A stretch of DNA of 64,000 bases. Origin: Rickettsiales bacterium. GTDB lineage: Bacteria; Pseudomonadota; Alphaproteobacteria; Rickettsiales; JABIRX01. The stretch spans positions 1,687-65,686 of the forward strand of contig JAWUXM010000013.1 of NCBI GenBank assembly GCA_034111325.1, written 5' to 3'. The position numbers and the translations under genes are program-made. Every line of letters starts with the position of its first letter. Position 1 is the stretch's first letter. The notes below the pieces were generated by a model. That model did no database searches. It worked only from the letters and a program-made list of their open reading frames with translations, and had not been told where the DNA came from. Positions 1 to 64,000 of the stretch are shown one piece after another.

Positions 1-32
1 ATTCGTCAAAAAGAATGCAAAAGAATTAGATT

Positions 33-2888
33 TTAGAGGTATTTTTTGAGATACTGTCCCGTAATACTATCCTTGCAATTCACCACCTCTTCTGGCGAAC
101 CAAACGCAACAATCTTGCCGCCTTTATCACCACCTTTTGGCCCGACGTCAATTACCCAATCTGCTGTTTTGATAACATCCATATTATGTTCAATCACAAG
201 AATAGTATTGCCTGAATCGACCAAACGATGAAGAACTTTGAGTAGTTTTTTGATGTCGTCCGAATGCAGACCAGTTGTAGGCTCATCTAATATATAAAGC
301 GTTCTACCAGTTGCTCTTTTACATAGCTCCTTGGCAAGTTTTATTCTTTGCGCTTCACCACCAGAAAGAGTTGTAGCAGACTGACCAATTTTGATGTAAC
401 CAAGACCAACTTCATATAATGCTTCAAACTTATCACGAATAATTGGCATACGAACGAAGAAATGCATAGCTTCTTCAACTGTCATATTTAGCACGTCAGA
501 AATTGACTTGCCTTTATAGACGACTTCCAAAGTTTCCTTATTATAACGAGCGCCTTTACAAGCGTCACAAAGTACATAAACATCAGGTAAGAAATGCATT
601 TCGATTTTGATTAGTCCATCACCCTGACAATTTTCACAACGTCCGCCTTTTACGTTAAAGGAGAAGCGTCCTGCTTTGTAACCACGGGCTTTTGCCGCTG
701 GTAAATTTACATACCAATCACGAATGCCAGAGAATGCTGCTGTGTAAGTTGCAGGGTTAGAACGTGGCGTTCTACCAATTGGTGATTGATCAATTTTGAT
801 GATTTTGTCGATATATTGCAAACCACGAATTTCATCATGCAACCCTGCTTGCGCCTTTGCACCATTGAGCTTTTTGGCTAATGCTTTATAAAGTGTTTGG
901 ATAATTAATGTGGATTTCCCACCACCAGAAACCCCAGTTACACAAGTAAATACTCCGATAGGAATCGAGCAATCAATATTTTGAAGGTTGTGACTACGCG
1001 CATTTATAACTGTAATTGAACGATTTTCACCTTTTGGCTTTCTACGTGCTTTAGGAACTTTGATTGAATCAATACCTTTTAGGTAACGCCCAGTGATTGA
1101 TTTGGGATTATTAATTACTTCATCAGGTAAACCTTCTGCAACAATCTCTCCTCCATACTCTCCAGCGCCAGGCCCAACATCGATAAGATAATCCGCAGCT
1201 AGCATTGTTTCTTCATCATGCTCTACAACAATCACCGTATTACCAATATCACGCAGATGTTTCAGCGTCGCAATTAAGCGAACATTGTCTGATTGATGCA
1301 GGCCAATAGACGGCTCGTCTAAAATATACATCACACCACTTAGTCCAGAACCAATTTGTGACGCTAAGCGAATCCTTTGGCTTTCACCACCAGATAATGT
1401 GCCAGATTCACGATCAAGCGTTAGATAATCCAACCCGACATCGTGTAAAAAACCTAAACGCTTGATGATTTCTTTAAAAATCCTATCACCAATTTGCTGT
1501 TCTGTATCAGTCAGTTTTGCAGGGAGTGTTTCAAACCACTCAATAGATTGCTCAATAGTTAAAGCACTAATTTCACCAATATGTTTACCAGCTATTTTGA
1601 TGCATAATGTTTCAGGTTTGAGGCGATAACCTTTACAAGCACGACATTTTGTAAGATTCTGATATTTCTCACATTCCTCTAAAATCCAGTCAGAATCCAA
1701 CTCATTTAATTTTCTTTCCAAGAAAGGAATTACTCCTTCAAAAGTCTTTTTGGTTGAGGTGTCTTTATTACCATCGTGATAACGGAAAATGATTTCTTCA
1801 TCCCCCGAGCCCTGCAATAAAACTTCCTGCACTTTTTTAGATAATTTTTTAAAAGGCGCATCTAACTCAAAATTATAATGCTCTGCTAGCGATATCAAAG
1901 CTTGGTCATAGAATTTTTTTGGCAAATTTGCCCAAGGGCCAATCGCCCCTTCACTAATTGAAGCATCTTCATCAGTAACAATCATTTCTGGGTCAAAATA
2001 ATATTCAGTTCCCAAACCTCCACAAGACGTACAAGCACCATGTGGACTATTAAAAGAGAATAGTTTTGGCTCAATTTCATCAATTGCAAAGCCCGACTCT
2101 GGACAAGAAAATTTCTCCGAGAAAATAATAATCTGTGCTTTTTTGTGTTTATCATCACCTTCTGCTGGCTCGATGATTTCTATATGAAGCATACCATCGG
2201 AAAGCTTAAGCGCTGTTTCGATCGAATCCGCTAAGCGATTACCTAACTCATCATTAATAACCAGACGATCAACCACAACTTCTATATAGTGGCGTTTATT
2301 TTTATCTAACTCTGGCAGCTCATCAAATGTGTAAATTTCACCGTCAATTTTTATACGTTGAAAACCTTGTTTTTTAACCATGCCAAGCTCTTTACGATGT
2401 TCTCCGCGGCGGTCTTTGACGATTGGTGCTAATACGTGAATTTTGGTTTGGTCAGGTAATTTGCGTACTCGCGCAATCATTTCTGATGCACTTTGGCTTT
2501 GAATTGGCTTACCAGTAGCTGGCGAATATGGAACGCCTATTCTAGCATATAACAGCCTGAGATAATCGTAAATCTCCGTAGCTGTACTCACTGTTGAGCG
2601 TGGGTTTTTAGAAGTAGTTTTTTGATCAATCGCAATAGCTGGTGAAAGACCTTCGATAGATTCAACATCTGGCTTGCCGTGTAAATGTAAGAATTGACGT
2701 GCATAGGCAGAAAGGCTTTCAACATAGCGCCTTTGTCCTTCAGCGTAAATTGTATCAAAAGCAAGAGAAGACTTACCTGAACCTGATGGCCCTGTTACAA
2801 CAACCAATTGATTTTTAGGGATAGAAATATTAACGTTTTTCAAGTTATGTTCTTTGGCTCCGATAATTTTGATGTATTTTGTATCCAT
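33..2888 (-). CDS. uvrA: Excinuclease ABC subunit A (UvrA)
   Basis: 951-aa ORF with two ABC ATPase Walker A sites ([16 protein letters not shown]), LSGGE signature motifs and Cys clusters for zinc modules. UvrA-like along its full length. Confidence 0.97.
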
Positions 2889-2966
2889 TATTATTGATGT
2901 GCTTGCATTTATGAAAATTATATTTAGGCTGCCACCCTAACATCAATCATCGTATATATCAACCAC

Positions 2967-2983
2967 AAGCTTAGTCTAAGCTT
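2967..2983. promoter_or_regulatory. Perfect 17-bp palindrome AAGCTTAG-T-CTAAGCTT in the uvrA/ssb divergent promoter region (candidate operator)
   Basis: Read directly from the sequence. It lies about 19-35 bp upstream of the ssb ATG (3002). Function is unknown. Confidence 0.3.
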
Positions 2984-3001
2984 AATTTTAAGAGGTCACT
3001 C

Positions 3002-3493
3002 ATGGCAAGTTCAGTTAATAAAGTTATTTTAATCGGCAATTTGGGAAATGACCCTGAAATCCGCAGTACACAAGACGGCAGAGAAATCGCTACATTTTCC
3101 ATAGCTACCTCTGAGGATTGGAAAGATAAAAGCACAGGTGAACGCAAAAGCAAAACTGAATGGCATAGAGTTGTAATTTTTAGCCAAGGGCTTGTTCAAA
3201 TCGTCAAGCAATATGTCAAAAAAGGCTCTAAAGTCTATGTAGAAGGTGCGTTACAAACTCGCAAATGGACAGATAATAGCGGAGTAGAGAAATATACAAC
3301 CGAAATCGTTATTCAGAATTTTGGAGGTAGTCTCACCATGTTAGATTCTGCAAATTCTGGTGGTGGCGGGTCAGGTGAATATGCGCCTGCTAATAATTCA
3401 GCTTCCTCTAGCAACCCTTCTCCTGCAGCAGCAAGTGGTGCGGCAGCGGCTCCTAGTTTTGAGGATGACCTGGACGACGAAATCCCCTTCTAA
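3002..3493 (+). CDS. ssb: Single-stranded DNA-binding protein
   Basis: N-terminal OB fold (NKVILIGNLGNDPE..., TEWHRVV), a Gly/Ser/Ala-rich linker and the acidic tail DDLDDEIPF typical of bacterial SSB. Confidence 0.95.
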   Translation: MASSVNKVILIGNLGNDPEIRSTQDGREIATFSIATSEDWKDKSTGERKSKTEWHRVVIFSQGLVQIVKQYVKKGSKVYVEGALQTRKWTDNSGVEKYTTEIVIQNFGGSLTMLDSANSGGGGSGEYAPANNSASSSNPSPAAASGAAAAPSFEDDLDDEIPF

Positions 3494-3619
3494 AATCTAA
3501 TTCTTTTGCATTCTTTTTTACACATAACCTAAACTCGTTTCGACTCGTGCACCCAAATGTACACGTCGCTCATTCGTTCAGGGCATGTGTAAAAAATAAA
3601 AGCAAAATCTCTTAGATTT
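3494..3619 (+). repeat. PE-1 palindromic element (~125 bp), full copy, starting right after the ssb stop codon
   Basis: Starts AATCTAATTCTTTTGC and ends AAAATCTCTTAGATTT. The two halves are imperfect reverse complements. Alignable by eye to copies at 27304, 27478, 30721, 36257, 40458 and 43724. Confidence 0.8.
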
Positions 3620-3633
3620 CCACTCGATGGGTT

Positions 3634-3759
3634 AAAATCCCCAGATTCTAAGATCCATTGCTGTTCCTCCAAAAATACTCGGAAACTGAATGTGCACGTC
3701 GCTCATTCGCTCAGGACATGTATAAAAAATCATCACAAAAATCCCCAGATTCTGAATCT
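3634..3759 (+). repeat. PE-1 partial or degenerate second copy
   Basis: The right half (GTGCACGTCGCTCATTCGCTCAGGACATGTATAAAAAATCATCACAAAAATCCCCAGATTCT) matches PE-1. The left half is degenerate. AAAATCCCCAGATTCT occurs at both ends. Confidence 0.55.
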
Positions 3760-3860
3760 CATACCTCTTTTTGTCAGGTAATGACACAGAGAAAAGGATA
3801 AAACTTTTCATTTTTAAAAATTCCTGTTAATAATCACTTCCTAATTTTTAATTTAACAAA

Positions 3861-5030
3861 ATGATTGATTCTGTATTACCAGTATATAGCAGAGCTAAGT
3901 TAGAATTTATTAAAGGCAAAGGCGCCTATTTGTTCGACAAGGGCGGCAAAAAATATCTTGATTTTGCTGGTGGGATAGCTGTGAATTCTTTAGGCTACAG
4001 TCACCCCATCCTTACTAAAGCTCTGATTAAAGCTGCAAAAAAGCCATGGCATGTTTCCAACCTGTACCAAATCTCGGGGCAAACACAATTAGCTGATAAA
4101 TTAGTCGCCAACAGCTTTGCAGACTCTGTGTTCTTCTGTAATTCGGGTACTGAAGCTATTGAAGCAGGGATCAAATTTATTAGAAAATATTTTACCCAAA
4201 TCGGCAAACCAAATAAGAAAAATATAATTACTTTTGCAGGAGCTTTTCATGGCAGAACAATTGCTGCAATTTCTGCATCTGGTAATAAAAAATATCAAGA
4301 AGGCTTTGAGCCTTTATTGGAAGGCTTTATCAATATTGACGTACATGATTTTGACATTAGCAAGGTTAGAAAAGCGATAAATAAAGATACAGCAGCAATT
4401 TTAATTGAACCAATTCAGGGCGAAGGGGGAATTATTGCTTTTCCTGGCAAATTCTTAAAAGAATTAAGGAAGTTAGCTACTGAGAAAAAAATATTATTAT
4501 TTTTGGATGAAGTGCAATGCGGAATTGGCAGGACAGGTAAATTATTTTACCATCAATGGTTTGGCATAAAGCCAGATATTCTTGCTTCGGCAAAGGGCAT
4601 TGGCGGCGGGTTTCCTCTTGCTGCTTGTCTCATTAGTGAGGAGATTGGACAAACTATTAGTAAAGGCTCTCACGGTGGAACATATGGTGGAAATCCATTA
4701 GCTATGCAAGTTGGTAACGCTGTAATTGACACAGTGTTAAAAAAAGGTTTCTTGGAAAATGTCATTGTAACCAGCAAGTTCTTTAAGGAAGAGCTGCTTG
4801 CGCTACAAAAATCTCACCCAAAAATTATCGAAGAAGTTAGAGGAGAGGGCTTAATGTTGGGACTCAAACTTTCAATTGATTGCAGCATTCTTGCTGATAA
4901 ATTGAGAGTACAAGGTTTGTTGACTGTGCCTGCCGCTGGAAACGTAATTCGGTTCTTACCACCTTTGATCATCAAAGAAAAACAAGCCAAAGAAGCTATA
5001 AAAATTATTAAAAACACTCTCCATGGTTAA
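3861..5030 (+). CDS. argD: Acetylornithine aminotransferase (class III PLP aminotransferase)
   Basis: 389 aa with motifs FFCNSGTEA, DEVQCGIGRTG and SAKGIGGG (PLP lysine). Overlaps argF by 8 nt, so operon context supports the call. Confidence 0.88.
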   Translation: MIDSVLPVYSRAKLEFIKGKGAYLFDKGGKKYLDFAGGIAVNSLGYSHPILTKALIKAAKKPWHVSNLYQISGQTQLADKLVANSFADSVFFCNSGTEAIEAGIKFIRKYFTQIGKPNKKNIITFAGAFHGRTIAAISASGNKKYQEGFEPLLEGFINIDVHDFDISKVRKAINKDTAAILIEPIQGEGGIIAFPGKFLKELRKLATEKKILLFLDEVQCGIGRTGKLFYHQWFGIKPDILASAKGIGGGFPLAACLISEEIGQTISKGSHGGTYGGNPLAMQVGNAVIDTVLKKGFLENVIVTSKFFKEELLALQKSHPKIIEEVRGEGLMLGLKLSIDCSILADKLRVQGLLTVPAAGNVIRFLPPLIIKEKQAKEAIKIIKNTLHG

Positions 5031-5919
5031 GCATTTTATCGATATCAAGAGCCACTCCAAAAAAGATTTACAAACAATTTTGGATTTAGCCTTAAAGCTA
5101 AAAAAATCAGGCAAGCCAAGCAAGCAATTCTCTGGCAAAGAATTGGCGATGATTTTTCAGAAGAACTCAACACGAACCAGAGTTTCATTTGAAGTTGGTG
5201 CGAGGCAATTAGGCGGCAACGCAGTTGTGCTAAGCGGCGATGATATGCAGCTTGGCAGGGGCGAATCAATTGAACATACCGCAAAAATTCTCTCCCGCTA
5301 TGTTGATATGATTATGCTGCGGACGCATGATCATGAAGATATTTTAGCATTTGCTAAAAACTCAACAGTGCCAATTATTAACGGTTTAACTGTCTTTAAC
5401 CACCCTTGCCAAATTATGGCGGACATCATGACTTTCATGGAGCATAGAGGTTCTATTGCCGGTAAAAAAGTTGCATGGATTGGTGATGGCAATAATGTAT
5501 GTCATTCATGGATTGCTGCGGCAACGAAGCTTGGCTTTAGCCTAGATATTGCTACACCTAAAGATTACACACCAGATGCTGATCTGTTAAAATGGGCGCA
5601 GGATAATAAAGCAAAAATCACTTTAAGTCACGACGCAAACATCGCATCTGAAGGCGCTGATTTAGTTACTACAGATAGCTGGGCTTCTATGGGCGATAAA
5701 GACATTAAGAAGAGACTCAAAGCTTTTAAGAATTTCCAAGTTAATGATGAAGTAATGAGTAAGGCAAAAAAGAACGCATTATTCATGCATTGTTTGCCAG
5801 CGCATATTGGCGAAGAAGTTACGCAATCCGTGATTGATAGTAAACAATCGGTGATTTTTGATGAAGCGGAGAATCGCCTACATGCACAAAAAGCCATCAT
5901 GTGTTTTTTGGTGGGATAA
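5023..5919 (+). CDS. argF: Ornithine carbamoyltransferase
   Basis: Motifs STRTR, HPCQ, SMG (DSWASMG) and HCLPAH, with OTCase-like length (298 aa). Confidence 0.9.
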   Translation: MVKHFIDIKSHSKKDLQTILDLALKLKKSGKPSKQFSGKELAMIFQKNSTRTRVSFEVGARQLGGNAVVLSGDDMQLGRGESIEHTAKILSRYVDMIMLRTHDHEDILAFAKNSTVPIINGLTVFNHPCQIMADIMTFMEHRGSIAGKKVAWIGDGNNVCHSWIAAATKLGFSLDIATPKDYTPDADLLKWAQDNKAKITLSHDANIASEGADLVTTDSWASMGDKDIKKRLKAFKNFQVNDEVMSKAKKNALFMHCLPAHIGEEVTQSVIDSKQSVIFDEAENRLHAQKAIMCFLVG

Positions 5920-5937
5920 CTAAAATGCTTAAAAAAT

Positions 5938-6086
5938 GGTCATCCTGAATTTATTTCAGGATCTGCCTAGTTAGCAAATAATGTAGTAGTTTTGTTTTGA
6001 TAATAAGGGCGTGGTGTTATTATCAATTGTTATCTTCTACTTTCGTGGCTAAATTACGCAGATCCTGAAATAAATTCAGGATGACC
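5938..6086. repeat. 149-bp unit bounded by perfect 29-bp inverted repeats (PE-3 hairpin family), MITE-like
   Basis: Left arm 5938-5966 (GGTCATCCTGAATTTATTTCAGGATCTGC) is the exact reverse complement of 6058-6086. Each arm contains the CCTGAA-N5-TTCAGG hairpin. Related copies lie at 18810 and 31181. Confidence 0.85.
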
Positions 6087-6152
6087 TCTTTTGCGGTGCA
6101 GAACCTTGCTTTAATATAAAATTAACCCACCGTCACAAATAAAATAAAAACT

Positions 6153-6947
6153 ATGAGACGTAAAACTATAATCGACATTGCCAATCTAAAAAAAGCTAAA
6201 ACTAAGATTGTTTGCTTAACTTCCTACACTGCGGAGATTACCAGAATTGCAGATCAACATGTTGATTTATTACTAGTTGGCGATTCACTCGGCATGGTAA
6301 TTTACGGAATGGATTCCACTTTGGGAGTTACTGTGCAGATGATGATTAATCATGCAAAAGCAGTGGTTAAATCATCCCAAAATGCTCTGGTAGTAGTTGA
6401 TATGCCTTTTGCATCTTACCAAAAAAAACCATCGCAAGCATTTGTAAATGCTGCCAAGATCTTGACAAAAAGCGGAGCTGGCGCAGTAAAACTCGAAGGT
6501 GGTGCCTATATGGCGGAGACGATCAAATTTCTAACCGAGCGCGGCGTACCAGTTATGGCGCATGTTGGACTTACTCCACAATCAGTAAATCAATTTGGTG
6601 GTTATAAACATCGAGGGCAGGATTCTGCAAGTCGTAAAAAAATTATTGCTGATGCAGTTGCAGTTGAGAAAGCTGGAGCATTTGCTGTGGTGGTTGAAGG
6701 CGTAAAAGAAGAGTTAGCTGCTGCCATTACAAAAAAACTTAAAATTCCTGTAATTGGAATCGGCGCATCAGTCAAATGTGACGGTCAAGTTTTAGTCACA
6801 GAGGATATGTTGGGATTGACTAGCTCTAGAGCTAAATTCGTTAAGCAATATACGAATCTCCGAGAAGATATTGATAGCGCAATAGGAAATTACAGCAAAG
6901 AAGTTCGCAACGGGGACTTTCCTACTGATAAGTATTTATATTCTTAG
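6153..6947 (+). CDS. panB: 3-methyl-2-oxobutanoate hydroxymethyltransferase
   Basis: 264 aa with LLVGDSLGMV, VVVDMPF and the KLEGG motif typical of PanB. Confidence 0.92.
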   Translation: MRRKTIIDIANLKKAKTKIVCLTSYTAEITRIADQHVDLLLVGDSLGMVIYGMDSTLGVTVQMMINHAKAVVKSSQNALVVVDMPFASYQKKPSQAFVNAAKILTKSGAGAVKLEGGAYMAETIKFLTERGVPVMAHVGLTPQSVNQFGGYKHRGQDSASRKKIIADAVAVEKAGAFAVVVEGVKEELAAAITKKLKIPVIGIGASVKCDGQVLVTEDMLGLTSSRAKFVKQYTNLREDIDSAIGNYSKEVRNGDFPTDKYLYS

Positions 6948-7381
6948 ATTTTAGCTAAGCATTCGATAGCTAGTTTATAACCATCAGCGCCCTTTCCACA
7001 AATTATCTCTCTAGCAACTTCGGATATATAAGATTTATGGCGGTAGGGTTCACGTTTTTTAATATCACTTAAATGCACCTCAATGATCGGAATTGAGAGC
7101 ATCCGTAGAGCGTCTAATATGGCAATTGAAGTGTGGGTATAAGCGGCAGCGTTGATGATTATACCTTGATATAATTTTTCCCTAGGCTGTGCCTTTTGAA
7201 TCCATTCAACAATTTGACCTTCATAATTGCTTTGCTTGAATTCAATTTTAAGATTGTGTTCTTTAGCAGTATTAGCACAAAGTTTTTTTATATCTGCCAA
7301 ACTAGTATTGCCATAAATATCAGACTCTCTCTTCCCCAACATGTTGAGGTTAGGACCGTTAATTATTAGTATTTTTGACAT
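6944..7381 (-). CDS. aroQ: Type II 3-dehydroquinate dehydratase
   Basis: 145 aa. The N-terminus ILIINGPNLNMLGKRE and the segments INAAAYTHTSIA and EVHLS are diagnostic. Confidence 0.93.
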   Translation of the reverse strand: MSKILIINGPNLNMLGKRESDIYGNTSLADIKKLCANTAKEHNLKIEFKQSNYEGQIVEWIQKAQPREKLYQGIIINAAAYTHTSIAILDALRMLSIPIIEVHLSDIKKREPYRHKSYISEVAREIICGKGADGYKLAIECLAKI

Positions 7382-8129
7382 GGTGATAATAAATTAAACT
7401 CAAAGGAATAGACAAAATATAAAGCACTCCCATAAAAGGCAGAACAATCCACGGTTCTATAATTAAGCCAATAATAAACAGGGCAATGACTACCAAAATT
7501 GGGTATGCAAATTCATGACGGATTTTGATATTTTTTGCTGAGAAGGTTGGAATCCTACTGGCCATTAAAATAGCAATAGTTGTTAAATAAAGACCTAGAT
7601 AGAATGGATGTTCACGGAAAAAATCCACCTCATATTGAAACACCAACATAATTGGTATTAATGTAAGGCCAGCACCTGCAGGAGCGGGAATACCAAAGAA
7701 AAGATTATCTGTTAGAGCTTTGTTTGGATTATCATTCACTGAGGTAATTGCGCCAAATCTTGCTAAACGAATCGCACAGCAAATTACATATAATAAGCAA
7801 ATCGCCCAACCAAGACCCTTAACAGGGATAGCATGCAACGACCATAAATATGCTATTAAAGCAGGAGCAAGACCAAAATTGACAAAGTCTGCTAAGGAAT
7901 CGAGCTCTGCACCAAATTTACTGCTCGCATTGAGCATCCGTGCTAAACGACCATCCATCCCGTCAATAAAGGCAGAAATCACTAATAAGGAAACTGCTAT
8001 TTCCCATTTGCTACTGAGAGCATAGCGAATTGAAGTAACGCCGAAACAAAGACCAACAATGGTTACGACATTAGGAAAGAGACTGCTTAAAGGAAACTTT
8101 TGATCCTTAGGAATCGCCTGCTTTTTCAT
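7359..8129 (-). CDS. pssA: CDP-diacylglycerol--serine O-phosphatidyltransferase
   Basis: Polytopic membrane protein with the CDP-alcohol phosphatidyltransferase motif DGMDGRLAR...G..LDSLAD. ATGA overlap with psd. Confidence 0.9.
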   Translation of the reverse strand: MKKQAIPKDQKFPLSSLFPNVVTIVGLCFGVTSIRYALSSKWEIAVSLLVISAFIDGMDGRLARMLNASSKFGAELDSLADFVNFGLAPALIAYLWSLHAIPVKGLGWAICLLYVICCAIRLARFGAITSVNDNPNKALTDNLFFGIPAPAGAGLTLIPIMLVFQYEVDFFREHPFYLGLYLTTIAILMASRIPTFSAKNIKIRHEFAYPILVVIALFIIGLIIEPWIVLPFMGVLYILSIPLSLIYYHHVKNTNN

Positions 8130-8899
8130 TTTTTAGTCACTTTTGTAGTTTTTTTGGCAGGAGCTTTTTTATCAACTGCAGGCTTCTTAGTTACTACTTT
8201 TTTAGCAACTGTTTTTGGAGTACTAGCACTAGCGATAGATTTACCATCTAGAATAGCTAATACTGTCTCACCACCAAGAGCAGTTTGACCTTCTAAAACA
8301 TTAATCTTAGCAGATTTTGGCAGGTAAATATCAGCCCTAGAGCCAAAACGTATAAGACCAAACCTTGCGCCAGATATTACATTTTGATCCGCCTCGAGAT
8401 CGCAAACAATCCGCTTAGCTATCAAGCCTGCAATCTGCACAAAAACTACTTTTGTACCGTTTTTAGTTTTTACTACACAAGATTGGCGTTCATTTTCTTC
8501 GCTTGCTTTATCATTCGCAGCATTAAGAAATTTACCGTGACGATAATGTAGGGCTGTAATTTTTCCACTGGCTGGAACACGATTTATATGCACGTTAAAA
8601 ATATTGAGGAAGATGCTGATTCTTCTCATTGGGGCATTACCGAGCTCTAATTCTTCTGGCGGGAGAGCATCTTCAATCTTTTGGATGTAACCATCCGCAG
8701 GGCTGATAATTAAATTGTCACCTTGCGGTGTGACGCGATCAGGATCGCGGAAAAAATAAACAATCCATAATGTAACGATTGCACCAATCCAACCAACCGT
8801 CGGGACAGCTGAACCAACTAGGATTGAAAAAGCAGCACCGATAACTATGAATATATAGCCTTCGCGGTGAATAGGGCAGAAAAAGTTTTTAAGAGACAT
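8126..8899 (-). CDS. psd: Phosphatidylserine decarboxylase proenzyme, with a Lys-rich C-terminal tail
   Basis: Alpha-type Psd with an N-terminal TM segment and the FGSR self-cleavage region. Translationally coupled to pssA. The last ~35 aa are K/A/T/V-rich. Confidence 0.9.
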   Translation of the reverse strand: MSLKNFFCPIHREGYIFIVIGAAFSILVGSAVPTVGWIGAIVTLWIVYFFRDPDRVTPQGDNLIISPADGYIQKIEDALPPEELELGNAPMRRISIFLNIFNVHINRVPASGKITALHYRHGKFLNAANDKASEENERQSCVVKTKNGTKVVFVQIAGLIAKRIVCDLEADQNVISGARFGLIRFGSRADIYLPKSAKINVLEGQTALGGETVLAILDGKSIASASTPKTVAKKVVTKKPAVDKKAPAKKTTKVTKK

Positions 8900-9011
8900 T
8901 ATGATAATTCATTTGAAATTTGCTAGCAGTACCGTATCAATATCCCTAAATCTATTTACTTTTTTATAAAAAGTAAAGTAAATATCCCTTCGCAATTTAA
9001 AGTAAAAACTA

Positions 9012-10469
9012 ATGTCAGGTACAGTAAAAATCGTTGTCGCTTTCGGAGATGGAATCGGCCCAGAAATAATGAATGCAACATTAAAAATCATAAAGGAAGC
9101 TAAGGTTAAAATTGAAATCGATACAATCGAAATTGGTGAAAAACAATATAAGCGCGACATTGCAACGGGAATCCCACCTAGCGCTTGGGAGACAATCAAA
9201 AACAATAAAGTTCTTTTAAAAGCTCCTATTACCACACCACAAGGCCAAGGCTACAAAAGCCTGAATGTTACTTTACGTAAAACTCTCGGCCTCTACGCAA
9301 ATGTTCGCCCATGTAAATCATATCATCCATTTGTACAAACTAACTTTCCAAATCTGGATTTAGTAATCATTCGTGAAAATGAGGAGGATTTATACACTGG
9401 CGTTGAATATCGCAATACACGAGAAAGCTTTCAATCACTTAAAACCATTACCTATGGCGGTTCATTCCGCATCGCCAAATTTGCTTTTGATTATGCCTTA
9501 AAAAACAATCGTCAAAACATCACCTGCATGATGAAAGACAACATCATGAAAATGACTGATGGTTTGTTTCATAGAGTGTTTGACGAAGTTGCGACTTCAT
9601 ACAAGGAAATTAAAACTGATCAAATGATTGTTGATATTGGCACAGCAAAAGTTGCGGCTGATCCTGAAAGGTTTGACATGATACTTACCGAAAATCTCTA
9701 TGGCGATATCATATCAGATGTTGCAGCTGAAGTTTCAGGCTCTGTTGGTTTAGGTGGCTCCGCAAATATAGGTAATGAATATGCAATGTTTGAAGCTATT
9801 CACGGCTCAGCGCCAGATATTGCTGATCAAGATATTGCCAATCCTTCTGGCTTAATTAATGCTGCCGTGATGATGTTGAATCATTTATGCATGCAGGATA
9901 AAGCAGAGTTAATTCAAAACGCTCTACTCAAAACCCTAGAAGATGGGATCCATACAGCAGATTTATATAATGCCAGCACTAGCAAGAAAAAAGTTGGTAC
10001 GCAGGCTTTTGCCGACGCAGTAATTGCTAATCTTGGACAAAAACCAAAGCAATTAAAAGAAGCTAACTATGTAAATGATGGTGAAGGTAATCACTGTGAA
10101 GATCGTGAAGTTCCCTACAATCCACCCTCTGAAAAAAACAAAGCGTTAGTCGGAGTTGATGTATTTATTGATAATGGCACAGAAATAGTTGCTAACCTAG
10201 CAGAACAAATTGCAAAATTTGATATCGAACTCAAATTAGACTTACAAAAAATCTCCTGCAAAGGGCTGAAAATTTGGCCAGAAGACGGCTTTTTTGAAAG
10301 CAATTTATCTGATTGTTTAGTGTGTCGCTTTGTCTCCAAAGAAGAAGATAAAATCATTATACATAATGATATAATAAAATTATTAGCAGAGTTTAGCTCC
10401 TGTGATATGGATTTTGTTAAAAGTGAGAATCTTTACCTTTATGATAACACGCTCGGCTTCTCACTTTAA
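9012..10469 (+). CDS. icd: Isocitrate dehydrogenase (long, Rickettsia-like form)
   Basis: N-terminal ~340 aa carry the isocitrate/isopropylmalate dehydrogenase fold (GDGIGPEI, NLYGDIISD, GSAPDI). A ~140-aa C-terminal extension follows, as in the ~483-aa rickettsial Icd. Confidence 0.88.
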   Translation: MSGTVKIVVAFGDGIGPEIMNATLKIIKEAKVKIEIDTIEIGEKQYKRDIATGIPPSAWETIKNNKVLLKAPITTPQGQGYKSLNVTLRKTLGLYANVRPCKSYHPFVQTNFPNLDLVIIRENEEDLYTGVEYRNTRESFQSLKTITYGGSFRIAKFAFDYALKNNRQNITCMMKDNIMKMTDGLFHRVFDEVATSYKEIKTDQMIVDIGTAKVAADPERFDMILTENLYGDIISDVAAEVSGSVGLGGSANIGNEYAMFEAIHGSAPDIADQDIANPSGLINAAVMMLNHLCMQDKAELIQNALLKTLEDGIHTADLYNASTSKKKVGTQAFADAVIANLGQKPKQLKEANYVNDGEGNHCEDREVPYNPPSEKNKALVGVDVFIDNGTEIVANLAEQIAKFDIELKLDLQKISCKGLKIWPEDGFFESNLSDCLVCRFVSKEEDKIIIHNDIIKLLAEFSSCDMDFVKSENLYLYDNTLGFSL

Positions 10470-10541
10470 TCTGGTCTTTTTGAGTTCTTTTTTACCCCCC
10501 CTCTCCCTTAATCATGGTTGGGGTGAGAGTTTGTAGTATCA
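10470..10541. repeat. PE-1 left-end fragment fused to a PE-2 hairpin element
   Basis: TAATCTGGTCTTTTTGAGTTCTTTTTT matches the PE-1 left end, with the AA of the icd stop codon forming part of the match. It is followed by CCCTCTCCCTTAATCATGGTTGGGGTGAGAG (PE-2-like). Confidence 0.6.
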
Positions 10542-10577
10542 GGGAGGTTGCAAATTAAAAAATAAAAAGGGGCAAAC

Positions 10578-11642
10578 ATGAAAAAACTATTCCGGAAAAA
10601 AGACAAGACAGCCTCGACTAATAAAAAACTAATGATTGTTGGCGCAATAGTCTTATTCATCCTGATCTTTAACGCACAAAGTGATAAATACTCCAAAACC
10701 GATATCATAGAAAAGGTTAAAAAGACCAAATCCTCCATTGGCACAACCGTACAAGATAATGTAAAAGAACAAATCATATCTTTAGTTCAAGGACGCGCTA
10801 CCGAGAAAACACCGCAAGAGCCATCAATTGCCGCACCAAAAACTGTTGATGAAATCCTCATCGAGAAACTATCTACTAATCAAGATTTTGCTAACGACTT
10901 TTATAAGCAATTAGAACTGCAAGTTGGAAATAAAAAATATGCTGCAAATATGATCGCAAATTATAAACAACAGGTTAAGCAAGCAAAAAAGAATATGGTG
11001 ACATATCGTGATATACAACAAGGCACAGCAATTTCTGAGGCGGTTTGTGGCGCTAATATTACTATAAAATACGATGTATTTGCTGATGGCACTTTACAAG
11101 AGAAAGGCAAAATAAGAAATCTTTCTCTTAATAAAAACAATGCTGTGTATGACGCACTAAATGGACTACGCAAAGGTGGTAAAAGGGAAATCATTATACC
11201 TGAATCCCTCTTTTCTGATTTTATGGATTTTGGCTTCCAAAAATATAAATCATCAAGCCTGAAGCTCAGCGTATCAATGATTAAAAGCTCTTTTACCGAA
11301 AGTGGTGCAAAAGATAATATGGTAATTTTTGATCAATTAGTTATATCTGGACGAAAAGCGGAGTGCGGTCAAAAAATAAAAACAAGTTTTAGAATCAAAT
11401 CACTATCGAAGAAGATTGGTAAGTGGCAGGATGTAAAGGATTTTACTTTTAAAATTGGCGAAGGAAAAGTTCCATATGGGTTTGAATTAGGGTTTTTAAA
11501 CCTTCTAGAAGGATCGACCCGCATGATAATATTACCAAGAGAATTATTAAAAACTGGGCAAGAACATTTCCCACAGGAAATAAAACCATTGCTAAATGAC
11601 AATATAGTAGTGAAAATTACAAATATGAATCTAGCATATTAG
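10578..11642 (+). CDS. Membrane-anchored protein with two FKBP-like (PPIase-fold) domains
   Basis: N-terminal TM segment (LMIVGAIVLFILIF). Two segments resemble FKBP cores: ITIKYDVFADGT...LNGLRKGGKREIIIPESLF and FKIGEGKVPYGFELGFLNLLEGSTRMIILPRELL. First gene of a tight three-gene cluster with 11-nt spacers. Confidence 0.45.
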   Translation: MKKLFRKKDKTASTNKKLMIVGAIVLFILIFNAQSDKYSKTDIIEKVKKTKSSIGTTVQDNVKEQIISLVQGRATEKTPQEPSIAAPKTVDEILIEKLSTNQDFANDFYKQLELQVGNKKYAANMIANYKQQVKQAKKNMVTYRDIQQGTAISEAVCGANITIKYDVFADGTLQEKGKIRNLSLNKNNAVYDALNGLRKGGKREIIIPESLFSDFMDFGFQKYKSSSLKLSVSMIKSSFTESGAKDNMVIFDQLVISGRKAECGQKIKTSFRIKSLSKKIGKWQDVKDFTFKIGEGKVPYGFELGFLNLLEGSTRMIILPRELLKTGQEHFPQEIKPLLNDNIVVKITNMNLAY

Positions 11643-11653
11643 AGTAAGAGCAT

Positions 11654-12418
11654 ATGAAAAATAAGCAGCAATCTCTAGCGGAAGACATTAAAAATAAGCA
11701 TTATTATTCGCGCGCGCTCGAATGGTATATGCATAAATATCTGCGCGTCTATTTTGACCGTATCTATTGGCTAATCCTCTTTTTAGTATTTTTTACTGCG
11801 AGCTTTTACCTTTATTTAAACATAACTTATTGGCTACCAACTAAGACTGTAATGCCTATCGTATTATATAATGATGATGTTATCAACAAACAACCAATTG
11901 CCGTTACCTTAAATGACAAATATAGCCAACAACCAGACAAAGCCTTACTCGAATATTTGTTAGTGCATTACACCAAAAATCGCGAAGAATTCCACAAAGG
12001 CGACTTTGATGTTTTAACTCTAGATAATCGCGTCAAAAAAGTTGCTAATAATTCAACAAGTGACGTTTCGAAGGAATATAAAAAAACCTTTGATACAAAT
12101 AACCCAAACCATCCTATTACTATTTTAGGCAAAAATGGTGAGCGTACTGTTAAACTAGTTAGCTTTATATTCCATGAGAAGCCTAAAACTAAGAAAGAAG
12201 AAAACTTATTCGCAACAATTTTAGAATCAGATCTGCCTGAAAAAGCTACCCTAACTATTGAAGTGTCTGATAAAAAACTAACGACAGATCTTACAAAACA
12301 GCTTTGGCAAGTAGATATTGCTTTTGCATTTTCTGGAATTATAGTAAATAAGATCACCAATAATGTAACCCTTTCAAAATTCATGGTCACTGATTATCGA
12401 ATTACAAAATCAAAATAA
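11654..12418 (+). CDS. VirB8-like (type IV secretion inner-membrane component-like) protein
   Basis: Bitopic topology with a short N-terminus, one TM and a ~190-aa periplasmic domain. VirB8-like landmarks are LPTKTVMPIVL after the TM, LLEYLLVHYTKNREEF, and the C-terminal FMVTDYRI (compare NPLGFQVSDYR). Sits immediately upstream of a VirB9-like gene. Confidence 0.5.
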   Translation: MKNKQQSLAEDIKNKHYYSRALEWYMHKYLRVYFDRIYWLILFLVFFTASFYLYLNITYWLPTKTVMPIVLYNDDVINKQPIAVTLNDKYSQQPDKALLEYLLVHYTKNREEFHKGDFDVLTLDNRVKKVANNSTSDVSKEYKKTFDTNNPNHPITILGKNGERTVKLVSFIFHEKPKTKKEENLFATILESDLPEKATLTIEVSDKKLTTDLTKQLWQVDIAFAFSGIIVNKITNNVTLSKFMVTDYRITKSK

Positions 12419-12429
12419 TTCTATAAATA

Positions 12430-13182
12430 ATGTTATATTTCAGATTCATCATATTACTTCTATTATTTGCTCCAACTATAGCAAATGCTAGAATTATAGA
12501 ATCACGTCCTTTGCCGCATGATAGCCGCATTCGTGTTTTTACCTATACGCCTGACCATATTTACAAATATGTTGGTAATTTTCGCTATCAAGCAAGTCTA
12601 AAATTTGGCGCTGATGAGACCATCGTCACAGTAACTATGGGTGATAGCTCTGGTTGGCAAATCGAACAATCTGGAAGCAGAATGTTTTTACGGCCACTAA
12701 ATGGCAATGCTGAAACTAATATGATGGTGATTACTGATAAAAGAATGTACCAGTTTGAAATGCATGCGCTGGAAGCTGAATCAATTGAAGATGTAAATCT
12801 CGTATTTGAAACTAGGTTTTTATATAACAACCAAGTGAATGACTCATTAAAAACTTTTAACAGTAAATTTGAGCCCGACTTTACTGGGCGTATAAAATAT
12901 AATTTCAACTATACTTATTCTGGTCCAAAGTCTATCGCACCAATTAAGATTTTTGATGATGGTGAATTTACATATTTTGAATTCCGTGATAAAAATACTG
13001 AACTTCCTGCAATATTTAATGTTGATTCAAAAGGTTACGAAGGATTGGTCAATTATCGTGTCAGTGATAATTATGTCATAGTTGAAAGAGTAACATCGGT
13101 CTTCACCCTACGACACGGCTCTGATACAATCTGCGTCTTTAATGAAGCACTACCTTATAAAAAAGAAGTGAAGAAGAAATAG
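12430..13182 (+). CDS. VirB9/TrbG/CagX-family protein (type IV secretion outer-membrane core-like)
   Basis: Signal peptide (LLLLFAPTIANA). N-domain pattern VFTYTPDHIYKY...GDSSGWQIE...LRPL...TNMMVITDKRMYQFEM. C-domain pattern IFDDGEFTYFEF...LPAIFNVD...LVNYRV... Confidence 0.7.
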   Translation: MLYFRFIILLLLFAPTIANARIIESRPLPHDSRIRVFTYTPDHIYKYVGNFRYQASLKFGADETIVTVTMGDSSGWQIEQSGSRMFLRPLNGNAETNMMVITDKRMYQFEMHALEAESIEDVNLVFETRFLYNNQVNDSLKTFNSKFEPDFTGRIKYNFNYTYSGPKSIAPIKIFDDGEFTYFEFRDKNTELPAIFNVDSKGYEGLVNYRVSDNYVIVERVTSVFTLRHGSDTICVFNEALPYKKEVKKK

Positions 13183-13229
13183 AGAGCAGAGTTAATTTTT
13201 TGAATGCTAAATATCTCCTCTTAATTCTT

Positions 13230-15011
13230 TTATAAAATCACATCCTCAACAAAGAACTGTACGCTCTGACGATCATTCCAATTATTGATCTTTATAGTGC
13301 CGATAAGATCAATCGCCGCACCTTTAACCGAAAGCAATGTCTGCCCTAAAACACTATCAACTGAGTTCCAACACAGAGCTGGAATAGAGCGCCCATAAAT
13401 CCCCGCACTGCGATCAGAAATTATACAACGAACATGCTTCTCGGTTAAAACATCTGTTTTGATAATATGGCAATTTTTTACACGAAATTTTGGTTCATAA
13501 TTTGATGTGCCAAATGGTTCAAGCAGCGCAAAAGACTTCGCCAATTCAAGATTTAAACTACTCACACTAATCGCTTCATCAACATGATGAATTTGATCTT
13601 TCAAGACTGCCTTAACCTTCTCGCCTAATTTTTCTTCAAGAAATGCATCAAGATCTACAATGCGATCTTCTTCGATAGAAAACCCTGCTGCCATAGCGTG
13701 CCCGCCGCCTTCAATAATTATTCCCTGCTCTTTTGCACCAGCGATATTACTACCCAAATCCACACCATTAATTGAACGGCATGATGCTTTACCTATGCCG
13801 TTTTCGAGAGCTATGATTGCAGTTGGGCGATTATATTTTTCTTTAATACGTGAGGCAACAATGCCAATTACACCCGCGTGCCAATTTTCACTGGCGCAAA
13901 TAATAACTGGCTTTTTATGTAATTCTTTCTTTTCAACTTGTAAAATCGCCTCTTCTAAAGTTAGCAATTCAATTGCTTTACGCTCTTCATTGAATCTTTG
14001 TAGTTTTTGGGCGATTTGCGCAACCTCTGCTAAATCATTACTCGAGAGTAAGTTTGCACCTAAATCAGACTTCCCTACTCGTCCACCTGCATTGATTCTT
14101 GGGCCCAAAAGAAAACCTAGATGATATGGAGCGATTGCATCTTTAATTCCTGCAATATTACTCAAAGCGTTAATTCCGATATTGCGCCCTTGTGACATAA
14201 CTTTAATTCCTTGCGCAACAAAAGCACGATTTAAACCAACTAAAGGCACAACATCACAAACAGTGCCCAGCGCTACTAGATCAAGCAATTCCAACAATTT
14301 AGGCTCCGCCTTATCTTTATAAAAACCATCTTTGCGTAATAATTGATTCAACGCCACAATCAGCAAAAAAGTTACCCCTACGCCAGCCAAATATTTATAT
14401 TCAGACGTCTCATCAAAACGATTGGGATTCACCACCGCCACAGCTTTCGGAATATCCGTTAAACATAGATGATGATCAAGAACGATAATGTCCAAACCCA
14501 TTTCCACTGCGTCTGCTAAAGGTTCAAACGCCGTCGTCCCGCAATCCACCGTTATCACAACATCCGCACCTTGCTCTTTCAAATATTTCAACGCCGCAGT
14601 TTTTGGCCCATAGCCTTCTGCTATGCGATCAGGAATATAGATATTTATCTCAACACCAAGCATCGCAAAGAATTTTTTAAGCAATGAAGAGGAGGTTGCG
14701 CCGTCAACATCATAATCGCCAAACACCCAAATATTCTTTTTACCTTTTAATGCTTTAAGTAAATATTCCGCCGCTTTCTGCATATCCAACAAATGGAAAG
14801 GATCAGGCAAATGTGTTTTTATCGTTGGGTTTAGGTAAAGCTCAATATCGTCTAAATTATCAAATCTCGTAGCGATAATTTTGGCAATTTCTGGTGATAG
14901 TGCAAACTTCTCTGCTATAGTTTTGCACAAATATTCATCCGCCTCTCTCTCCTGCCAGATATAACCTTTGACTGATTTTGTTTTTGCGCTATTAATGTCA
15001 GTCTGTTTCAT
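13230..15011 (-). CDS. recJ: Single-stranded-DNA-specific exonuclease RecJ
   Basis: 593 aa with DHH motifs (GDYDVDGATS, DCG, VLDHH) and DHHA1 (GGGHAMAAG). Confidence 0.95.
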   Translation of the reverse strand: MKQTDINSAKTKSVKGYIWQEREADEYLCKTIAEKFALSPEIAKIIATRFDNLDDIELYLNPTIKTHLPDPFHLLDMQKAAEYLLKALKGKKNIWVFGDYDVDGATSSSLLKKFFAMLGVEINIYIPDRIAEGYGPKTAALKYLKEQGADVVITVDCGTTAFEPLADAVEMGLDIIVLDHHLCLTDIPKAVAVVNPNRFDETSEYKYLAGVGVTFLLIVALNQLLRKDGFYKDKAEPKLLELLDLVALGTVCDVVPLVGLNRAFVAQGIKVMSQGRNIGINALSNIAGIKDAIAPYHLGFLLGPRINAGGRVGKSDLGANLLSSNDLAEVAQIAQKLQRFNEERKAIELLTLEEAILQVEKKELHKKPVIICASENWHAGVIGIVASRIKEKYNRPTAIIALENGIGKASCRSINGVDLGSNIAGAKEQGIIIEGGGHAMAAGFSIEEDRIVDLDAFLEEKLGEKVKAVLKDQIHHVDEAISVSSLNLELAKSFALLEPFGTSNYEPKFRVKNCHIIKTDVLTEKHVRCIISDRSAGIYGRSIPALCWNSVDSVLGQTLLSVKGAAIDLIGTIKINNWNDRQSVQFFVEDVIL

Positions 15012-15037
15012 TGGAATTACTTGATTTTACCAGTATC

Positions 15038-16285
15038 ATGACTAGTTGGTTCAAAAAATACTATAAAAACATTTGGCTGCCTTATACGCAAATGAAGGGC
15101 GCAACTTTGCCTTTGCCCGTCAAAAAAACCAAGGGTGTCTATATTTATCTAGAAGATGGACGTAAATTACTCGATGGCATAGCTTCTTGGTGGAGTGCTG
15201 CGCATGGCTATAATCACCCACATATCGAGAAAGCAATGCACCGCCAGTTACGAACCATGCCGCATATTATGTTTGGAGGTTTAGCGCATAAACCCGCATA
15301 TCAATTAGCTGGGCGCTTGTGTGAATTAGCTGCAATGCAACGTGTGTTTTTCTCTGATTCTGGCTCAACTGCGGTTGAAGTTGCGCTAAAGATGGCAGTA
15401 CAATATCAGTTAAATCAAGGGCAAAGAAATAAGGTAAAAATTATCTCGTTTAAAAATGCCTACCATGGCGATACGATTGGCGCAATGAGCATCTGCGACC
15501 CAGCAGATAGTATGCATCATAAGTTTGCAGGGCTTTTACCACAAAATTTAATTCATAAAATTCCTGAAAATGAAGCGGATTTTATAGAGTTTGATAAATT
15601 CCTCACAAAGGCAAAAAAACAAAGTGCTGCGATTATTATCGAACCTTTAGTTCAGGCTGCTGGCGGAATACAATTTCATTCCGCTAAAACCTTACAACGT
15701 CTTTTTGACCTAAGCAAAAAACATGGGTTATTTTTTATCGTCGATGAATGTGCCACGGGTTTTTATCGCACTGGTAAATTATTCGCGCATCAAGAGGCAG
15801 GCATCAAGCCTGATATAATTATCCTCGGCAAAGCACTAACTGGCGGCGCTGTTGGTTTAGCAGCAACTATCACCAGCAAGGAGGTTTTCGATGGTTTCTT
15901 AAGCGAAAAGCAAGAAGATGCTTTTATGCATGGTCCAACTTTCATGGCAAACCCACTCGCATGCTCTGCTGCTAATGCCTCATTGGATTTATTTGAGAAA
16001 ACCGACATGGAAAATCGCGTCGCCCAAATCGAGCAAATTTTAAAAGCAGAATTGAGCAAATGCACTAATTTTAAAAACGTCAAAAATGTGCGTGTAAAAG
16101 GTGCAATAGGTGTGGTCGAGATGAAAAAGCTAACCCACAGCGACCGTGAAGACCTTAAAGCAAAATTCCTTGCCGCCAACCTCTGGCTCCGCCCCTTTGG
16201 CAACCTCATCTACATCATGCCTGCTTTTACTATAAAAGATAAGGAGTTGCGCAACATCTGCACAATAATTCTACAGACAATATAA
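15038..16285 (+). CDS. bioA: Adenosylmethionine-8-amino-7-oxononanoate aminotransferase
   Basis: BioA-like N-terminus (IWLPYTQMK, SWWSAAHGYNHP) plus DECATGFYRTG and the GKALTGG PLP site. The tracked ORF starts at a TTG (15011) touching the recJ start, so the in-frame ATG at 15038 is preferred. Confidence 0.87.
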   Translation: MTSWFKKYYKNIWLPYTQMKGATLPLPVKKTKGVYIYLEDGRKLLDGIASWWSAAHGYNHPHIEKAMHRQLRTMPHIMFGGLAHKPAYQLAGRLCELAAMQRVFFSDSGSTAVEVALKMAVQYQLNQGQRNKVKIISFKNAYHGDTIGAMSICDPADSMHHKFAGLLPQNLIHKIPENEADFIEFDKFLTKAKKQSAAIIIEPLVQAAGGIQFHSAKTLQRLFDLSKKHGLFFIVDECATGFYRTGKLFAHQEAGIKPDIIILGKALTGGAVGLAATITSKEVFDGFLSEKQEDAFMHGPTFMANPLACSAANASLDLFEKTDMENRVAQIEQILKAELSKCTNFKNVKNVRVKGAIGVVEMKKLTHSDREDLKAKFLAANLWLRPFGNLIYIMPAFTIKDKELRNICTIILQTI

Positions 16286-16302
16286 AATACCAACATTCAT
16301 CT

Positions 16303-18198
16303 TTAAAGAGAAACTTCAGCTCTACTAAGATTGTGTTTTTTATCAGAAATCTTTGGTCGACAGAAAATTATCTGCCCTAAATCATCTCCTAGTTCTTTTT
16401 GAAAAAGATTATCCAAAACTGCAATTCTATCACTTGCAAGTTGCAAAGCTTTTTTGGGTGTAATTGTTTTTGCTGCAGGTTTTTTCTTTTCAAAGATTGA
16501 TGCGGTCGGGCAAATATGTAGTTTTATGGCAGGGTTTTCTTTGAGGAATTTGCTAATGTTGTTAATGTCCGTTACTGACTTTTTAGCAATTTTACTTCTC
16601 AAAAGCAAAAACTCTATATCCTCAAAACGTGGCTTAGTAATAAATTTATAAGCACCATTGACAAAAGCAAAACTATTACTTGGTGAGAAAGGAACTGACT
16701 GAACCAAAAGCGGCACAAAGCGAACCGCCATTTGGCTTGCAACTGCAGAACTTAACTGATTAATCAAAAGTTGCCCTAGGCCTTGAGACAACATATTAAA
16801 AAAGTTAAATTTTGGGTCATCCGTAGAACCGGAGATTTTAAAATCCAATCGAATGTTTCCCTTATCATCTTCAATTATTGCTAAAGCAGTCTTCAAAGGA
16901 ATGCTCGATTGCTGGGCTAAATCTTCACCAAATTCATTCTCAGAATCTAAATTAAGCTGCGCAAGGTTAACTCTTACATTGCCTTGAATTTCTGAGCCTT
17001 GTCTTTTAGTTACGGCTTCTAAATTCAACTTGCCGCTGGCTATATGGTAATTTAGCAAAGAGACAAAAGTTTCAGAAAATTGACTTAATTCAAAATTAGT
17101 AATCTTCAAATAAAGTTCCTGTTTATTATAGTTTAATCGCAATGAACCTCCTTGAGCAAGCTCTACATTTGCCATAGTTTGCATTTTGACTTTGTCTTGC
17201 TTGAAATTAATATTGCTCATTTTAAATTCAGCAAAATCTGAAAGCTCCTTAACCTTGAGGCTATTATTTGATTCTGAGAAAATTAGATTTTTAACCTTAA
17301 GCAAATCGCTATGCACAGTTAAATTTTGTGCATTATCAGAAAGTTTGAATTCTTCTAAAACGACTTTACGACTAAAATAATCAATGGTTTGCAAATTATT
17401 CACGTAAAGATAAAAATTTTCCAAAGCTAAATTTAAGGAAATTTGTCTTTGACTATCCTGCACTTCTATCTTTCCTTTGCTAGTTAATTTCCCTTGGATT
17501 TGCAAAAAATTAAATAGTTTCTTAAGCGGCAAAACATTGAAAATATCCAAGTCAAATTTATCAATAGCAAATGCCAACTGTATATTTGGCTTCTCAAAAT
17601 CCATTGCCATTTTACCAGCAAGTTTAAAAGAACCTTGCTTGTTTTTTAAGAGAATGTCCAAATTCATTAGCTGCTGAGGCTGAATAAAATTTACATTACT
17701 TACATAGGCTTTTTTGATTTGTATTTGCTGTTTTTCAGGCAAGTTGACTTGCATATTGGCAATATTAATTTTAGCAATTACCAACCGCCATTTATTAGTC
17801 TTTTTTACTTTTTGTGTCTTTTCTTTTTTAGGTAAAATAACATTAGCAATCCGCAATTCATCTGCCAAAGAAACAACCTTTCCCTCTAAGCCGTTAATAT
17901 TAATTTCCTCTATATGAATTTCTTTTTTAAATAAGTTTGGCAAAGCCAGATCAATCACAAAGTTTTGCAAAGATGTATGTTGATCTATCTTTATATCTTT
18001 AATTGTAAGCCTCTTATTAAATGGCTCAAATTGAACATTTTGCCAAGTAATTTTAGGAGTATCTTGCTGATCAAGTAAAGCCTGCAACTGGCTTGCAACG
18101 AAATAAACAACTGCATATTTTATGCTAAAATATATTACAATTAGGCTTATTGTAACAAGCAAATAATAACGAATTTTTTTGATAAAATTTAATATCAT
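16303..18198 (-). CDS. AsmA-like / DUF748-like envelope protein
   Basis: 631 aa with an N-terminal TM anchor followed by a long repetitive beta-rich sequence, typical of AsmA/DUF748 proteins. Assigned by overall pattern only. Confidence 0.4.
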   Translation of the reverse strand: MILNFIKKIRYYLLVTISLIVIYFSIKYAVVYFVASQLQALLDQQDTPKITWQNVQFEPFNKRLTIKDIKIDQHTSLQNFVIDLALPNLFKKEIHIEEININGLEGKVVSLADELRIANVILPKKEKTQKVKKTNKWRLVIAKINIANMQVNLPEKQQIQIKKAYVSNVNFIQPQQLMNLDILLKNKQGSFKLAGKMAMDFEKPNIQLAFAIDKFDLDIFNVLPLKKLFNFLQIQGKLTSKGKIEVQDSQRQISLNLALENFYLYVNNLQTIDYFSRKVVLEEFKLSDNAQNLTVHSDLLKVKNLIFSESNNSLKVKELSDFAEFKMSNINFKQDKVKMQTMANVELAQGGSLRLNYNKQELYLKITNFELSQFSETFVSLLNYHIASGKLNLEAVTKRQGSEIQGNVRVNLAQLNLDSENEFGEDLAQQSSIPLKTALAIIEDDKGNIRLDFKISGSTDDPKFNFFNMLSQGLGQLLINQLSSAVASQMAVRFVPLLVQSVPFSPSNSFAFVNGAYKFITKPRFEDIEFLLLRSKIAKKSVTDINNISKFLKENPAIKLHICPTASIFEKKKPAAKTITPKKALQLASDRIAVLDNLFQKELGDDLGQIIFCRPKISDKKHNLSRAEVSL

Positions 18199-18220
18199 TA
18201 GTTACTCTAAATGTTTTTTG

Positions 18221-18418
18221 TTAAAAAATAACGAGTGCCTTTTCCCACACCGCTTTTGCTAAAAGCCTCTCTGTAGCTTTTACCTGACGATGATTAATTT
18301 GCTCCTTAAACCGCTCATAAAATTTATCAGCCTGTTTCTCACCCCACTCTTCAAAAGAATATTGCCATATTTCCTCAAGATCTTTTTTGTGCCTTTTTTG
18401 AATATGAATCTTTAACAT
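18221..18418 (-). pseudogene. parE: Truncated ParE-family toxin (65 aa; C-terminal third missing)
   Basis: The N-terminus KKDLEEIWQYSFEEWGEKQADKFYERFKEQI matches the ParE pattern (A..DL..IW.Y....WG..QA..Y). The ORF ends ~30 aa early and no alternative frame continues. It shares 1 nt (TAATG) with parD. Confidence 0.55.
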
Positions 18419-18675
18419 TACTTTTTAACACCTGCCTTTTTCTTGGCGTTGCGGCGGATTTTTTCCATGTCTAATTCGCCAGCATCACCACTTTCTTCAC
18501 CTTCAACCAGCGCCGAACGCAATGTTTCTAACTTAGAGTTTGCTTCTTTTTCTTCCAGCAAGCGCAGTCCATCTCGCACTATCTCACTGGCTGAAGCATA
18601 ACGCCCAGCAGTAAGTTTACTTTTAATAAATTCATTCCAATGCTGCCCAAGACTTAATGTTTGCGTTTTTATCAT
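18418..18675 (-). CDS. parD: ParD-family (COG3609, RHH) type II antitoxin
   Basis: 85 aa. The segment GRYASASEIVRDGLRLLEEKE is the hallmark ParD/CC2985-type sequence, followed by an acidic C-terminal half. Confidence 0.78.
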   Translation of the reverse strand: MIKTQTLSLGQHWNEFIKSKLTAGRYASASEIVRDGLRLLEEKEANSKLETLRSALVEGEESGDAGELDMEKIRRNAKKKAGVKK

Positions 18676-18809
18676 TTTTACACCCCCAATAATAAATAAG
18701 ATTTATTATGAAAAGCAATGACAATTAAAAACATTACTATTTTTGCAGGGGTTGGCAGATGCAGGATCAAGACCAGCATGGCGAATTGGGAGTGATATTC
18801 GCCAAACAC

Positions 18810-18856
18810 GTCACCCTGAAATAAATTCAGGGTGACTCCTTTTGCGATGCAGAAGC
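18810..18856. repeat. PE-3 hairpin element
   Basis: GTCACCCTGAAATAAATTCAGGGTGAC plus the tail TCCTTTTGCGATGCAGAAGC. This parallels 6061-6105 (GATCCTGAAATAAATTCAGGATGACCTCTTTTGCGGTGCAGAACC). Confidence 0.65.
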
Positions 18857-18898
18857 TTTCTACAACATGTCAATGCCAAGGTTCTAATTTATTAAATT

Positions 18899-18948
18899 AA
18901 CCCTCACCGAACCTCTCCCTTATATAAGGGAGAGAGTTTCAACAGAAT
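18899..18948. repeat. PE-2 hairpin element (CTCTCCCTTA...TAAGGGAGAG)
   Basis: AACCCTCACCGAACCTCTCCCTTATATAAGGGAGAGAGTTTCAACAGAAT aligns to 40321-40375 and to the reverse complement of 43762-43820. Confidence 0.7.
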
Positions 18949-18954
18949 AATGTT

Positions 18955-19317
18955 CTATTCGCCCCAAGCATTTTTGATGTGGGTGATGTGAAAAGGTCGG
19001 GCGATAAAGATCAGGTCGAAGCGTAGGTCGTAATTTGCAAGTTTTGGATTTTGTGAGAGGAAGAGTTTTGCAGCTTGGATAAGACGTCGTTGTTGGTTTT
19101 TTGAAACTACTTCCATTATGTACTCTGGTGCTTTTCTGCCTTTGACTTCGACAAATAAAATCTGCCGCCCTCGCTTAGCGATAATATCAATTTCACCTAA
19201 TTTGGTTTTATAGCGTTTATGGAGGATTTGGTAAAATTGCAGACGCAAAATCAGGCAAGCGATAAACTCCGCAAACAGCCCAAAATTATAGCTATTTCTT
19301 TTTTGCTTTAAAGCCAT
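18955..19317 (-). CDS. yraN: YraN-family (UPF0102) endonuclease-like protein
   Basis: 120 aa with the GEIDIIA...FVEVK core typical of UPF0102. Confidence 0.78.
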
Positions 19318-30720: not shown

Positions 30721-30847
30721 GATCTAATTCTTTTGCGTTCTTTTTTAGTGAATGACCTTTATTCAATCGCTCGTGTACGAATATGCACACGGTCGCTCTT
30801 TCACACAGAACATTCACTAAAAATCATCACAAAATTTATTAGATTTT
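30721..30847 (+). repeat. PE-1 palindromic element directly after the ahcY stop codon
   Basis: GATCTAATTCTTTTGCGTTCTTTTTTAGTGAATGACC...AAAAATCATCACAAAATTTATTAGATTTT. Confidence 0.8.
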
Positions 30848-31037
30848 ACCATAGGGCGGACATTTGCAAAAAAACCCTCATATTTTTTCCCTTAGGGTAA
30901 GAAAAGCAAAAAATTAGGTTTTATCATAAGGAGAACACCCTCCATCATAACCGTGAAAAAGAGCCCTTAAAAATAAATTTGACCTATAAAAAACATTAAC
31001 AGATCCCACACTCTAAACTAACACAAACATCACTTAC

Positions 31038-31150
31038 CCCTTATTTCACAAAATACCCATAAAATGAAATAAGGGCGCTAAAAATAGCTTCTTATTTCAA
31101 AAAAATGCGTTACAATGAAATAAGGGCTGGTATATAGTAACGTTATTTCA
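31038..31150. promoter_or_regulatory. 2.5 tandem ~51-bp units, each an inverted repeat CTTATTTCA-N16-TGAAATAAG(GG); operator- or iteron-like array upstream of fic
   Basis: Half-sites are CCCTTATTTCA (31038-31048), TGAAATAAGGG (31065-31075), CTTATTTCA (31091-31099), TGAAATAAGGG (31116-31126) and TTATTTCA (31143-31150). Both full pairs have the same 16-bp spacing. Confidence 0.6.
31110..31138 (+). promoter_or_regulatory. Candidate sigma-70 promoter TTACAA-N17-TATAGT overlapping the fourth half-site
   Basis: Hexamers read at 31110-31115 and 31133-31138. The spacer consists of TGAAATAAGGGCTGGTA. Points toward fic (ATG 31271). Confidence 0.35.
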
Positions 31151-31180
31151 TTTTTCATGATAATTATGAATCACGCGTCA

Positions 31181-31255
31181 CCTGAATTTATTTCAGGGCC
31201 TCGTCAAAAAAGAGATATCACTCTATAATCAAAATGCTGAAATAAATTCAGCATT
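31181..31255. repeat. Two PE-3-type hairpins in the fic leader
   Basis: CCTGAATTTATTTCAGG (31181-31197) and AATGCTGAAATAAATTCAGCATT (31233-31255; 9-bp perfect stem ending 15 nt before the fic ATG). Confidence 0.55.
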
Positions 31256-31270
31256 ACAAATGAGGTATTT

Positions 31271-32413
31271 ATGACCAAAAGAATCACAGGCGAATATCAC
31301 AAATTAGGTGAGTTAAATGCATTTATTCCACATGCCTTGCCTCCGCGGGAACCCGAGTTTATTTTTAGCAAAAAAATTACTGAGATATACGGGCAGGCGA
31401 TGAATGCAATCGGTCAGCTGAATGAAATCGCTGATAGATTACTCAATAAAGAAAGATTCATCAAAGCATATTTGATTAAAGAATCCGTACTATCATCAGC
31501 TATTGAAGGCATTAACACAACAATTGCTGAAATTTTTACGCAGGAAATTTCTCATAATAAAAGCAATATAAGCAAACAAACGCAGCTTGTTTTGAATTAC
31601 AATAAGGCACTTGATCTTACATTAGATCTTATTCGAGAACAGAATTTCCCAATTACATCACGCACCTTACTGCACGCACATGCGATGCTACTTAGTGGTG
31701 GCGAAGGTGAGAAGTCGAATCCTGGGCAATATCGTAAACAACAAGTGTGCGTTGGTCAGTTCATTCCCCCAACTAGCGATAAAATCGAAAATCTAATCGC
31801 TGATTTAGAAAAATATATTAACACAGATGCTTCGCTACCACCACTAATTAAAGCTGGCCTTGCACATGTACAATTTGAAACTATTCACCCATTCCTCGAC
31901 GGCAATGGCAGAATCGGACGGCTACTAATTGTTTTGATGTTAATTGATAGCAAAGTCTTAACCAGTCCCGTCCTCTACCCTTCTGTCTATTTTAAAAAAT
32001 ATCACTCTGAATATTACATACGTTTAGATGCAGTAAGAACTGCCGGTGACTTCGAAGGTTGGATAGAGTTTTATTTAAATTGCGTATATCAGAGTGCAGC
32101 CGATGGCTACACCAGAGCAAAAGAAATAGAATCCTTGGAACAAGAAATTAAAGAACAGATTACTGAAGATAAAGAATTAGCGAATAATAAAAAACCATAT
32201 TACAAAGCCTTAAATATATTATTTCAAATGCCAATTATAAGCGTAACAGACCTGAAAGAAAAGTTGGAGGTTAGTTACAATACTGCAAATAAAATCATGC
32301 AAATTTTTGTTAAATTACAAATTTTAACTGAATCGGAAAACAAACAACGTAATAAATTATATAGCTTCTCTAAATATTTAGCGCTCTTAGACAAAGAGCT
32401 TGATTTATTATGA
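31271..32413 (+). CDS. Fic-family protein (canonical active site, intramolecular inhibitory motif, C-terminal wHTH-like domain)
   Basis: The Fic motif HPFLDGNGRIGR is intact. An N-terminal SSAIEG matches the [ST]xxxE[GN] inhibitory helix motif. The last ~70 aa (SYNTANKIMQIFVKLQILTE) look like a winged helix. Confidence 0.9.
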   Translation: MTKRITGEYHKLGELNAFIPHALPPREPEFIFSKKITEIYGQAMNAIGQLNEIADRLLNKERFIKAYLIKESVLSSAIEGINTTIAEIFTQEISHNKSNISKQTQLVLNYNKALDLTLDLIREQNFPITSRTLLHAHAMLLSGGEGEKSNPGQYRKQQVCVGQFIPPTSDKIENLIADLEKYINTDASLPPLIKAGLAHVQFETIHPFLDGNGRIGRLLIVLMLIDSKVLTSPVLYPSVYFKKYHSEYYIRLDAVRTAGDFEGWIEFYLNCVYQSAADGYTRAKEIESLEQEIKEQITEDKELANNKKPYYKALNILFQMPIISVTDLKEKLEVSYNTANKIMQIFVKLQILTESENKQRNKLYSFSKYLALLDKELDLL

Positions 32414-32519
32414 TGATAGTATCTCACAGTATTTTATGAACGCATAAGCACTCAAAAAAGTTGTAAAATATAACCTCCTGCCTATATTTACCGCGCAGTA
32501 TAAATTTATAAAAAGAATA

Positions 32520-35168
32520 ATGTTTGGAGTTTTAGCGAAGAAGTTTTTTGGCACAGTAAATGATCGCTTGATTAAGCAATATAACCCGATTGTTATACAA
32601 ATTAATGCGTTAGAAGATAGGATCGCTGCGCTTTCTGATGATGAGTTAAAAAATCAAACTTCCCTACTAAAAGCACAGATCAAAGAAGGCAAAAGCCTAG
32701 ATGACATCTTACCAGAAGCATTTGCAACTTGCCGTGAAGTGTCCAAACGTGTCCTCGGCATGCGTCATTTTGACGTACAATTGGTCGGTGGTCTAGCTCT
32801 ACATAACGGCATGATCGCCGAGATGAAAACTGGTGAAGGAAAAACTCTCGTCTCAACCTTAGCCGTTTACCTAAATGCCCTAACTGAAAAAGGCGTACAT
32901 ATCGTCACAGTAAATGATTATCTGGCAAAAAGAGATTCTGAATGGATGGGGACAATCTACCGTTTTCTTGGTCTTTCTGTTGGCTGTATAACTGGTGATA
33001 TCCTCCCTATGGATCGCAAAGAAGCATACGCTTGCGACATAACTTACGGTACAAATAACGAATTTGGTTTTGATTATTTACGTGATAATTTGAAATATTC
33101 TTTTGATGAATTAACTCAAAGAGAGCCTAATTTTGCAGTTATTGACGAGGTGGATTCAATCTTAATCGATGAAGCGCGTACACCTTTAATCATCTCAGGC
33201 CCAACTGAAGATAGCTCTGAGCTTTATTTAAAAATCAACAAACTTATTCCTGAACTCACACCGGATGAATATGAAATTGATGAGAAATCTAAAACTGCAA
33301 CTTTTAACGATCAAGGAATAGAAAAAGTTGAAGTTTTATTGAGCAAAGCAGGTCTATTCAAAGAAGGTGCAAACCTATATGATGTTGAAAATATCTCACT
33401 TGTTCACCATTTAAACCAAGCTTTGCGGGCGCATCTATTATTCAAAAAAGATGTCGATTACATCGTCAAAAAGAATGAAGTTCTAATTATTGATGAATTC
33501 ACTGGCCGAATGATGGAAGGTCGGCGTTATTCTGAAGGCCTACATCAAGCATTGGAAGCAAAAGAAAAAGTTGCGATTCAAACAGAGAATCAAACCATTG
33601 CTTCTGTAACATTTCAAAACTACTTCCGCCTCTACCCGAAACTATCTGGTATGACGGGAACGGCCATGACTGAAGCTGCAGAATTTAAAAGCATCTATGA
33701 CCTTGATGTGCTAGCTATCCCAACTAATCGCCCAGTAAGCCGTAAGGATGACGATGATGTAATTTACAAAAATGCTCATGATAAACATGATGCAATCATA
33801 GTGCAAATTAAAGAATGTTATGAACGCAAACAGCCAGTTTTGGTCGGAACTGTTAGCATCGAAAAATCCGAGCTTTTAGCAAAAATGCTACGTAAGGAGA
33901 AAATTCCACACAACATTCTCAACGCAAAGCATCATTTAAAGGAAGCAACGATTATCTCCCAAGCAGGAAGCCCAGCGGCTGTCACAATCGCCACGAATAT
34001 GGCAGGACGTGGAACTGATATAAAATTAGGTGGTAATGAAGAAATTCTCATTGATGAAGCAAAAGAGAAAATCAAGGATGAAGAAAAATTAGCAAAGGAA
34101 ATCGCCGCAATTGAAGCACGAATAGCAGTAGCTAAAGAGATCGTTATCAAAGCTGGAGGGCTTTATGTTTTAGGAACGGAACGTCATGAATCACGCAGGA
34201 TTGATAATCAATTACGTGGTAGGTCAGGTAGACAAGGTGATGCTGGTGCATCAAAATTCTTCTTATCACTAGAGGATGATTTAATGCGTATATTCGGTTC
34301 AGACCGTATCAAGGGCATGTTAGAAAAATTAGGATTTAAAGACGGTGAAGCAATTCATCACCCATGGATTAGCCGTGCACTTGAAAAAGCCCAACAAAAA
34401 GTTGAAGCGAATAATTTTGAAATACGTAAAAACTTGCTCAAATATGATGATGTGATGAATGAGCAACGCAAAGTAATTTACAGCCAACGTAAGGATATTT
34501 TAAAAGCCGACAATGTTTCCGTTACGATTGAAGAAATGCGGGGTGAAATTAATAAAAGCTTAATCCATAAAAATATCCCCCAAAAATCCATGACTGAAAT
34601 GTGGGATCTTGAAACATTAGAAAAAGAAATTTTTCATTTGTATGGGTTGGATTTGGACGTGCAAAATATTGCTGAGCAAGATGGCGCTAATGAGAAACTA
34701 ATGTTAGCAAAAATCAATGGCGCAACTGAAGAATTATTCAACGCAAAAGAACAAAAATATGGGCGCGAAACCATTGATATGATGGAAAAGAACATTTTTC
34801 TTATGACTCTTGATTCCCTTTGGAAAGACCACCTAAATGCCCTTGATCACTTAAAAACTGGTATAAATTTAAGAGCTTACGGTCAGAAAGATCCGCTCAA
34901 TGAATATAAACATGAAGCATTTGCTATGTTTGATCAAATGTTTGATTTACTGCGTGAGAAAACCATTCGTCGTTTGGTACATGCAGAATTAAGTGATGAA
35001 TCTCAACAGCATTTAGCACTCGATAATTTGGCAAAGAAAAATGACAATTTAACAGAAAATCACCCCGAGTTAAATGACAAACCGTTAATAAATAAAATTG
35101 GTCGAAATGAACATTGCCCTTGTAATAGTGGGAAGAAGTTTAAACATTGCCACGGGCGGATAAATTGA
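32520..35168 (+). CDS. secA: Preprotein translocase ATPase SecA
   Basis: 882 aa. Walker A MKTGEGKT, DEAD-like DEVDS, and the C-terminal zinc motif CPCNSGKKFKHCHG. Confidence 0.97.
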   Translation: MFGVLAKKFFGTVNDRLIKQYNPIVIQINALEDRIAALSDDELKNQTSLLKAQIKEGKSLDDILPEAFATCREVSKRVLGMRHFDVQLVGGLALHNGMIAEMKTGEGKTLVSTLAVYLNALTEKGVHIVTVNDYLAKRDSEWMGTIYRFLGLSVGCITGDILPMDRKEAYACDITYGTNNEFGFDYLRDNLKYSFDELTQREPNFAVIDEVDSILIDEARTPLIISGPTEDSSELYLKINKLIPELTPDEYEIDEKSKTATFNDQGIEKVEVLLSKAGLFKEGANLYDVENISLVHHLNQALRAHLLFKKDVDYIVKKNEVLIIDEFTGRMMEGRRYSEGLHQALEAKEKVAIQTENQTIASVTFQNYFRLYPKLSGMTGTAMTEAAEFKSIYDLDVLAIPTNRPVSRKDDDDVIYKNAHDKHDAIIVQIKECYERKQPVLVGTVSIEKSELLAKMLRKEKIPHNILNAKHHLKEATIISQAGSPAAVTIATNMAGRGTDIKLGGNEEILIDEAKEKIKDEEKLAKEIAAIEARIAVAKEIVIKAGGLYVLGTERHESRRIDNQLRGRSGRQGDAGASKFFLSLEDDLMRIFGSDRIKGMLEKLGFKDGEAIHHPWISRALEKAQQKVEANNFEIRKNLLKYDDVMNEQRKVIYSQRKDILKADNVSVTIEEMRGEINKSLIHKNIPQKSMTEMWDLETLEKEIFHLYGLDLDVQNIAEQDGANEKLMLAKINGATEELFNAKEQKYGRETIDMMEKNIFLMTLDSLWKDHLNALDHLKTGINLRAYGQKDPLNEYKHEAFAMFDQMFDLLREKTIRRLVHAELSDESQQHLALDNLAKKNDNLTENHPELNDKPLINKIGRNEHCPCNSGKKFKHCHGRIN

Positions 35169-35226
35169 CGCCCAGTATGGCGTCATCCCGGAAATTTTAT
35201 TATGCATTAGCAGAGAAAGGTGATCT

Positions 35227-36018
35227 ATGAACAAATTAAACGAAATCTTTGCATATAAAAAAGATTTAGTAGAAAAACAGAAAACAAAAATTTCTGAGCA
35301 CGCTTTACAGGAGCTAATTCATGATGCTGAGCATCCGCGCGGTTTTGCCGATGCAATTGAACGCAAAACTCTTAATCAACAAACTGCAATTATTGCAGAA
35401 ATCAAAAAAGCCTCACCATCTAAAGGTATTATCAGGACAGATTTTGACATAGTAGATATCGCCAGCGCCTATGCACATGGCGGTGCAACTTGCCTTTCTA
35501 TTCTTACTGATGAGAAATACTTCCAAGGAGATAATGATTATATCAACATGGCAAAACAACATGCAACTTTGCCTGCTTTACGCAAGGATTTTATCTTCGA
35601 CCCTTATCAAGTAATTGAATCGCGCGCAATCGGCGCAGATGCGATTTTGCTTATCATGGCATATTTAAGCGATGCGCAAGCAGCAGAACTCGAAGCGCTA
35701 GCTATCGAACTTGGCATGGATGTTTTGGTTGAATCACATAATGAGGAAGAATTAAAGCGTGCTTTGCAGTTACAAACAAAACTCATCGGTATAAATAATC
35801 GTGATCTTAAAACCTTAGAAGTAGATATTAATACGAGCAAAATCTTGGCTAAAAATATCCCTACTGACAAAATCATTATTTGTGAAAGTGGTATCGAAAA
35901 CGCCGCACAAATTAAAGAGTTTAATGCTCTTGGCATCTACGCTTTCTTAATCGGCGAAACCTTCATGAAAGCAGATGTTATTGAAGCAGCGGTGAAGGAG
36001 CTCTGCCATAATTCATAA
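35227..36018 (+). CDS. trpC: Indole-3-glycerol phosphate synthase
   Basis: IAEIKKASPSKG, LSILTDEKYFQG, LRKDFI and the INNRDLKT motif. Confidence 0.93.
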   Translation: MNKLNEIFAYKKDLVEKQKTKISEHALQELIHDAEHPRGFADAIERKTLNQQTAIIAEIKKASPSKGIIRTDFDIVDIASAYAHGGATCLSILTDEKYFQGDNDYINMAKQHATLPALRKDFIFDPYQVIESRAIGADAILLIMAYLSDAQAAELEALAIELGMDVLVESHNEEELKRALQLQTKLIGINNRDLKTLEVDINTSKILAKNIPTDKIIICESGIENAAQIKEFNALGIYAFLIGETFMKADVIEAAVKELCHNS

Positions 36019-36256
36019 TATCAGCTCCTATCTCTGAACTGTATTACCTTCACTCTTAATCATTTGCTGCAATTAGTTAGCAAATCTCAGTCTACTCAAA
36101 CACCATTTTGTATCAAAACTAATAATAGTAACAATAGGTCCATCCTCCTATACTGCTCCCATTAAGCATAGCAAAATGAGTATTTTTGCCTGTAGTCAAC
36201 AATAATCATGATATTTTTACCTAAGGGCAATAATACTCACATATTGTAAAAAGAAC

Positions 36257-36389
36257 AGATTTTGAAAATCTGAGGAATTTTGTGATGATTTTTTGCGAAT
36301 GTCCTTTGACATTGCAGTGACGTGTAGTTTACCTACGCGAGCAAAATGGAAAAGGTTATTTGTAAAAAAGCGCGCAAAAGAACCAGATT
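36257..36389 (-). repeat. PE-1 palindromic element, inverted copy, directly after the stop codon of the minus-strand symporter gene
   Basis: The reverse complement reads AATCTGGTTCTTTTGCGCGCTTTTTTACAAATAACC...AAAAAATCATCACAAAATTCCTCAGATTT. Confidence 0.8.
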
Positions 36390-37640
36390 TTAAGAGGTTT
36401 TGTTGAAAGTTTTTTTATCTAAAGCCCCCTCCAAACTATCAATAGCCACTGAAACGGCAAGGTCACCTGTGACATTAACTGTGGTTCTGACCATGTCTAA
36501 TAAACGATCAACGCCAGCGATGATCGCTATTGCTTCTATCGGCAGACCAATTGAGGCAAAAACCATTGACATCATAATCAATGCAACACCGGGAACCCCA
36601 GCTGAGCCAATTGAGGCTAATGTTGCAGTCATCACCACTTTAACATAATCCATCATGCTTAAATCCATCCCGATCAAATTCGCCACAAAAACTGTGGTTA
36701 TACCGAGGTAGATCGCCGTGCCGTCCATGTTGATGGTGGAACCAAGCGGTAAAACAAAATTCGCCGTACCGCGTGAAACACCAAGCTTTTTCTGCGCAAC
36801 TTCCATAGTAACAGGAAGCGTTGCTGAGCTGCTCGATGTTGAGAAAGCTAGAACTTGCGCATCAATAATCTGCCTGAAAAACTGTAACGGATTCAAACGG
36901 GCAAAACCGACAATCATCAATGAGTAAACCACTGTTGCATGAAGCACACAGGCGGCAAATACTACGATTACGACTTTTGTTAGCGATTTTAAAATCTCTG
37001 CATCTTGTGTCCCCACAACCCAACCAATCAATGCAAAAACACCAAAAGGTGCAAATTTCATAACAATTGAAGTCAGAGAATAAACCACTTCTGCAATATC
37101 AACTAGAGTTTTAGAAATACGCTCACCTCTTTTGCCGCTGATATTTACGGCTGTACCAAAAAACAAAGCAAAAACAATGATTTGCAAGACATTACCTTCC
37201 GACATTGCCTTAATCGGATTCGTCGGCACAAGCGCAACCAACATCTCAGAAACGCTGATTGGTCCTGTCTCAACAGGTTTTACCACTTTACCGAATAAAT
37301 CAGGGTTATGCACTGATGCTGCAGGGTTAAAGACATGCGCTAGAACCAAACCAATCACGATTGCCAAAGCAGTGGAAATTAAATATAGAGCAATTGTCCG
37401 CGCACTAATTCTCGCCAAAGAATGATTTTGCTCCATTGAAGCAATAGATGACGAGATCGAGAAAAAGATCAGCGGCACAACTATCATTTTGATCATGTTA
37501 ATGAATAAATCTCCCACTGGCTTGGCAATAATTGCATGTTCACCAACCACAAAACCAAAAACCGCACCCAAAACCATGCCTAACATTATTTGTTGCCATA
37601 GTTTAAGTTTTGCTAATAAGCGGAGCGGGTTCAGGGACAT
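36390..37640 (-). CDS. Dicarboxylate/amino acid:cation symporter (DAACS family)
   Basis: 416-aa polytopic protein with DAACS signatures (FFSISSSIA, SSSATLP, TINMDGTA, VDRLLDMVRTTVNVTGD). Confidence 0.88.
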   Translation of the reverse strand: MSLNPLRLLAKLKLWQQIMLGMVLGAVFGFVVGEHAIIAKPVGDLFINMIKMIVVPLIFFSISSSIASMEQNHSLARISARTIALYLISTALAIVIGLVLAHVFNPAASVHNPDLFGKVVKPVETGPISVSEMLVALVPTNPIKAMSEGNVLQIIVFALFFGTAVNISGKRGERISKTLVDIAEVVYSLTSIVMKFAPFGVFALIGWVVGTQDAEILKSLTKVVIVVFAACVLHATVVYSLMIVGFARLNPLQFFRQIIDAQVLAFSTSSSSATLPVTMEVAQKKLGVSRGTANFVLPLGSTINMDGTAIYLGITTVFVANLIGMDLSMMDYVKVVMTATLASIGSAGVPGVALIMMSMVFASIGLPIEAIAIIAGVDRLLDMVRTTVNVTGDLAVSVAIDSLEGALDKKTFNKTS

Positions 37641-37699
37641 GATGATTATTTGAAATAATTAATGAGTACGAGCTTCTGTCTACAACTATAAGACTTATT

Positions 37700-38650
37700 T
37701 CACAAAAGGTTTTTAATTTCTTTTAACGTATAACGCTGAGCTTTTAAAGTTTTGATTTTACGAGCAATTTCCAGCTCAACAGTAGAAAATAGCTGATAGC
37801 CATTTTCCGTAGTTTGTGCCGCTGTGATTAAACCTTCCTTTAACCAATAACGAATTGTCGAAATTGCCTCGCCAACTTCTGTGGCAAATTCCGCCATTTT
37901 GAACAAGGTTTCTTTTTGTGACAAAGATTCGCTCAAATTATCAATATATAAATCAAGTGATTTCTCTAACATATTTGCGATTAAAATTTGATAGTCGCCA
38001 ATCGCTCCGCCAAACTGATATTTGGCCACCGCTGCATCATATTCCCCTTGCTGATTTTGCTTGATAATCACTGGTGGATAACCCCCAGTAAGCAATATCA
38101 AATTCTGCACAAGCCTTGCGACTAGATGATTATCTTCAGCAAATGGCATGATAGAAAGTAAGCGACAATGCGCCTCGGATGCAAGCTCTACGGTCTCCAA
38201 TTCCCTAGCACTTTTTAGCCATGTACAAAATTCAAAAAGCAAATGCGGTATTTGCTCAGACTCTGGAAAAACAATCGGGGAATCAGTAATTTGTAACGGA
38301 AAGCCACGATAACCAACCTTGCCGCCATGATTTACTAATTGCTGAATTTGCAAAAGATTTGCCTCGCTAAAACTGGCTAATGGCTGCATAGCTAATTTCT
38401 GCACATAGCTAAAAGCTGCAATATGGCTGGTAATTGCGAGATGTTCCGTAATTGACTTGCCACCAATCGCTAAATTCTGCTGAAAAATCAATTTCACCTG
38501 CTGATATGTAAAGCTTCCACCTTCGAGCGCAACACTATTATAGGCAAAATCAATCGTCATTTTCTCCGCCAGCCTTTCCCTCACCGCCTTTGGAAAAGGA
38601 CGCAGCGCATCTAACTCCTGCTTCTTTTTTATTATATTTTCATAGCTCAT
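37700..38650 (-). CDS. Fic-fold protein with degenerate active-site motif fused to a C-terminal MerR-type HTH
   Basis: Fic-like scaffold with NSVALEG (a [ST]xxxE[GN] match), and MPFAEDNHLVARLVQNLILLTGGYPP in place of HPFxDGNGRxxRLL.N..L...GYPP. The C-terminus FKMAEFATEVGEAISTIRYWLKEGLI....NGYQLFS..EL.....IK.LK...YTLKEIK is MerR-like. Confidence 0.7.
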   Translation of the reverse strand: MSYENIIKKKQELDALRPFPKAVRERLAEKMTIDFAYNSVALEGGSFTYQQVKLIFQQNLAIGGKSITEHLAITSHIAAFSYVQKLAMQPLASFSEANLLQIQQLVNHGGKVGYRGFPLQITDSPIVFPESEQIPHLLFEFCTWLKSARELETVELASEAHCRLLSIMPFAEDNHLVARLVQNLILLTGGYPPVIIKQNQQGEYDAAVAKYQFGGAIGDYQILIANMLEKSLDLYIDNLSESLSQKETLFKMAEFATEVGEAISTIRYWLKEGLITAAQTTENGYQLFSTVELEIARKIKTLKAQRYTLKEIKNLL

Positions 38651-38739
38651 CTATTAACCCTAAACTATCACTTTATACTTTACAATTTAAATTAGTGTTT
38701 TTGAATGATTTCTAATTTATACTAAATATCACTGAGGGC

Positions 38740-39603
38740 TTATTTGCGATGAATTTGAAAATCGTAATTCTCCCGAACTTTTAGGAAACTTGCAAAACGT
38801 GGCTTGTTGTTTTTGGTTTTGCCATAATGTTTATAGCTAATAATACTGCCGATCTTTGGCGGTTTTTGACGCTGCTCAACTGTAAATCCGCCACCAATTT
38901 TAAAGTTAATCCCCTCTTCATTTTCAACCATTAGAGAACCCATCATCCCTTGATATTTGCCTTTTCCTGCGACATAAGCCAAAACCCTCGCTTCCGCATC
39001 ATCGTAAGTTTTTAGTTTAAGAATATCATCATTACGTACCGCCTGATAAAGTGAGTCTTTGCGATGCAACATAAGCCCTTCGCCGCCCTTTTTGACGATA
39101 TCATTTAGATCTTTCATTAAGATTTTGTGGCTCGCAACTGTTTTTTGTTCAATCACCAATAAATATGGCGAATTCACCTCCTTTGCTATTTTTTGCATCG
39201 CAGCAAGCCTTTGCGCAAAGGATCCTGAATGTTGCGGCATATCAAAAAGCATCCAATGTACTTTGCGCCAACCTTCACTCGCAGCCTTCCGCCTTACAAT
39301 ACCCGATACTTCAGCGAATTTACCACGCCCAATCCACAACTCCCCCTCTAAATGTTCAGCGGGGAAATTTGCAACAAACCAGTCTGGCGCATTAAAAACA
39401 TTACCCCCTTTCGAAAGCAGATGTTTACCGTCCCAATAAGCACGCACGCCATCAAGTTTTTCGCTAACTAGATATTTTTGCAAATCAATTCCTTGATGAT
39501 AGATATTAGCCAACTGAATCGCTGGCGCCGACTGCTTAGCCGCAATAGCAGAAAAGCTGTGCGATATAAGGAGCAGTAACAAAGAAATCCGGAATTTTAA
39601 CAT
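38740..39603 (-). CDS. Minimal ATP-dependent DNA ligase with N-terminal signal peptide (Lig E-type)
   Basis: Signal-like N-terminus (LLLLLISHSFSAIAA). Nucleotidyltransferase motifs: I SEKLDGVRAY, III LEGELW, IV GGEGLMLH, V ILKLK, followed by an OB domain. At 287 aa it matches the Haemophilus/Neisseria-type small ligase architecture. Confidence 0.85.
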   Translation of the reverse strand: MLKFRISLLLLLISHSFSAIAAKQSAPAIQLANIYHQGIDLQKYLVSEKLDGVRAYWDGKHLLSKGGNVFNAPDWFVANFPAEHLEGELWIGRGKFAEVSGIVRRKAASEGWRKVHWMLFDMPQHSGSFAQRLAAMQKIAKEVNSPYLLVIEQKTVASHKILMKDLNDIVKKGGEGLMLHRKDSLYQAVRNDDILKLKTYDDAEARVLAYVAGKGKYQGMMGSLMVENEEGINFKIGGGFTVEQRQKPPKIGSIISYKHYGKTKNNKPRFASFLKVRENYDFQIHRK

Positions 39604-39684
39604 TTTATATTGAAATAAGCATTATTAACCACTATTACAACCTATGCTATAACAGCATTTTATTAATTTTTATTAAAAAGAACT

Positions 39685-39855
39685 ATGTTTAAAATCAAAA
39701 GGTCAAAAGATGACCAATATTATTGGATATTAGTTGCAGCTAATGGCGAAACCCTTTGCCAAAGCGAAACTTACACTTCTAAACAATCTGCACTTAAAGG
39801 CATAGAATCTTGCAAAGTAAATGCAGCAAGTGCGGAGATTATCGACGAATCATAG
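39685..39855 (+). CDS. YegP/DUF1508-family small protein (56 aa; below the ORF-track cutoff)
   Basis: Hand-translated as MFKIKRSKDDQYYWILVAANGETLCQSETYTSKQSALKGIESCKVNAASAEIIDES. This fits the single-domain YegP pattern (F.I.....G.Y.F.L.A.NGE.I..SE.Y.SK..A..GIESVK.NA). Followed by a hairpin terminator. Confidence 0.7.
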   Translation: MFKIKRSKDDQYYWILVAANGETLCQSETYTSKQSALKGIESCKVNAASAEIIDES

Positions 39856-39874
39856 ATAATTAAACAAAAAAAAT

Positions 39875-39900
39875 GCGAGGCAAAAAGCCTCGCTATTTTT
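39875..39900. terminator. Bidirectional rho-independent terminator between yegP-like and rpmB
   Basis: GCGAGGC-AAAAA-GCCTCGC stem-loop (39875-39893), flanked by an A-run upstream and TATTTTT downstream. Confidence 0.6.
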
Positions 39901-39920
39901 ATAACACCTAAAAAGAAAAA

Positions 39921-40214
39921 CTAAGCTTGTACTTTTTTAGCTAAAGCTTTTTTAAGGCGAAGCTTAAGTTTTGCAGCTTGTTCAGGAAGTTTTGTTGTGC
40001 TAGTCTTAAGAAGGTAATTATCGATCCCGTCTTTTGACTCAACAGTACGAATAGCATTAACTGAAGCTCTAAAAGAGACCTTGCCAAGCCTATCGCTTAG
40101 GAAAGTAACAGTTTGTAGATTTGGTAAAAATTTACGTTTTGACTTACGGTTTGAGTGTGAAACCTTATGACCGAATTGTAATACTTTATTTGTTATATTG
40201 CACTTTTGAGACAT
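39921..40214 (-). CDS. rpmB: 50S ribosomal protein L28
   Basis: MSQKCNITNKVLQFGHKVSHSNRKSKRKFLPNLQ... is L28-like. The ATG at 40214 is preferred over the 20-codon longer tracked ORF. Confidence 0.92.
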   Translation of the reverse strand: MSQKCNITNKVLQFGHKVSHSNRKSKRKFLPNLQTVTFLSDRLGKVSFRASVNAIRTVESKDGIDNYLLKTSTTKLPEQAAKLKLRLKKALAKKVQA

Positions 40215-40320
40215 TCTAAAACTCTGTTTTGTAAATAGGAGGCTAGTTTTTATAGGATTAAGGAGAACAGTCAAGCAAAACTATACTACTGCGGCACATA
40301 CAATATCCATTACATCAACA

Positions 40321-40375
40321 AACCCTCACCTAACCTCTCCCCTATGATTAAGGGAGAGGGAGCTTTAACAGAATG
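40321..40375. repeat. PE-2 hairpin element
   Basis: AACCCTCACCTAACCTCTCCCCTATGATTAAGGGAGAGGGAGCTTTAACAGAATG is the near-exact reverse complement of 43762-43820. Confidence 0.75.
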
Positions 40376-40569
40376 TAAAAAGACTAATGCAAAGATGTAA
40401 ATTGAAAGAAGGTTATTTAGCAAAAAGGTGCAAAAAGACTAATGCGAAGATGTAAATTGAAGATTTTTGTGATGATTTTTGCTAAATGTCCTACTTGAAA
40501 GAGTGAACGTACAGCTTCGTACGTGACTCGAGTGAAAGAAGGTTATTTAGCAAAAAGGGTGCAAAAAGA
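40376..40569 (-). repeat. PE-1 inverted copy with an internal partial duplication, ending at the xthA stop codon
   Basis: AAAAAGACTAATGC[A/G]AAGATGTAAATTGAA occurs twice (about 40377 and 40432). AGAAGGTTATTTAGCAAAAAGG(G)TGCAAAAAGA also occurs twice (about 40407 and 40537). The full body spans about 40458-40569. Confidence 0.7.
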
Positions 40570-41370
40570 TCAATTTACGCTTAGTTCGCAAATCACTGGC
40601 GTATGATCAGAAGGCTTCTCCCAAGCTCTTGGCTCCGCATCAACATCACTCGCAACTAATAAATCTGCGGCTTGTGGCGAAAGAAGGAGGTGATCAATAC
40701 GCATGCCTTTATTATAGTTAAAAGCACCTGCACGATAATCCCACCAAGAGAATTGCTGTTTTTGTGGATGCATAGCCCGATATGCGTCAACCAAACCACT
40801 ATTTAACAAAGATCGGAATTTCTTGCGCTCATCAATATGGAAGCAGATCGAACCGGCCATATTAACAGGGTCATAAACATCTATTTCATTAGGAGCGACA
40901 TTATAGTCACCACCAAAAATTACTATTTCATCATAAGTTAAAATTTCAGCGACATGTTTTTGCAAAGCGTCGAAAAAACGCATTTTATAAGCAAATTTAT
41001 CAGAACCAGCCTCTTGCCCATTTGGCACATAAATCGACGCGACACGTACCGCAGCGCCGCCAACTGAAATCACCGCCTCAACATAACGAGCCTGCTTTAC
41101 ATCGCCTAAATCTTCAAAATTTGGCAACCCTTCAATTACTTCATCAATTGGATGTTTAGATAAAATCGCGACGCCATTATAGGTTTTCTGCCCAAGAACT
41201 GCAACATTATAGCCCAAATCCTCAACCTCCATAAATGGGAAATTATCAGTGATACATTTTAACTCTTGCAAAAGCAGCACATCAGGCGAGGCAGATTTTA
41301 GCCAGCTCACTAAATGAGTAAGGCGAGATTTGACTGAATTAACGTTCCAAGTGGCGATTTTGAATGTCAT
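40570..41370 (-). CDS. xthA: Exodeoxyribonuclease III
   Basis: IATWNVNSVKSR, LLQELK, GDYNVAP and the C-terminal SDHTPV motif; 266 aa. Confidence 0.92.
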   Translation of the reverse strand: MTFKIATWNVNSVKSRLTHLVSWLKSASPDVLLLQELKCITDNFPFMEVEDLGYNVAVLGQKTYNGVAILSKHPIDEVIEGLPNFEDLGDVKQARYVEAVISVGGAAVRVASIYVPNGQEAGSDKFAYKMRFFDALQKHVAEILTYDEIVIFGGDYNVAPNEIDVYDPVNMAGSICFHIDERKKFRSLLNSGLVDAYRAMHPQKQQFSWWDYRAGAFNYNKGMRIDHLLLSPQAADLLVASDVDAEPRAWEKPSDHTPVICELSVN

Positions 41371-41437
41371 AATTATTAAATATTTTTATTTACCCCTTCC
41401 CTAAACTATCCCCAAGGGGCGAGGTGGTTAAAAGGAT

Positions 41438-41860
41438 TTACAGATTTTTCATGAAGTGAAATCCCTCAATCGTAAACTCCTCCTTCATATAAAGCTTGTG
41501 TGAGTTTTTGTTAGTCACATAAGAATCTAACACTAGTTTTTTACAACCTTCGGCTTTTGCTCTTTTTTGAATGTAGTCGAGCAGTTTTGAACCAACTGCC
41601 ATTTGCCGATATTTTTTATCAACAATTATATTCATCACTTGTGCATATTTATCGCAATAAAACATTGTCGCAATAATATAGCCAGCAAGCCCGACAGGCT
41701 TGCCCTCTTCAAAGACAACGATCATTTTATAGCCTTGCTTTTCGACCATTTCAGTAAGTTTCGTCGTGAACTCCTTTTTGCTCATTTTTGGATAGAGCTG
41801 CCCAATAAGTTTAAAAAACGGCAGCATGTCTGATGTTGCTTGATATTCTGTGATTTGCAT
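41438..41860 (-). CDS. GNAT-family N-acetyltransferase
   Basis: 140 aa with an acetyl-CoA binding motif region (VDKKYRQMAVGSKLLDYIQKRAKAEGCKKLVL). Confidence 0.75.
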   Translation of the reverse strand: MQITEYQATSDMLPFFKLIGQLYPKMSKKEFTTKLTEMVEKQGYKMIVVFEEGKPVGLAGYIIATMFYCDKYAQVMNIIVDKKYRQMAVGSKLLDYIQKRAKAEGCKKLVLDSYVTNKNSHKLYMKEEFTIEGFHFMKNL

Positions 41861-41906
41861 GTTATTGTCCGTCCTCAGTTAAATTTGACTTATATATAAC
41901 AAAATC

Positions 41907-43109
41907 ATGACTAAAGACAACATAAAAAAAGTTGTCCTAGCCTATTCTGGCGGCTTAGACACATCGATCATTCTAAAGTGGTTACAGGATGAATATCAAT
42001 GCGAAGTAATCGCTTTTACCGCTGATATTGGTCAAGGTGAAGAAATTGAGCCTGCAAGGGAGAAAGCCTTAAAATTAGGCGCAAGCAAGGTTTTTGTGGT
42101 AGACCTAAAAGAAGAATTCGTTAAAGACTTTGTTTTCCCGATGATGCGGGCTAATGCGCTATATGAAGGCACATATCTACTCGGCACCTCAATTGCCAGA
42201 CCTTTAATTTCTAAAAAACAAATAGAAATCGCTAAAGAAGTCGGCGCTGATGCTGTTGCCCATGGCGCAACTGGCAAGGGTAATGACCAAGTTCGGTTTG
42301 AACTCGGCTATTATGCACTAAACCCAGATATTAAAGTTATCGCTCCTTGGAGAGAGTGGGATTTAGACACAAGGCAAAAACTCATCGATTACGCTGAAAA
42401 ACACAATATCCCTATCAGTAAGGATAAAAGAGGTGAAGCTCCATATTCTACCGATGCAAATTTACTGCATATTTCCTATGAAGGCAAAGTTTTGGAAGAC
42501 CCGTGGGAAAGCTATGATGACTCTATGCTACAAAGAGTTACGCCGCCAGAACAAGCACCTGACAAAGCGGAGATTATAGAAATCACTTTTGAAAAAGGTG
42601 ATGCTGTGGCGATAGATGGCAAAACTCTATCACCTGCAAATATACTCGATCAACTCAATAAAATCGGCGGCAGAAATGGCGTAGGAATTGACGATATCGT
42701 TGAAAATAGATATATCGGGATCAAGTCAAGAGGAGTTTACGAAACACCTGGAGGCACGGTTCTTTTAGCTGCCCATCGGGCGATTGAATCAATTACCTTA
42801 GATAGAGAGGCTGGTCATTTAAAAGATGAGCTCATGCCAAAATATGCATCGCTAATCTATAATGGTTATTGGTGGAGTCCTGAGCGGGAGATGCTCCAAG
42901 CGTTGATCGATAAATCACAAACTAACGTCTCGGGCGTGGTGAAAGTGAAGCTTTATAAGGGTAATGTCATCATATTAGGCAGAAAATCACCAAATAGTAT
43001 TTATGATGAGAACCTTGCAAGTTTCGAAAGCAACACTAACTATAATCAAGCAGATGCTGAAGGGTTTATTAAACTCAATTCGCTAAGGTTAAAGTTAAAC
43101 AAGAAATAA
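41907..43109 (+). CDS. argG: Argininosuccinate synthase (type 1)
   Basis: [23 protein letters not shown] and the SYEG motif; 400 aa. Confidence 0.96.
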
Positions 43110-43172
43110 GACACCACTTATACTCCCCTTAATAGAGGGGAATTGATCTCACTAATTTTTGATAGGGCACCT

Positions 43173-43730
43173 ATGTTTATCCAAACCGAAGAAACGCCAA
43201 ATCCATCAACGCTAAAATTCATTCCTGGAGTTAAAGTTATGCCAAGCGGCACAGCAGCATTCGCTAAAAAAGAAGATTGTAGCAACTCGCCATTAGCCAG
43301 TGCATTATTCGAATCACCATATGTAAAGGGTGTTTTTTTTGGCTCAGATTTTATCACTATTACCAAAGCTGAAGGTAAAGAATGGGACATTATAAAAACT
43401 GAGATTTTATCAATAATTATGGATCATTTCACAACTGGCGGTGAAGTGATGAATAGCGAGAAAACGGAACCTTCTGTTTCCAACGCAATCAATGATGATG
43501 ATGACGAGATCGTCAAACAAATCAAAGCCTTGATTGAAGAGCGTATCCGTCCTGCTGTTGCTATGGATGGCGGCGATATTGTCTTCCACAAATTTGAAGA
43601 TGGCGTTTTACATCTTGAAATGCACGGCGCTTGTTCTGGCTGCCCGAGCTCTGCGGTGACGCTTAAAAATGGCATAGAGAATATGTTGCAGCACTATGTA
43701 CCAGAAGTTCTACGCGTCGAAGCAATCTAG
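43173..43730 (+). CDS. NifU/Nfu-type Fe-S cluster scaffold protein (Nfu_N + NifU C-terminal domain)
   Basis: MFIQTEETPNPSTLKFIPG starts an Nfu_N domain. The C-terminal domain has GGDIVF...L.L.M.GACSGCPSS. The ATG at 43173 is preferred to the TTG at 43143. Confidence 0.87.
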   Translation: MFIQTEETPNPSTLKFIPGVKVMPSGTAAFAKKEDCSNSPLASALFESPYVKGVFFGSDFITITKAEGKEWDIIKTEILSIIMDHFTTGGEVMNSEKTEPSVSNAINDDDDEIVKQIKALIEERIRPAVAMDGGDIVFHKFEDGVLHLEMHGACSGCPSSAVTLKNGIENMLQHYVPEVLRVEAI

Positions 43731-43950
43731 TTTTTTGGTGCCTTTTTGCACCCTTTTTAGCATTCCGTTAAAGCTCCCTCTCCCTTAATCATAAGGGAGA
43801 GGGCTGGGGTGAGGGTTTGCAGGGTGTTAGGGTGAGGATAATTAGATGGACTCACTCACGCGGAACATTCACTAAAAATCATCACAAAAATTCTACCAAA
43901 ACACCCTAGATTTATACCTTCAGAATCCAAGATCGAAAATCTGAAGATTT
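43724..43950. repeat. Composite: a PE-1 copy split by a nested PE-2 element
   Basis: The PE-1 left end (AATCTAGTTTTTTGGTGCCTTTTTGCACCCTTTTTAGCA, 43724-43762) overlaps the last codon and stop of nfu. PE-2 lies at 43762-43820. The PE-1 right half (GAACATTCACTAAAAATCATCACAAAAATTCT...AGATTT) resumes at about 43862. Confidence 0.7.
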
Positions 43951-44083
43951 GCAACATCATATTGATTTAATAGCACATTTGCAAAGCAGCAAAGTTTAAC
44001 AAAAACCCTCTCAAAATTTACGCACTAGAAACTATTTCGATTTAGTTAAAAGAAAACTTTGACAGTTTATCTTATTTTTTAGA

Positions 44084-45064
44084 TCAAACCAACTCTTTTA
44101 ATGTCTTAATATTCAAATTTCGTACTGAATAAACTTTATCCATTTTTTCTAAGAAAGGTCTAGTTTTATATACTTCATCAGCAACAAAAATATATGTCCC
44201 ATGATTGGTAATGGTTTTTGCCTTCTCTTCATTCAAATCTAACCCTATAGTAATTTCTATACTAACATCTATTTTACTTGTAAGGGATGTTTTTATAAAT
44301 TGCTTATATCTTTCCCTTAAAGTTCTTTTTGCCCCGATTCCGTATGTTTTTTTATCGAGCTCAAAGAAAAAATCATATTCCGTACTTTTATCATTCTTAT
44401 CATGGATTTTTGTAATATTTTTTATGCCAGATTTGTTTAAAACAGAAAGTATCCTATTTTCATAATTCGACCCTGAATCAGATTTGATCGACTGGTCAAT
44501 GGATTCATTAAATATTAACATAAAAATTTGATTTGATTCCAAACCCTTCTTTTTAAGTTTTATTGCCGTCTTAGAAATATCTGCAATGATGTCACATGCA
44601 TTTTGAGACATGAAATTCACCTCTCCATTATTCAGCTTTTCAAAAAACAGCAATGCTAGCAATGCGCCGCTTACTCTGGCATTATAGGACTTTAATGCAG
44701 ATATTTTATCATATTCAAGTGATAAGGGGTGTAATTCCAGCAATTTACCCAGAGCTATAGTTCCTGATATTTTTGCTTCCTGTAATAATAAATCTTTAAT
44801 TTGGTATAGCTTTAGGCTAAAATCTAGGAGGTTTATGTCACTAGAATTTGCCAACCTTAAACCTATCTCCTTGACATGCTCAAGTTTAGACTGTGATTTG
44901 ACAAATATCTTTTCCAAACTTTCTATTAAAGCAGTTGGATTGCTTTTTAGAAGGTTGATATTTTCAATTATTAACATTGCTTGCGTATTTGCAGGCTTAA
45001 GCTTTAATATACTCTCTGCGAAGAAAGCAAACATTAAGTTAATATCTAATTTTCGAGCTCTCAT
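44084..45064 (-). CDS. PD-(D/E)xK-like nuclease (type II restriction endonuclease-like C-terminal core, helical N-terminal domain)
   Basis: 326 aa. The C-terminal third has SNYENRILSVL, EYDFFFEL and IGAKRTLRERYKQ. This resembles the K-x-T-x-[KR]-[DE]-R-[WY]-[KR]-Q signature of EcoRII-C/SsoII/NgoMIV/Cfr10I-class enzymes. ATGA overlap with the upstream HNH gene. Fold call is by motif only. Confidence 0.45.
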   Translation of the reverse strand: MRARKLDINLMFAFFAESILKLKPANTQAMLIIENINLLKSNPTALIESLEKIFVKSQSKLEHVKEIGLRLANSSDINLLDFSLKLYQIKDLLLQEAKISGTIALGKLLELHPLSLEYDKISALKSYNARVSGALLALLFFEKLNNGEVNFMSQNACDIIADISKTAIKLKKKGLESNQIFMLIFNESIDQSIKSDSGSNYENRILSVLNKSGIKNITKIHDKNDKSTEYDFFFELDKKTYGIGAKRTLRERYKQFIKTSLTSKIDVSIEITIGLDLNEEKAKTITNHGTYIFVADEVYKTRPFLEKMDKVYSVRNLNIKTLKELV

Positions 45065-45840
45065 AATAACTCTTTGTTAAAATAATTCTCCAAATGGTAG
45101 GCTAAAAAATCAAGATTTGGCAAAAATCTTTCAGGCAAGGATATCTTCTTCCCCTCAATTGGTTTGAAATATTTTTTAAAATAGTCTTTTTGATAAGATT
45201 TTTTTAGGTAATCCGAAAACACAATTGCATAACTTCTATCAAACCCTATCAATCCTCTATCAAAGCACTTATCGTAAAATGCATCAAGGCAAATACCATT
45301 TTCAGGATTTAATCGATTATTTTCATCATCGCCCCAAGGCTTAATATGACTAGCTATTAGTACAGAAGGCATATCTATACCTGAAATGGCACATTTATAA
45401 TTGTAATTTGCAAGAATAATTTTTCTAAATAAATTTTGATTTACTCTTGTTTTTACTATTCTTTCTTTTGTTAAACCTTTGAAATCCTTAATGTCTAAAA
45501 AATTGCGTTCATACTTTTTTTCTAATGTTTTGTTTTCCAATTTAGCTAGTATTAATTCACTTTCATACATTAAGTTTTCTCTATTACTAATGTATCTATC
45601 AAAAATTGGCTGACATTGTTTCTTCCCTCCTTTTAATCCCTTAATACCCCTGTTTTGATGAAATGGGTCAACATGAGCAAAATTAGACAGCCTCATTGCA
45701 ATTGATGATGGTGTCCTATTTAACAAATTAGCCAACTCCACGACTTCTGGTGTGCGATGATCCATCTTACCAAAAGGTAACCTTAAGTAGAGATTGAAAG
45801 TAACAATATATTCATGGTCTTGCCATATCTTGTTTTGCAT
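45061..45840 (-). CDS. HNH_2-type (PF13391-like) endonuclease with an N-terminal wHTH-like domain
   Basis: 259 aa. The C-terminal half reads RVNQNLFRKIILANYNYKCAISG...LIASHIKPW....NRLNPENGICL...YDKCFDRGLIGFD, the classic HNH_2 pattern (R.GQ..FR..V...Y...C...G.....L.A.HI.P........NGL.L....H..FD.G...). Confidence 0.7.
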   Translation of the reverse strand: MQNKIWQDHEYIVTFNLYLRLPFGKMDHRTPEVVELANLLNRTPSSIAMRLSNFAHVDPFHQNRGIKGLKGGKKQCQPIFDRYISNRENLMYESELILAKLENKTLEKKYERNFLDIKDFKGLTKERIVKTRVNQNLFRKIILANYNYKCAISGIDMPSVLIASHIKPWGDDENNRLNPENGICLDAFYDKCFDRGLIGFDRSYAIVFSDYLKKSYQKDYFKKYFKPIEGKKISLPERFLPNLDFLAYHLENYFNKELL

Positions 45841-45848
45841 TCAGTTCT

Positions 45849-45995
45849 TTAATTTTCTTCATAAGTCATTTGTGCGTATTTATCCCACTCCGAAGAAAAA
45901 ACACACTCCCCAAAAACACCCTCAAATCCAAGGCGTATGCCTCCAACGCCTGCGAAAAGATCAATAAATTTAAGGTTTTGGTTATTATTTATCAT
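45849..45995 (-). pseudogene. 5' stub (48 codons) of a DNA (cytosine-5)-methyltransferase
   Basis: Hand-translated as [48 protein letters not shown]. It contains C5-MTase motif I (F.DLFAG.GG) and the following [13 protein letters not shown] segment, as in M.HhaI/M.HpaII N-termini. It stops before the catalytic PC motif IV, 8 nt before the HNH gene ATG. Confidence 0.78.
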
Positions 45996-46093
45996 TTATA
46001 ATCATTATTTCCTTTTTGCTAACAACATTTTTTAGTGTAAAGTGCTAGCCTTATTTAGCATTGTTTTTTTCTCTGAATTATAACTATATAAGA

Positions 46094-47164
46094 TCAGATT
46101 TTTACGTAATGTCCCATTTTGCGGTTTGGACGTGCATCACGCTTCCCATAATCATAAGCCACAACGCCTGCTTGCGTACGTAATTCAGCTATTTGGCTGA
46201 TTTCATCGCCGATTAGATTGAACATTTCTGCCTTATGAATGAATGCGCTATCGCCAAACTCCATACCGCAAATAGCACGGATTGCTTGTTCAAACTGGCT
46301 AGCCTTGCATGCCTCAATGGTTAAGTGACCTGAATTATGCACACGTGGTGCGATTTCGTTAACTATCAGCTGCCCATCACGCACGAAGAACTCAATGGTT
46401 AGAACCCCGACAAAATCCAGCGCATTTGCGATTTTAACGGCTATTTCCTGCGCATTTCGGTTCAAACCCTCACTTATCAGTGCTGGCACCTTACTTTGCC
46501 TTAAAATGCCGCTTTCGTGGTGATTTTCGATTGCATCATAGCATAAAACTTCGCCAACGCTAGAGCGTGCGGCAATGATTGAAATTTCTTTCTGATAATT
46601 GATGAATTCTTCCAAAACTTTTGGTAATTTTGTTTCTGCTGCTTTTTGCCATATTGCAGCTAAATCATCACCCTGCTTGATTACGAATTGTCCTTTGCCA
46701 TCATAGCCATTTTCTGCGATTTTTAAGATTCCCCTACCACCAAAACCCTCAACTGCTTTGACAAAAGCTGCTTGGTCTCCAACCTCATGGAAATTTGCTA
46801 CATTAGTAATTTTGCTAATAAACTTCTTCTCACGCAGGCGATTTTGCGCAATAAAAACACTGTTTGAATTTGGACGCAAAATAGCGTGTTTTTCAATATA
46901 TTGCAAAGATTCAACAGGGATGTTCTCAAATTCTAATGTTACGACATCAACTGCCTTACAAAAAGCCGCCAGAGCCTTTTCATCATTATATTGTGCATTG
47001 GTTACATAGTCCGCGACATGATTTGCTGGCGAGTTAGCTTCAGGACAAAATATGTGAGTTTTATAGCCAAGTTTCTGCGCGGCTTGACTTAATAACATAG
47101 CGAGCTGCCCGCCGCCGATAATACCAATGATTTGCGGAGAAGAAGTGATAGTTTTATCAGACAT
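46094..47164 (-). CDS. purK: N5-carboxyaminoimidazole ribonucleotide synthase
   Basis: 356 aa. ATP-grasp fold with GIIGGGQLA at the N-terminus. purE-purK operon with a 1-nt overlap. Confidence 0.92.
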   Translation of the reverse strand: MSDKTITSSPQIIGIIGGGQLAMLLSQAAQKLGYKTHIFCPEANSPANHVADYVTNAQYNDEKALAAFCKAVDVVTLEFENIPVESLQYIEKHAILRPNSNSVFIAQNRLREKKFISKITNVANFHEVGDQAAFVKAVEGFGGRGILKIAENGYDGKGQFVIKQGDDLAAIWQKAAETKLPKVLEEFINYQKEISIIAARSSVGEVLCYDAIENHHESGILRQSKVPALISEGLNRNAQEIAVKIANALDFVGVLTIEFFVRDGQLIVNEIAPRVHNSGHLTIEACKASQFEQAIRAICGMEFGDSAFIHKAEMFNLIGDEISQIAELRTQAGVVAYDYGKRDARPNRKMGHYVKI

Positions 47165-47664
47165 TATTCTTGAGGAGTTTCAGGAATTGATGCAGTTTGT
47201 TTCTCACGCCAAACTTCAAGCTTTGTGGATAGCTTTTCATCACTTAAGGCTAAAATAGAGATTGCTTGTAACGCTGCATTTGTAGCGCCCGCTTTACCGA
47301 TTGCTAATGTACTAACTGGAATGCCAGCAGGCATTTGTACGATTGAGAGTAGGCTATCTAGGCCTTTAAGAGCTTTGCTTTTTATTGGCACACCTAAAAC
47401 TGGCAGAATAGTCATTGAAGCAACCATACCTGGTAAATGAGCTGCACCGCCGGCACCAGCAATAATGACTTTTATGCCGCGTGTTTGCGCGTTCTCAGAG
47501 AAATTAACTAGGCGTTTTGGCGTTCTATGTGCTGAGACAATCCGTGTTTCAAAATTTACACCAAATTCTGTAAGAATTTCAGAGGTTTTTTCCATTGTTT
47601 CCCAATCCGACTTGCTACCCATTATTATGCTAACAACCGGAGAGAATTTTGTATCAGTGCTCAT
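47164..47664 (-). CDS. purE: N5-carboxyaminoimidazole ribonucleotide mutase
   Basis: [16 protein letters not shown] and [10 protein letters not shown] motifs. Confidence 0.95.
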
Positions 47665-47678
47665 GATTTTATTATAAA

Positions 47679-47891
47679 TTATGCAATTACGTCAGGATAG
47701 AGAAAACTATCTAACTCCTTAATTCTGGACTCTATAAGATTTTTTTGCAATGCTAAACTCACCAGCGTTTCAACATGTGTGCTCCTACTGTACTCTTGTT
47801 GAATTAAACGATCAATTTCTGTAACTTTCTCACGCAAAACCTTTAGCTCTGCCATGAATTTCCTTTCTTCCTGAAACATAACAACCTTCAA
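47679..47891 (-). CDS. Small coiled-coil protein, possibly YdcH/DUF465 family
   Basis: The pattern L..L..K..E.D..I..E........  L...K..L...I.EL loosely fits DUF465. Start is uncertain. Confidence 0.35.
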
Positions 47892-47948
47892 AAATTGTTA
47901 ATAAATACTCATAACTCTATTGTAACACGAAAAACAACTCTTTGGAAA

Positions 47949-48701
47949 TTATTTTTTATCTCTTTTAAGCTTTTCTTTATCAGCTGGAAGAATCTTTTCA
48001 TGTCCGCAGGCTTCATCAGCTTGCCATGTGATATCATTCATCACACCTTCTAATTGCTTTTTGATCCGCTCTAGATCCTGCTTTGAAGATTCTCTAGGCA
48101 CATAAATTGGTTGCGCAAAAATCAATTCTATACGACCAAAAGGTAGTGGAAATTGGAAGCGATCCCAACTATTTAAGAATTTGGCGCGACTCGTTGAATA
48201 TGATACAGCGATAATTGCAGCGCCTGTGCGCTGTGCGATCTCAACAACTGCACTAGAAATACGCATTCTCGGACCTCGCGGACCATCAGGCGTAATGCTA
48301 AGATTCTCGCCAGATTTTAACTTTCTTATTACCTGCACTAATGCTTTAACCGCCCCCACATTTGAAGAACCGCGAATCCCTGTAATCTTTGACTTTGCCA
48401 TGAATTTGGCAAGTAAATCGCCGTCACCATGGCTAGAGATCAAAGCATTCATTGTTTGCTTTGGGTAGAAGGGCTTTAATAAAAATTGAGAAAGTAATAT
48501 GCGACTATGCCAAACAGAATATATAAAATTCTGCCTTTTCGCATTCACTTCATCCATATAGTGCGCATTAGTCACCACTTTACGTGAAGTCAGCAAAACT
48601 AAGCGTACATATAACATCACCAGAAATATGATAAAACTATCACTGATATTTGATAATAATTTGCTAATACTCATCTTGCCGCTAAATATAAAGACCGTCA
48701 A
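47949..48701 (-). CDS. DUF374 / lysophospholipid acyltransferase-like protein (commonly next to waaA)
   Basis: WHSRILL, SSHGDGDLLAK and ITPDGPRGPRMR motifs. Divergent from waaA, as in many alphaproteobacteria. Confidence 0.7.
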   Translation of the reverse strand: MTVFIFSGKMSISKLLSNISDSFIIFLVMLYVRLVLLTSRKVVTNAHYMDEVNAKRQNFIYSVWHSRILLSQFLLKPFYPKQTMNALISSHGDGDLLAKFMAKSKITGIRGSSNVGAVKALVQVIRKLKSGENLSITPDGPRGPRMRISSAVVEIAQRTGAAIIAVSYSTSRAKFLNSWDRFQFPLPFGRIELIFAQPIYVPRESSKQDLERIKKQLEGVMNDITWQADEACGHEKILPADKEKLKRDKK

Positions 48702-48719
48702 TGTAATGAAAAAATACTA

Positions 48720-49979
48720 ATGTTCAAACTATATGCATTTTTAGTCACGATGCTCCAACCTTTTATCTATTTGCTGCTTAATTATCGCAGACGCATTGGC
48801 AAAGAGCATGCCACCCGATTTCCTGAGCGCTTAGGTATTGCCACAAAAAAACGCCCAAATGGCAAAATCATATGGTTTCATGCTGCCTCTGTTGGTGAGT
48901 TAAATGCAATCTTGCCACTAATTAATCACATGGCTAAGGATAATCACAAACTTAATATTTTAGTTACTACAGTTACGCTAACATCTGCTGCTATTGCGCA
49001 GAAAAACTTACCTAAAAATTCTTTTCATCAATTTGTACCGATCGATACAAACAAGGCTGTTAAGCGGTTTTTAGCACATTGGAAACCTGATTTAGCTATT
49101 TGGACAGAATCTGAATTATGGCCCAATTTAATTCATCGCACTCATAAGGTTTGTCGCTTAATTCTCCTCAATGCACGAATTTCTGATCGCTCATATAGTA
49201 AATGGTTAAAATATCGTTTTTTTGCTCAACGTATTTTGGCAGAATTTGACCTAATCCTACCACAGGAAAACACTGATTTAGAACGGCTCAAAAGCCTTGG
49301 TGCAAAAAACATTCAATATATTGGTAATTTAAAATATGATGCGCCTGCTCTTGCTTTTGATAAAAGTGAGTTGGCAAAATTAAAAGCGCAAATTGGCAAA
49401 AGACCAGTTTTTGTCGCAGCTAGCACGCATAGTGGCGAAGAAGTGGAAATAATTAAATGCCACAAGATATTGCAAGAAAAACACCCTAATTTACTGACAA
49501 TCATCGTCCCACGCCATAGTAAGCGCTCCGCAGAAATTGCAGAGGGATTATCAACTATCAATTTTGCTACACGCTCAATCAACGAGAAAATCACTGCCAA
49601 AACTGCAATATACTTGGCTGATACAATGGGTGAATTAGGGCTATTTTATAGCCTAGCAGATGTAAGCTTTGTCGGCGGTTCATTAATGGATGTTGGCGGT
49701 CATAACCCATTAGAGCCAGCAAGGTTTAAAAACGCCATTATCAGCGGCGCACATATCTTTAATTTCACGACAATTTACAATGAAATGCAGCAGGCCAAAG
49801 CGATACTCATTGCCAATGATTGTGCTGATCTTGCTAAGAAAATTGATCAATTACTCAATGATAAAGACAAAAGGGAGTTGCTTGGTAAAAATGCTTTTGC
49901 CTTAGCTGCCAGTAAAAAAGGTATTACTGAAAAAGCTGCAAGCATTATTAAAGAACGAATCGGTGGAATTGCGCAGTGA
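48720..49979 (+). CDS. waaA: 3-deoxy-D-manno-octulosonic acid (Kdo) transferase
   Basis: 419 aa. IWFHAASVGE, PRHSKR and GGSL...GGHNPLEPA motifs. Confidence 0.9.
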   Translation: MFKLYAFLVTMLQPFIYLLLNYRRRIGKEHATRFPERLGIATKKRPNGKIIWFHAASVGELNAILPLINHMAKDNHKLNILVTTVTLTSAAIAQKNLPKNSFHQFVPIDTNKAVKRFLAHWKPDLAIWTESELWPNLIHRTHKVCRLILLNARISDRSYSKWLKYRFFAQRILAEFDLILPQENTDLERLKSLGAKNIQYIGNLKYDAPALAFDKSELAKLKAQIGKRPVFVAASTHSGEEVEIIKCHKILQEKHPNLLTIIVPRHSKRSAEIAEGLSTINFATRSINEKITAKTAIYLADTMGELGLFYSLADVSFVGGSLMDVGGHNPLEPARFKNAIISGAHIFNFTTIYNEMQQAKAILIANDCADLAKKIDQLLNDKDKRELLGKNAFALAASKKGITEKAASIIKERIGGIAQ

Positions 49980-50745
49980 TCACTGCATGATCCGACGGGC
50001 GCTGCCAACCACGTGATTCCTGAATAACTTGTGTAGATTGTAGATTGTCACGTAAATTTGGCGTAATCCAAATATGATCTAAACGTCTTCCGCGAGCAGA
50101 TTTCTCCCAATCACGCGCCCTATAACTCCACCAGCTATAAAGCTTTTTATCATGATCTGTAAATTCACGATGCGTATCACACCAATCTCTGCTTGCTTTG
50201 AGCGCATTAAGCTTTTTCACCTCAATTGGCGTATGTGAGACGACATCAAGTAATTGCTTATGTGACCAGACATCATGCTCTAACGGCGCAATATTAAAAT
50301 CTCCCACGATAATCATTTTATCCTGTGGTGTTCTTGCAGAGAAAATCTGCGTCATTTCGTCAACAAAATCTAATTTATGAGCGAATTTTGGATTCAGTTT
50401 AGGGTCAGGCACATCGCCGCCGGCAGGAATATAGAAATTATGCACTTCTATATCATTAGGCAAAACTGCTGAAATATGGCGCTTATCACCCTTTTTTACC
50501 ATATCACGGGTTTGAATATTAGCTAAAGGAAGTTTAGAGAGAATTGCTACGCCATTATATGATTTTTCACCAGTAAAAGCGATGTAATCATAACCCATTT
50601 TTTTAATTTCTGCTTCAGGAAAGAATTGATCTTGCGTTTTGGTTTCTTGCAAGCAAATCACATCTGGTTGATGTTCTGCGGCAAGCTTTCCTAGTAAATC
50701 AATTCGTAAGCGTACTGAATTTATATTCCAAGAAACAAGTTTCAT
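49948..50745 (-). CDS. xth: Exodeoxyribonuclease III family nuclease (second paralogue)
   Basis: LVSWNINSVRLR, CLQETK, GDFNIAP, RLDHIW and SDHAV motifs; 265 aa. Confidence 0.88.
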   Translation of the reverse strand: MKLVSWNINSVRLRIDLLGKLAAEHQPDVICLQETKTQDQFFPEAEIKKMGYDYIAFTGEKSYNGVAILSKLPLANIQTRDMVKKGDKRHISAVLPNDIEVHNFYIPAGGDVPDPKLNPKFAHKLDFVDEMTQIFSARTPQDKMIIVGDFNIAPLEHDVWSHKQLLDVVSHTPIEVKKLNALKASRDWCDTHREFTDHDKKLYSWWSYRARDWEKSARGRRLDHIWITPNLRDNLQSTQVIQESRGWQRPSDHAVITAQFHRFVL

Positions 50746-51876
50746 TTATTTGAGAGTTTTGAGTGCCTGTTCAAGATCAGCCTTGATGTCATCAATATCT
50801 TCTAGACCAATATGGAATCTAACCAGATATTCAGAATCAACAGTCGCCACATTTTCAAAAAACATCACTAAGCTTTCATAGCCTCCCCATGAATAGCCTA
50901 TGCCAAAAAGCTTTAAGCTATCGACGACTTTTATTAGCTGTTTCTTGCTGTATTTTTTCTTAAAAGTGCAGCTAAACAACCCCGAAGCGCCTGTAAATTG
51001 CTTTTTCCATAATTTATGTCCTGCATCAGATGATAAAGCAGGGTAAATCACTTTCTCAACTTCCTTGCGCGATTTCAACCATTTCGCAATCACCAAAGCA
51101 GATTTGTAATGTTGCTCCATTCTAACTGACAATGTTTTAATTCCGCGTAGCGCTAAATAGCAATCATAAGGGCTAGCACGCACGCCAGCACGATTCACAT
51201 ATGCATGCACCTTACGGTAGTTTGCTAGATTATTATGCGTAATTGAGCCCAATAATATATCTGAATGACCAGAAATATATTTTGAACAAGATTGGATAGA
51301 AATATCAACACCATGCCCAATGGCATCGAGAAAATAACCTCCACTCCATGTATTGTCGATTATTGTGCAAATATTATGTGTTTTTGCCAACTTACTAATC
51401 GCCGCTATATCTTGTACAGTGAAGCTAATTGAACCGGGGCTTTCTAAGAAAATTAGTTTTGTGTTATCTTTAACTAGCTTAGCGAGTTCCTTTGCAGAGC
51501 TATCGGCTGGGTAATAATCTGTTTCAATACCAAACTTTTTTAATTCATTATCACAAAAATTTCGTGTTGGGCCATATACTTCTTCATCAACAAGGATGTG
51601 ATCACCATTTTTTAATAAAGCACTCAAAACCGATGTAATTGCTGAAAGACCAGATGGTGTAATAATTGTCTTATAGCCATTCTCAAGCTTACAAATTGTC
51701 TCAGCTAAGGCATAAGTCGTATCCGTGCCTAGCCTACCATATGGCTGCTCTGATTTTTGCAGATCCGCTATAGAGTCAAACAATATCGTAGATGTCTGAA
51801 AAATAGGCACATTAACATTGCCCGAATATTTCTTAACATCGTGATTTGCTTCCAGTAAAATAGTCTTTTTTTTCAT
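50746..51876 (-). CDS. metC: Cystathionine beta-lyase-like Cys/Met-metabolism PLP enzyme
   Basis: 376 aa with the PLP-lysine motif SCSKYISGHSD and an overall trans-sulfuration enzyme pattern. Exact specificity cannot be determined from sequence alone. Confidence 0.7.
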   Translation of the reverse strand: MKKKTILLEANHDVKKYSGNVNVPIFQTSTILFDSIADLQKSEQPYGRLGTDTTYALAETICKLENGYKTIITPSGLSAITSVLSALLKNGDHILVDEEVYGPTRNFCDNELKKFGIETDYYPADSSAKELAKLVKDNTKLIFLESPGSISFTVQDIAAISKLAKTHNICTIIDNTWSGGYFLDAIGHGVDISIQSCSKYISGHSDILLGSITHNNLANYRKVHAYVNRAGVRASPYDCYLALRGIKTLSVRMEQHYKSALVIAKWLKSRKEVEKVIYPALSSDAGHKLWKKQFTGASGLFSCTFKKKYSKKQLIKVVDSLKLFGIGYSWGGYESLVMFFENVATVDSEYLVRFHIGLEDIDDIKADLEQALKTLK

Positions 51877-52280
51877 AGTAATATAACCAAATAATAAACC
51901 GCTTTGCCTAGAAATAACAATATTAGAAACAAAGCCAAGTTAATTTTTATAAATCCTGCAAACAACGTAAATAAATTACCAAAGAAATCTACCCATGAAA
52001 ATAATAATAGCCATATCAAATAACTGCTAAATTTTCTGATATTTTGCCAGTTTTTTTTATCTATCGTGTATAGGCTAGAATGGCGCAACGCGCCTATAAA
52101 CCGACCTATATAATAATTTATTAAACTACCCAACATGCTTGCTAGCAAGGCTGTTGTGTAAATCAGATATTTATTATATTCAGGAAAAGAAGCCATTATT
52201 TCTACAACTGACTCCGTGCGCAAGGGTAGGATTATTGCAGCGGTCAAAGAATCAATAAATAGATGAATAAAATGCTCCAT
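51873..52280 (-). CDS. Small inner-membrane protein, YqaA/DedA-related (COG1238-like)
   Basis: 135 aa with 3-4 TM segments. The N-terminal FIDSLTAAIILPLRTE resembles the YqaA family. Confidence 0.5.
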   Translation of the reverse strand: MEHFIHLFIDSLTAAIILPLRTESVVEIMASFPEYNKYLIYTTALLASMLGSLINYYIGRFIGALRHSSLYTIDKKNWQNIRKFSSYLIWLLLFSWVDFFGNLFTLFAGFIKINLALFLILLFLGKAVYYLVILL

Positions 52281-53170
52281 TATTTTTTCCTTGTTAAAAT
52301 AAATTCTGCGAGATCACGTAATAAATCAGCCTCTTTTCCAAAAACATGCAAATGCTCTATTGCCTGTTTAACAAGCATTTCAGCTTGTTTACGTGCTTGC
52401 TCCTTACCTAAGATTTTTACAAAAGTTGCCTTTCCCTGCTTTTGATCTTTACCAGCTGTTTTGCCAAGAGTTTTTGTATTAGTTGTAACATCTAATAAAT
52501 CATCAGCAATTTGATAAGCAATACCGATATCATGGGCGTAACGCTTAATACTATTACGTATTGGCTCTTCAACATTTGCCATAATCGCCCCTGATTCGCA
52601 GGAAAATTTAATCAAAGCGCCAGTTTTTAATTTCTGTAAATGTACTATTTCATCAAGAGTTAAGGCTCCATCCTTACTATTCATATCAATATACTGCCCG
52701 CCAGCCATTCCAGTAAATCCAATAGAGCGCGCCATTTCTGCAACTAAATTATTACGAATTACGGGGTCTGGATGTGTCTCCCTATTCGCTAAAATCTCAA
52801 AAGCAAAAGTTAATAGAGCATCACCAGCTAGAATAGCTGTTGCTTCACTATATTGCCTGTGGCAGCTAGCCTTACCACGCCTCATATCATCATTATCCAT
52901 TGATGGCAAATCATCATGGATTAGAGAGTAAGTATGAATTAATTCAGCGACGCTACCGACGATGATAGAGGATTGGCGTGAAACATTGAGCATGTCTGAA
53001 ACAGCCACAACCATGAATGATCGCAGCATTTTACCTGAAGAAAGGGACATGTAGCGCATTGCTTCAAGCAAGCCCGCTTCTGCACCTAATCCATCAGTAG
53101 ATAGCAAACTATCTATGCGCTTCCTTGTAAGATCTGCTGTTTCTAAAAGTTGATCGCCGAACCTGCTCAC
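52280..53170 (-). CDS. ispA: Farnesyl/geranyl diphosphate synthase (polyprenyl synthetase)
   Basis: First DDxxD region LIHDDLPSMDNDDMRRG and second region QIADDLLD. Confidence 0.88.
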   Translation of the reverse strand: MSRFGDQLLETADLTRKRIDSLLSTDGLGAEAGLLEAMRYMSLSSGKMLRSFMVVAVSDMLNVSRQSSIIVGSVAELIHTYSLIHDDLPSMDNDDMRRGKASCHRQYSEATAILAGDALLTFAFEILANRETHPDPVIRNNLVAEMARSIGFTGMAGGQYIDMNSKDGALTLDEIVHLQKLKTGALIKFSCESGAIMANVEEPIRNSIKRYAHDIGIAYQIADDLLDVTTNTKTLGKTAGKDQKQGKATFVKILGKEQARKQAEMLVKQAIEHLHVFGKEADLLRDLAEFILTRKK

Positions 53171-53187
53171 TAGGGAAAAAAGTAAAA

Positions 53188-53625
53188 TTAGTAACGCATT
53201 ACTAAAACTGATCTTTTTGAGTGTCTAACAACTTTCGCTGAATTTGGACCCAATAAATAATCCCTTAGTTCTGGACGATGTGCAGAAATCATGATTAAGT
53301 CAGCATCAATTTTGTCAGCAGTATTAATAATTGATTGGTAAACTGCTCCACCTTTTGCAACAATAATGTGACCAATATCAATTGAATCATCAGTTAAGTT
53401 CTCATCAACAAATTGATGAAGTGCTTCCTTTGTTTTTTCTATTACTCTATCAACCGAACCTTTCGGGAAATATTGAGAAACAAGGCTCATACCGTAATCA
53501 GGAACCGCAGTCATGATGTGTAATTTTGCATTAAACTTGGTTACTAATTCTTTAACTATAGGCAAAGAATCATTCCACGAGTTATTTTCAAAAATATCTA
53601 TCGGGTAAAGAATATTTTTATACAT
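53188..53625 (-). CDS. Universal stress protein family
   Basis: 145 aa with USP fold landmarks (ILYPID..., DLIMISAHR, GPNSAKVVRHSKRSVLV). Confidence 0.8.
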   Translation of the reverse strand: MYKNILYPIDIFENNSWNDSLPIVKELVTKFNAKLHIMTAVPDYGMSLVSQYFPKGSVDRVIEKTKEALHQFVDENLTDDSIDIGHIIVAKGGAVYQSIINTADKIDADLIMISAHRPELRDYLLGPNSAKVVRHSKRSVLVMRY

Positions 53626-53639
53626 AAGGGTGCCTCAAA

Positions 53640-56231
53640 CTATTTAACAAGGTTAATGGAACTATTAGCTCTGCTTTTCTGTCTAATGTAAACAAAAAAG
53701 AAAAGTAGCATAGCCGGTATATACATCAGATGTTTAGATGGCTGCTGCCGTGGCAGCTTAATTTCAGTAATTTCGAAATCCATGTCAAATCCATCCTTCT
53801 TGGCTTGGCTACCAAATTTAGCATAATCAACTAACATTCTACTATCCTCCTCATAAAGCATGGCGCCATAATTCTCTAGTCTCTCCCTACCACTATCGCC
53901 TTCAGGAGTAACAATACTAATTACATAGCGCTTGTCACGACCAAGAAAGTCCCTACCAACGACAACTACTCGGAAATCTTCACCGACCTCTCTTTCAGCC
54001 ATAACACGCTCAATATTTAAAGGGTTTTCCCTTTTGTAAGGCGCTGATACTTGGTTGATCCATAAATTTGGCAAGAAGATCATAAGAGAGGCAATAAGTA
54101 AAAGCGCACTCTCGAATATTTTACTTTTCACAACAAGATAGTTTTGCGTTGCAGCGGTAAAGATTAAAATTGCAACAGACATTTTTAGAAAGACGAAGAT
54201 TCCATACCAGACACTATTTACGCCAATCAAAAGCATCTCATTATCATACATAAAGATGAACGGAAGAATCATCGTTCTAATGCTGTAAACAAACGCCTGT
54301 AGACTTGTTTTGATTGGGTCACCACCTGAAACAGCTGCTGCTGCAAACGAGGCTAGCCCAACGGGGGGCGTAACATCTGCCATAATCCCAAAGTAGAACA
54401 CGAATAAATGCACAGCAATTAATGGTACAAGAAGACCATTTTGCTTGCCAAGCTGAACAATCACCGTTGCCATTAGGCTAGATACAACAATATAATTTGC
54501 AGTTGTTGGTAGCCCCATACCAAGAATCAGACAAATAAAGGCTGTAAATATTAACATTAACAGGACAGAATCCCCAGCTACTATGCTGACAACTTCTGTC
54601 ATTTTATTACCAACACCTGTTTGCGTTACGACTCCAACAATAATCCCCGCTGCAGCAGTTGCAATTCCGATTGCAGCCATATTACGCGCACCAGTTACTA
54701 ACCCTTCAAATAAGTCCCTAAAACCTTCTTTAACCGCAGGATTAACTTTTGCCTTTTCGCCTCTTAAAAGTGCGATAGCAGGTTTTTGTGTAACTAAAAT
54801 AAAAATCATAAATACAGTTGCCCAAAACGCTGAAAGCCCTGGTGATAGCCTTTCTACCATTAAGCACCATACCAATACAACTATCGGCAAAATAAAGTGC
54901 AAACCTGTTTTTACAGTTGGCCCAACTTCTGGCAGCTCAGTAATTTCCCCACCATTATCATCTTCCAACTCAACAAAGCGTGATTTATACCAAAGCAACC
55001 CTAAATAGAATATTGCTATTATACTGCCACTCGCCAATATTGCATGATCTGGAAAGATAGACTTAACAAAAGAGAAAATATGATAAACGATAAAGGTAAG
55101 GATAATAAGGCTCGATACAATTATACCACTAGTCAAGAGCCGTGCTTTTGCTGTTGAAATATTTCTCTTTGGTAAGGCTGGCATATTATATTTCACTGCT
55201 TCTAAATGCACTATGTAAAGAAGGGCTATGTATGAAATTACAGCTGGGATAAAAGCATGCTTAACAACTTCAATATAAGGAATCCCGATATACTCTACCA
55301 TTAAGAAAGCTGCCGCACCCATAACCGGAGGCATAATCTGACCATTTACCGACGAAGCTACTTCAACCGAACCCGCCTTCTCACGACTAAAACCTACACG
55401 TCGCATTAATGGAATAGTAAATGTTCCTGTTGTAACCACATTAGCAATAGAGGATCCTGAAATTAGACCAGTTAATGCTGATGATAATACCGCTGCTTTT
55501 GCTGGACCACCTTTTAAATGACCAAGTAATGAAAAAGCAACTTTGATAAAATAGTTACCTGCACCAGCGCGCTCTAACAATGCTCCAAATAATACGAACA
55601 AGAATACAAAACTTGTCGACACACCTAGCGCAATACCGAAGACTCCTTCTGTAGCAAGCCATTGATGTGATGCAATCTTAGTGAGGTTTGCACCTTTGTG
55701 CATCAACACATCTGGCATATAACGTCCAAAATATGTATATAATAAAAACAATGTTGCAATTGTGGCTAATGGCGGCCCAAGAGCTCGCCTCGTTGCCTCT
55801 ATCAGAAATGCAATACCGACCACAGAAACTGCAATGTCTATATTATTAGGCATACCAGAACGCTTTGAAAGGCCTTCATAGAACAGCAACAAATATAAAG
55901 CACTCAATGCAGCAGACCCAGCGATAATCCAGTCACTGATTGGTACATATTCACGCGGAGATTTTTTAGTTCTTGGATAAGATAAGAAGACCAATACTAA
56001 GGCAAAAGCCAAATGTATATATCGAGATTTTGTACCGTCTAATACGAATATATTCAGAGCAAATGGTAATGGCGAAGCAATCCATAATTGGAACATGGAC
56101 CATAAAAAAGCCACTCCCAAAATAACATTTAATGTAAAGCCAGAAGGGCGTCGAGCACCTGCATCATTATCAAGTACTAGATCTTGTATATCATCAGAAA
56201 TCTCGACCGCTGCTCCTTTTTTGCCTGACAT
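53640..56231 (-). CDS. TRAP transporter fused permease (4TM/12TM, TAXI-type)
   Basis: 863-aa highly polytopic protein adjacent to a TAXI solute-binding protein gene. Confidence 0.85.
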   Translation of the reverse strand: MSGKKGAAVEISDDIQDLVLDNDAGARRPSGFTLNVILGVAFLWSMFQLWIASPLPFALNIFVLDGTKSRYIHLAFALVLVFLSYPRTKKSPREYVPISDWIIAGSAALSALYLLLFYEGLSKRSGMPNNIDIAVSVVGIAFLIEATRRALGPPLATIATLFLLYTYFGRYMPDVLMHKGANLTKIASHQWLATEGVFGIALGVSTSFVFLFVLFGALLERAGAGNYFIKVAFSLLGHLKGGPAKAAVLSSALTGLISGSSIANVVTTGTFTIPLMRRVGFSREKAGSVEVASSVNGQIMPPVMGAAAFLMVEYIGIPYIEVVKHAFIPAVISYIALLYIVHLEAVKYNMPALPKRNISTAKARLLTSGIIVSSLIILTFIVYHIFSFVKSIFPDHAILASGSIIAIFYLGLLWYKSRFVELEDDNGGEITELPEVGPTVKTGLHFILPIVVLVWCLMVERLSPGLSAFWATVFMIFILVTQKPAIALLRGEKAKVNPAVKEGFRDLFEGLVTGARNMAAIGIATAAAGIIVGVVTQTGVGNKMTEVVSIVAGDSVLLMLIFTAFICLILGMGLPTTANYIVVSSLMATVIVQLGKQNGLLVPLIAVHLFVFYFGIMADVTPPVGLASFAAAAVSGGDPIKTSLQAFVYSIRTMILPFIFMYDNEMLLIGVNSVWYGIFVFLKMSVAILIFTAATQNYLVVKSKIFESALLLIASLMIFLPNLWINQVSAPYKRENPLNIERVMAEREVGEDFRVVVVGRDFLGRDKRYVISIVTPEGDSGRERLENYGAMLYEEDSRMLVDYAKFGSQAKKDGFDMDFEITEIKLPRQQPSKHLMYIPAMLLFFFVYIRQKSRANSSINLVK

Positions 56232-56335
56232 AAATTTTTATATTAAGTTATTTAAACTATCTAAACACACAAAAATAGGGAGACTAAGAAGATCTTAATC
56301 AACAAGTTCTAAAAGAGTATGTGGGGGACTTCAAA

Positions 56336-57328
56336 CTATTTTTTGATATAACCCTTTTCCAAGAAATACCTTCTTGCGCCAGGGTGAAGAGGCGCTGTAT
56401 TTCCGCTGTACACTAGATCTTTTGGATTAAGTGCTTGGAAAACAGGATGCAATGTTTTAAAGTTATCAAAATTATCAAACACTGCTTTAACTACTTCATA
56501 AGCCACATCATCTGGCAAACTTGAAGTTGTACTTATTGTTGCTGTTACACCAAAAGACTTAATATCTTTCGGGTTACCAACATACATTCCTCCAGGAATG
56601 GTTGCGAAGCTATAATAGCTATTTTTATTCACAAGATCTGAAACTTCTTTTCCTGTTATGTTTATAAGCTTAGCTTTGCAAGAAGTTGTAACTTCTTGTA
56701 TAGCACCATTTGGATGCCCGGAAGCGTATATCATCGCATCTATCTTATTATCACAAACAGCCTGTGGTTGCTCAGAAGCTTTTAATTCAGAAGCAAGTTT
56801 AAAGCTATCTTTTGTCCAACCTTTTGCTGCCATTAACACTTCCATAGTCGCTCTCTGACCAGAACCAGGATTTCCAATATTAACTCTCTTACCTACTAAA
56901 TCATCAAGGGTTTTAATCCCTGCATCGGACCTAACTGCAATTGTAAAAACTTCTGTATGGAGAGAGAAAAGAGAGCGTAGGTTTTTACGAGGCTCCTGCC
57001 CTGCAAAAGGACCAGTACCTTCATATGCATGGTATTGCCAATCTGACTGCACTACAGCCATATCAAGATTGGACACCTCTAATGCATTAAGATTATAAAT
57101 TGAACCACCCGTAGATTCAACAGAGCATCTAATACCGTGATCTTTTCGAGAACGATTGACAAGGCGACAGATTGCGCCACCAGCTGGATAGTAAACCCCC
57201 GTTACACCACCAGTACCGATTGTAACAAATGTATCCTCAGCGTTACTCTGTGGCATAAAAGCCCCAAGGAAAAACGTAGCAACAAATGATGCCAAAGTTA
57301 AAGACTTAAAGTATTTCTTAACGCTCAT
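56336..57328 (-). CDS. TAXI-family TRAP transporter solute-binding subunit
   Basis: Signal peptide, then IGTGGVTGVYYPAGGAI and GGSIYNL motifs typical of TAXI (immunogenic protein family). Confidence 0.85.
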   Translation of the reverse strand: MSVKKYFKSLTLASFVATFFLGAFMPQSNAEDTFVTIGTGGVTGVYYPAGGAICRLVNRSRKDHGIRCSVESTGGSIYNLNALEVSNLDMAVVQSDWQYHAYEGTGPFAGQEPRKNLRSLFSLHTEVFTIAVRSDAGIKTLDDLVGKRVNIGNPGSGQRATMEVLMAAKGWTKDSFKLASELKASEQPQAVCDNKIDAMIYASGHPNGAIQEVTTSCKAKLINITGKEVSDLVNKNSYYSFATIPGGMYVGNPKDIKSFGVTATISTTSSLPDDVAYEVVKAVFDNFDNFKTLHPVFQALNPKDLVYSGNTAPLHPGARRYFLEKGYIKK

Positions 57329-57543
57329 ATCTACACCCGTAAATTAAATTTTAATTAAAGATTTTCACCCCTCTCTGCGTATCGACATGTAACTACATAT
57401 TACCGACTTGGTAAATTACAAGTACTTATTTGATATTCACCAACAAAAATCACCTAAATATGCTTTGATGATACGAAACTATCTGTTATTACGCAACCAA
57501 AAAAAGTCAGGACAAAACTTATAGCACCCATTGTCGCACGCGG

Positions 57544-58344
57544 CTATAAAATTATTGGCGAAGCATAATTGCCAAAAACCTTGACTTTGTAGGCACCAAA
57601 AATATCTATGCTCCCTTCCCCAATAAAATCATTAACCTCAAATATGACGTGTTTTTTATCAATAAAAGAGGTCAGAATCTCGCAATCATAGCTAGACGCA
57701 AGCAAAGAAACCACCTCTTCTTGCAATATTTCACTGCCGTCTAAGCGAGATATCATACCAATAGTTCTATCATCACCAGTCTTCTCAGTTTCGACTAACG
57801 CCGCTGCATAAAGCTTAGGTAAATCCTTAGCATCTTCACCAACAATAAACGGAATTTCGGCAAAAATTTGAATATTACTATGTTGAGAAAGGCTGTACCA
57901 GCAGTCTTCATCCGCAACGCCAAATACTGCAACTGAATGTTTTCTATTAGCTACATCATTAAAAATTTCTTCTGCAGATTTGCTTTGGATGATGTTAGTG
58001 AATGAGCCAAAATATTCTCGCGCACGCCAATACCCCTCCGCTTCTGAATGTTGCGTACAGACTGCAATGCTAAATTTTTCCTCTATATTCAAAGACGCAG
58101 AAATGATTAAACGCCAGATTTGCCCTACAAATTCTTTTGGCAAATTTGGATATGCTTTTGTTGTTAAATCGCGTAGCATAATCGCCTCTCGACCAGCACG
58201 AATTACACTAACATCTTGCCTATTTGCTTTTTTAATTTGCCCTACTTGTTTAACTAATTTTGTTCTATCAATCAACTGTGCTAATATGTTTTGATCAATG
58301 GCATCAATCTCTGAGCGTATGGAATCCAGCTGCTGTTTTATCAT
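57544..58344 (-). CDS. Chorismate mutase domain protein (AroQ-type N-terminal domain + ~170-aa C-terminal domain)
   Basis: LDSIRSEIDAIDQNILAQLIDRTKLVKQVGQIK is AroQ CM-like. It sits divergent from metXW, as in many alphaproteobacteria. Confidence 0.68.
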   Translation of the reverse strand: MIKQQLDSIRSEIDAIDQNILAQLIDRTKLVKQVGQIKKANRQDVSVIRAGREAIMLRDLTTKAYPNLPKEFVGQIWRLIISASLNIEEKFSIAVCTQHSEAEGYWRAREYFGSFTNIIQSKSAEEIFNDVANRKHSVAVFGVADEDCWYSLSQHSNIQIFAEIPFIVGEDAKDLPKLYAAALVETEKTGDDRTIGMISRLDGSEILQEEVVSLLASSYDCEILTSFIDKKHVIFEVNDFIGEGSIDIFGAYKVKVFGNYASPIIL

Positions 58345-58431
58345 AGTAGAGTCTTTTCTTTTATTATTGTTATATTAGGTTATTATCGCCATCCCCTAGA
58401 TGGACTATTACAAACCTTACTGATAATTAAA

Positions 58432-59595
58432 ATGCTGGTCAAATCATATTTTGGAAAAGATTGTAAAGAATATAAGGTTGGCGATGTAGTTCGTCTTGCG
58501 CAAGATAAACCTTTGAAGCTTTCTTCGGGCTTTGAAATAAGCAACTTCCCCGTTGCATACCAAACATATGGCAAGCTAAATGCAAAAAAATCAAATGCTA
58601 TATTGATCTGTCATGCCCTTACTGGAGATCAATATGTTGCCGGCAAACACCCAGTCACTGGGAAGGAAGGCTGGTGGTGCGATGTCGTTGGAGCAAATAA
58701 AATCATTGATACTAATAAATTTTTTGTTATTTGCCCAAATGTTATAGGCAGCTGCATGGGCTCTTTTGGGCCAAAGGAAATAAGCCCCAAAAATGGCAAA
58801 CCATATAATCTTGACTTCCCACTTATTACCATAAGCGACATGGTCAAAGCACAATATTTACTTGTCACCCAGCATCTCAAGATTAAGAAACTCTTTGCTG
58901 TAGTTGGTGGCTCTATGGGCGGCATGCAGGCTCTTGAATGGGCATCGAAATATCCAGAAGCTTTGGCATGCGTCATCCCTATTGCAACTGCCGCACACCA
59001 TACCGCACAAAATATCGCTTTTCATGAGGTTGGCAGACAAGCAATTATGGCAGATTCTAATTGGCATGAAGGTAACTATTTAAATAAAAAAACTTTTCCA
59101 ACGAAGGGATTGTCCATTGCAAGAATGACAGCACATATCACCTATTTATCAGAAGACTCACTGAGCAATAAATTTGGCCGTAACCTACAAGACAAAATGA
59201 ATTTATCTTATAATTTCGAAGCAGATTTTCAGGTCGAAAGTTATTTGCGTCACCAAGGTGTTAAGTTTGTCGACCGCTTTGATGCAAATTCTTATCTCTA
59301 CATCACCAAAGCAATGGATTATTTTGACTTAGAAAAAGAACATGGCAGCTTGAGTGATGCGTTTAAGAATAGCCTAAATGTAAGATTCTGCCTTGTTGCT
59401 TTTTCTGATGATTGGTTATTTCCACCAAGTGAAGCAAAAAAAGTCATGCAGGCGTTAAATGCTGTTGGGATTAATGTAAGCTTCATCAACATCGAAAGCA
59501 ACAAAGGTCATGACAGTTTCCTCCTTGATATTCCGGCCTTTCACTCTACCATTACCAACTTCTTACAAGGCATTGCTATACAAGAAGGTTTATAA
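58432..59595 (+). CDS. metX: Homoserine O-acetyltransferase
   Basis: NAILICHALTGD, the nucleophile elbow GGSMGGMQ, and C-terminal GHDSFL. Confidence 0.93.
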   Translation: MLVKSYFGKDCKEYKVGDVVRLAQDKPLKLSSGFEISNFPVAYQTYGKLNAKKSNAILICHALTGDQYVAGKHPVTGKEGWWCDVVGANKIIDTNKFFVICPNVIGSCMGSFGPKEISPKNGKPYNLDFPLITISDMVKAQYLLVTQHLKIKKLFAVVGGSMGGMQALEWASKYPEALACVIPIATAAHHTAQNIAFHEVGRQAIMADSNWHEGNYLNKKTFPTKGLSIARMTAHITYLSEDSLSNKFGRNLQDKMNLSYNFEADFQVESYLRHQGVKFVDRFDANSYLYITKAMDYFDLEKEHGSLSDAFKNSLNVRFCLVAFSDDWLFPPSEAKKVMQALNAVGINVSFINIESNKGHDSFLLDIPAFHSTITNFLQGIAIQEGL

Positions 59596-60306
59596 ATGAA
59601 CAAAATAAAAAATACTACCCTCAGGCCAGACTTGCAAGCCATCGTATCCCTAGTTAGAGAAGGCTCTAATGTTATTGATATTGGTTGTGGTGATGGAACA
59701 TTACTAGAATTTCTACGCGACGAAAAGAATGTCAAAGGTCGCGGTATAGAAATTGACCCAAAAAATGTCAATATTGCTGTTAGCAAAGGTATAGCTGCTG
59801 TACATGGCGACGCTGATAATGACCTAAAAAATTATCCAACTAATGCTGTTGACTATGCCATCCTTAGCCAAACTATACAGGCTACAAAATCACCAAAAAC
59901 AGTCTTACGTGAAATGATGCGTGTTGCCAAATATGGTATTGTATCGATACCAAATTTTGGCTATTGGAAGAATCGCTTATATCTCGCCACAAAAGGTAAA
60001 ATGCCTGTTACAAAAACGCTGGATTATACATGGCACGAAACTCCCAATATACATTTTTGTACAATTAAAGACTTTGTAATTTTATGCGATGAATTAGGTT
60101 TTAAGATTGACAGACAGTGCTATACGAGCACAACTGTTAATGCTGCCTATAAATTAAATTCGATAGGATTTGCTAACTTATTTGCTGAATTTGGGGTTTT
60201 CCTAATTAGTAAAGGGATAGAAATTCCTCGCAATCAGAAAGCTACAAAAAACAATAGTTCTGAAATGGCAAATGCCGTATTTGCCAAAGATTTAGTGGAG
60301 AATTAA
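59596..60306 (+). CDS. metW: Methionine biosynthesis protein MetW
   Basis: SAM-MTase-like DIGCGDG, LSQTIQAT and the IPNFG motif. Immediately follows metX. Confidence 0.9.
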   Translation: MNKIKNTTLRPDLQAIVSLVREGSNVIDIGCGDGTLLEFLRDEKNVKGRGIEIDPKNVNIAVSKGIAAVHGDADNDLKNYPTNAVDYAILSQTIQATKSPKTVLREMMRVAKYGIVSIPNFGYWKNRLYLATKGKMPVTKTLDYTWHETPNIHFCTIKDFVILCDELGFKIDRQCYTSTTVNAAYKLNSIGFANLFAEFGVFLISKGIEIPRNQKATKNNSSEMANAVFAKDLVEN

Positions 60307-60320
60307 AGGTAAAGGAAAGA

Positions 60321-60902
60321 CTATTCAGCAGTAGGAGCTTCAGCGACTTCTTTTTGTGCACCTTCAGCAGGCGCTTCTTCAGCAGATCCAGCTATATAAT
60401 CAGCGACTTCTTCAGCAGGAGCTAGCACTTTAATTTCTAGCTTTTTAGCTTCTTCAGTAGTGCGTGCAATTCTAAATGTTATTTCTGCTATAATCTCTGC
60501 ATGCAATCTCACTTTGATATTGAAAATGCCAACTTCTCTAATTGGTGCAGAAAGTATTACGCTACTCTTCTTAATTGTTGTATTGCTGAGCTCTTCAACT
60601 GCAATAGCAATATCACGAGGCATAACAGAACCATATAATTTACCTTCATCACTCGCTTGCCTGATTAGGATAATAGTTTTGCCATTAAGTTTTTTTAAAA
60701 TTGTCTCTGCTTCAGCTTTTTTAGTATCATTAGCAGCTTCAATATTTTTACGTTCCCTTTCAAAATATTCTTTATTTGCTTCAGTTGCTCTTAATACTTT
60801 ACCCTGTGGCAAAAGGAAATTACGTGCATAACCACCCTTTACATTGGCAATCGTACCTATTGCTCCTAACTTTTCTACTTGCTCTAATAATATAACTTCC
60901 AT
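60321..60902 (-). CDS. rplI: 50S ribosomal protein L9 (with Ala/Glu-rich C-terminal tail)
   Basis: MEVILLEQVEKLG..G....VK.GYARNFLLPQGKV is L9-like. The ATG at 60902 is preferred to the longer tracked ORF. Confidence 0.9.
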   Translation of the reverse strand: MEVILLEQVEKLGAIGTIANVKGGYARNFLLPQGKVLRATEANKEYFERERKNIEAANDTKKAEAETILKKLNGKTIILIRQASDEGKLYGSVMPRDIAIAVEELSNTTIKKSSVILSAPIREVGIFNIKVRLHAEIIAEITFRIARTTEEAKKLEIKVLAPAEEVADYIAGSAEEAPAEGAQKEVAEAPTAE

Positions 60903-60915
60903 GTCAAAAAAACTT

Positions 60916-61239
60916 TTATATTGATCCTTCAATTGGCAATAATGCCAAACTTCTTGCTTGCCTAATCGCTCTAGCTAATAATCTTTGTTTTTTACTAGAT
61001 ACACCAGTAATGCGGCTTGGCATGATTTTACCTCTTTCTGAGATAAATTGTTTAATTAACCTAACATTCTTATAGTTTAACAAAACTTCAGGAACACCTT
61101 CAAGCGGACAAGCTCTTTTGCCAGATGAAGTAGTGTTCTTACGCATGTATAACATAGAAGCTGCGTTTTGAATCTGCGGTATAAGACCGTTGTCAGCTTC
61201 AAAGTGGTTATCACGATTGTAATTATTATTTCTAGTCAT
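60916..61239 (-). CDS. rpsR: 30S ribosomal protein S18
   Basis: The core YKNVRLIKQFISERGKIMPSRITGVSSKKQRLLARAIRQARSLALLP is S18. The N-terminal extent is uncertain. Confidence 0.9.
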   Translation of the reverse strand: MTRNNNYNRDNHFEADNGLIPQIQNAASMLYMRKNTTSSGKRACPLEGVPEVLLNYKNVRLIKQFISERGKIMPSRITGVSSKKQRLLARAIRQARSLALLPIEGSI

Positions 61240-61248
61240 TTTCTATAA

Positions 61249-61620
61249 TTAAGCGTTAGCAGATTCTCTTTTTGTAGGCTCCCTTGTAACTTTTGGCTCA
61301 TCTTGAGGCATAATAGCTGAAGGCTCTTTAGAAATGGCTGATACCTTTATTGGCACAAAACGTAAAAGGTCTTCCCTGATATTTGCTTTTTTAATAAGGT
61401 CATTCATTACTTCACCAGAACATTCAAGCCCTAGCATCACGTAATGAGCCTTTTTTGCTTTTGCAATTGGATAAGCAAGACTGCGCAGACCCCAATATTC
61501 GTTTTTGATTAGCTTACCGTTGTTTTTCTCAACATATTGAGCAAAACCATCAACTATATCATTTACATTTTTGACAGTAAGATCCTGTCCAATAATAAAA
61601 ACCGCTTCGTAACAAGACAT
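61249..61620 (-). CDS. rpsF: 30S ribosomal protein S6
   Basis: YEAVFII...W G.R.LAYPI.K...A.Y pattern. The ATG at 61620 is preferred. rpsF-rpsR-rplI order. Confidence 0.9.
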   Translation of the reverse strand: MSCYEAVFIIGQDLTVKNVNDIVDGFAQYVEKNNGKLIKNEYWGLRSLAYPIAKAKKAHYVMLGLECSGEVMNDLIKKANIREDLLRFVPIKVSAISKEPSAIMPQDEPKVTREPTKRESANA

Positions 61621-61782
61621 ATTATTTCTATTTAAACAAATTAAGAGGCTGTTTTCTATATCGTTTGACGCAAGTGTCAAGCGAAAGATGGGCTATCTAA
61701 CATATAACATTTATCATTTAACATTTAAAACCACCTCAAAGTAAAAAAAGCTTCTACTCCTTGAGGGTAAATCTGAGAGATT

Positions 61783-62925
61783 CTACTTGAATATATCTTT
61801 GAACTTGCTGAAAAAACTATCCGTCTCTGGCGTAGCATTTGGATTATTCTCTAACTCACTATCAAGATCCTGTAATAGTTGCTTTTCTTTACTTGTAAGC
61901 TTTACGGGGATCTCCACAACAACCTGAACAAACATGTCGCCTTTGAGGCGTGAATTAACAACTGGCATCCCGTGCTCACGCAAACGGAACTTTGCTTCAC
62001 TTTGAGTTCCAGCGGGGATTTTTAGCTCAACTTTTTTACCTGAAATAGTTGGCATGTCGACTTTGCCGCCAAGGGCTGCAGTCGTAAATTTAATTGGCAC
62101 TTTGCAATGAATTGCATTACCTTCACGCCTAAAGAATTTGTGATATTGTATTGCCACAAATATGTATAAATCACCATCATTACCGCCTCGAACACCTGCT
62201 TCACCTTGTCCTTCTAACCTAATCTTTGAGCCATCTTCTACACCTGCGGGGATTTTAATCTGCAAAGTTTTTTTCTTATTTATACGACCAGAACCACTAC
62301 ATCCCTTACACTTATCTTTGACAATTTCTCCTGTGCCGTCGCAATTATGACATGTTTTCTCTACAATAAAAAACCCTTGTTGCGCACGTACTTTTCCATG
62401 CCCTGCACAAACATTACAACTGATAGGCTTAGAGCCATCTGCTGATCCCGAACCCTTGCATTTGTCACAACTTTGCGCTACTGAGAATGTGATAGATTGC
62501 TCTTTACCTGCATATGCATCTTCTAGGGAAATATCTAAATTATAACGTAAATCCATTCCTCTAGTGCTAGTCTGCCTTGCGCTTGCGCCACCGCCAGCTC
62601 TCTCACCAAAGAATTCACTAAATATATCACTAAAGTTGCTACTTGAAAAACCACCATCATCAAACCCTTCAAACCCTTGACTGCCCCCGCCACGATTACC
62701 ACCGCCCGATGTAGAGCCATAAGTATCATATTGCTGTTTTTTGCCTGGATCCTTTAAAACTTCATAAGCCCTGCTTATTTCTTTGAATTTTGTTTCAGCC
62801 TGCTTATCACCTGAGTTGCGATCAGGGTGATATTGCATAGCAAGTTTGCGATATGCTTTTTTAATCTCCGCCTCGCTTGCACCTTTTTGCAGTCCTAGAG
62901 TTTTATATAGATCTTTATCAGCCAT
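61783..62925 (-). CDS. dnaJ: Chaperone DnaJ
   Basis: J domain with HPD (YHPDRN), a G/F region and four CxxCxGxG zinc repeats. Confidence 0.96.
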   Translation of the reverse strand: MADKDLYKTLGLQKGASEAEIKKAYRKLAMQYHPDRNSGDKQAETKFKEISRAYEVLKDPGKKQQYDTYGSTSGGGNRGGGSQGFEGFDDGGFSSSNFSDIFSEFFGERAGGGASARQTSTRGMDLRYNLDISLEDAYAGKEQSITFSVAQSCDKCKGSGSADGSKPISCNVCAGHGKVRAQQGFFIVEKTCHNCDGTGEIVKDKCKGCSGSGRINKKKTLQIKIPAGVEDGSKIRLEGQGEAGVRGGNDGDLYIFVAIQYHKFFRREGNAIHCKVPIKFTTAALGGKVDMPTISGKKVELKIPAGTQSEAKFRLREHGMPVVNSRLKGDMFVQVVVEIPVKLTSKEKQLLQDLDSELENNPNATPETDSFFSKFKDIFK

Positions 62926-63034
62926 TTATTTATTACGAATGTTATATGAAATTCTTATAGGCTCCTTATATACAAAAATCTAGAGTAGTGGCTACTCTAG
63001 ATTTTCATACTACACCAATAACAGAGCAAGACTC

Positions 63035-64000
63035 TTAGCTAGCTTTGCTATCTTCATCCTTGTCAAGATCAGATGCTTCATCCTTTTTTGCAGCATCTTT
63101 ATCTTTAGCTTCAGCGTCAGAAGGCTCTTCTCCTTCCTTAACCTCTTCATATTCTGCATCAACAGCGTCTTCATCTTTATTCTCAGACTCAGCTGAACCA
63201 GAAGGCTCACCACCCTGCTCTGCAGCTTGCGAATAAATCGCCTCACCCATTTTCATGGAGGCGGCTGATAATGCTTCAGTTTTTTGCTTAATAGCTTCAG
63301 AATTTTCATTCTTTAGCTCCTCCTTCAAAGCAGAAATTTGCTCTTCTATAGATTTTTTATCATCCTCAGGAACCTTATCTGCATGTTCTTTAAGAGACTT
63401 TTCTACTGAGTATATCAAAGTGTCAGCTGCATTTTTTGCCTCAATTAGCTCACGCTTTTCTTTATCCTTACCAGCATTGGCTTCTGCATCTTTGACCATT
63501 TGCTCAATTTCTGCATCGCTTAACCCACCAGAAGCTTGGATAGATATTTTTTGTTCCTTACCAGTAGCTTTATCTTTTGCTCCAACGTTAACTATACCGT
63601 TCGCATCAATGTCAAAAGACACTTCAATTTGCGGTAAGCCACGTGGTGCTGGCGCAATTCCCTCCAAGTTAAATTGACCCAGTGATTTATTATCATTAGC
63701 CAATTCTCTTTCACCTTGAAAAACTCTGATCGTAACAGCGTTTTGATTATCTTCCGCAGTAGAGAAGGTCTGACTTTTAGTAGTTGGGATAGTAGTGTTT
63801 TTCTCGATGATTTTAGTCATCACACCGCCCATAGTTTCAATACCTAAAGAAAGTGGAGTCACGTCCAACAACAGAAGATCCGTCACATCGCCTTGCAACA
63901 CACCACCTTGAATCGCTGCACCAAGAGCAACAACTTCATCAGGATTTACACCTTTATGTGGTTCTTTGCCGAAGAATTCTTTAACTTTTTCCTGAACTTT
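63035..64000 (-). CDS. dnaK: Chaperone DnaK (3' portion; gene continues beyond the window end)
   Basis: The frame is open to position 64000 (…[38 protein letters not shown]…). Substrate-binding domain, lid and an acidic tail are present. Confidence 0.96.

Follow-up and report, generated by a model that had tools for sequence, protein, structure and literature searches.

A nuclease gene in place of the methylase in a restriction-modification operon of a Rickettsiales bacterium

Two coupled nuclease genes behind a methylase stub

We analyzed a 64-kb stretch of DNA from a Rickettsiales bacterium, referred to here as the window. Its minus strand carries two uninterrupted genes, the first for an HNH nuclease and the second for a PD-(D/E)XK endonuclease that we call X, and both follow the remains of a C5 methyltransferase gene (Table 1). 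The stop codon of the HNH gene (TGA, 45061-45063) overlaps the start codon of X (ATG, 45062-45064), giving ATGA at 45061-45064, and the coordinates assigned to these two intact frames (259 and 326 aa) by an earlier, sequence-only reading were confirmed. That reading also described the islet as AT-rich, in agreement with the G+C of 0.28-0.32 that we find across 44000-45500 versus 0.40-0.43 in the nfu and purK flanks. Its mention of adjacent repeat scars is borne out in part. A dispersed REP-like motif, which includes the hairpin in the nfu-X spacer, occurs in 6 copies in the window versus 0.08 expected, but there are no direct repeats or target duplications around the islet beyond matches of chance length. 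A scan of the islet for consensus promoters and terminators gave counts no better than those in shuffled sequence. The nfu flank is common to loci L002/L003 only (56% protein identity); otherwise the genomic position is not shared.

Table 1. Features of the nuclease islet and its surroundings, in window coordinates
Feature	Position	Strand	Basis or remark
Leader and probable promoter region, methylase-operon heritage	45996..46093	-	Partial alignment upstream of intact L002/L094 methylases; promoter role putative
C5 methyltransferase stub, 48 codons, motifs I-II only	45849..45995	-	Pfam DNA_methylase
HNH_2 nuclease gene, 259 aa	45061..45840	-	Pfam HNH_2, PADLOC PDLC04132
HNH protein, all-alpha N-terminal domain, residues 1-105	45526..45840	-	AF2 model
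HNH (beta-beta-alpha-Me) nuclease domain, residues 124-217	45190..45471	-	VcaM4I/TagI sequence and fold matches
X, Ecl18kI/EcoRII-type PD-(D/E)XK endonuclease, 326 aa	44084..45064	-	Profile, AF2 fold, ATGA overlap
X N-terminal helix, residues 3-22	44999..45058	-	Conserved face lost relative to methylase-linked homologues
X catalytic and recognition core, residues 183-326	44087..44518	-	Alignment to Ecl18kI residues 111-253
Hairpin with perfect 12-nt arms, nfu-X spacer	43776..43803	.	REP-like motif; outside the module proper

The HNH protein scores 46.5 bits against Pfam HNH_2 (PF13391), above the gathering threshold of 21 (E = 3.3e-12). The PADLOC model PDLC04132 (“HNH”), which we take to be a component of HNH-type restriction-modification (R-M) systems made up of an HNH protein plus a methylase, covers it over its full length with 277 bits. 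The adjacent methyltransferase of such a system is represented here by the stub. The nuclease domain matches VcaM4I in sequence (6yex; E = 8e-13), and in an AF2 model (pLDDT 87) its fold matches both VcaM4I and TagI with probability 1.0, which upholds the HNH_2 assignment first made from the letters alone. The family is very large, with 3909 homologues across phyla at 71% mean column identity, and H165, N178, N181, D190 and D194 are invariant in it; members of subfamily A have Tyr-Asp (Tyr189-Asp190 in the window protein) where the last His of the motif is usual. The N-terminal domain, with helices at residues 8-20, 31-40, 44-57, 70-83 and 87-101, is strongly conserved, finds only weak, homeodomain-like fold matches and is presumed to read DNA. 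SRA, EVE and PUA reader domains are absent from the window HNH, and its nearest NCBIfam model is a modified-DNA-binding HNH restriction enzyme.

The genomic company of this family is informative. Among 80 genomes, about 72% of the HNH homologues have no methylase nearby, and about half of the methylases that do adjoin an HNH gene are stubs or fragments. C5-methylase stubs directly upstream of an HNH gene also occur in Bacteroidota, and in several Bacteroidota operons an intact, motif-complete C5 methylase overlaps the HNH start. X rarely accompanies these proteins, and the neighbours are defence-island genes rather than mobile-element genes. Given the full-length PADLOC match, these neighbours and the adjacent methylase stubs, the HNH family is defence-linked. 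We rejected a Vsr-like reading: the protein has no Vsr match, three Bacteroidota loci and N. gonorrhoeae have true Vsr genes as well as HNH, and the methylase is destroyed here.

For X, the single sequence reaches 17.4 bits against Pfam EcoRII-C, under the cut-off of 25, but a profile of its family finds R.Ecl18kI in the PDB with E = 2.5e-8. The segments SNYENRI, EYDF and AKRTLRER of X align onto E125, D160, K182 and R186-E187-R188 of Ecl18kI. The corresponding residues (E202, E229/D231, K246 and R250-E251-R252) fall in columns that are invariant in 52 diverse homologues, HNH-linked ones included. The AF2 model (pLDDT 91.6) has Ecl18kI and EcoRII-C as its best PDB folds (Foldseek, 2fqz and 3hqg; probability 1.0). 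X thus combines the fold of the CCGG family with its catalytic E, D and (S)xK and its R-(D/E)-R reader. Based on profile alignment, predicted fold and invariant residues, X is an Ecl18kI/EcoRII-type PD-(D/E)XK restriction endonuclease, and the EcoRII-C/SsoII resemblance suggested earlier stands.

The X family comprises 147 clusters at 50% identity and has no Pfam family; X matches no PADLOC model, and in a plasmid collection it is almost absent, with one match on a Bacillus plasmid. The sequence-only reading had raised the possibility that homologues always come with an intact adjacent methyltransferase. This is so for about 97% of X homologues, whose genes immediately follow that of an intact C5 methylase of 332 aa (an intact, overlapping methylase gene is present in about 72 of the 80 metagenome loci), but not for the recurrent variant described below, in which a stub, HNH and X follow one another. 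At three loci (L127, L138 and L156) methylase and X are fused in a single chain, and at three methylase-linked loci (L093, L104 and L152) the X gene is split. As a separate observation, R.NmeDI has 351 aa and its gene overlaps that of its own methylase by nine codons, as in the X family. We considered X as a homologue of R.NmeDI and found no support for this: RCCGGY is not depleted (ratios 1.02 and 1.15) and 0 of 10 cluster representatives of about 350 aa come from Neisseria.

Replacement, recurrence and selection

Comparison with intact operons identifies what the HNH gene has displaced. The stub matches positions 1-41 of Pfam DNA_methylase (E = 3e-14) and, compared with residues 1-47 of intact X-linked methylases, shows 77-79% identity; it lacks the catalytic PCQ and ENV motifs as well as the target-recognition domain. 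Loci with methylase and X align with the window DNA from the methylase leader as far as codon 47; homology is absent throughout the HNH gene and starts again at X codon 7. The HNH gene, whose ATG lies 8 nt past the stub stop codon, stands in place of methylase codons 48-334. The ancestor of the islet is a classical operon of a C5 methylase followed by an Ecl18kI/EcoRII-like X, in which methylase codon 48 through X codon 6 has been overwritten by the HNH_2 nuclease gene. What is left of the methylase probably serves as a translated leader for the HNH gene. We infer that the ancestral operon recognized a site of the CC(W/N)GG or CCGG kind; solved relatives of the methylase are uninformative on its specificity, with M.HhaI and Dcm matching about equally well. 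No other C5 methyltransferase was found in the 64-kb window, so the earlier statement that the nucleases have no functional linked methyltransferase beyond a 48-codon stub holds, and the active linked cognate methyltransferase of a classical type II R-M system is missing from the window.

The stub-HNH-X layout is not confined to the window. We find it in at least seven loci (the window, L008, L009, L010/L091, L117/L174-176 and L173) that span three X lineages and two divergent HNH types, with one allele present in three samples. Across these loci the stub ends at methylase residue 33, 47, 74 or 112, or only a decayed remnant is left, and the HNH-linked X proteins are polyphyletic. In L009 and L008 the stub and X are “local” and the HNH gene is foreign; the L009 stub is identical to an intact methylase in 100% of amino acids and in only 85% of nucleotides. 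The ATGA coupling is kept in the window, L008, L010 and L117, and the L009 genes are 19 nt apart. Among HNH-linked copies, dN/dS is 0.05-0.09 for HNH and 0.05-0.15 for X, with dS saturated; the close pair L010/L091, which is without any methylase, gives 0.05 and 0.15. Pairs of methylase-linked X genes have similar values (0.02-0.16). The layout recurs and selection keeps both genes, and we therefore regard it as a working variant.

Replacement of the methylase is accompanied by a specific change in X. In its N-terminal helix, the residues F12, Y13, L16, K17 and K21 show 99-100% invariance across 72 methylase-linked loci and across 197 methylase-linked homologues, all 197 of which have the constraint, and their spacing (i, i+1, i+4, i+5, i+9) places them on one face. 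Y13 is replaced in all seven of the seven HNH-linked X proteins (Fisher P = 3e-10), the window protein having A13 and E17, and in these proteins the helix looks relaxed and varied, with no sign of a newly fixed motif. This methylase-dependent helix face is lost from every HNH-linked X protein. The signature also correctly foretold the HNH context of an unseen case, P0019. A search for convergent changes among the X-linked HNH proteins gave only T7 and a clade-specific A192C, which we find unconvincing.

Activity of the pair and sparing of the host

A gonococcal relative of the HNH protein bears on what the pair may do. In N. gonorrhoeae the gene order is pheS, vsr, methylase stub, ORF, HNH, pheT. 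The window HNH is 39.8% identical to the gonococcal HNH ORF over residues 4-254 (tblastn, E = 4e-55) and the L117 HNH is 44% identical to the gonococcal protein (E = 5e-70). The ngoAXIII operon has been described as containing a complete restriction gene and a split methylase, and R.NgoAXIII as cutting unmethylated CCGG in a subset of cells, being lethal if over-expressed and being conserved in 47 genomes (PMC13321361). Because no ORF other than HNH is complete in the interval from the split methylase to pheT, R.NgoAXIII is, judging by gene order, evidently the HNH ORF. The same report calls two gonococcal enzymes paralogous (PMC13321361), versus the one HNH copy that we find in that gonococcal chromosome. 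The 120 best relatives of the gonococcal HNH include none from Pectobacterium.

We examined candidate sites in the window itself. CCWGG occurs 15 times versus 58.9 expected, and CCGG 19 times versus 51.2 expected (0.37). The CCGG depletion is suggestive of an HNH enzyme that cuts unmethylated CCGG, and no stronger than that; in Bacteroidota that carry HNH, the depletion of CCGG is slight (0.87). The common assumption is that a type II restriction enzyme kills its host unless its own methylase is present. CCWGG and CCGG sites persist in the window, and an unrestrained X should be lethal. Wide site spacing, following the logic of type IIE/IIF enzymes, is not supported as the sole means of self-sparing: three CCWGG sites lie within 500 bp (56379-56865) and two further ones are 477 bp apart.

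Based on these data, we tentatively propose, as the best available explanation and one that could well be wrong, that stub-HNH-X is a methylase-less pair of site-specific nucleases derived from an overwritten methylase-endonuclease operon. The old methylase promoter would drive transcription of the operon; the 48-codon stub would be translated and its ribosomes passed to the HNH gene 8 nt downstream, and translation of X would be coupled to the HNH stop through the ATGA overlap. Both proteins would be active and would cleave incoming DNA at specific sites. The host would escape through the marked depletion of candidate sites, through low-level or conditional expression, through methylation provided by another part of the genome (as reported for ngoAXIII), or through a combination of these; a linked methylase is not the means of sparing. 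Several observations weigh against this proposal: CCWGG and CCGG sites remain in the window, the 64 kb contain no protecting methylase, the window HNH has no more than 40% identity to the gonococcal protein, R.NgoAXIII is equated with the HNH ORF by gene order, the closest solved HNH domains come from modification-dependent enzymes, subfamily A has Tyr-Asp in place of the usual last His, and CCGG is little depleted in the Bacteroidota hosts.

A different account, which we consider rather unlikely, treats the HNH protein as type IV-like, a modification-dependent nuclease akin to PcaRCII, VcaM4I and TagI that attacks 5mC DNA, including DNA with the mark of the lost methylase. HNH could then persist only after destruction of the methylase, and its place on methylase remains would follow from this; with X alongside, a site would be restricted whether methylated or not. 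The nearest solved nuclease domains, those of VcaM4I and TagI, are 5mC/5hmC-dependent, and the nearest NCBIfam model points the same way, as does the tendency of HNH homologues to lack a methylase or to adjoin a broken one. PcaRCII is described with the same architecture and restricts 5mC in CCWGG/CCNGG (PMC8989522), and modification-dependent enzymes beside frameshifted methylases have been reported (PMC11037411). However, the intact C5 methylases that overlap the HNH start in Bacteroidota are hard to reconcile with such an activity, the gonococcal HNH coexists with numerous active 5mC methylases and its reported substrate is unmethylated CCGG, and the survival of an unprotected X becomes harder to explain.

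The change in the X helix suggests yet another arrangement, in which the helix normally binds the methylase and X now forms a hetero-oligomer with HNH that follows a new self/non-self rule, X alone being harmless. The helix face that is constrained beside a methylase and lost in 7 of 7 HNH-linked proteins, the natural methylase-X fusions, the conserved ATGA coupling and the full constraint on the remainder of X are all consistent with a switch of partner. The HNH-linked helices, however, are relaxed and have fixed no new motif, few changes are common to X-linked HNH proteins, the HNH family is overwhelmingly without X, and the L009 genes are separated by a gap, so that we think this improbable. 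A combined form, in which HNH and X act as one new methylase-free module, perhaps docked through the re-purposed helix, with both epigenetic states restricted and the host spared by site depletion or a non-5mC mark, seems to us slightly less doubtful and still unlikely. The HNH gene could instead be a selfish, mobile endonuclease gene that copies itself into C5-methyltransferase genes, with X merely left over. Methylase stubs lie directly upstream in three phyla and at least three methylase subfamilies, the pairing of a foreign HNH with a local stub and a local X in L009 and L008 is suggestive of repeated insertion, and the L117 and N. gonorrhoeae stubs both break just before motif IV. Unlike in homing, the junctions vary, and on this ground we rejected a homing-endonuclease reading of HNH; moreover, a methylase remnant is missing beside most family members, selection has kept X in 7 of 7 cases, and the neighbours are not mobile-element genes. 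We give the selfish account little credence. Least probable of all is the decaying R-M locus raised in the sequence-only reading, with both frames open by chance or their products inactive. The methylase is indeed destroyed, and some methylase-linked X genes are split. Against decay, every invariant catalytic residue is kept, one allele recurs in three samples, and purifying selection acts strongly on both genes (dN/dS 0.05-0.15 with saturated dS) in a layout found in seven or more loci, and therefore the locus is not decaying. The two other explanations in the sequence-only reading, a modification-dependent or otherwise uncharacterized two-nuclease module and protection by a methylase encoded elsewhere, may each still hold.

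The methylase-less nuclease pair includes an apparently intact type II restriction endonuclease that selection has maintained in diverged lineages since the overwriting of its methylase gene. If our proposal is true, there is a recurrent evolutionary route from R-M operons to methylase-less nuclease modules, and the locus offers a natural system for how cells tolerate or exploit unprotected restriction enzymes. The X N-terminal helix would also be a methylase-dependent surface, a hint of contact between methylase and endonuclease in a type IIP-like system. Finally, both the uncharacterized restriction endonuclease family of X and the much larger HNH family are flagged for annotation.

Comparison with known systems

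X shares with the Ecl18kI/SsoII, PspGI and EcoRII enzymes the fold, the E...D...SxK active site and the K-x3-R-E-R reader of CC:GG, and as in those systems X homologues usually share an operon with a C5 methylase. Unlike the Ecl18kI/EcoRII enzymes, X has its own helical N-terminal region of about 190 aa and scores under the Pfam EcoRII-C threshold; unlike Ecl18kI, it has no downstream acidic residue at the position of E195, and the window X has no methylase. For HNH, the nearest solved nuclease domains belong to the modification-dependent PUA/SRA-HNH enzymes VcaM4I and TagI, whose readers are beta-rich EVE/SRA domains, whereas the N-terminus of the window HNH is all-alpha and has no confident structural match. 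By description the window HNH also resembles PcaRCII of Pectobacterium carotovorum, which joins a three-helix-bundle N-terminus to a VcaM4I/TagI-like HNH domain and conflicts with a Dcm-like methylase (PMC8989522). In the PcaRCI/PcaRCII case, a CCWGG/CCNGG system, nuclease and methylase are likewise not both active; unlike in the window, the genes are unlinked, the conflict is solved by promoter methylation rather than gene replacement, and PcaRCII is methylation-dependent (PMC8989522).

The DpnI/DpnII systems of Streptococcus pneumoniae are alternative cassettes at one locus, with a methylase and a restriction endonuclease or without a methylase (PMC2993543). Here too, alternative gene sets share a locus and flanking homology and appear exchangeable by recombination. 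However, the Dpn cassettes act on adenine methylation at GATC, and the methylase-less Dpn cassette drops the methylation-sensitive endonuclease, whereas X is common to both forms of our locus. The ngoAXIII operon (PMC13321361, bioRxiv 10.1101/630434), with V.NgoAXIII, a split M.NgoAXIII and R.NgoAXIII, contains an HNH protein of the same family as that of the window. As in the window, the gonococcal HNH gene immediately follows a truncated C5 methylase, which in its N-terminus has 63% identity to an X-linked methylase; the methylase is non-functional, and the nuclease is conserved species-wide and has been reported to cleave unmethylated sites, with a cost in fitness. Between pheS and pheT, N. 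meningitidis has NmeDI with a 351-aa restriction endonuclease instead. A Vsr gene is present in the gonococcal locus and a second endonuclease is not, whereas the window keeps, and selects for, the original restriction endonuclease X.

The two predicted nucleases of the islet

The stretch between nfu and purK has a G+C content of 0.28-0.32 versus about 0.40-0.43 in these flanking genes and encodes a methylase stub, an HNH_2 nuclease (HNH) and a second, predicted nuclease (X). The sequence-only reading had described this islet as AT-rich and as holding two minus-strand ORFs of 259 and 326 aa with an ATGA overlap, and we reproduced the composition, the coordinates and the overlap. Only 8 nt separate the end of the stub ORF from the downstream HNH ORF. 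Behind the "repeat scars" reported beside the islet lies a perfect hairpin with 12-nt arms between nfu and X, one member of a dispersed REP-like motif; direct repeats flanking the islet were looked for and not found. The REP-like 12-mer TAAGGGAGAGGG has 6 copies in the window against 0.08 expected, and two of its occurrences are tight inverted pairs (hairpins) within intergenic spacers. The window also encodes a small ATP-dependent DNA ligase (ligase A_M and OB_2) beside a Fic/MerR-type gene, two Exo_endo_phos (xth-like) paralogues and one ORF with a CagX/VirB9-family match.

We predict that X is a type II endonuclease of the Ecl18kI/EcoRII kind because of its profile alignment, fold match and invariant residues. 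The single sequence scores 17.4 bits against Pfam EcoRII-C, under the threshold of 25; a profile of 52 diverse homologues matches R.Ecl18kI (E=2.5e-8) and aligns E202 (in SNYENRI), D231 (in EYDF) and K246 with R250-E251-R252 (AKRTLRER) to Ecl18kI E125, D160 and K182 with R186-E187-R188, respectively. We take this R-E-R, from established enzyme structures, to be the motif by which CCGG-family enzymes read CC:GG. The AlphaFold model (pLDDT 91.6) has Ecl18kI and the catalytic domain of EcoRII as its best PDB folds (probability 1.0), and the catalytic and R-E-R residues are invariant throughout the family. The resemblance to EcoRII-C/SsoII-class enzymes first seen by eye is thus borne out by both profile and Foldseek-type matching. 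The N-terminal half, about 190 aa, is helical and family-specific. The family is small (147 clusters at 50% identity), has no family model in Pfam or PADLOC, and its members are annotated only as "hypothetical".

HNH, initially read as HNH_2-type, indeed matches the HNH_2 profile and, over its full length, the PADLOC "HNH" model (277 bits). Its nuclease domain is nearest VcaM4I and TagI, by sequence and by fold, while residues 1-105 form an all-alpha domain with weak homeodomain-like matches only. HNH belongs to a very large family with unusually high conservation (71% mean column identity across Bacteroidota, Helicobacter and Alphaproteobacteria). In 80 reference genomes, a C5 methylase is absent nearby at about 72% of HNH loci, an intact motif-complete methylase, often overlapping the HNH start, is adjacent at ~11, a stub or methylase fragment alone lies directly upstream at ~11, and no HNH homologue adjoins X. 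Downstream genes in these genomes are defence genes (McrB-like with EVE, Z1, AIPR, DrmE-like, pAgo and Eco57I-like). At five Bacteroidota loci the gene right after HNH is variously McrB-like (one with an EVE domain), pAgo (Piwi), Z1 or AIPR, which places HNH in defence islands of varied content. Two loci carry a tandem pair of HNH_2 genes. At six Bacteroidota loci (L013, L015, L018, L026, L054 and L075) a short C5-methylase N-terminal ORF ends at the HNH start (~5000), as in the window but from a different methylase subfamily; L013 retains both N- and C-terminal fragments, which indicates an internal deletion.

Replacement of the methylase

X normally serves as the R gene of a simple M-R operon, since an intact 332-aa C5 methylase (M) lies directly upstream, with an overlap of about 29 nt, in ~72 of 80 metagenome loci, and single-chain M-X fusions occur in 3/80. 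The fusions and their extra methylases suggest physical cooperation between M and X, possibly in asymmetric or two-methylase systems. In another 3/80 a broken X stands beside an intact methylase, the opposite decay route, toward an orphan methylase. A convergently oriented nfu, at 56% protein identity between the two loci, adjoins both the M-X operon of L002 and the HNH-X pair of the window; both may have inserted at a common hotspot or have long resided there.

In DNA alignments of the window with M-X loci, homology runs from the methylase leader through codon 47, is absent over the HNH gene and returns at X codon 7. From these boundaries, the HNH gene has taken the place of methylase codons 48-334 and of X codons 1-6. 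This layout recurs in L008, L009, the close pair L010/L091, L117 (an allele, also L174-176, present in three samples) and L173. A survey of homologues had been proposed from the sequence, and its outcome is mixed: the HNH-X pair recurs, but most X loci have an intact methylase instead. X proteins linked to HNH are polyphyletic: four make up one clade, L008 stands apart and L117 falls in a distant clade. The HNH of L117 is divergent. The X of L009 has its nearest relatives among methylase-linked X genes, and the L009 stub shares 100% protein but only 85% DNA identity with an intact methylase (dN 0), so this methylase was functional until recently. Given the polyphyly, the divergent HNH and the local stub and X of L009, repeated replacement or cassette-like exchange is a better fit than one ancient accident.

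Coordinates and extents of features in the window and in compared loci (L handles)
Feature	Locus	Position or extent	Strand	Remarks
X ORF	window	44084-45064	minus	326 aa; stop/start ATGA overlap with HNH ORF
HNH ORF	window	45061-45840	minus	259 aa; stop/start ATGA overlap with X ORF
Methylase stub	window	45849-45995	minus	48 codons; residues 1-47; C5 DNA-methylase profile match limited to first 41 positions
Methylase remnant	L008	residues 1-33
Methylase remnant	L117	residues 1-74
Methylase remnant	L009	to residue 112		1-nt frameshift at HNH ATG ends it
Methylase remnant	L010			decayed motif IV trace only
TAAGGGAGAGGG sites	window	10499-10510, 18911-18936, 40349-40360, 43776-43803		last is nfu-X spacer hairpin
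nfu	window	43143-43730
nfu	L002	7032-7604
DNA ligase	window	about 38743-39621	minus
Fic/MerR-type gene	window	37703-38650	minus
Exo_endo_phos paralogues	window	40570-41370, 49951-50745
M-X fusion ORFs	L127; L138; L156	142-2085; 3023-4987; 1735-3705		1-2 further C5 methylase genes downstream
X split by stop or frameshift	L093; L104; L152	3959-4978; 4025-4978; 3947-4975		methylase intact
Genes right after HNH (Bacteroidota)	L024; L058; L026; L051; L052	3088-4788; 888-3395; 4704-6986; 5828-8380; 5778-7616
Tandem HNH_2 genes	L041; L059	4208-5765; 100-1810
Gonococcal pheS-pheT islet	L171 (NZ_CP119142.1 369359-380096)	3956-5747		vsr, stub 133 aa, ORF 113 aa, HNH 249 aa

Selection, the N-terminal helix of X and candidate sites

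Among HNH-linked loci dN/dS ranges from 0.05 to 0.09 for HNH and from 0.05 to 0.15 for X, with dS saturated; the close pair L010/L091, which is without any methylase, gives 0.05 (HNH) and 0.15 (X), and methylase-linked X pairs give 0.02-0.16. By these low values neither gene is decaying, and they contradict the suggestion that this is a decaying R-M locus whose ORFs are open by chance.

What does differ with gene context is the first helix of X. F12, Y13, L16, K17 and K21, spaced so as to lie on one face, are 99-100% invariant in 72 methylase-linked loci. In all HNH-linked X proteins A, N or C stands in place of Y13, K17 is usually substituted as well, and the remaining protein is unchanged. 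The Y...K pair is kept in 197/203 homologues, and the six exceptions are exactly the HNH-linked ones (Fisher P=3e-10); for one, P0019, the context was not known beforehand, and the 77 nt upstream encode an HNH C-terminus. We infer that the conserved face probably cooperates with the methylase, and the natural M-X fusions lend this some support.

In pooled flanks of M-X hosts, GGCC stands at 0.36 versus 0.57 in the control set, CCWGG at 0.44 versus 0.73, and CCSGG at 0.92. From this depletion CCWGG is the favoured candidate for the recognition site; the X-linked methylase is about as close to M.HhaI as to Dcm and so is uninformative on specificity. The window itself is strongly depleted in two candidate sites, with 15 CCWGG versus 58.9 expected and 19 CCGG versus 51.2. 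CCGG depletion is stronger in HNH-X than in M-X hosts (P=0.003), an effect driven by the window.

Proposed mechanism and known relatives

We propose, with confidence a little short of even, that an M-R operon was converted to an operon encoding two site-specific nucleases and no methylase. Expression would use the old methylase signals, the translated stub and ATGA coupling, and both predicted nucleases would act against incoming DNA. Candidate sites, including a cluster, remain in the window, so the host would have to be spared by low or conditional expression, by methylation in trans, by an altered X or by a combination of these. The parts are all of known kinds (an Ecl18kI-like REase, an HNH_2 restriction nuclease and a C5 methylase remnant). 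Our literature search found no description of a methylation-sensitive REase retained and long selected after methylase replacement, of the recurrence of such replacement with the REase kept, or of a methylase-dependent helix signature in such an enzyme.

That HNH and X form a hetero-complex is a live rival that we consider improbable: although their ORFs overlap, the reference genomes encode HNH homologues with no X alongside. It is unlikely, but a more serious prospect, that HNH is a type IV (modification-dependent) nuclease. Pectobacterium PcaRCII, whose described architecture matches that of the window HNH, is methylation-dependent at CCWGG/CCNGG and in conflict with a Dcm-like methylase (PMC8989522). 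The gonococcal ngoAXIII operon is reported to combine a split methylase with a complete restriction gene, whose product, in a subset of cells, cleaves genomic CCGG that lacks methylation; the same paper reports that most CCGG sites are under-methylated and over-expression of the enzyme lethal, and notes conservation of the operon across 47 genomes (PMC13321361).

By gene order, the ngoAXIII enzyme is probably the gonococcal HNH ORF, of which the examined N. gonorrhoeae chromosome has one copy only, in the order pheS, vsr, methylase stub, ORF, HNH, pheT. This HNH is 40% identical to that of the window over its full length, and its protein cluster has 372 member sequences; it is therefore conserved in gonococci. 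The stub shares 63% identity with the X-linked methylase and ends just before motif IV; a 2019 preprint regards the gonococcal methylase as a remnant (112-133 aa versus 362 aa in N. lactamica; bioRxiv 10.1101/630434). In N. meningitidis, this pheS-pheT site is instead occupied by NmeDI, made up of vsr, M.NmeDI and an REase of 351 aa. The ngoAXIII operon is a studied relative of the stub-plus-HNH module.

Follow-up and report, generated by a model that had tools for sequence, protein, structure and literature searches.

The 48-codon methylase stub in the window (the whole stretch of 64,000 nucleotides of Rickettsiales DNA that was analysed) is what remains of the 5′ end of a methylase gene, M, which belonged to a mobile type II restriction-modification operon of two genes, M-X. 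An ORF-sized cassette with an HNH_2 nuclease gene has replaced M from codon 49 to its end, together with the first ~13 codons of the endonuclease gene X. A single HNH_2 family has taken over cytosine-methylase genes repeatedly, and this locus is one such case; within M-X operons, M has been replaced at least three times, by deeply diverged members of that family. What is unusual about the locus is X, which has been kept under constraint and remodelled convergently. Restriction-modification systems are generally regarded as hard to lose, since the endonuclease kills a cell left without the methylase; the operons described here are an exception to that rule, the methylase having been removed at least three separate times and always by the same nuclease family.

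The replaced methylase and its operon

Table 1. Positions in the window of the features of the islet and its replacement junctions
Feature	Position	Strand	Basis
Low-GC islet between purK and NifU-like gene	43900..46093	.	GC 26–35% versus ~38–45% in flanks
X, Ecl18kI/EcoRII-C-like type II restriction endonuclease, 326 aa	44084..45064	-	PF09019, Foldseek, linkage to M
K246-x3-R250-E251-R252 of X	44309..44329	-	Alignment of 35 sequences
Altered X motif, residues 7–17	45014..45046	-	DINLMFAFFAE versus (D)INLxFYxxLK in M-linked X
Right replacement junction, placed within ~10 nt	45044..45050	-	Alignment with M-linked X
HNH_2 nuclease gene, 259 aa	45061..45840	-	PF13391 match
H165, N181 and K191 of the His-Me nuclease domain of HNH	45268..45348		
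Left replacement junction	45848..45852	-	DNA alignment with G004 and G005
Dcm-type C5 DNA methyltransferase stub, 48 codons + TAA	45849..45995	-	PF00145 match
Intergenic region purK–stub	45996..46093	-	Operon layout

Residues 8–48 of the stub align with positions 1–41 of the 324 in the PF00145 profile (E 3.2e-14; score 53.5 bits, cut-off 22), and the Dcm subfamily model NF007772 also matches (E 1.1e-15). The initial annotation, made from the DNA letters alone, was thus right in reading the peptide as the SAM-binding motif I region of a Dcm-type enzyme that should resemble PF00145 in a profile search. Motif I (FxGxGG) is the sole methylase motif retained; the catalytic motif IV (PCQ), motifs VI–X and the TRD, all needed for activity, are absent, and the stub amounts to part of a gene, not to an enzyme.

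The stub is 75% identical to residues 2–48 of the 334-aa methylase of G004. At the DNA level, homology to full-length methylase genes runs to ...GAA GAA AAT T and ends there, with the left breakpoint inside the codon after ...TYEEN. Where the relatives read AAT TTT (N-F), the window reads AAT TAA, so that the stop codon of the stub was made by the junction. This TAA (45849–45851) is followed, 8 nt on, by the ATG of the HNH gene, a layout that had been annotated correctly, as had the nature of the break: the annotation had favoured replacement over nonsense mutation as its cause, and homology to the relatives does stop at the junction that makes the TAA. On the other side, the TGA of the HNH gene overlaps the ATG of X as ATGA, X codons 1–6 (MRARKL) are new and stand in for ~13 ancestral codons, and homology to M-linked X picks up at codon 7 (DINL). 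The swap thus took out ~1.0 kb (M codons 49 to end and the start of X) and brought in ~0.8 kb with the HNH gene. We presume that the sequence separating purK from the stub holds the old methylase promoter and ribosome-binding site, now driving stub, HNH and X; a simple sigma-70 scan of this region found no site.

In the assembly that contains the window (G000; 1.35 Mb, 51 contigs, 90.8% complete), a PF00145 scan of all contigs found only the stub above cut-off, and tblastn with a full-length relative likewise found only the stub (E 4.5e-17; next match E 0.38), in keeping with the annotation, which had seen no methylase remainder downstream of the islet. A search for an empty purK/NifU-like site was of no use, the relatives being too distant (purK 39–48% identical, synteny lost), and no allelic M-X partner was found for the window locus itself.

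The ancestral full-length gene, which the initial annotation had proposed to seek in order to map the breakpoint, was found, as were both breakpoints. A search for X in species-representative genomes and metagenome contigs gave ~70 further loci. Where both genes lie on the contig, intact M directly precedes X in ~58 loci, three of them in nearer relatives (same family or order), in which full-length M (330–334 aa) overlaps with its 3′ end the start of the X homologue; X in the ancestral operon has 326 aa.

Of the structures in the PDB, only that of the Dcm-type enzyme (3me5/3lx6, E 2.5e-11) matches the TRD of M; the conserved core of M also matches M.HhaI. The AlphaFold model of X (mean pLDDT 78) finds as its best Foldseek matches Ecl18kI (2gb7/2fqz, E 1e-3, probability 1.0) and EcoRII-C (3hqg), with E 1e-3 to 4e-3, TM 0.32–0.45 and probability 1.0 over the two; PF09019 (EcoRII-C) matches X weakly (E 0.005), short of the Pfam cut-off. 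In 35 aligned X sequences, HNH-linked copies included, K246, R250 and R252 are invariant and E251 is kept in at least 90%. We take this K246-x3-RER block to correspond to K182/R186-E187-R188 of Ecl18kI, the catalytic lysine and the block that reads CC:GG. Since X is Ecl18kI/EcoRII-C-like, its site is probably CCWGG or CCNGG, and M-X is most likely a type II system of one of these specificities. With EcoRII-Dcm and Ecl18kI/SsoII (PDB 3hqg, 1na6, 2gb7, 2fqz; Dcm 3me5/3lx6) the operon shares the Dcm-type TRD of ancestral M, and with Ecl18kI and EcoRII-C the fold of X and probably its K-x3-RER block; in sequence, however, X is only marginally similar to Ecl18kI and EcoRII (11–17% identity in structural alignments), and it lacks the N-terminal effector domain of EcoRII. 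Unlike those systems, the window locus has no methylase: the cognate enzyme that adjoins X in ~58 loci is absent beside X both here and in the other HNH-linked loci.

Recurrent replacement and the N-terminal motif of X

HNH-X loci were found as nine sequences in eight lineages, the window included (Table 2), and their nucleases fall into three lineages that are 32–39% identical to each other. A single homing-like insertion site was considered and rejected, as the breakpoints vary: those placed on the PF00145 profile, with one from a locus of another methylase type described below, lie at positions 27, 41, 55, 109 and 310, and others, counted in residues of the stub ORF, at ~66 (L124), ~93 (L119) and 233 (L116).

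Table 2. HNH-linked X loci, with the methylase stub, the nuclease and the X motif of each
Locus	Stub	PF00145 positions covered by stub	HNH identity to window's	X motif
Window	48 aa	1–41		DINLMFAFFAE
L012	None		79%	HANKMLAFFAA
L049	None		79%	YTNKMLAFFAA
L102/L103	115 aa	1–109 (L102)	73%	QINLSFNFFLG (L102)
L013	~39 aa	1–27	72%	SINYNFCFFLR
L126	Ends at same point as L102		72%	IINLNLNFFLK
L127 (HNH-X on short contig)				IINLNFNFFLR
L124/L125	79 aa		39%	NINLKACFFAQ (L124)
L029	Ends ...GDITKIDENYE, then stop	1–55	32%	MNKMFYYWLK; INL lost

The exchange can be seen directly in L012 (HNH-X) and L015 (M-X), which are collinear alleles: they share a chromosomal site, the flanks being 94% and 91% identical, and differ in a segment of 942 bp versus 1123 bp. 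In a maximum-likelihood tree of X, HNH-linked copies are scattered among the M-linked ones, at no fewer than four well-supported positions. Compared segment by segment, each HNH-linked X is nearest a different M-linked lineage, except over its first ~20 residues, and X is a mosaic. Together with the resemblance of the stubs to the resident type of M, this mosaic structure indicates that the cassette enters M-X operons already in place or recombines with them.

The N-terminal end of X tracks its partner. All 58 M-linked X compared, which reach down to ~45% identity with the X of the window, carry an N-terminal helix (D)INLxFYxxLK in which F12, Y13 and K17 are invariant; the codons of the motif vary synonymously, so that the constraint acts on the protein. 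The motif deviates in all nine HNH-linked sequences (eight lineages). When this rule was applied predictively to 120 more homologues, only three new full-length proteins lacked F12 or Y13, and all three proved to be HNH-linked. The motif has changed convergently in independent HNH lineages, and its change would be either a prerequisite for life without M or the loss of a part that X requires only when M is present. As a prerequisite, it could attenuate X, alter its oligomeric state or turn it into a nicking enzyme.

X shows no sign of decay without its methylase: it is full-length with an intact core in nine of nine HNH-linked sequences. L012 and L049 diverged after the swap; their dN/dS is 0.05 for HNH and 0.13–0.15 for X, as against 0.04–0.14 in M-linked pairs of similar divergence; the value for X comes from 28 substitutions, and recombination with M-linked alleles could push it towards constraint. 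In the M-linked loci, by comparison, M is never disrupted and X is broken in several, by premature stops (L018/L051, L059), by a split (G005) or by N-terminal truncation (L039, L040, L093, L095). That X is sometimes broken and M never is the signature of a toxic endonuclease held in check by its methylase.

How a cell tolerates such an enzyme was considered from several sides. The initial annotation had held that, if the nucleases were classical restriction enzymes, loss of the methylase should be lethal unless they were inactive or protected against in trans. For X the premise stands, as it is a classical Ecl18kI/EcoRII-C-like enzyme. The two escapes fared less well: the catalytic core is not visibly inactivated, the putative catalytic and recognition positions all being conserved, and no trans-protecting methylase was found. 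X does, on the other hand, carry a changed version of the motif that all 58 M-linked relatives keep. Site avoidance was rejected, as G000 retains 569 CCWGG (observed/expected 0.45) and 626 CCGG sites, and no 4- or 6-mer palindrome is missing from it; so was protection through sparse sites of a two-site enzyme, with 26% of CCWGG gaps below 500 bp against a random expectation of 19%. Protecting methylases were sought in G000 in four Pfam methylase families, which hold no intact candidate: there is no second C5 methylase (the C48 match is a RumA-like rRNA methylase) and no PF01555 or PF02086 methylase, and the PF02384 locus, N6-methylase-like (C50), is broken by an internal stop. With neither site avoidance nor a protector in these families, survival with an active X would make sense only if the motif change really tamed the enzyme.

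The HNH family beside other dead C5 methylases

The HNH protein matches PF13391 (HNH_2; E 3.3e-12, 46.5 bits, cut-off 21), the PADLOC model PDLC04132 (E 2.6e-83) and, at profile positions 110–283 only, NF045808. Its AF2 model (pLDDT 87) has an all-helical N-terminal domain (residues ~8–101) followed by a His-Me nuclease domain, in which H165 and N181 are present and K191 stands in place of the third His of the HNH motif, as it does throughout the family. By sequence, the nuclease domain is nearest to modification-dependent HNH_2 endonucleases (E 8e-13), and the best Foldseek matches are VcaM4I (2e-6) and TagI (4e-3). With VcaM4I (EVE-HNH, 6yex), TagI (SRA-HNH, 6ghs) and EcoKMcrA it thus has in common the closest nuclease domain by sequence and fold, a two-domain plan of putative reader and nuclease, and a gene that occurs alone. 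It differs from them in its helical, HTH-like N-terminal domain and in the Lys at the last His of the motif. A PUA-like reader was sought in the Foldseek comparison and rejected; no PUA/SRA/EVE, SBD or NEco reader is found in the N-terminal domain, whose Foldseek matches are weak and homeodomain-like.

The family has more than 3,900 proteins of ~257 aa, 55–80% identical across Bacteroidota, Campylobacterota and Alphaproteobacteria, and its members outside the M-X context are usually solitary between housekeeping genes. No active cognate methylase adjoins them; the genes stand alone or beside truncated C5 methylases. In L101, a C-protein gene is followed by a 471-aa methylase (PF00145 1–310 of 324, no motif X) and then by HNH; in G054 (L116), HNH follows a 233-aa stub of another methylase type, and in G175 (L119) a 93-aa stub that ends just past motif IV. 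The disrupted neighbours are C5 methylases each time, of four unrelated types, with no other kind of host gene among them, and since the family is rare (four of 400 sampled genomes of the class) its association with dead C5 methylases is unlikely to be due to chance.

The truncated NgoAXIII methylase of Neisseria gonorrhoeae fits the same pattern of takeover. There the gene order is pheS, vsr, a 133-aa stub (against 362 aa for the methylase in N. lactamica), a 113-aa ORF, HNH and pheT, and the nuclease is itself a member of the HNH family, 40% identical over 97% of its length. It differs from the window locus in that the 113-aa ORF separates stub and HNH and that the retained partner is Vsr, not a restriction enzyme. 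The truncation of this methylase has been published without mention of HNH (bioRxiv 10.1101/630434); PMC6116569 was rejected as a source for it, the truncation being absent from that paper.

PF13391 also holds ordinary type II enzymes, namely AlwI, BbrI and HphI (PMC5714182). The family studied here is nevertheless plausibly methyl-directed, a reading drawn from the kinship of its nuclease domain, the solitary genes, the broken C5 methylases as its only disrupted neighbours and the lack of a C5 methylase in G000. Any such methyl-dependence must be motif-specific, since members of the family occur together with intact C5 methylases in H. cetorum (several of them), G041, G054 and N. gonorrhoeae, G054 carrying HNH beside a stub as well as a separate intact M-X; McrA likewise coexists with Dcm in E. 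coli K-12 (PMC12707154). HNH may then be a motif-specific 5-methylcytosine-directed nuclease with a predicted new kind of reader domain.

Possible roles of HNH and X

The explanation we prefer, which we would put at about even strength, is that a context-specific methyl-directed HNH nuclease displaced M, its epigenetic opposite, and that X was attenuated or re-wired. Stub, HNH and X would be transcribed together from the former promoter of M, and HNH would be a sequence-context-specific, modification-dependent (type IV-like) nuclease that cuts DNA with the former M methylation, so that HNH and M could not coexist. Methylation, formerly the mark of self at this locus, would now be the mark of foreign DNA, as between the pneumococcal DpnII and DpnI cassettes. 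X would be kept and functional, tolerated without M by virtue of its changed INLxFYxxLK helix, which would attenuate or re-wire it; with its altered motif, the retained enzyme offers a handle on how type II enzymes are tamed or re-purposed. For the moment of the swap itself, this explanation provides no path by which a methylated cell survives, which counts against it. So do the helical N-terminal domain and the Lys in the HNH motif, the ordinary type II enzymes in PF13391, the coexistence of the family with intact C5 methylases, and the many CCWGG sites of G000, for which the families covered hold no protector.

The closest described parallel is the DpnI/DpnII system of Streptococcus pneumoniae, in which DpnI, DpnII and DpnIII are alternative cassettes (reviewed in PMC12707154; Eutsey et al., PMC4471560). 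Those cassettes are alternatives at one chromosomal site, and L012 and L015 show the same allelism directly. In the pneumococcus, a methylase with a methyl-sensitive enzyme alternates with a methyl-dependent one, whereas methyl-dependence is only proposed here; the mark there is 6mA in GATC, here cytosine-5 (Dcm-type) methylation; and DpnI is a PD-(D/E)xK enzyme with a winged helix, while the incoming nuclease here is an HNH_2 protein. Furthermore, only the methylase is exchanged in the HNH-linked operons, and the methyl-sensitive endonuclease X stays, with its N-terminus remodelled. If the proposal is true, uncultured freshwater bacteria apply the self-definition switch of DpnI/DpnII to cytosine methylation.

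A different role, which we consider unlikely, is that HNH-X forms a stable methylase-free restriction module in which a methyl-directed HNH and a methyl-sensitive X, sharing one site, cut invaders with or without the Dcm-type mark. The chromosome would be spared without modification, in a way tied to the loss of the motif, through oligomeric state, nicking or control by HNH.

The HNH gene may instead be a promoterless selfish or neutral cassette, without methyl-dependence, for which restriction-modification operons serve as landing pads and the loss of M is collateral; this, too, seems improbable to us. Such a cassette would depend on the promoter of a host gene and on being coupled to its translation, and restriction-modification operons are mobile and recombination-prone. 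The cassette has no conserved 5′ UTR, the shared sequence beginning at the HNH ATG, and at the junctions read this ATG lies 0–8 nt from the stop of the stub or overlaps its end by at most 11 nt. The high identity of the family across phyla implies frequent transfer, and the want of a known modification-reader fold in HNH is equally in line with such a cassette. It leaves unaccounted for, however, why a C5 methylase of one of four unrelated types was hit every time, and how the cell survived the loss of M beside an intact X; moreover, the many HNH genes that are solitary among housekeeping genes must be expressible without a methylase promoter.

We think it quite doubtful that X is a harmless nicking or repair nuclease, an analogue of the Vsr that accompanies Dcm, such that M could be freely lost. 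The overlapping order of M and X is like that of dcm-vsr, X persists under constraint without M, and Vsr has been kept beside the truncated methylase of N. gonorrhoeae. Against this stand the Ecl18kI/EcoRII-C fold and conserved K-x3-RER block of X, the mobile, low-GC character of the operon, which resembles that of restriction-modification systems, and the one-sided decay in M-linked loci expected of a toxic endonuclease. In addition, G000 has no C5 methylase, and hence no deamination of 5mC to repair.

There is similarly only a slight chance that X is fully active and the chromosome protected in trans by an undetected methylase or other modification. A protector could sit in the ~9% missing from the assembly, or belong to an unrecognised family outside the four covered. 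In what is assembled, however, those four families gave none, the one N6-methylase-like locus being interrupted, and in G041, which has HNH-X independently, each of the two C5 methylases has its own restriction partner and a non-Dcm TRD; nor would protection in trans account for the convergent loss of the X motif.

Finally, it is scarcely credible that the islet is dead in all three genes or its junction an assembly chimera: the methylase is certainly dead, but both nuclease ORFs are intact across eight independent lineages, dN/dS between L012 and L049 is low for both (0.05 for HNH, 0.13–0.15 for X), and stub, HNH and X are collinear also in the independent assemblies of L013, L102/L103, L124/L125 and L126.

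Broken methylases and decayed operons

The genome that carries the methylase stub holds a second broken methylase locus (Table), in which an Eco57I-like N6 methylase has an HNH gene (PF01844; 217 aa) upstream of it. A TAA falls inside the PF02384 match of this methylase, and only its C-terminal part is open, as a 369-aa ORF (M_Eco57I_C, E 2.6e-37). The genome may possess no working DNA methylase.

In a relative (G005), the Ecl18kI/EcoRII-C-like restriction gene is broken into ORFs of 84 and 233 aa and followed by a transposase-like gene, while the Dcm-type C5 methylase is intact; this split gene exemplifies the usual route of decay, in which the restriction enzyme is lost first. The stub-HNH pair of L116 (G054, contig C16) is followed downstream by part of a second HNH_2 gene (a 99-aa fragment) and by a PF01555-type methylase. 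Remnants of defence genes seem to have piled up at this locus.

Coordinates of the features discussed
Feature	Sequence	Positions	Remark
Truncated M.NgoAXIII locus (L123)	N. gonorrhoeae NZ_CP119142.1	370859-378596	
Second broken methylase locus	G000 contig C50 (L047)	203-3069	Outside the window, same genome
Split restriction gene	G005 contig C16 (L006)	1238-2168	
74-77-aa ORF after HNH	L099	4276-4500	
74-77-aa ORF after HNH	L100	1146-1370	
74-77-aa ORF after HNH	L101	3543-3776	
Repeat element	Window	43735-43889	Between restriction and NifU-like genes

HNH-family genes in other settings

In N. gonorrhoeae, the published ‘truncated M.NgoAXIII’ (bioRxiv 10.1101/630434) precedes a 113-aa ORF and then an intact 249-aa member of the HNH family, the group lying between vsr and pheT. 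Although the sequence record carries a plasmid label, its length of 2.17 Mb makes it a chromosome.

Where an HNH-family gene is solitary, a small ORF of 74–77 aa that has no Pfam match often follows it; this ORF is missing wherever the HNH gene is followed by the restriction gene. Its product may be, for example, an immunity or partner protein.

Repeat element and record labels

The repeat in the window has many copies in the same genome (contigs C3, C5, C16, C33 and C46; 76–94% identity), and other genomes of the order contain short related matches too.

Several lake-metagenome MAGs that carry the methylase-restriction operon (L016, L019, L026, L030 and L033) have record titles of the form ‘Rickettsia typhi isolate ...’. 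In gene content and context, they resemble free-living or environmental Rickettsiales-like bacteria, and thus the species label is probably wrong.
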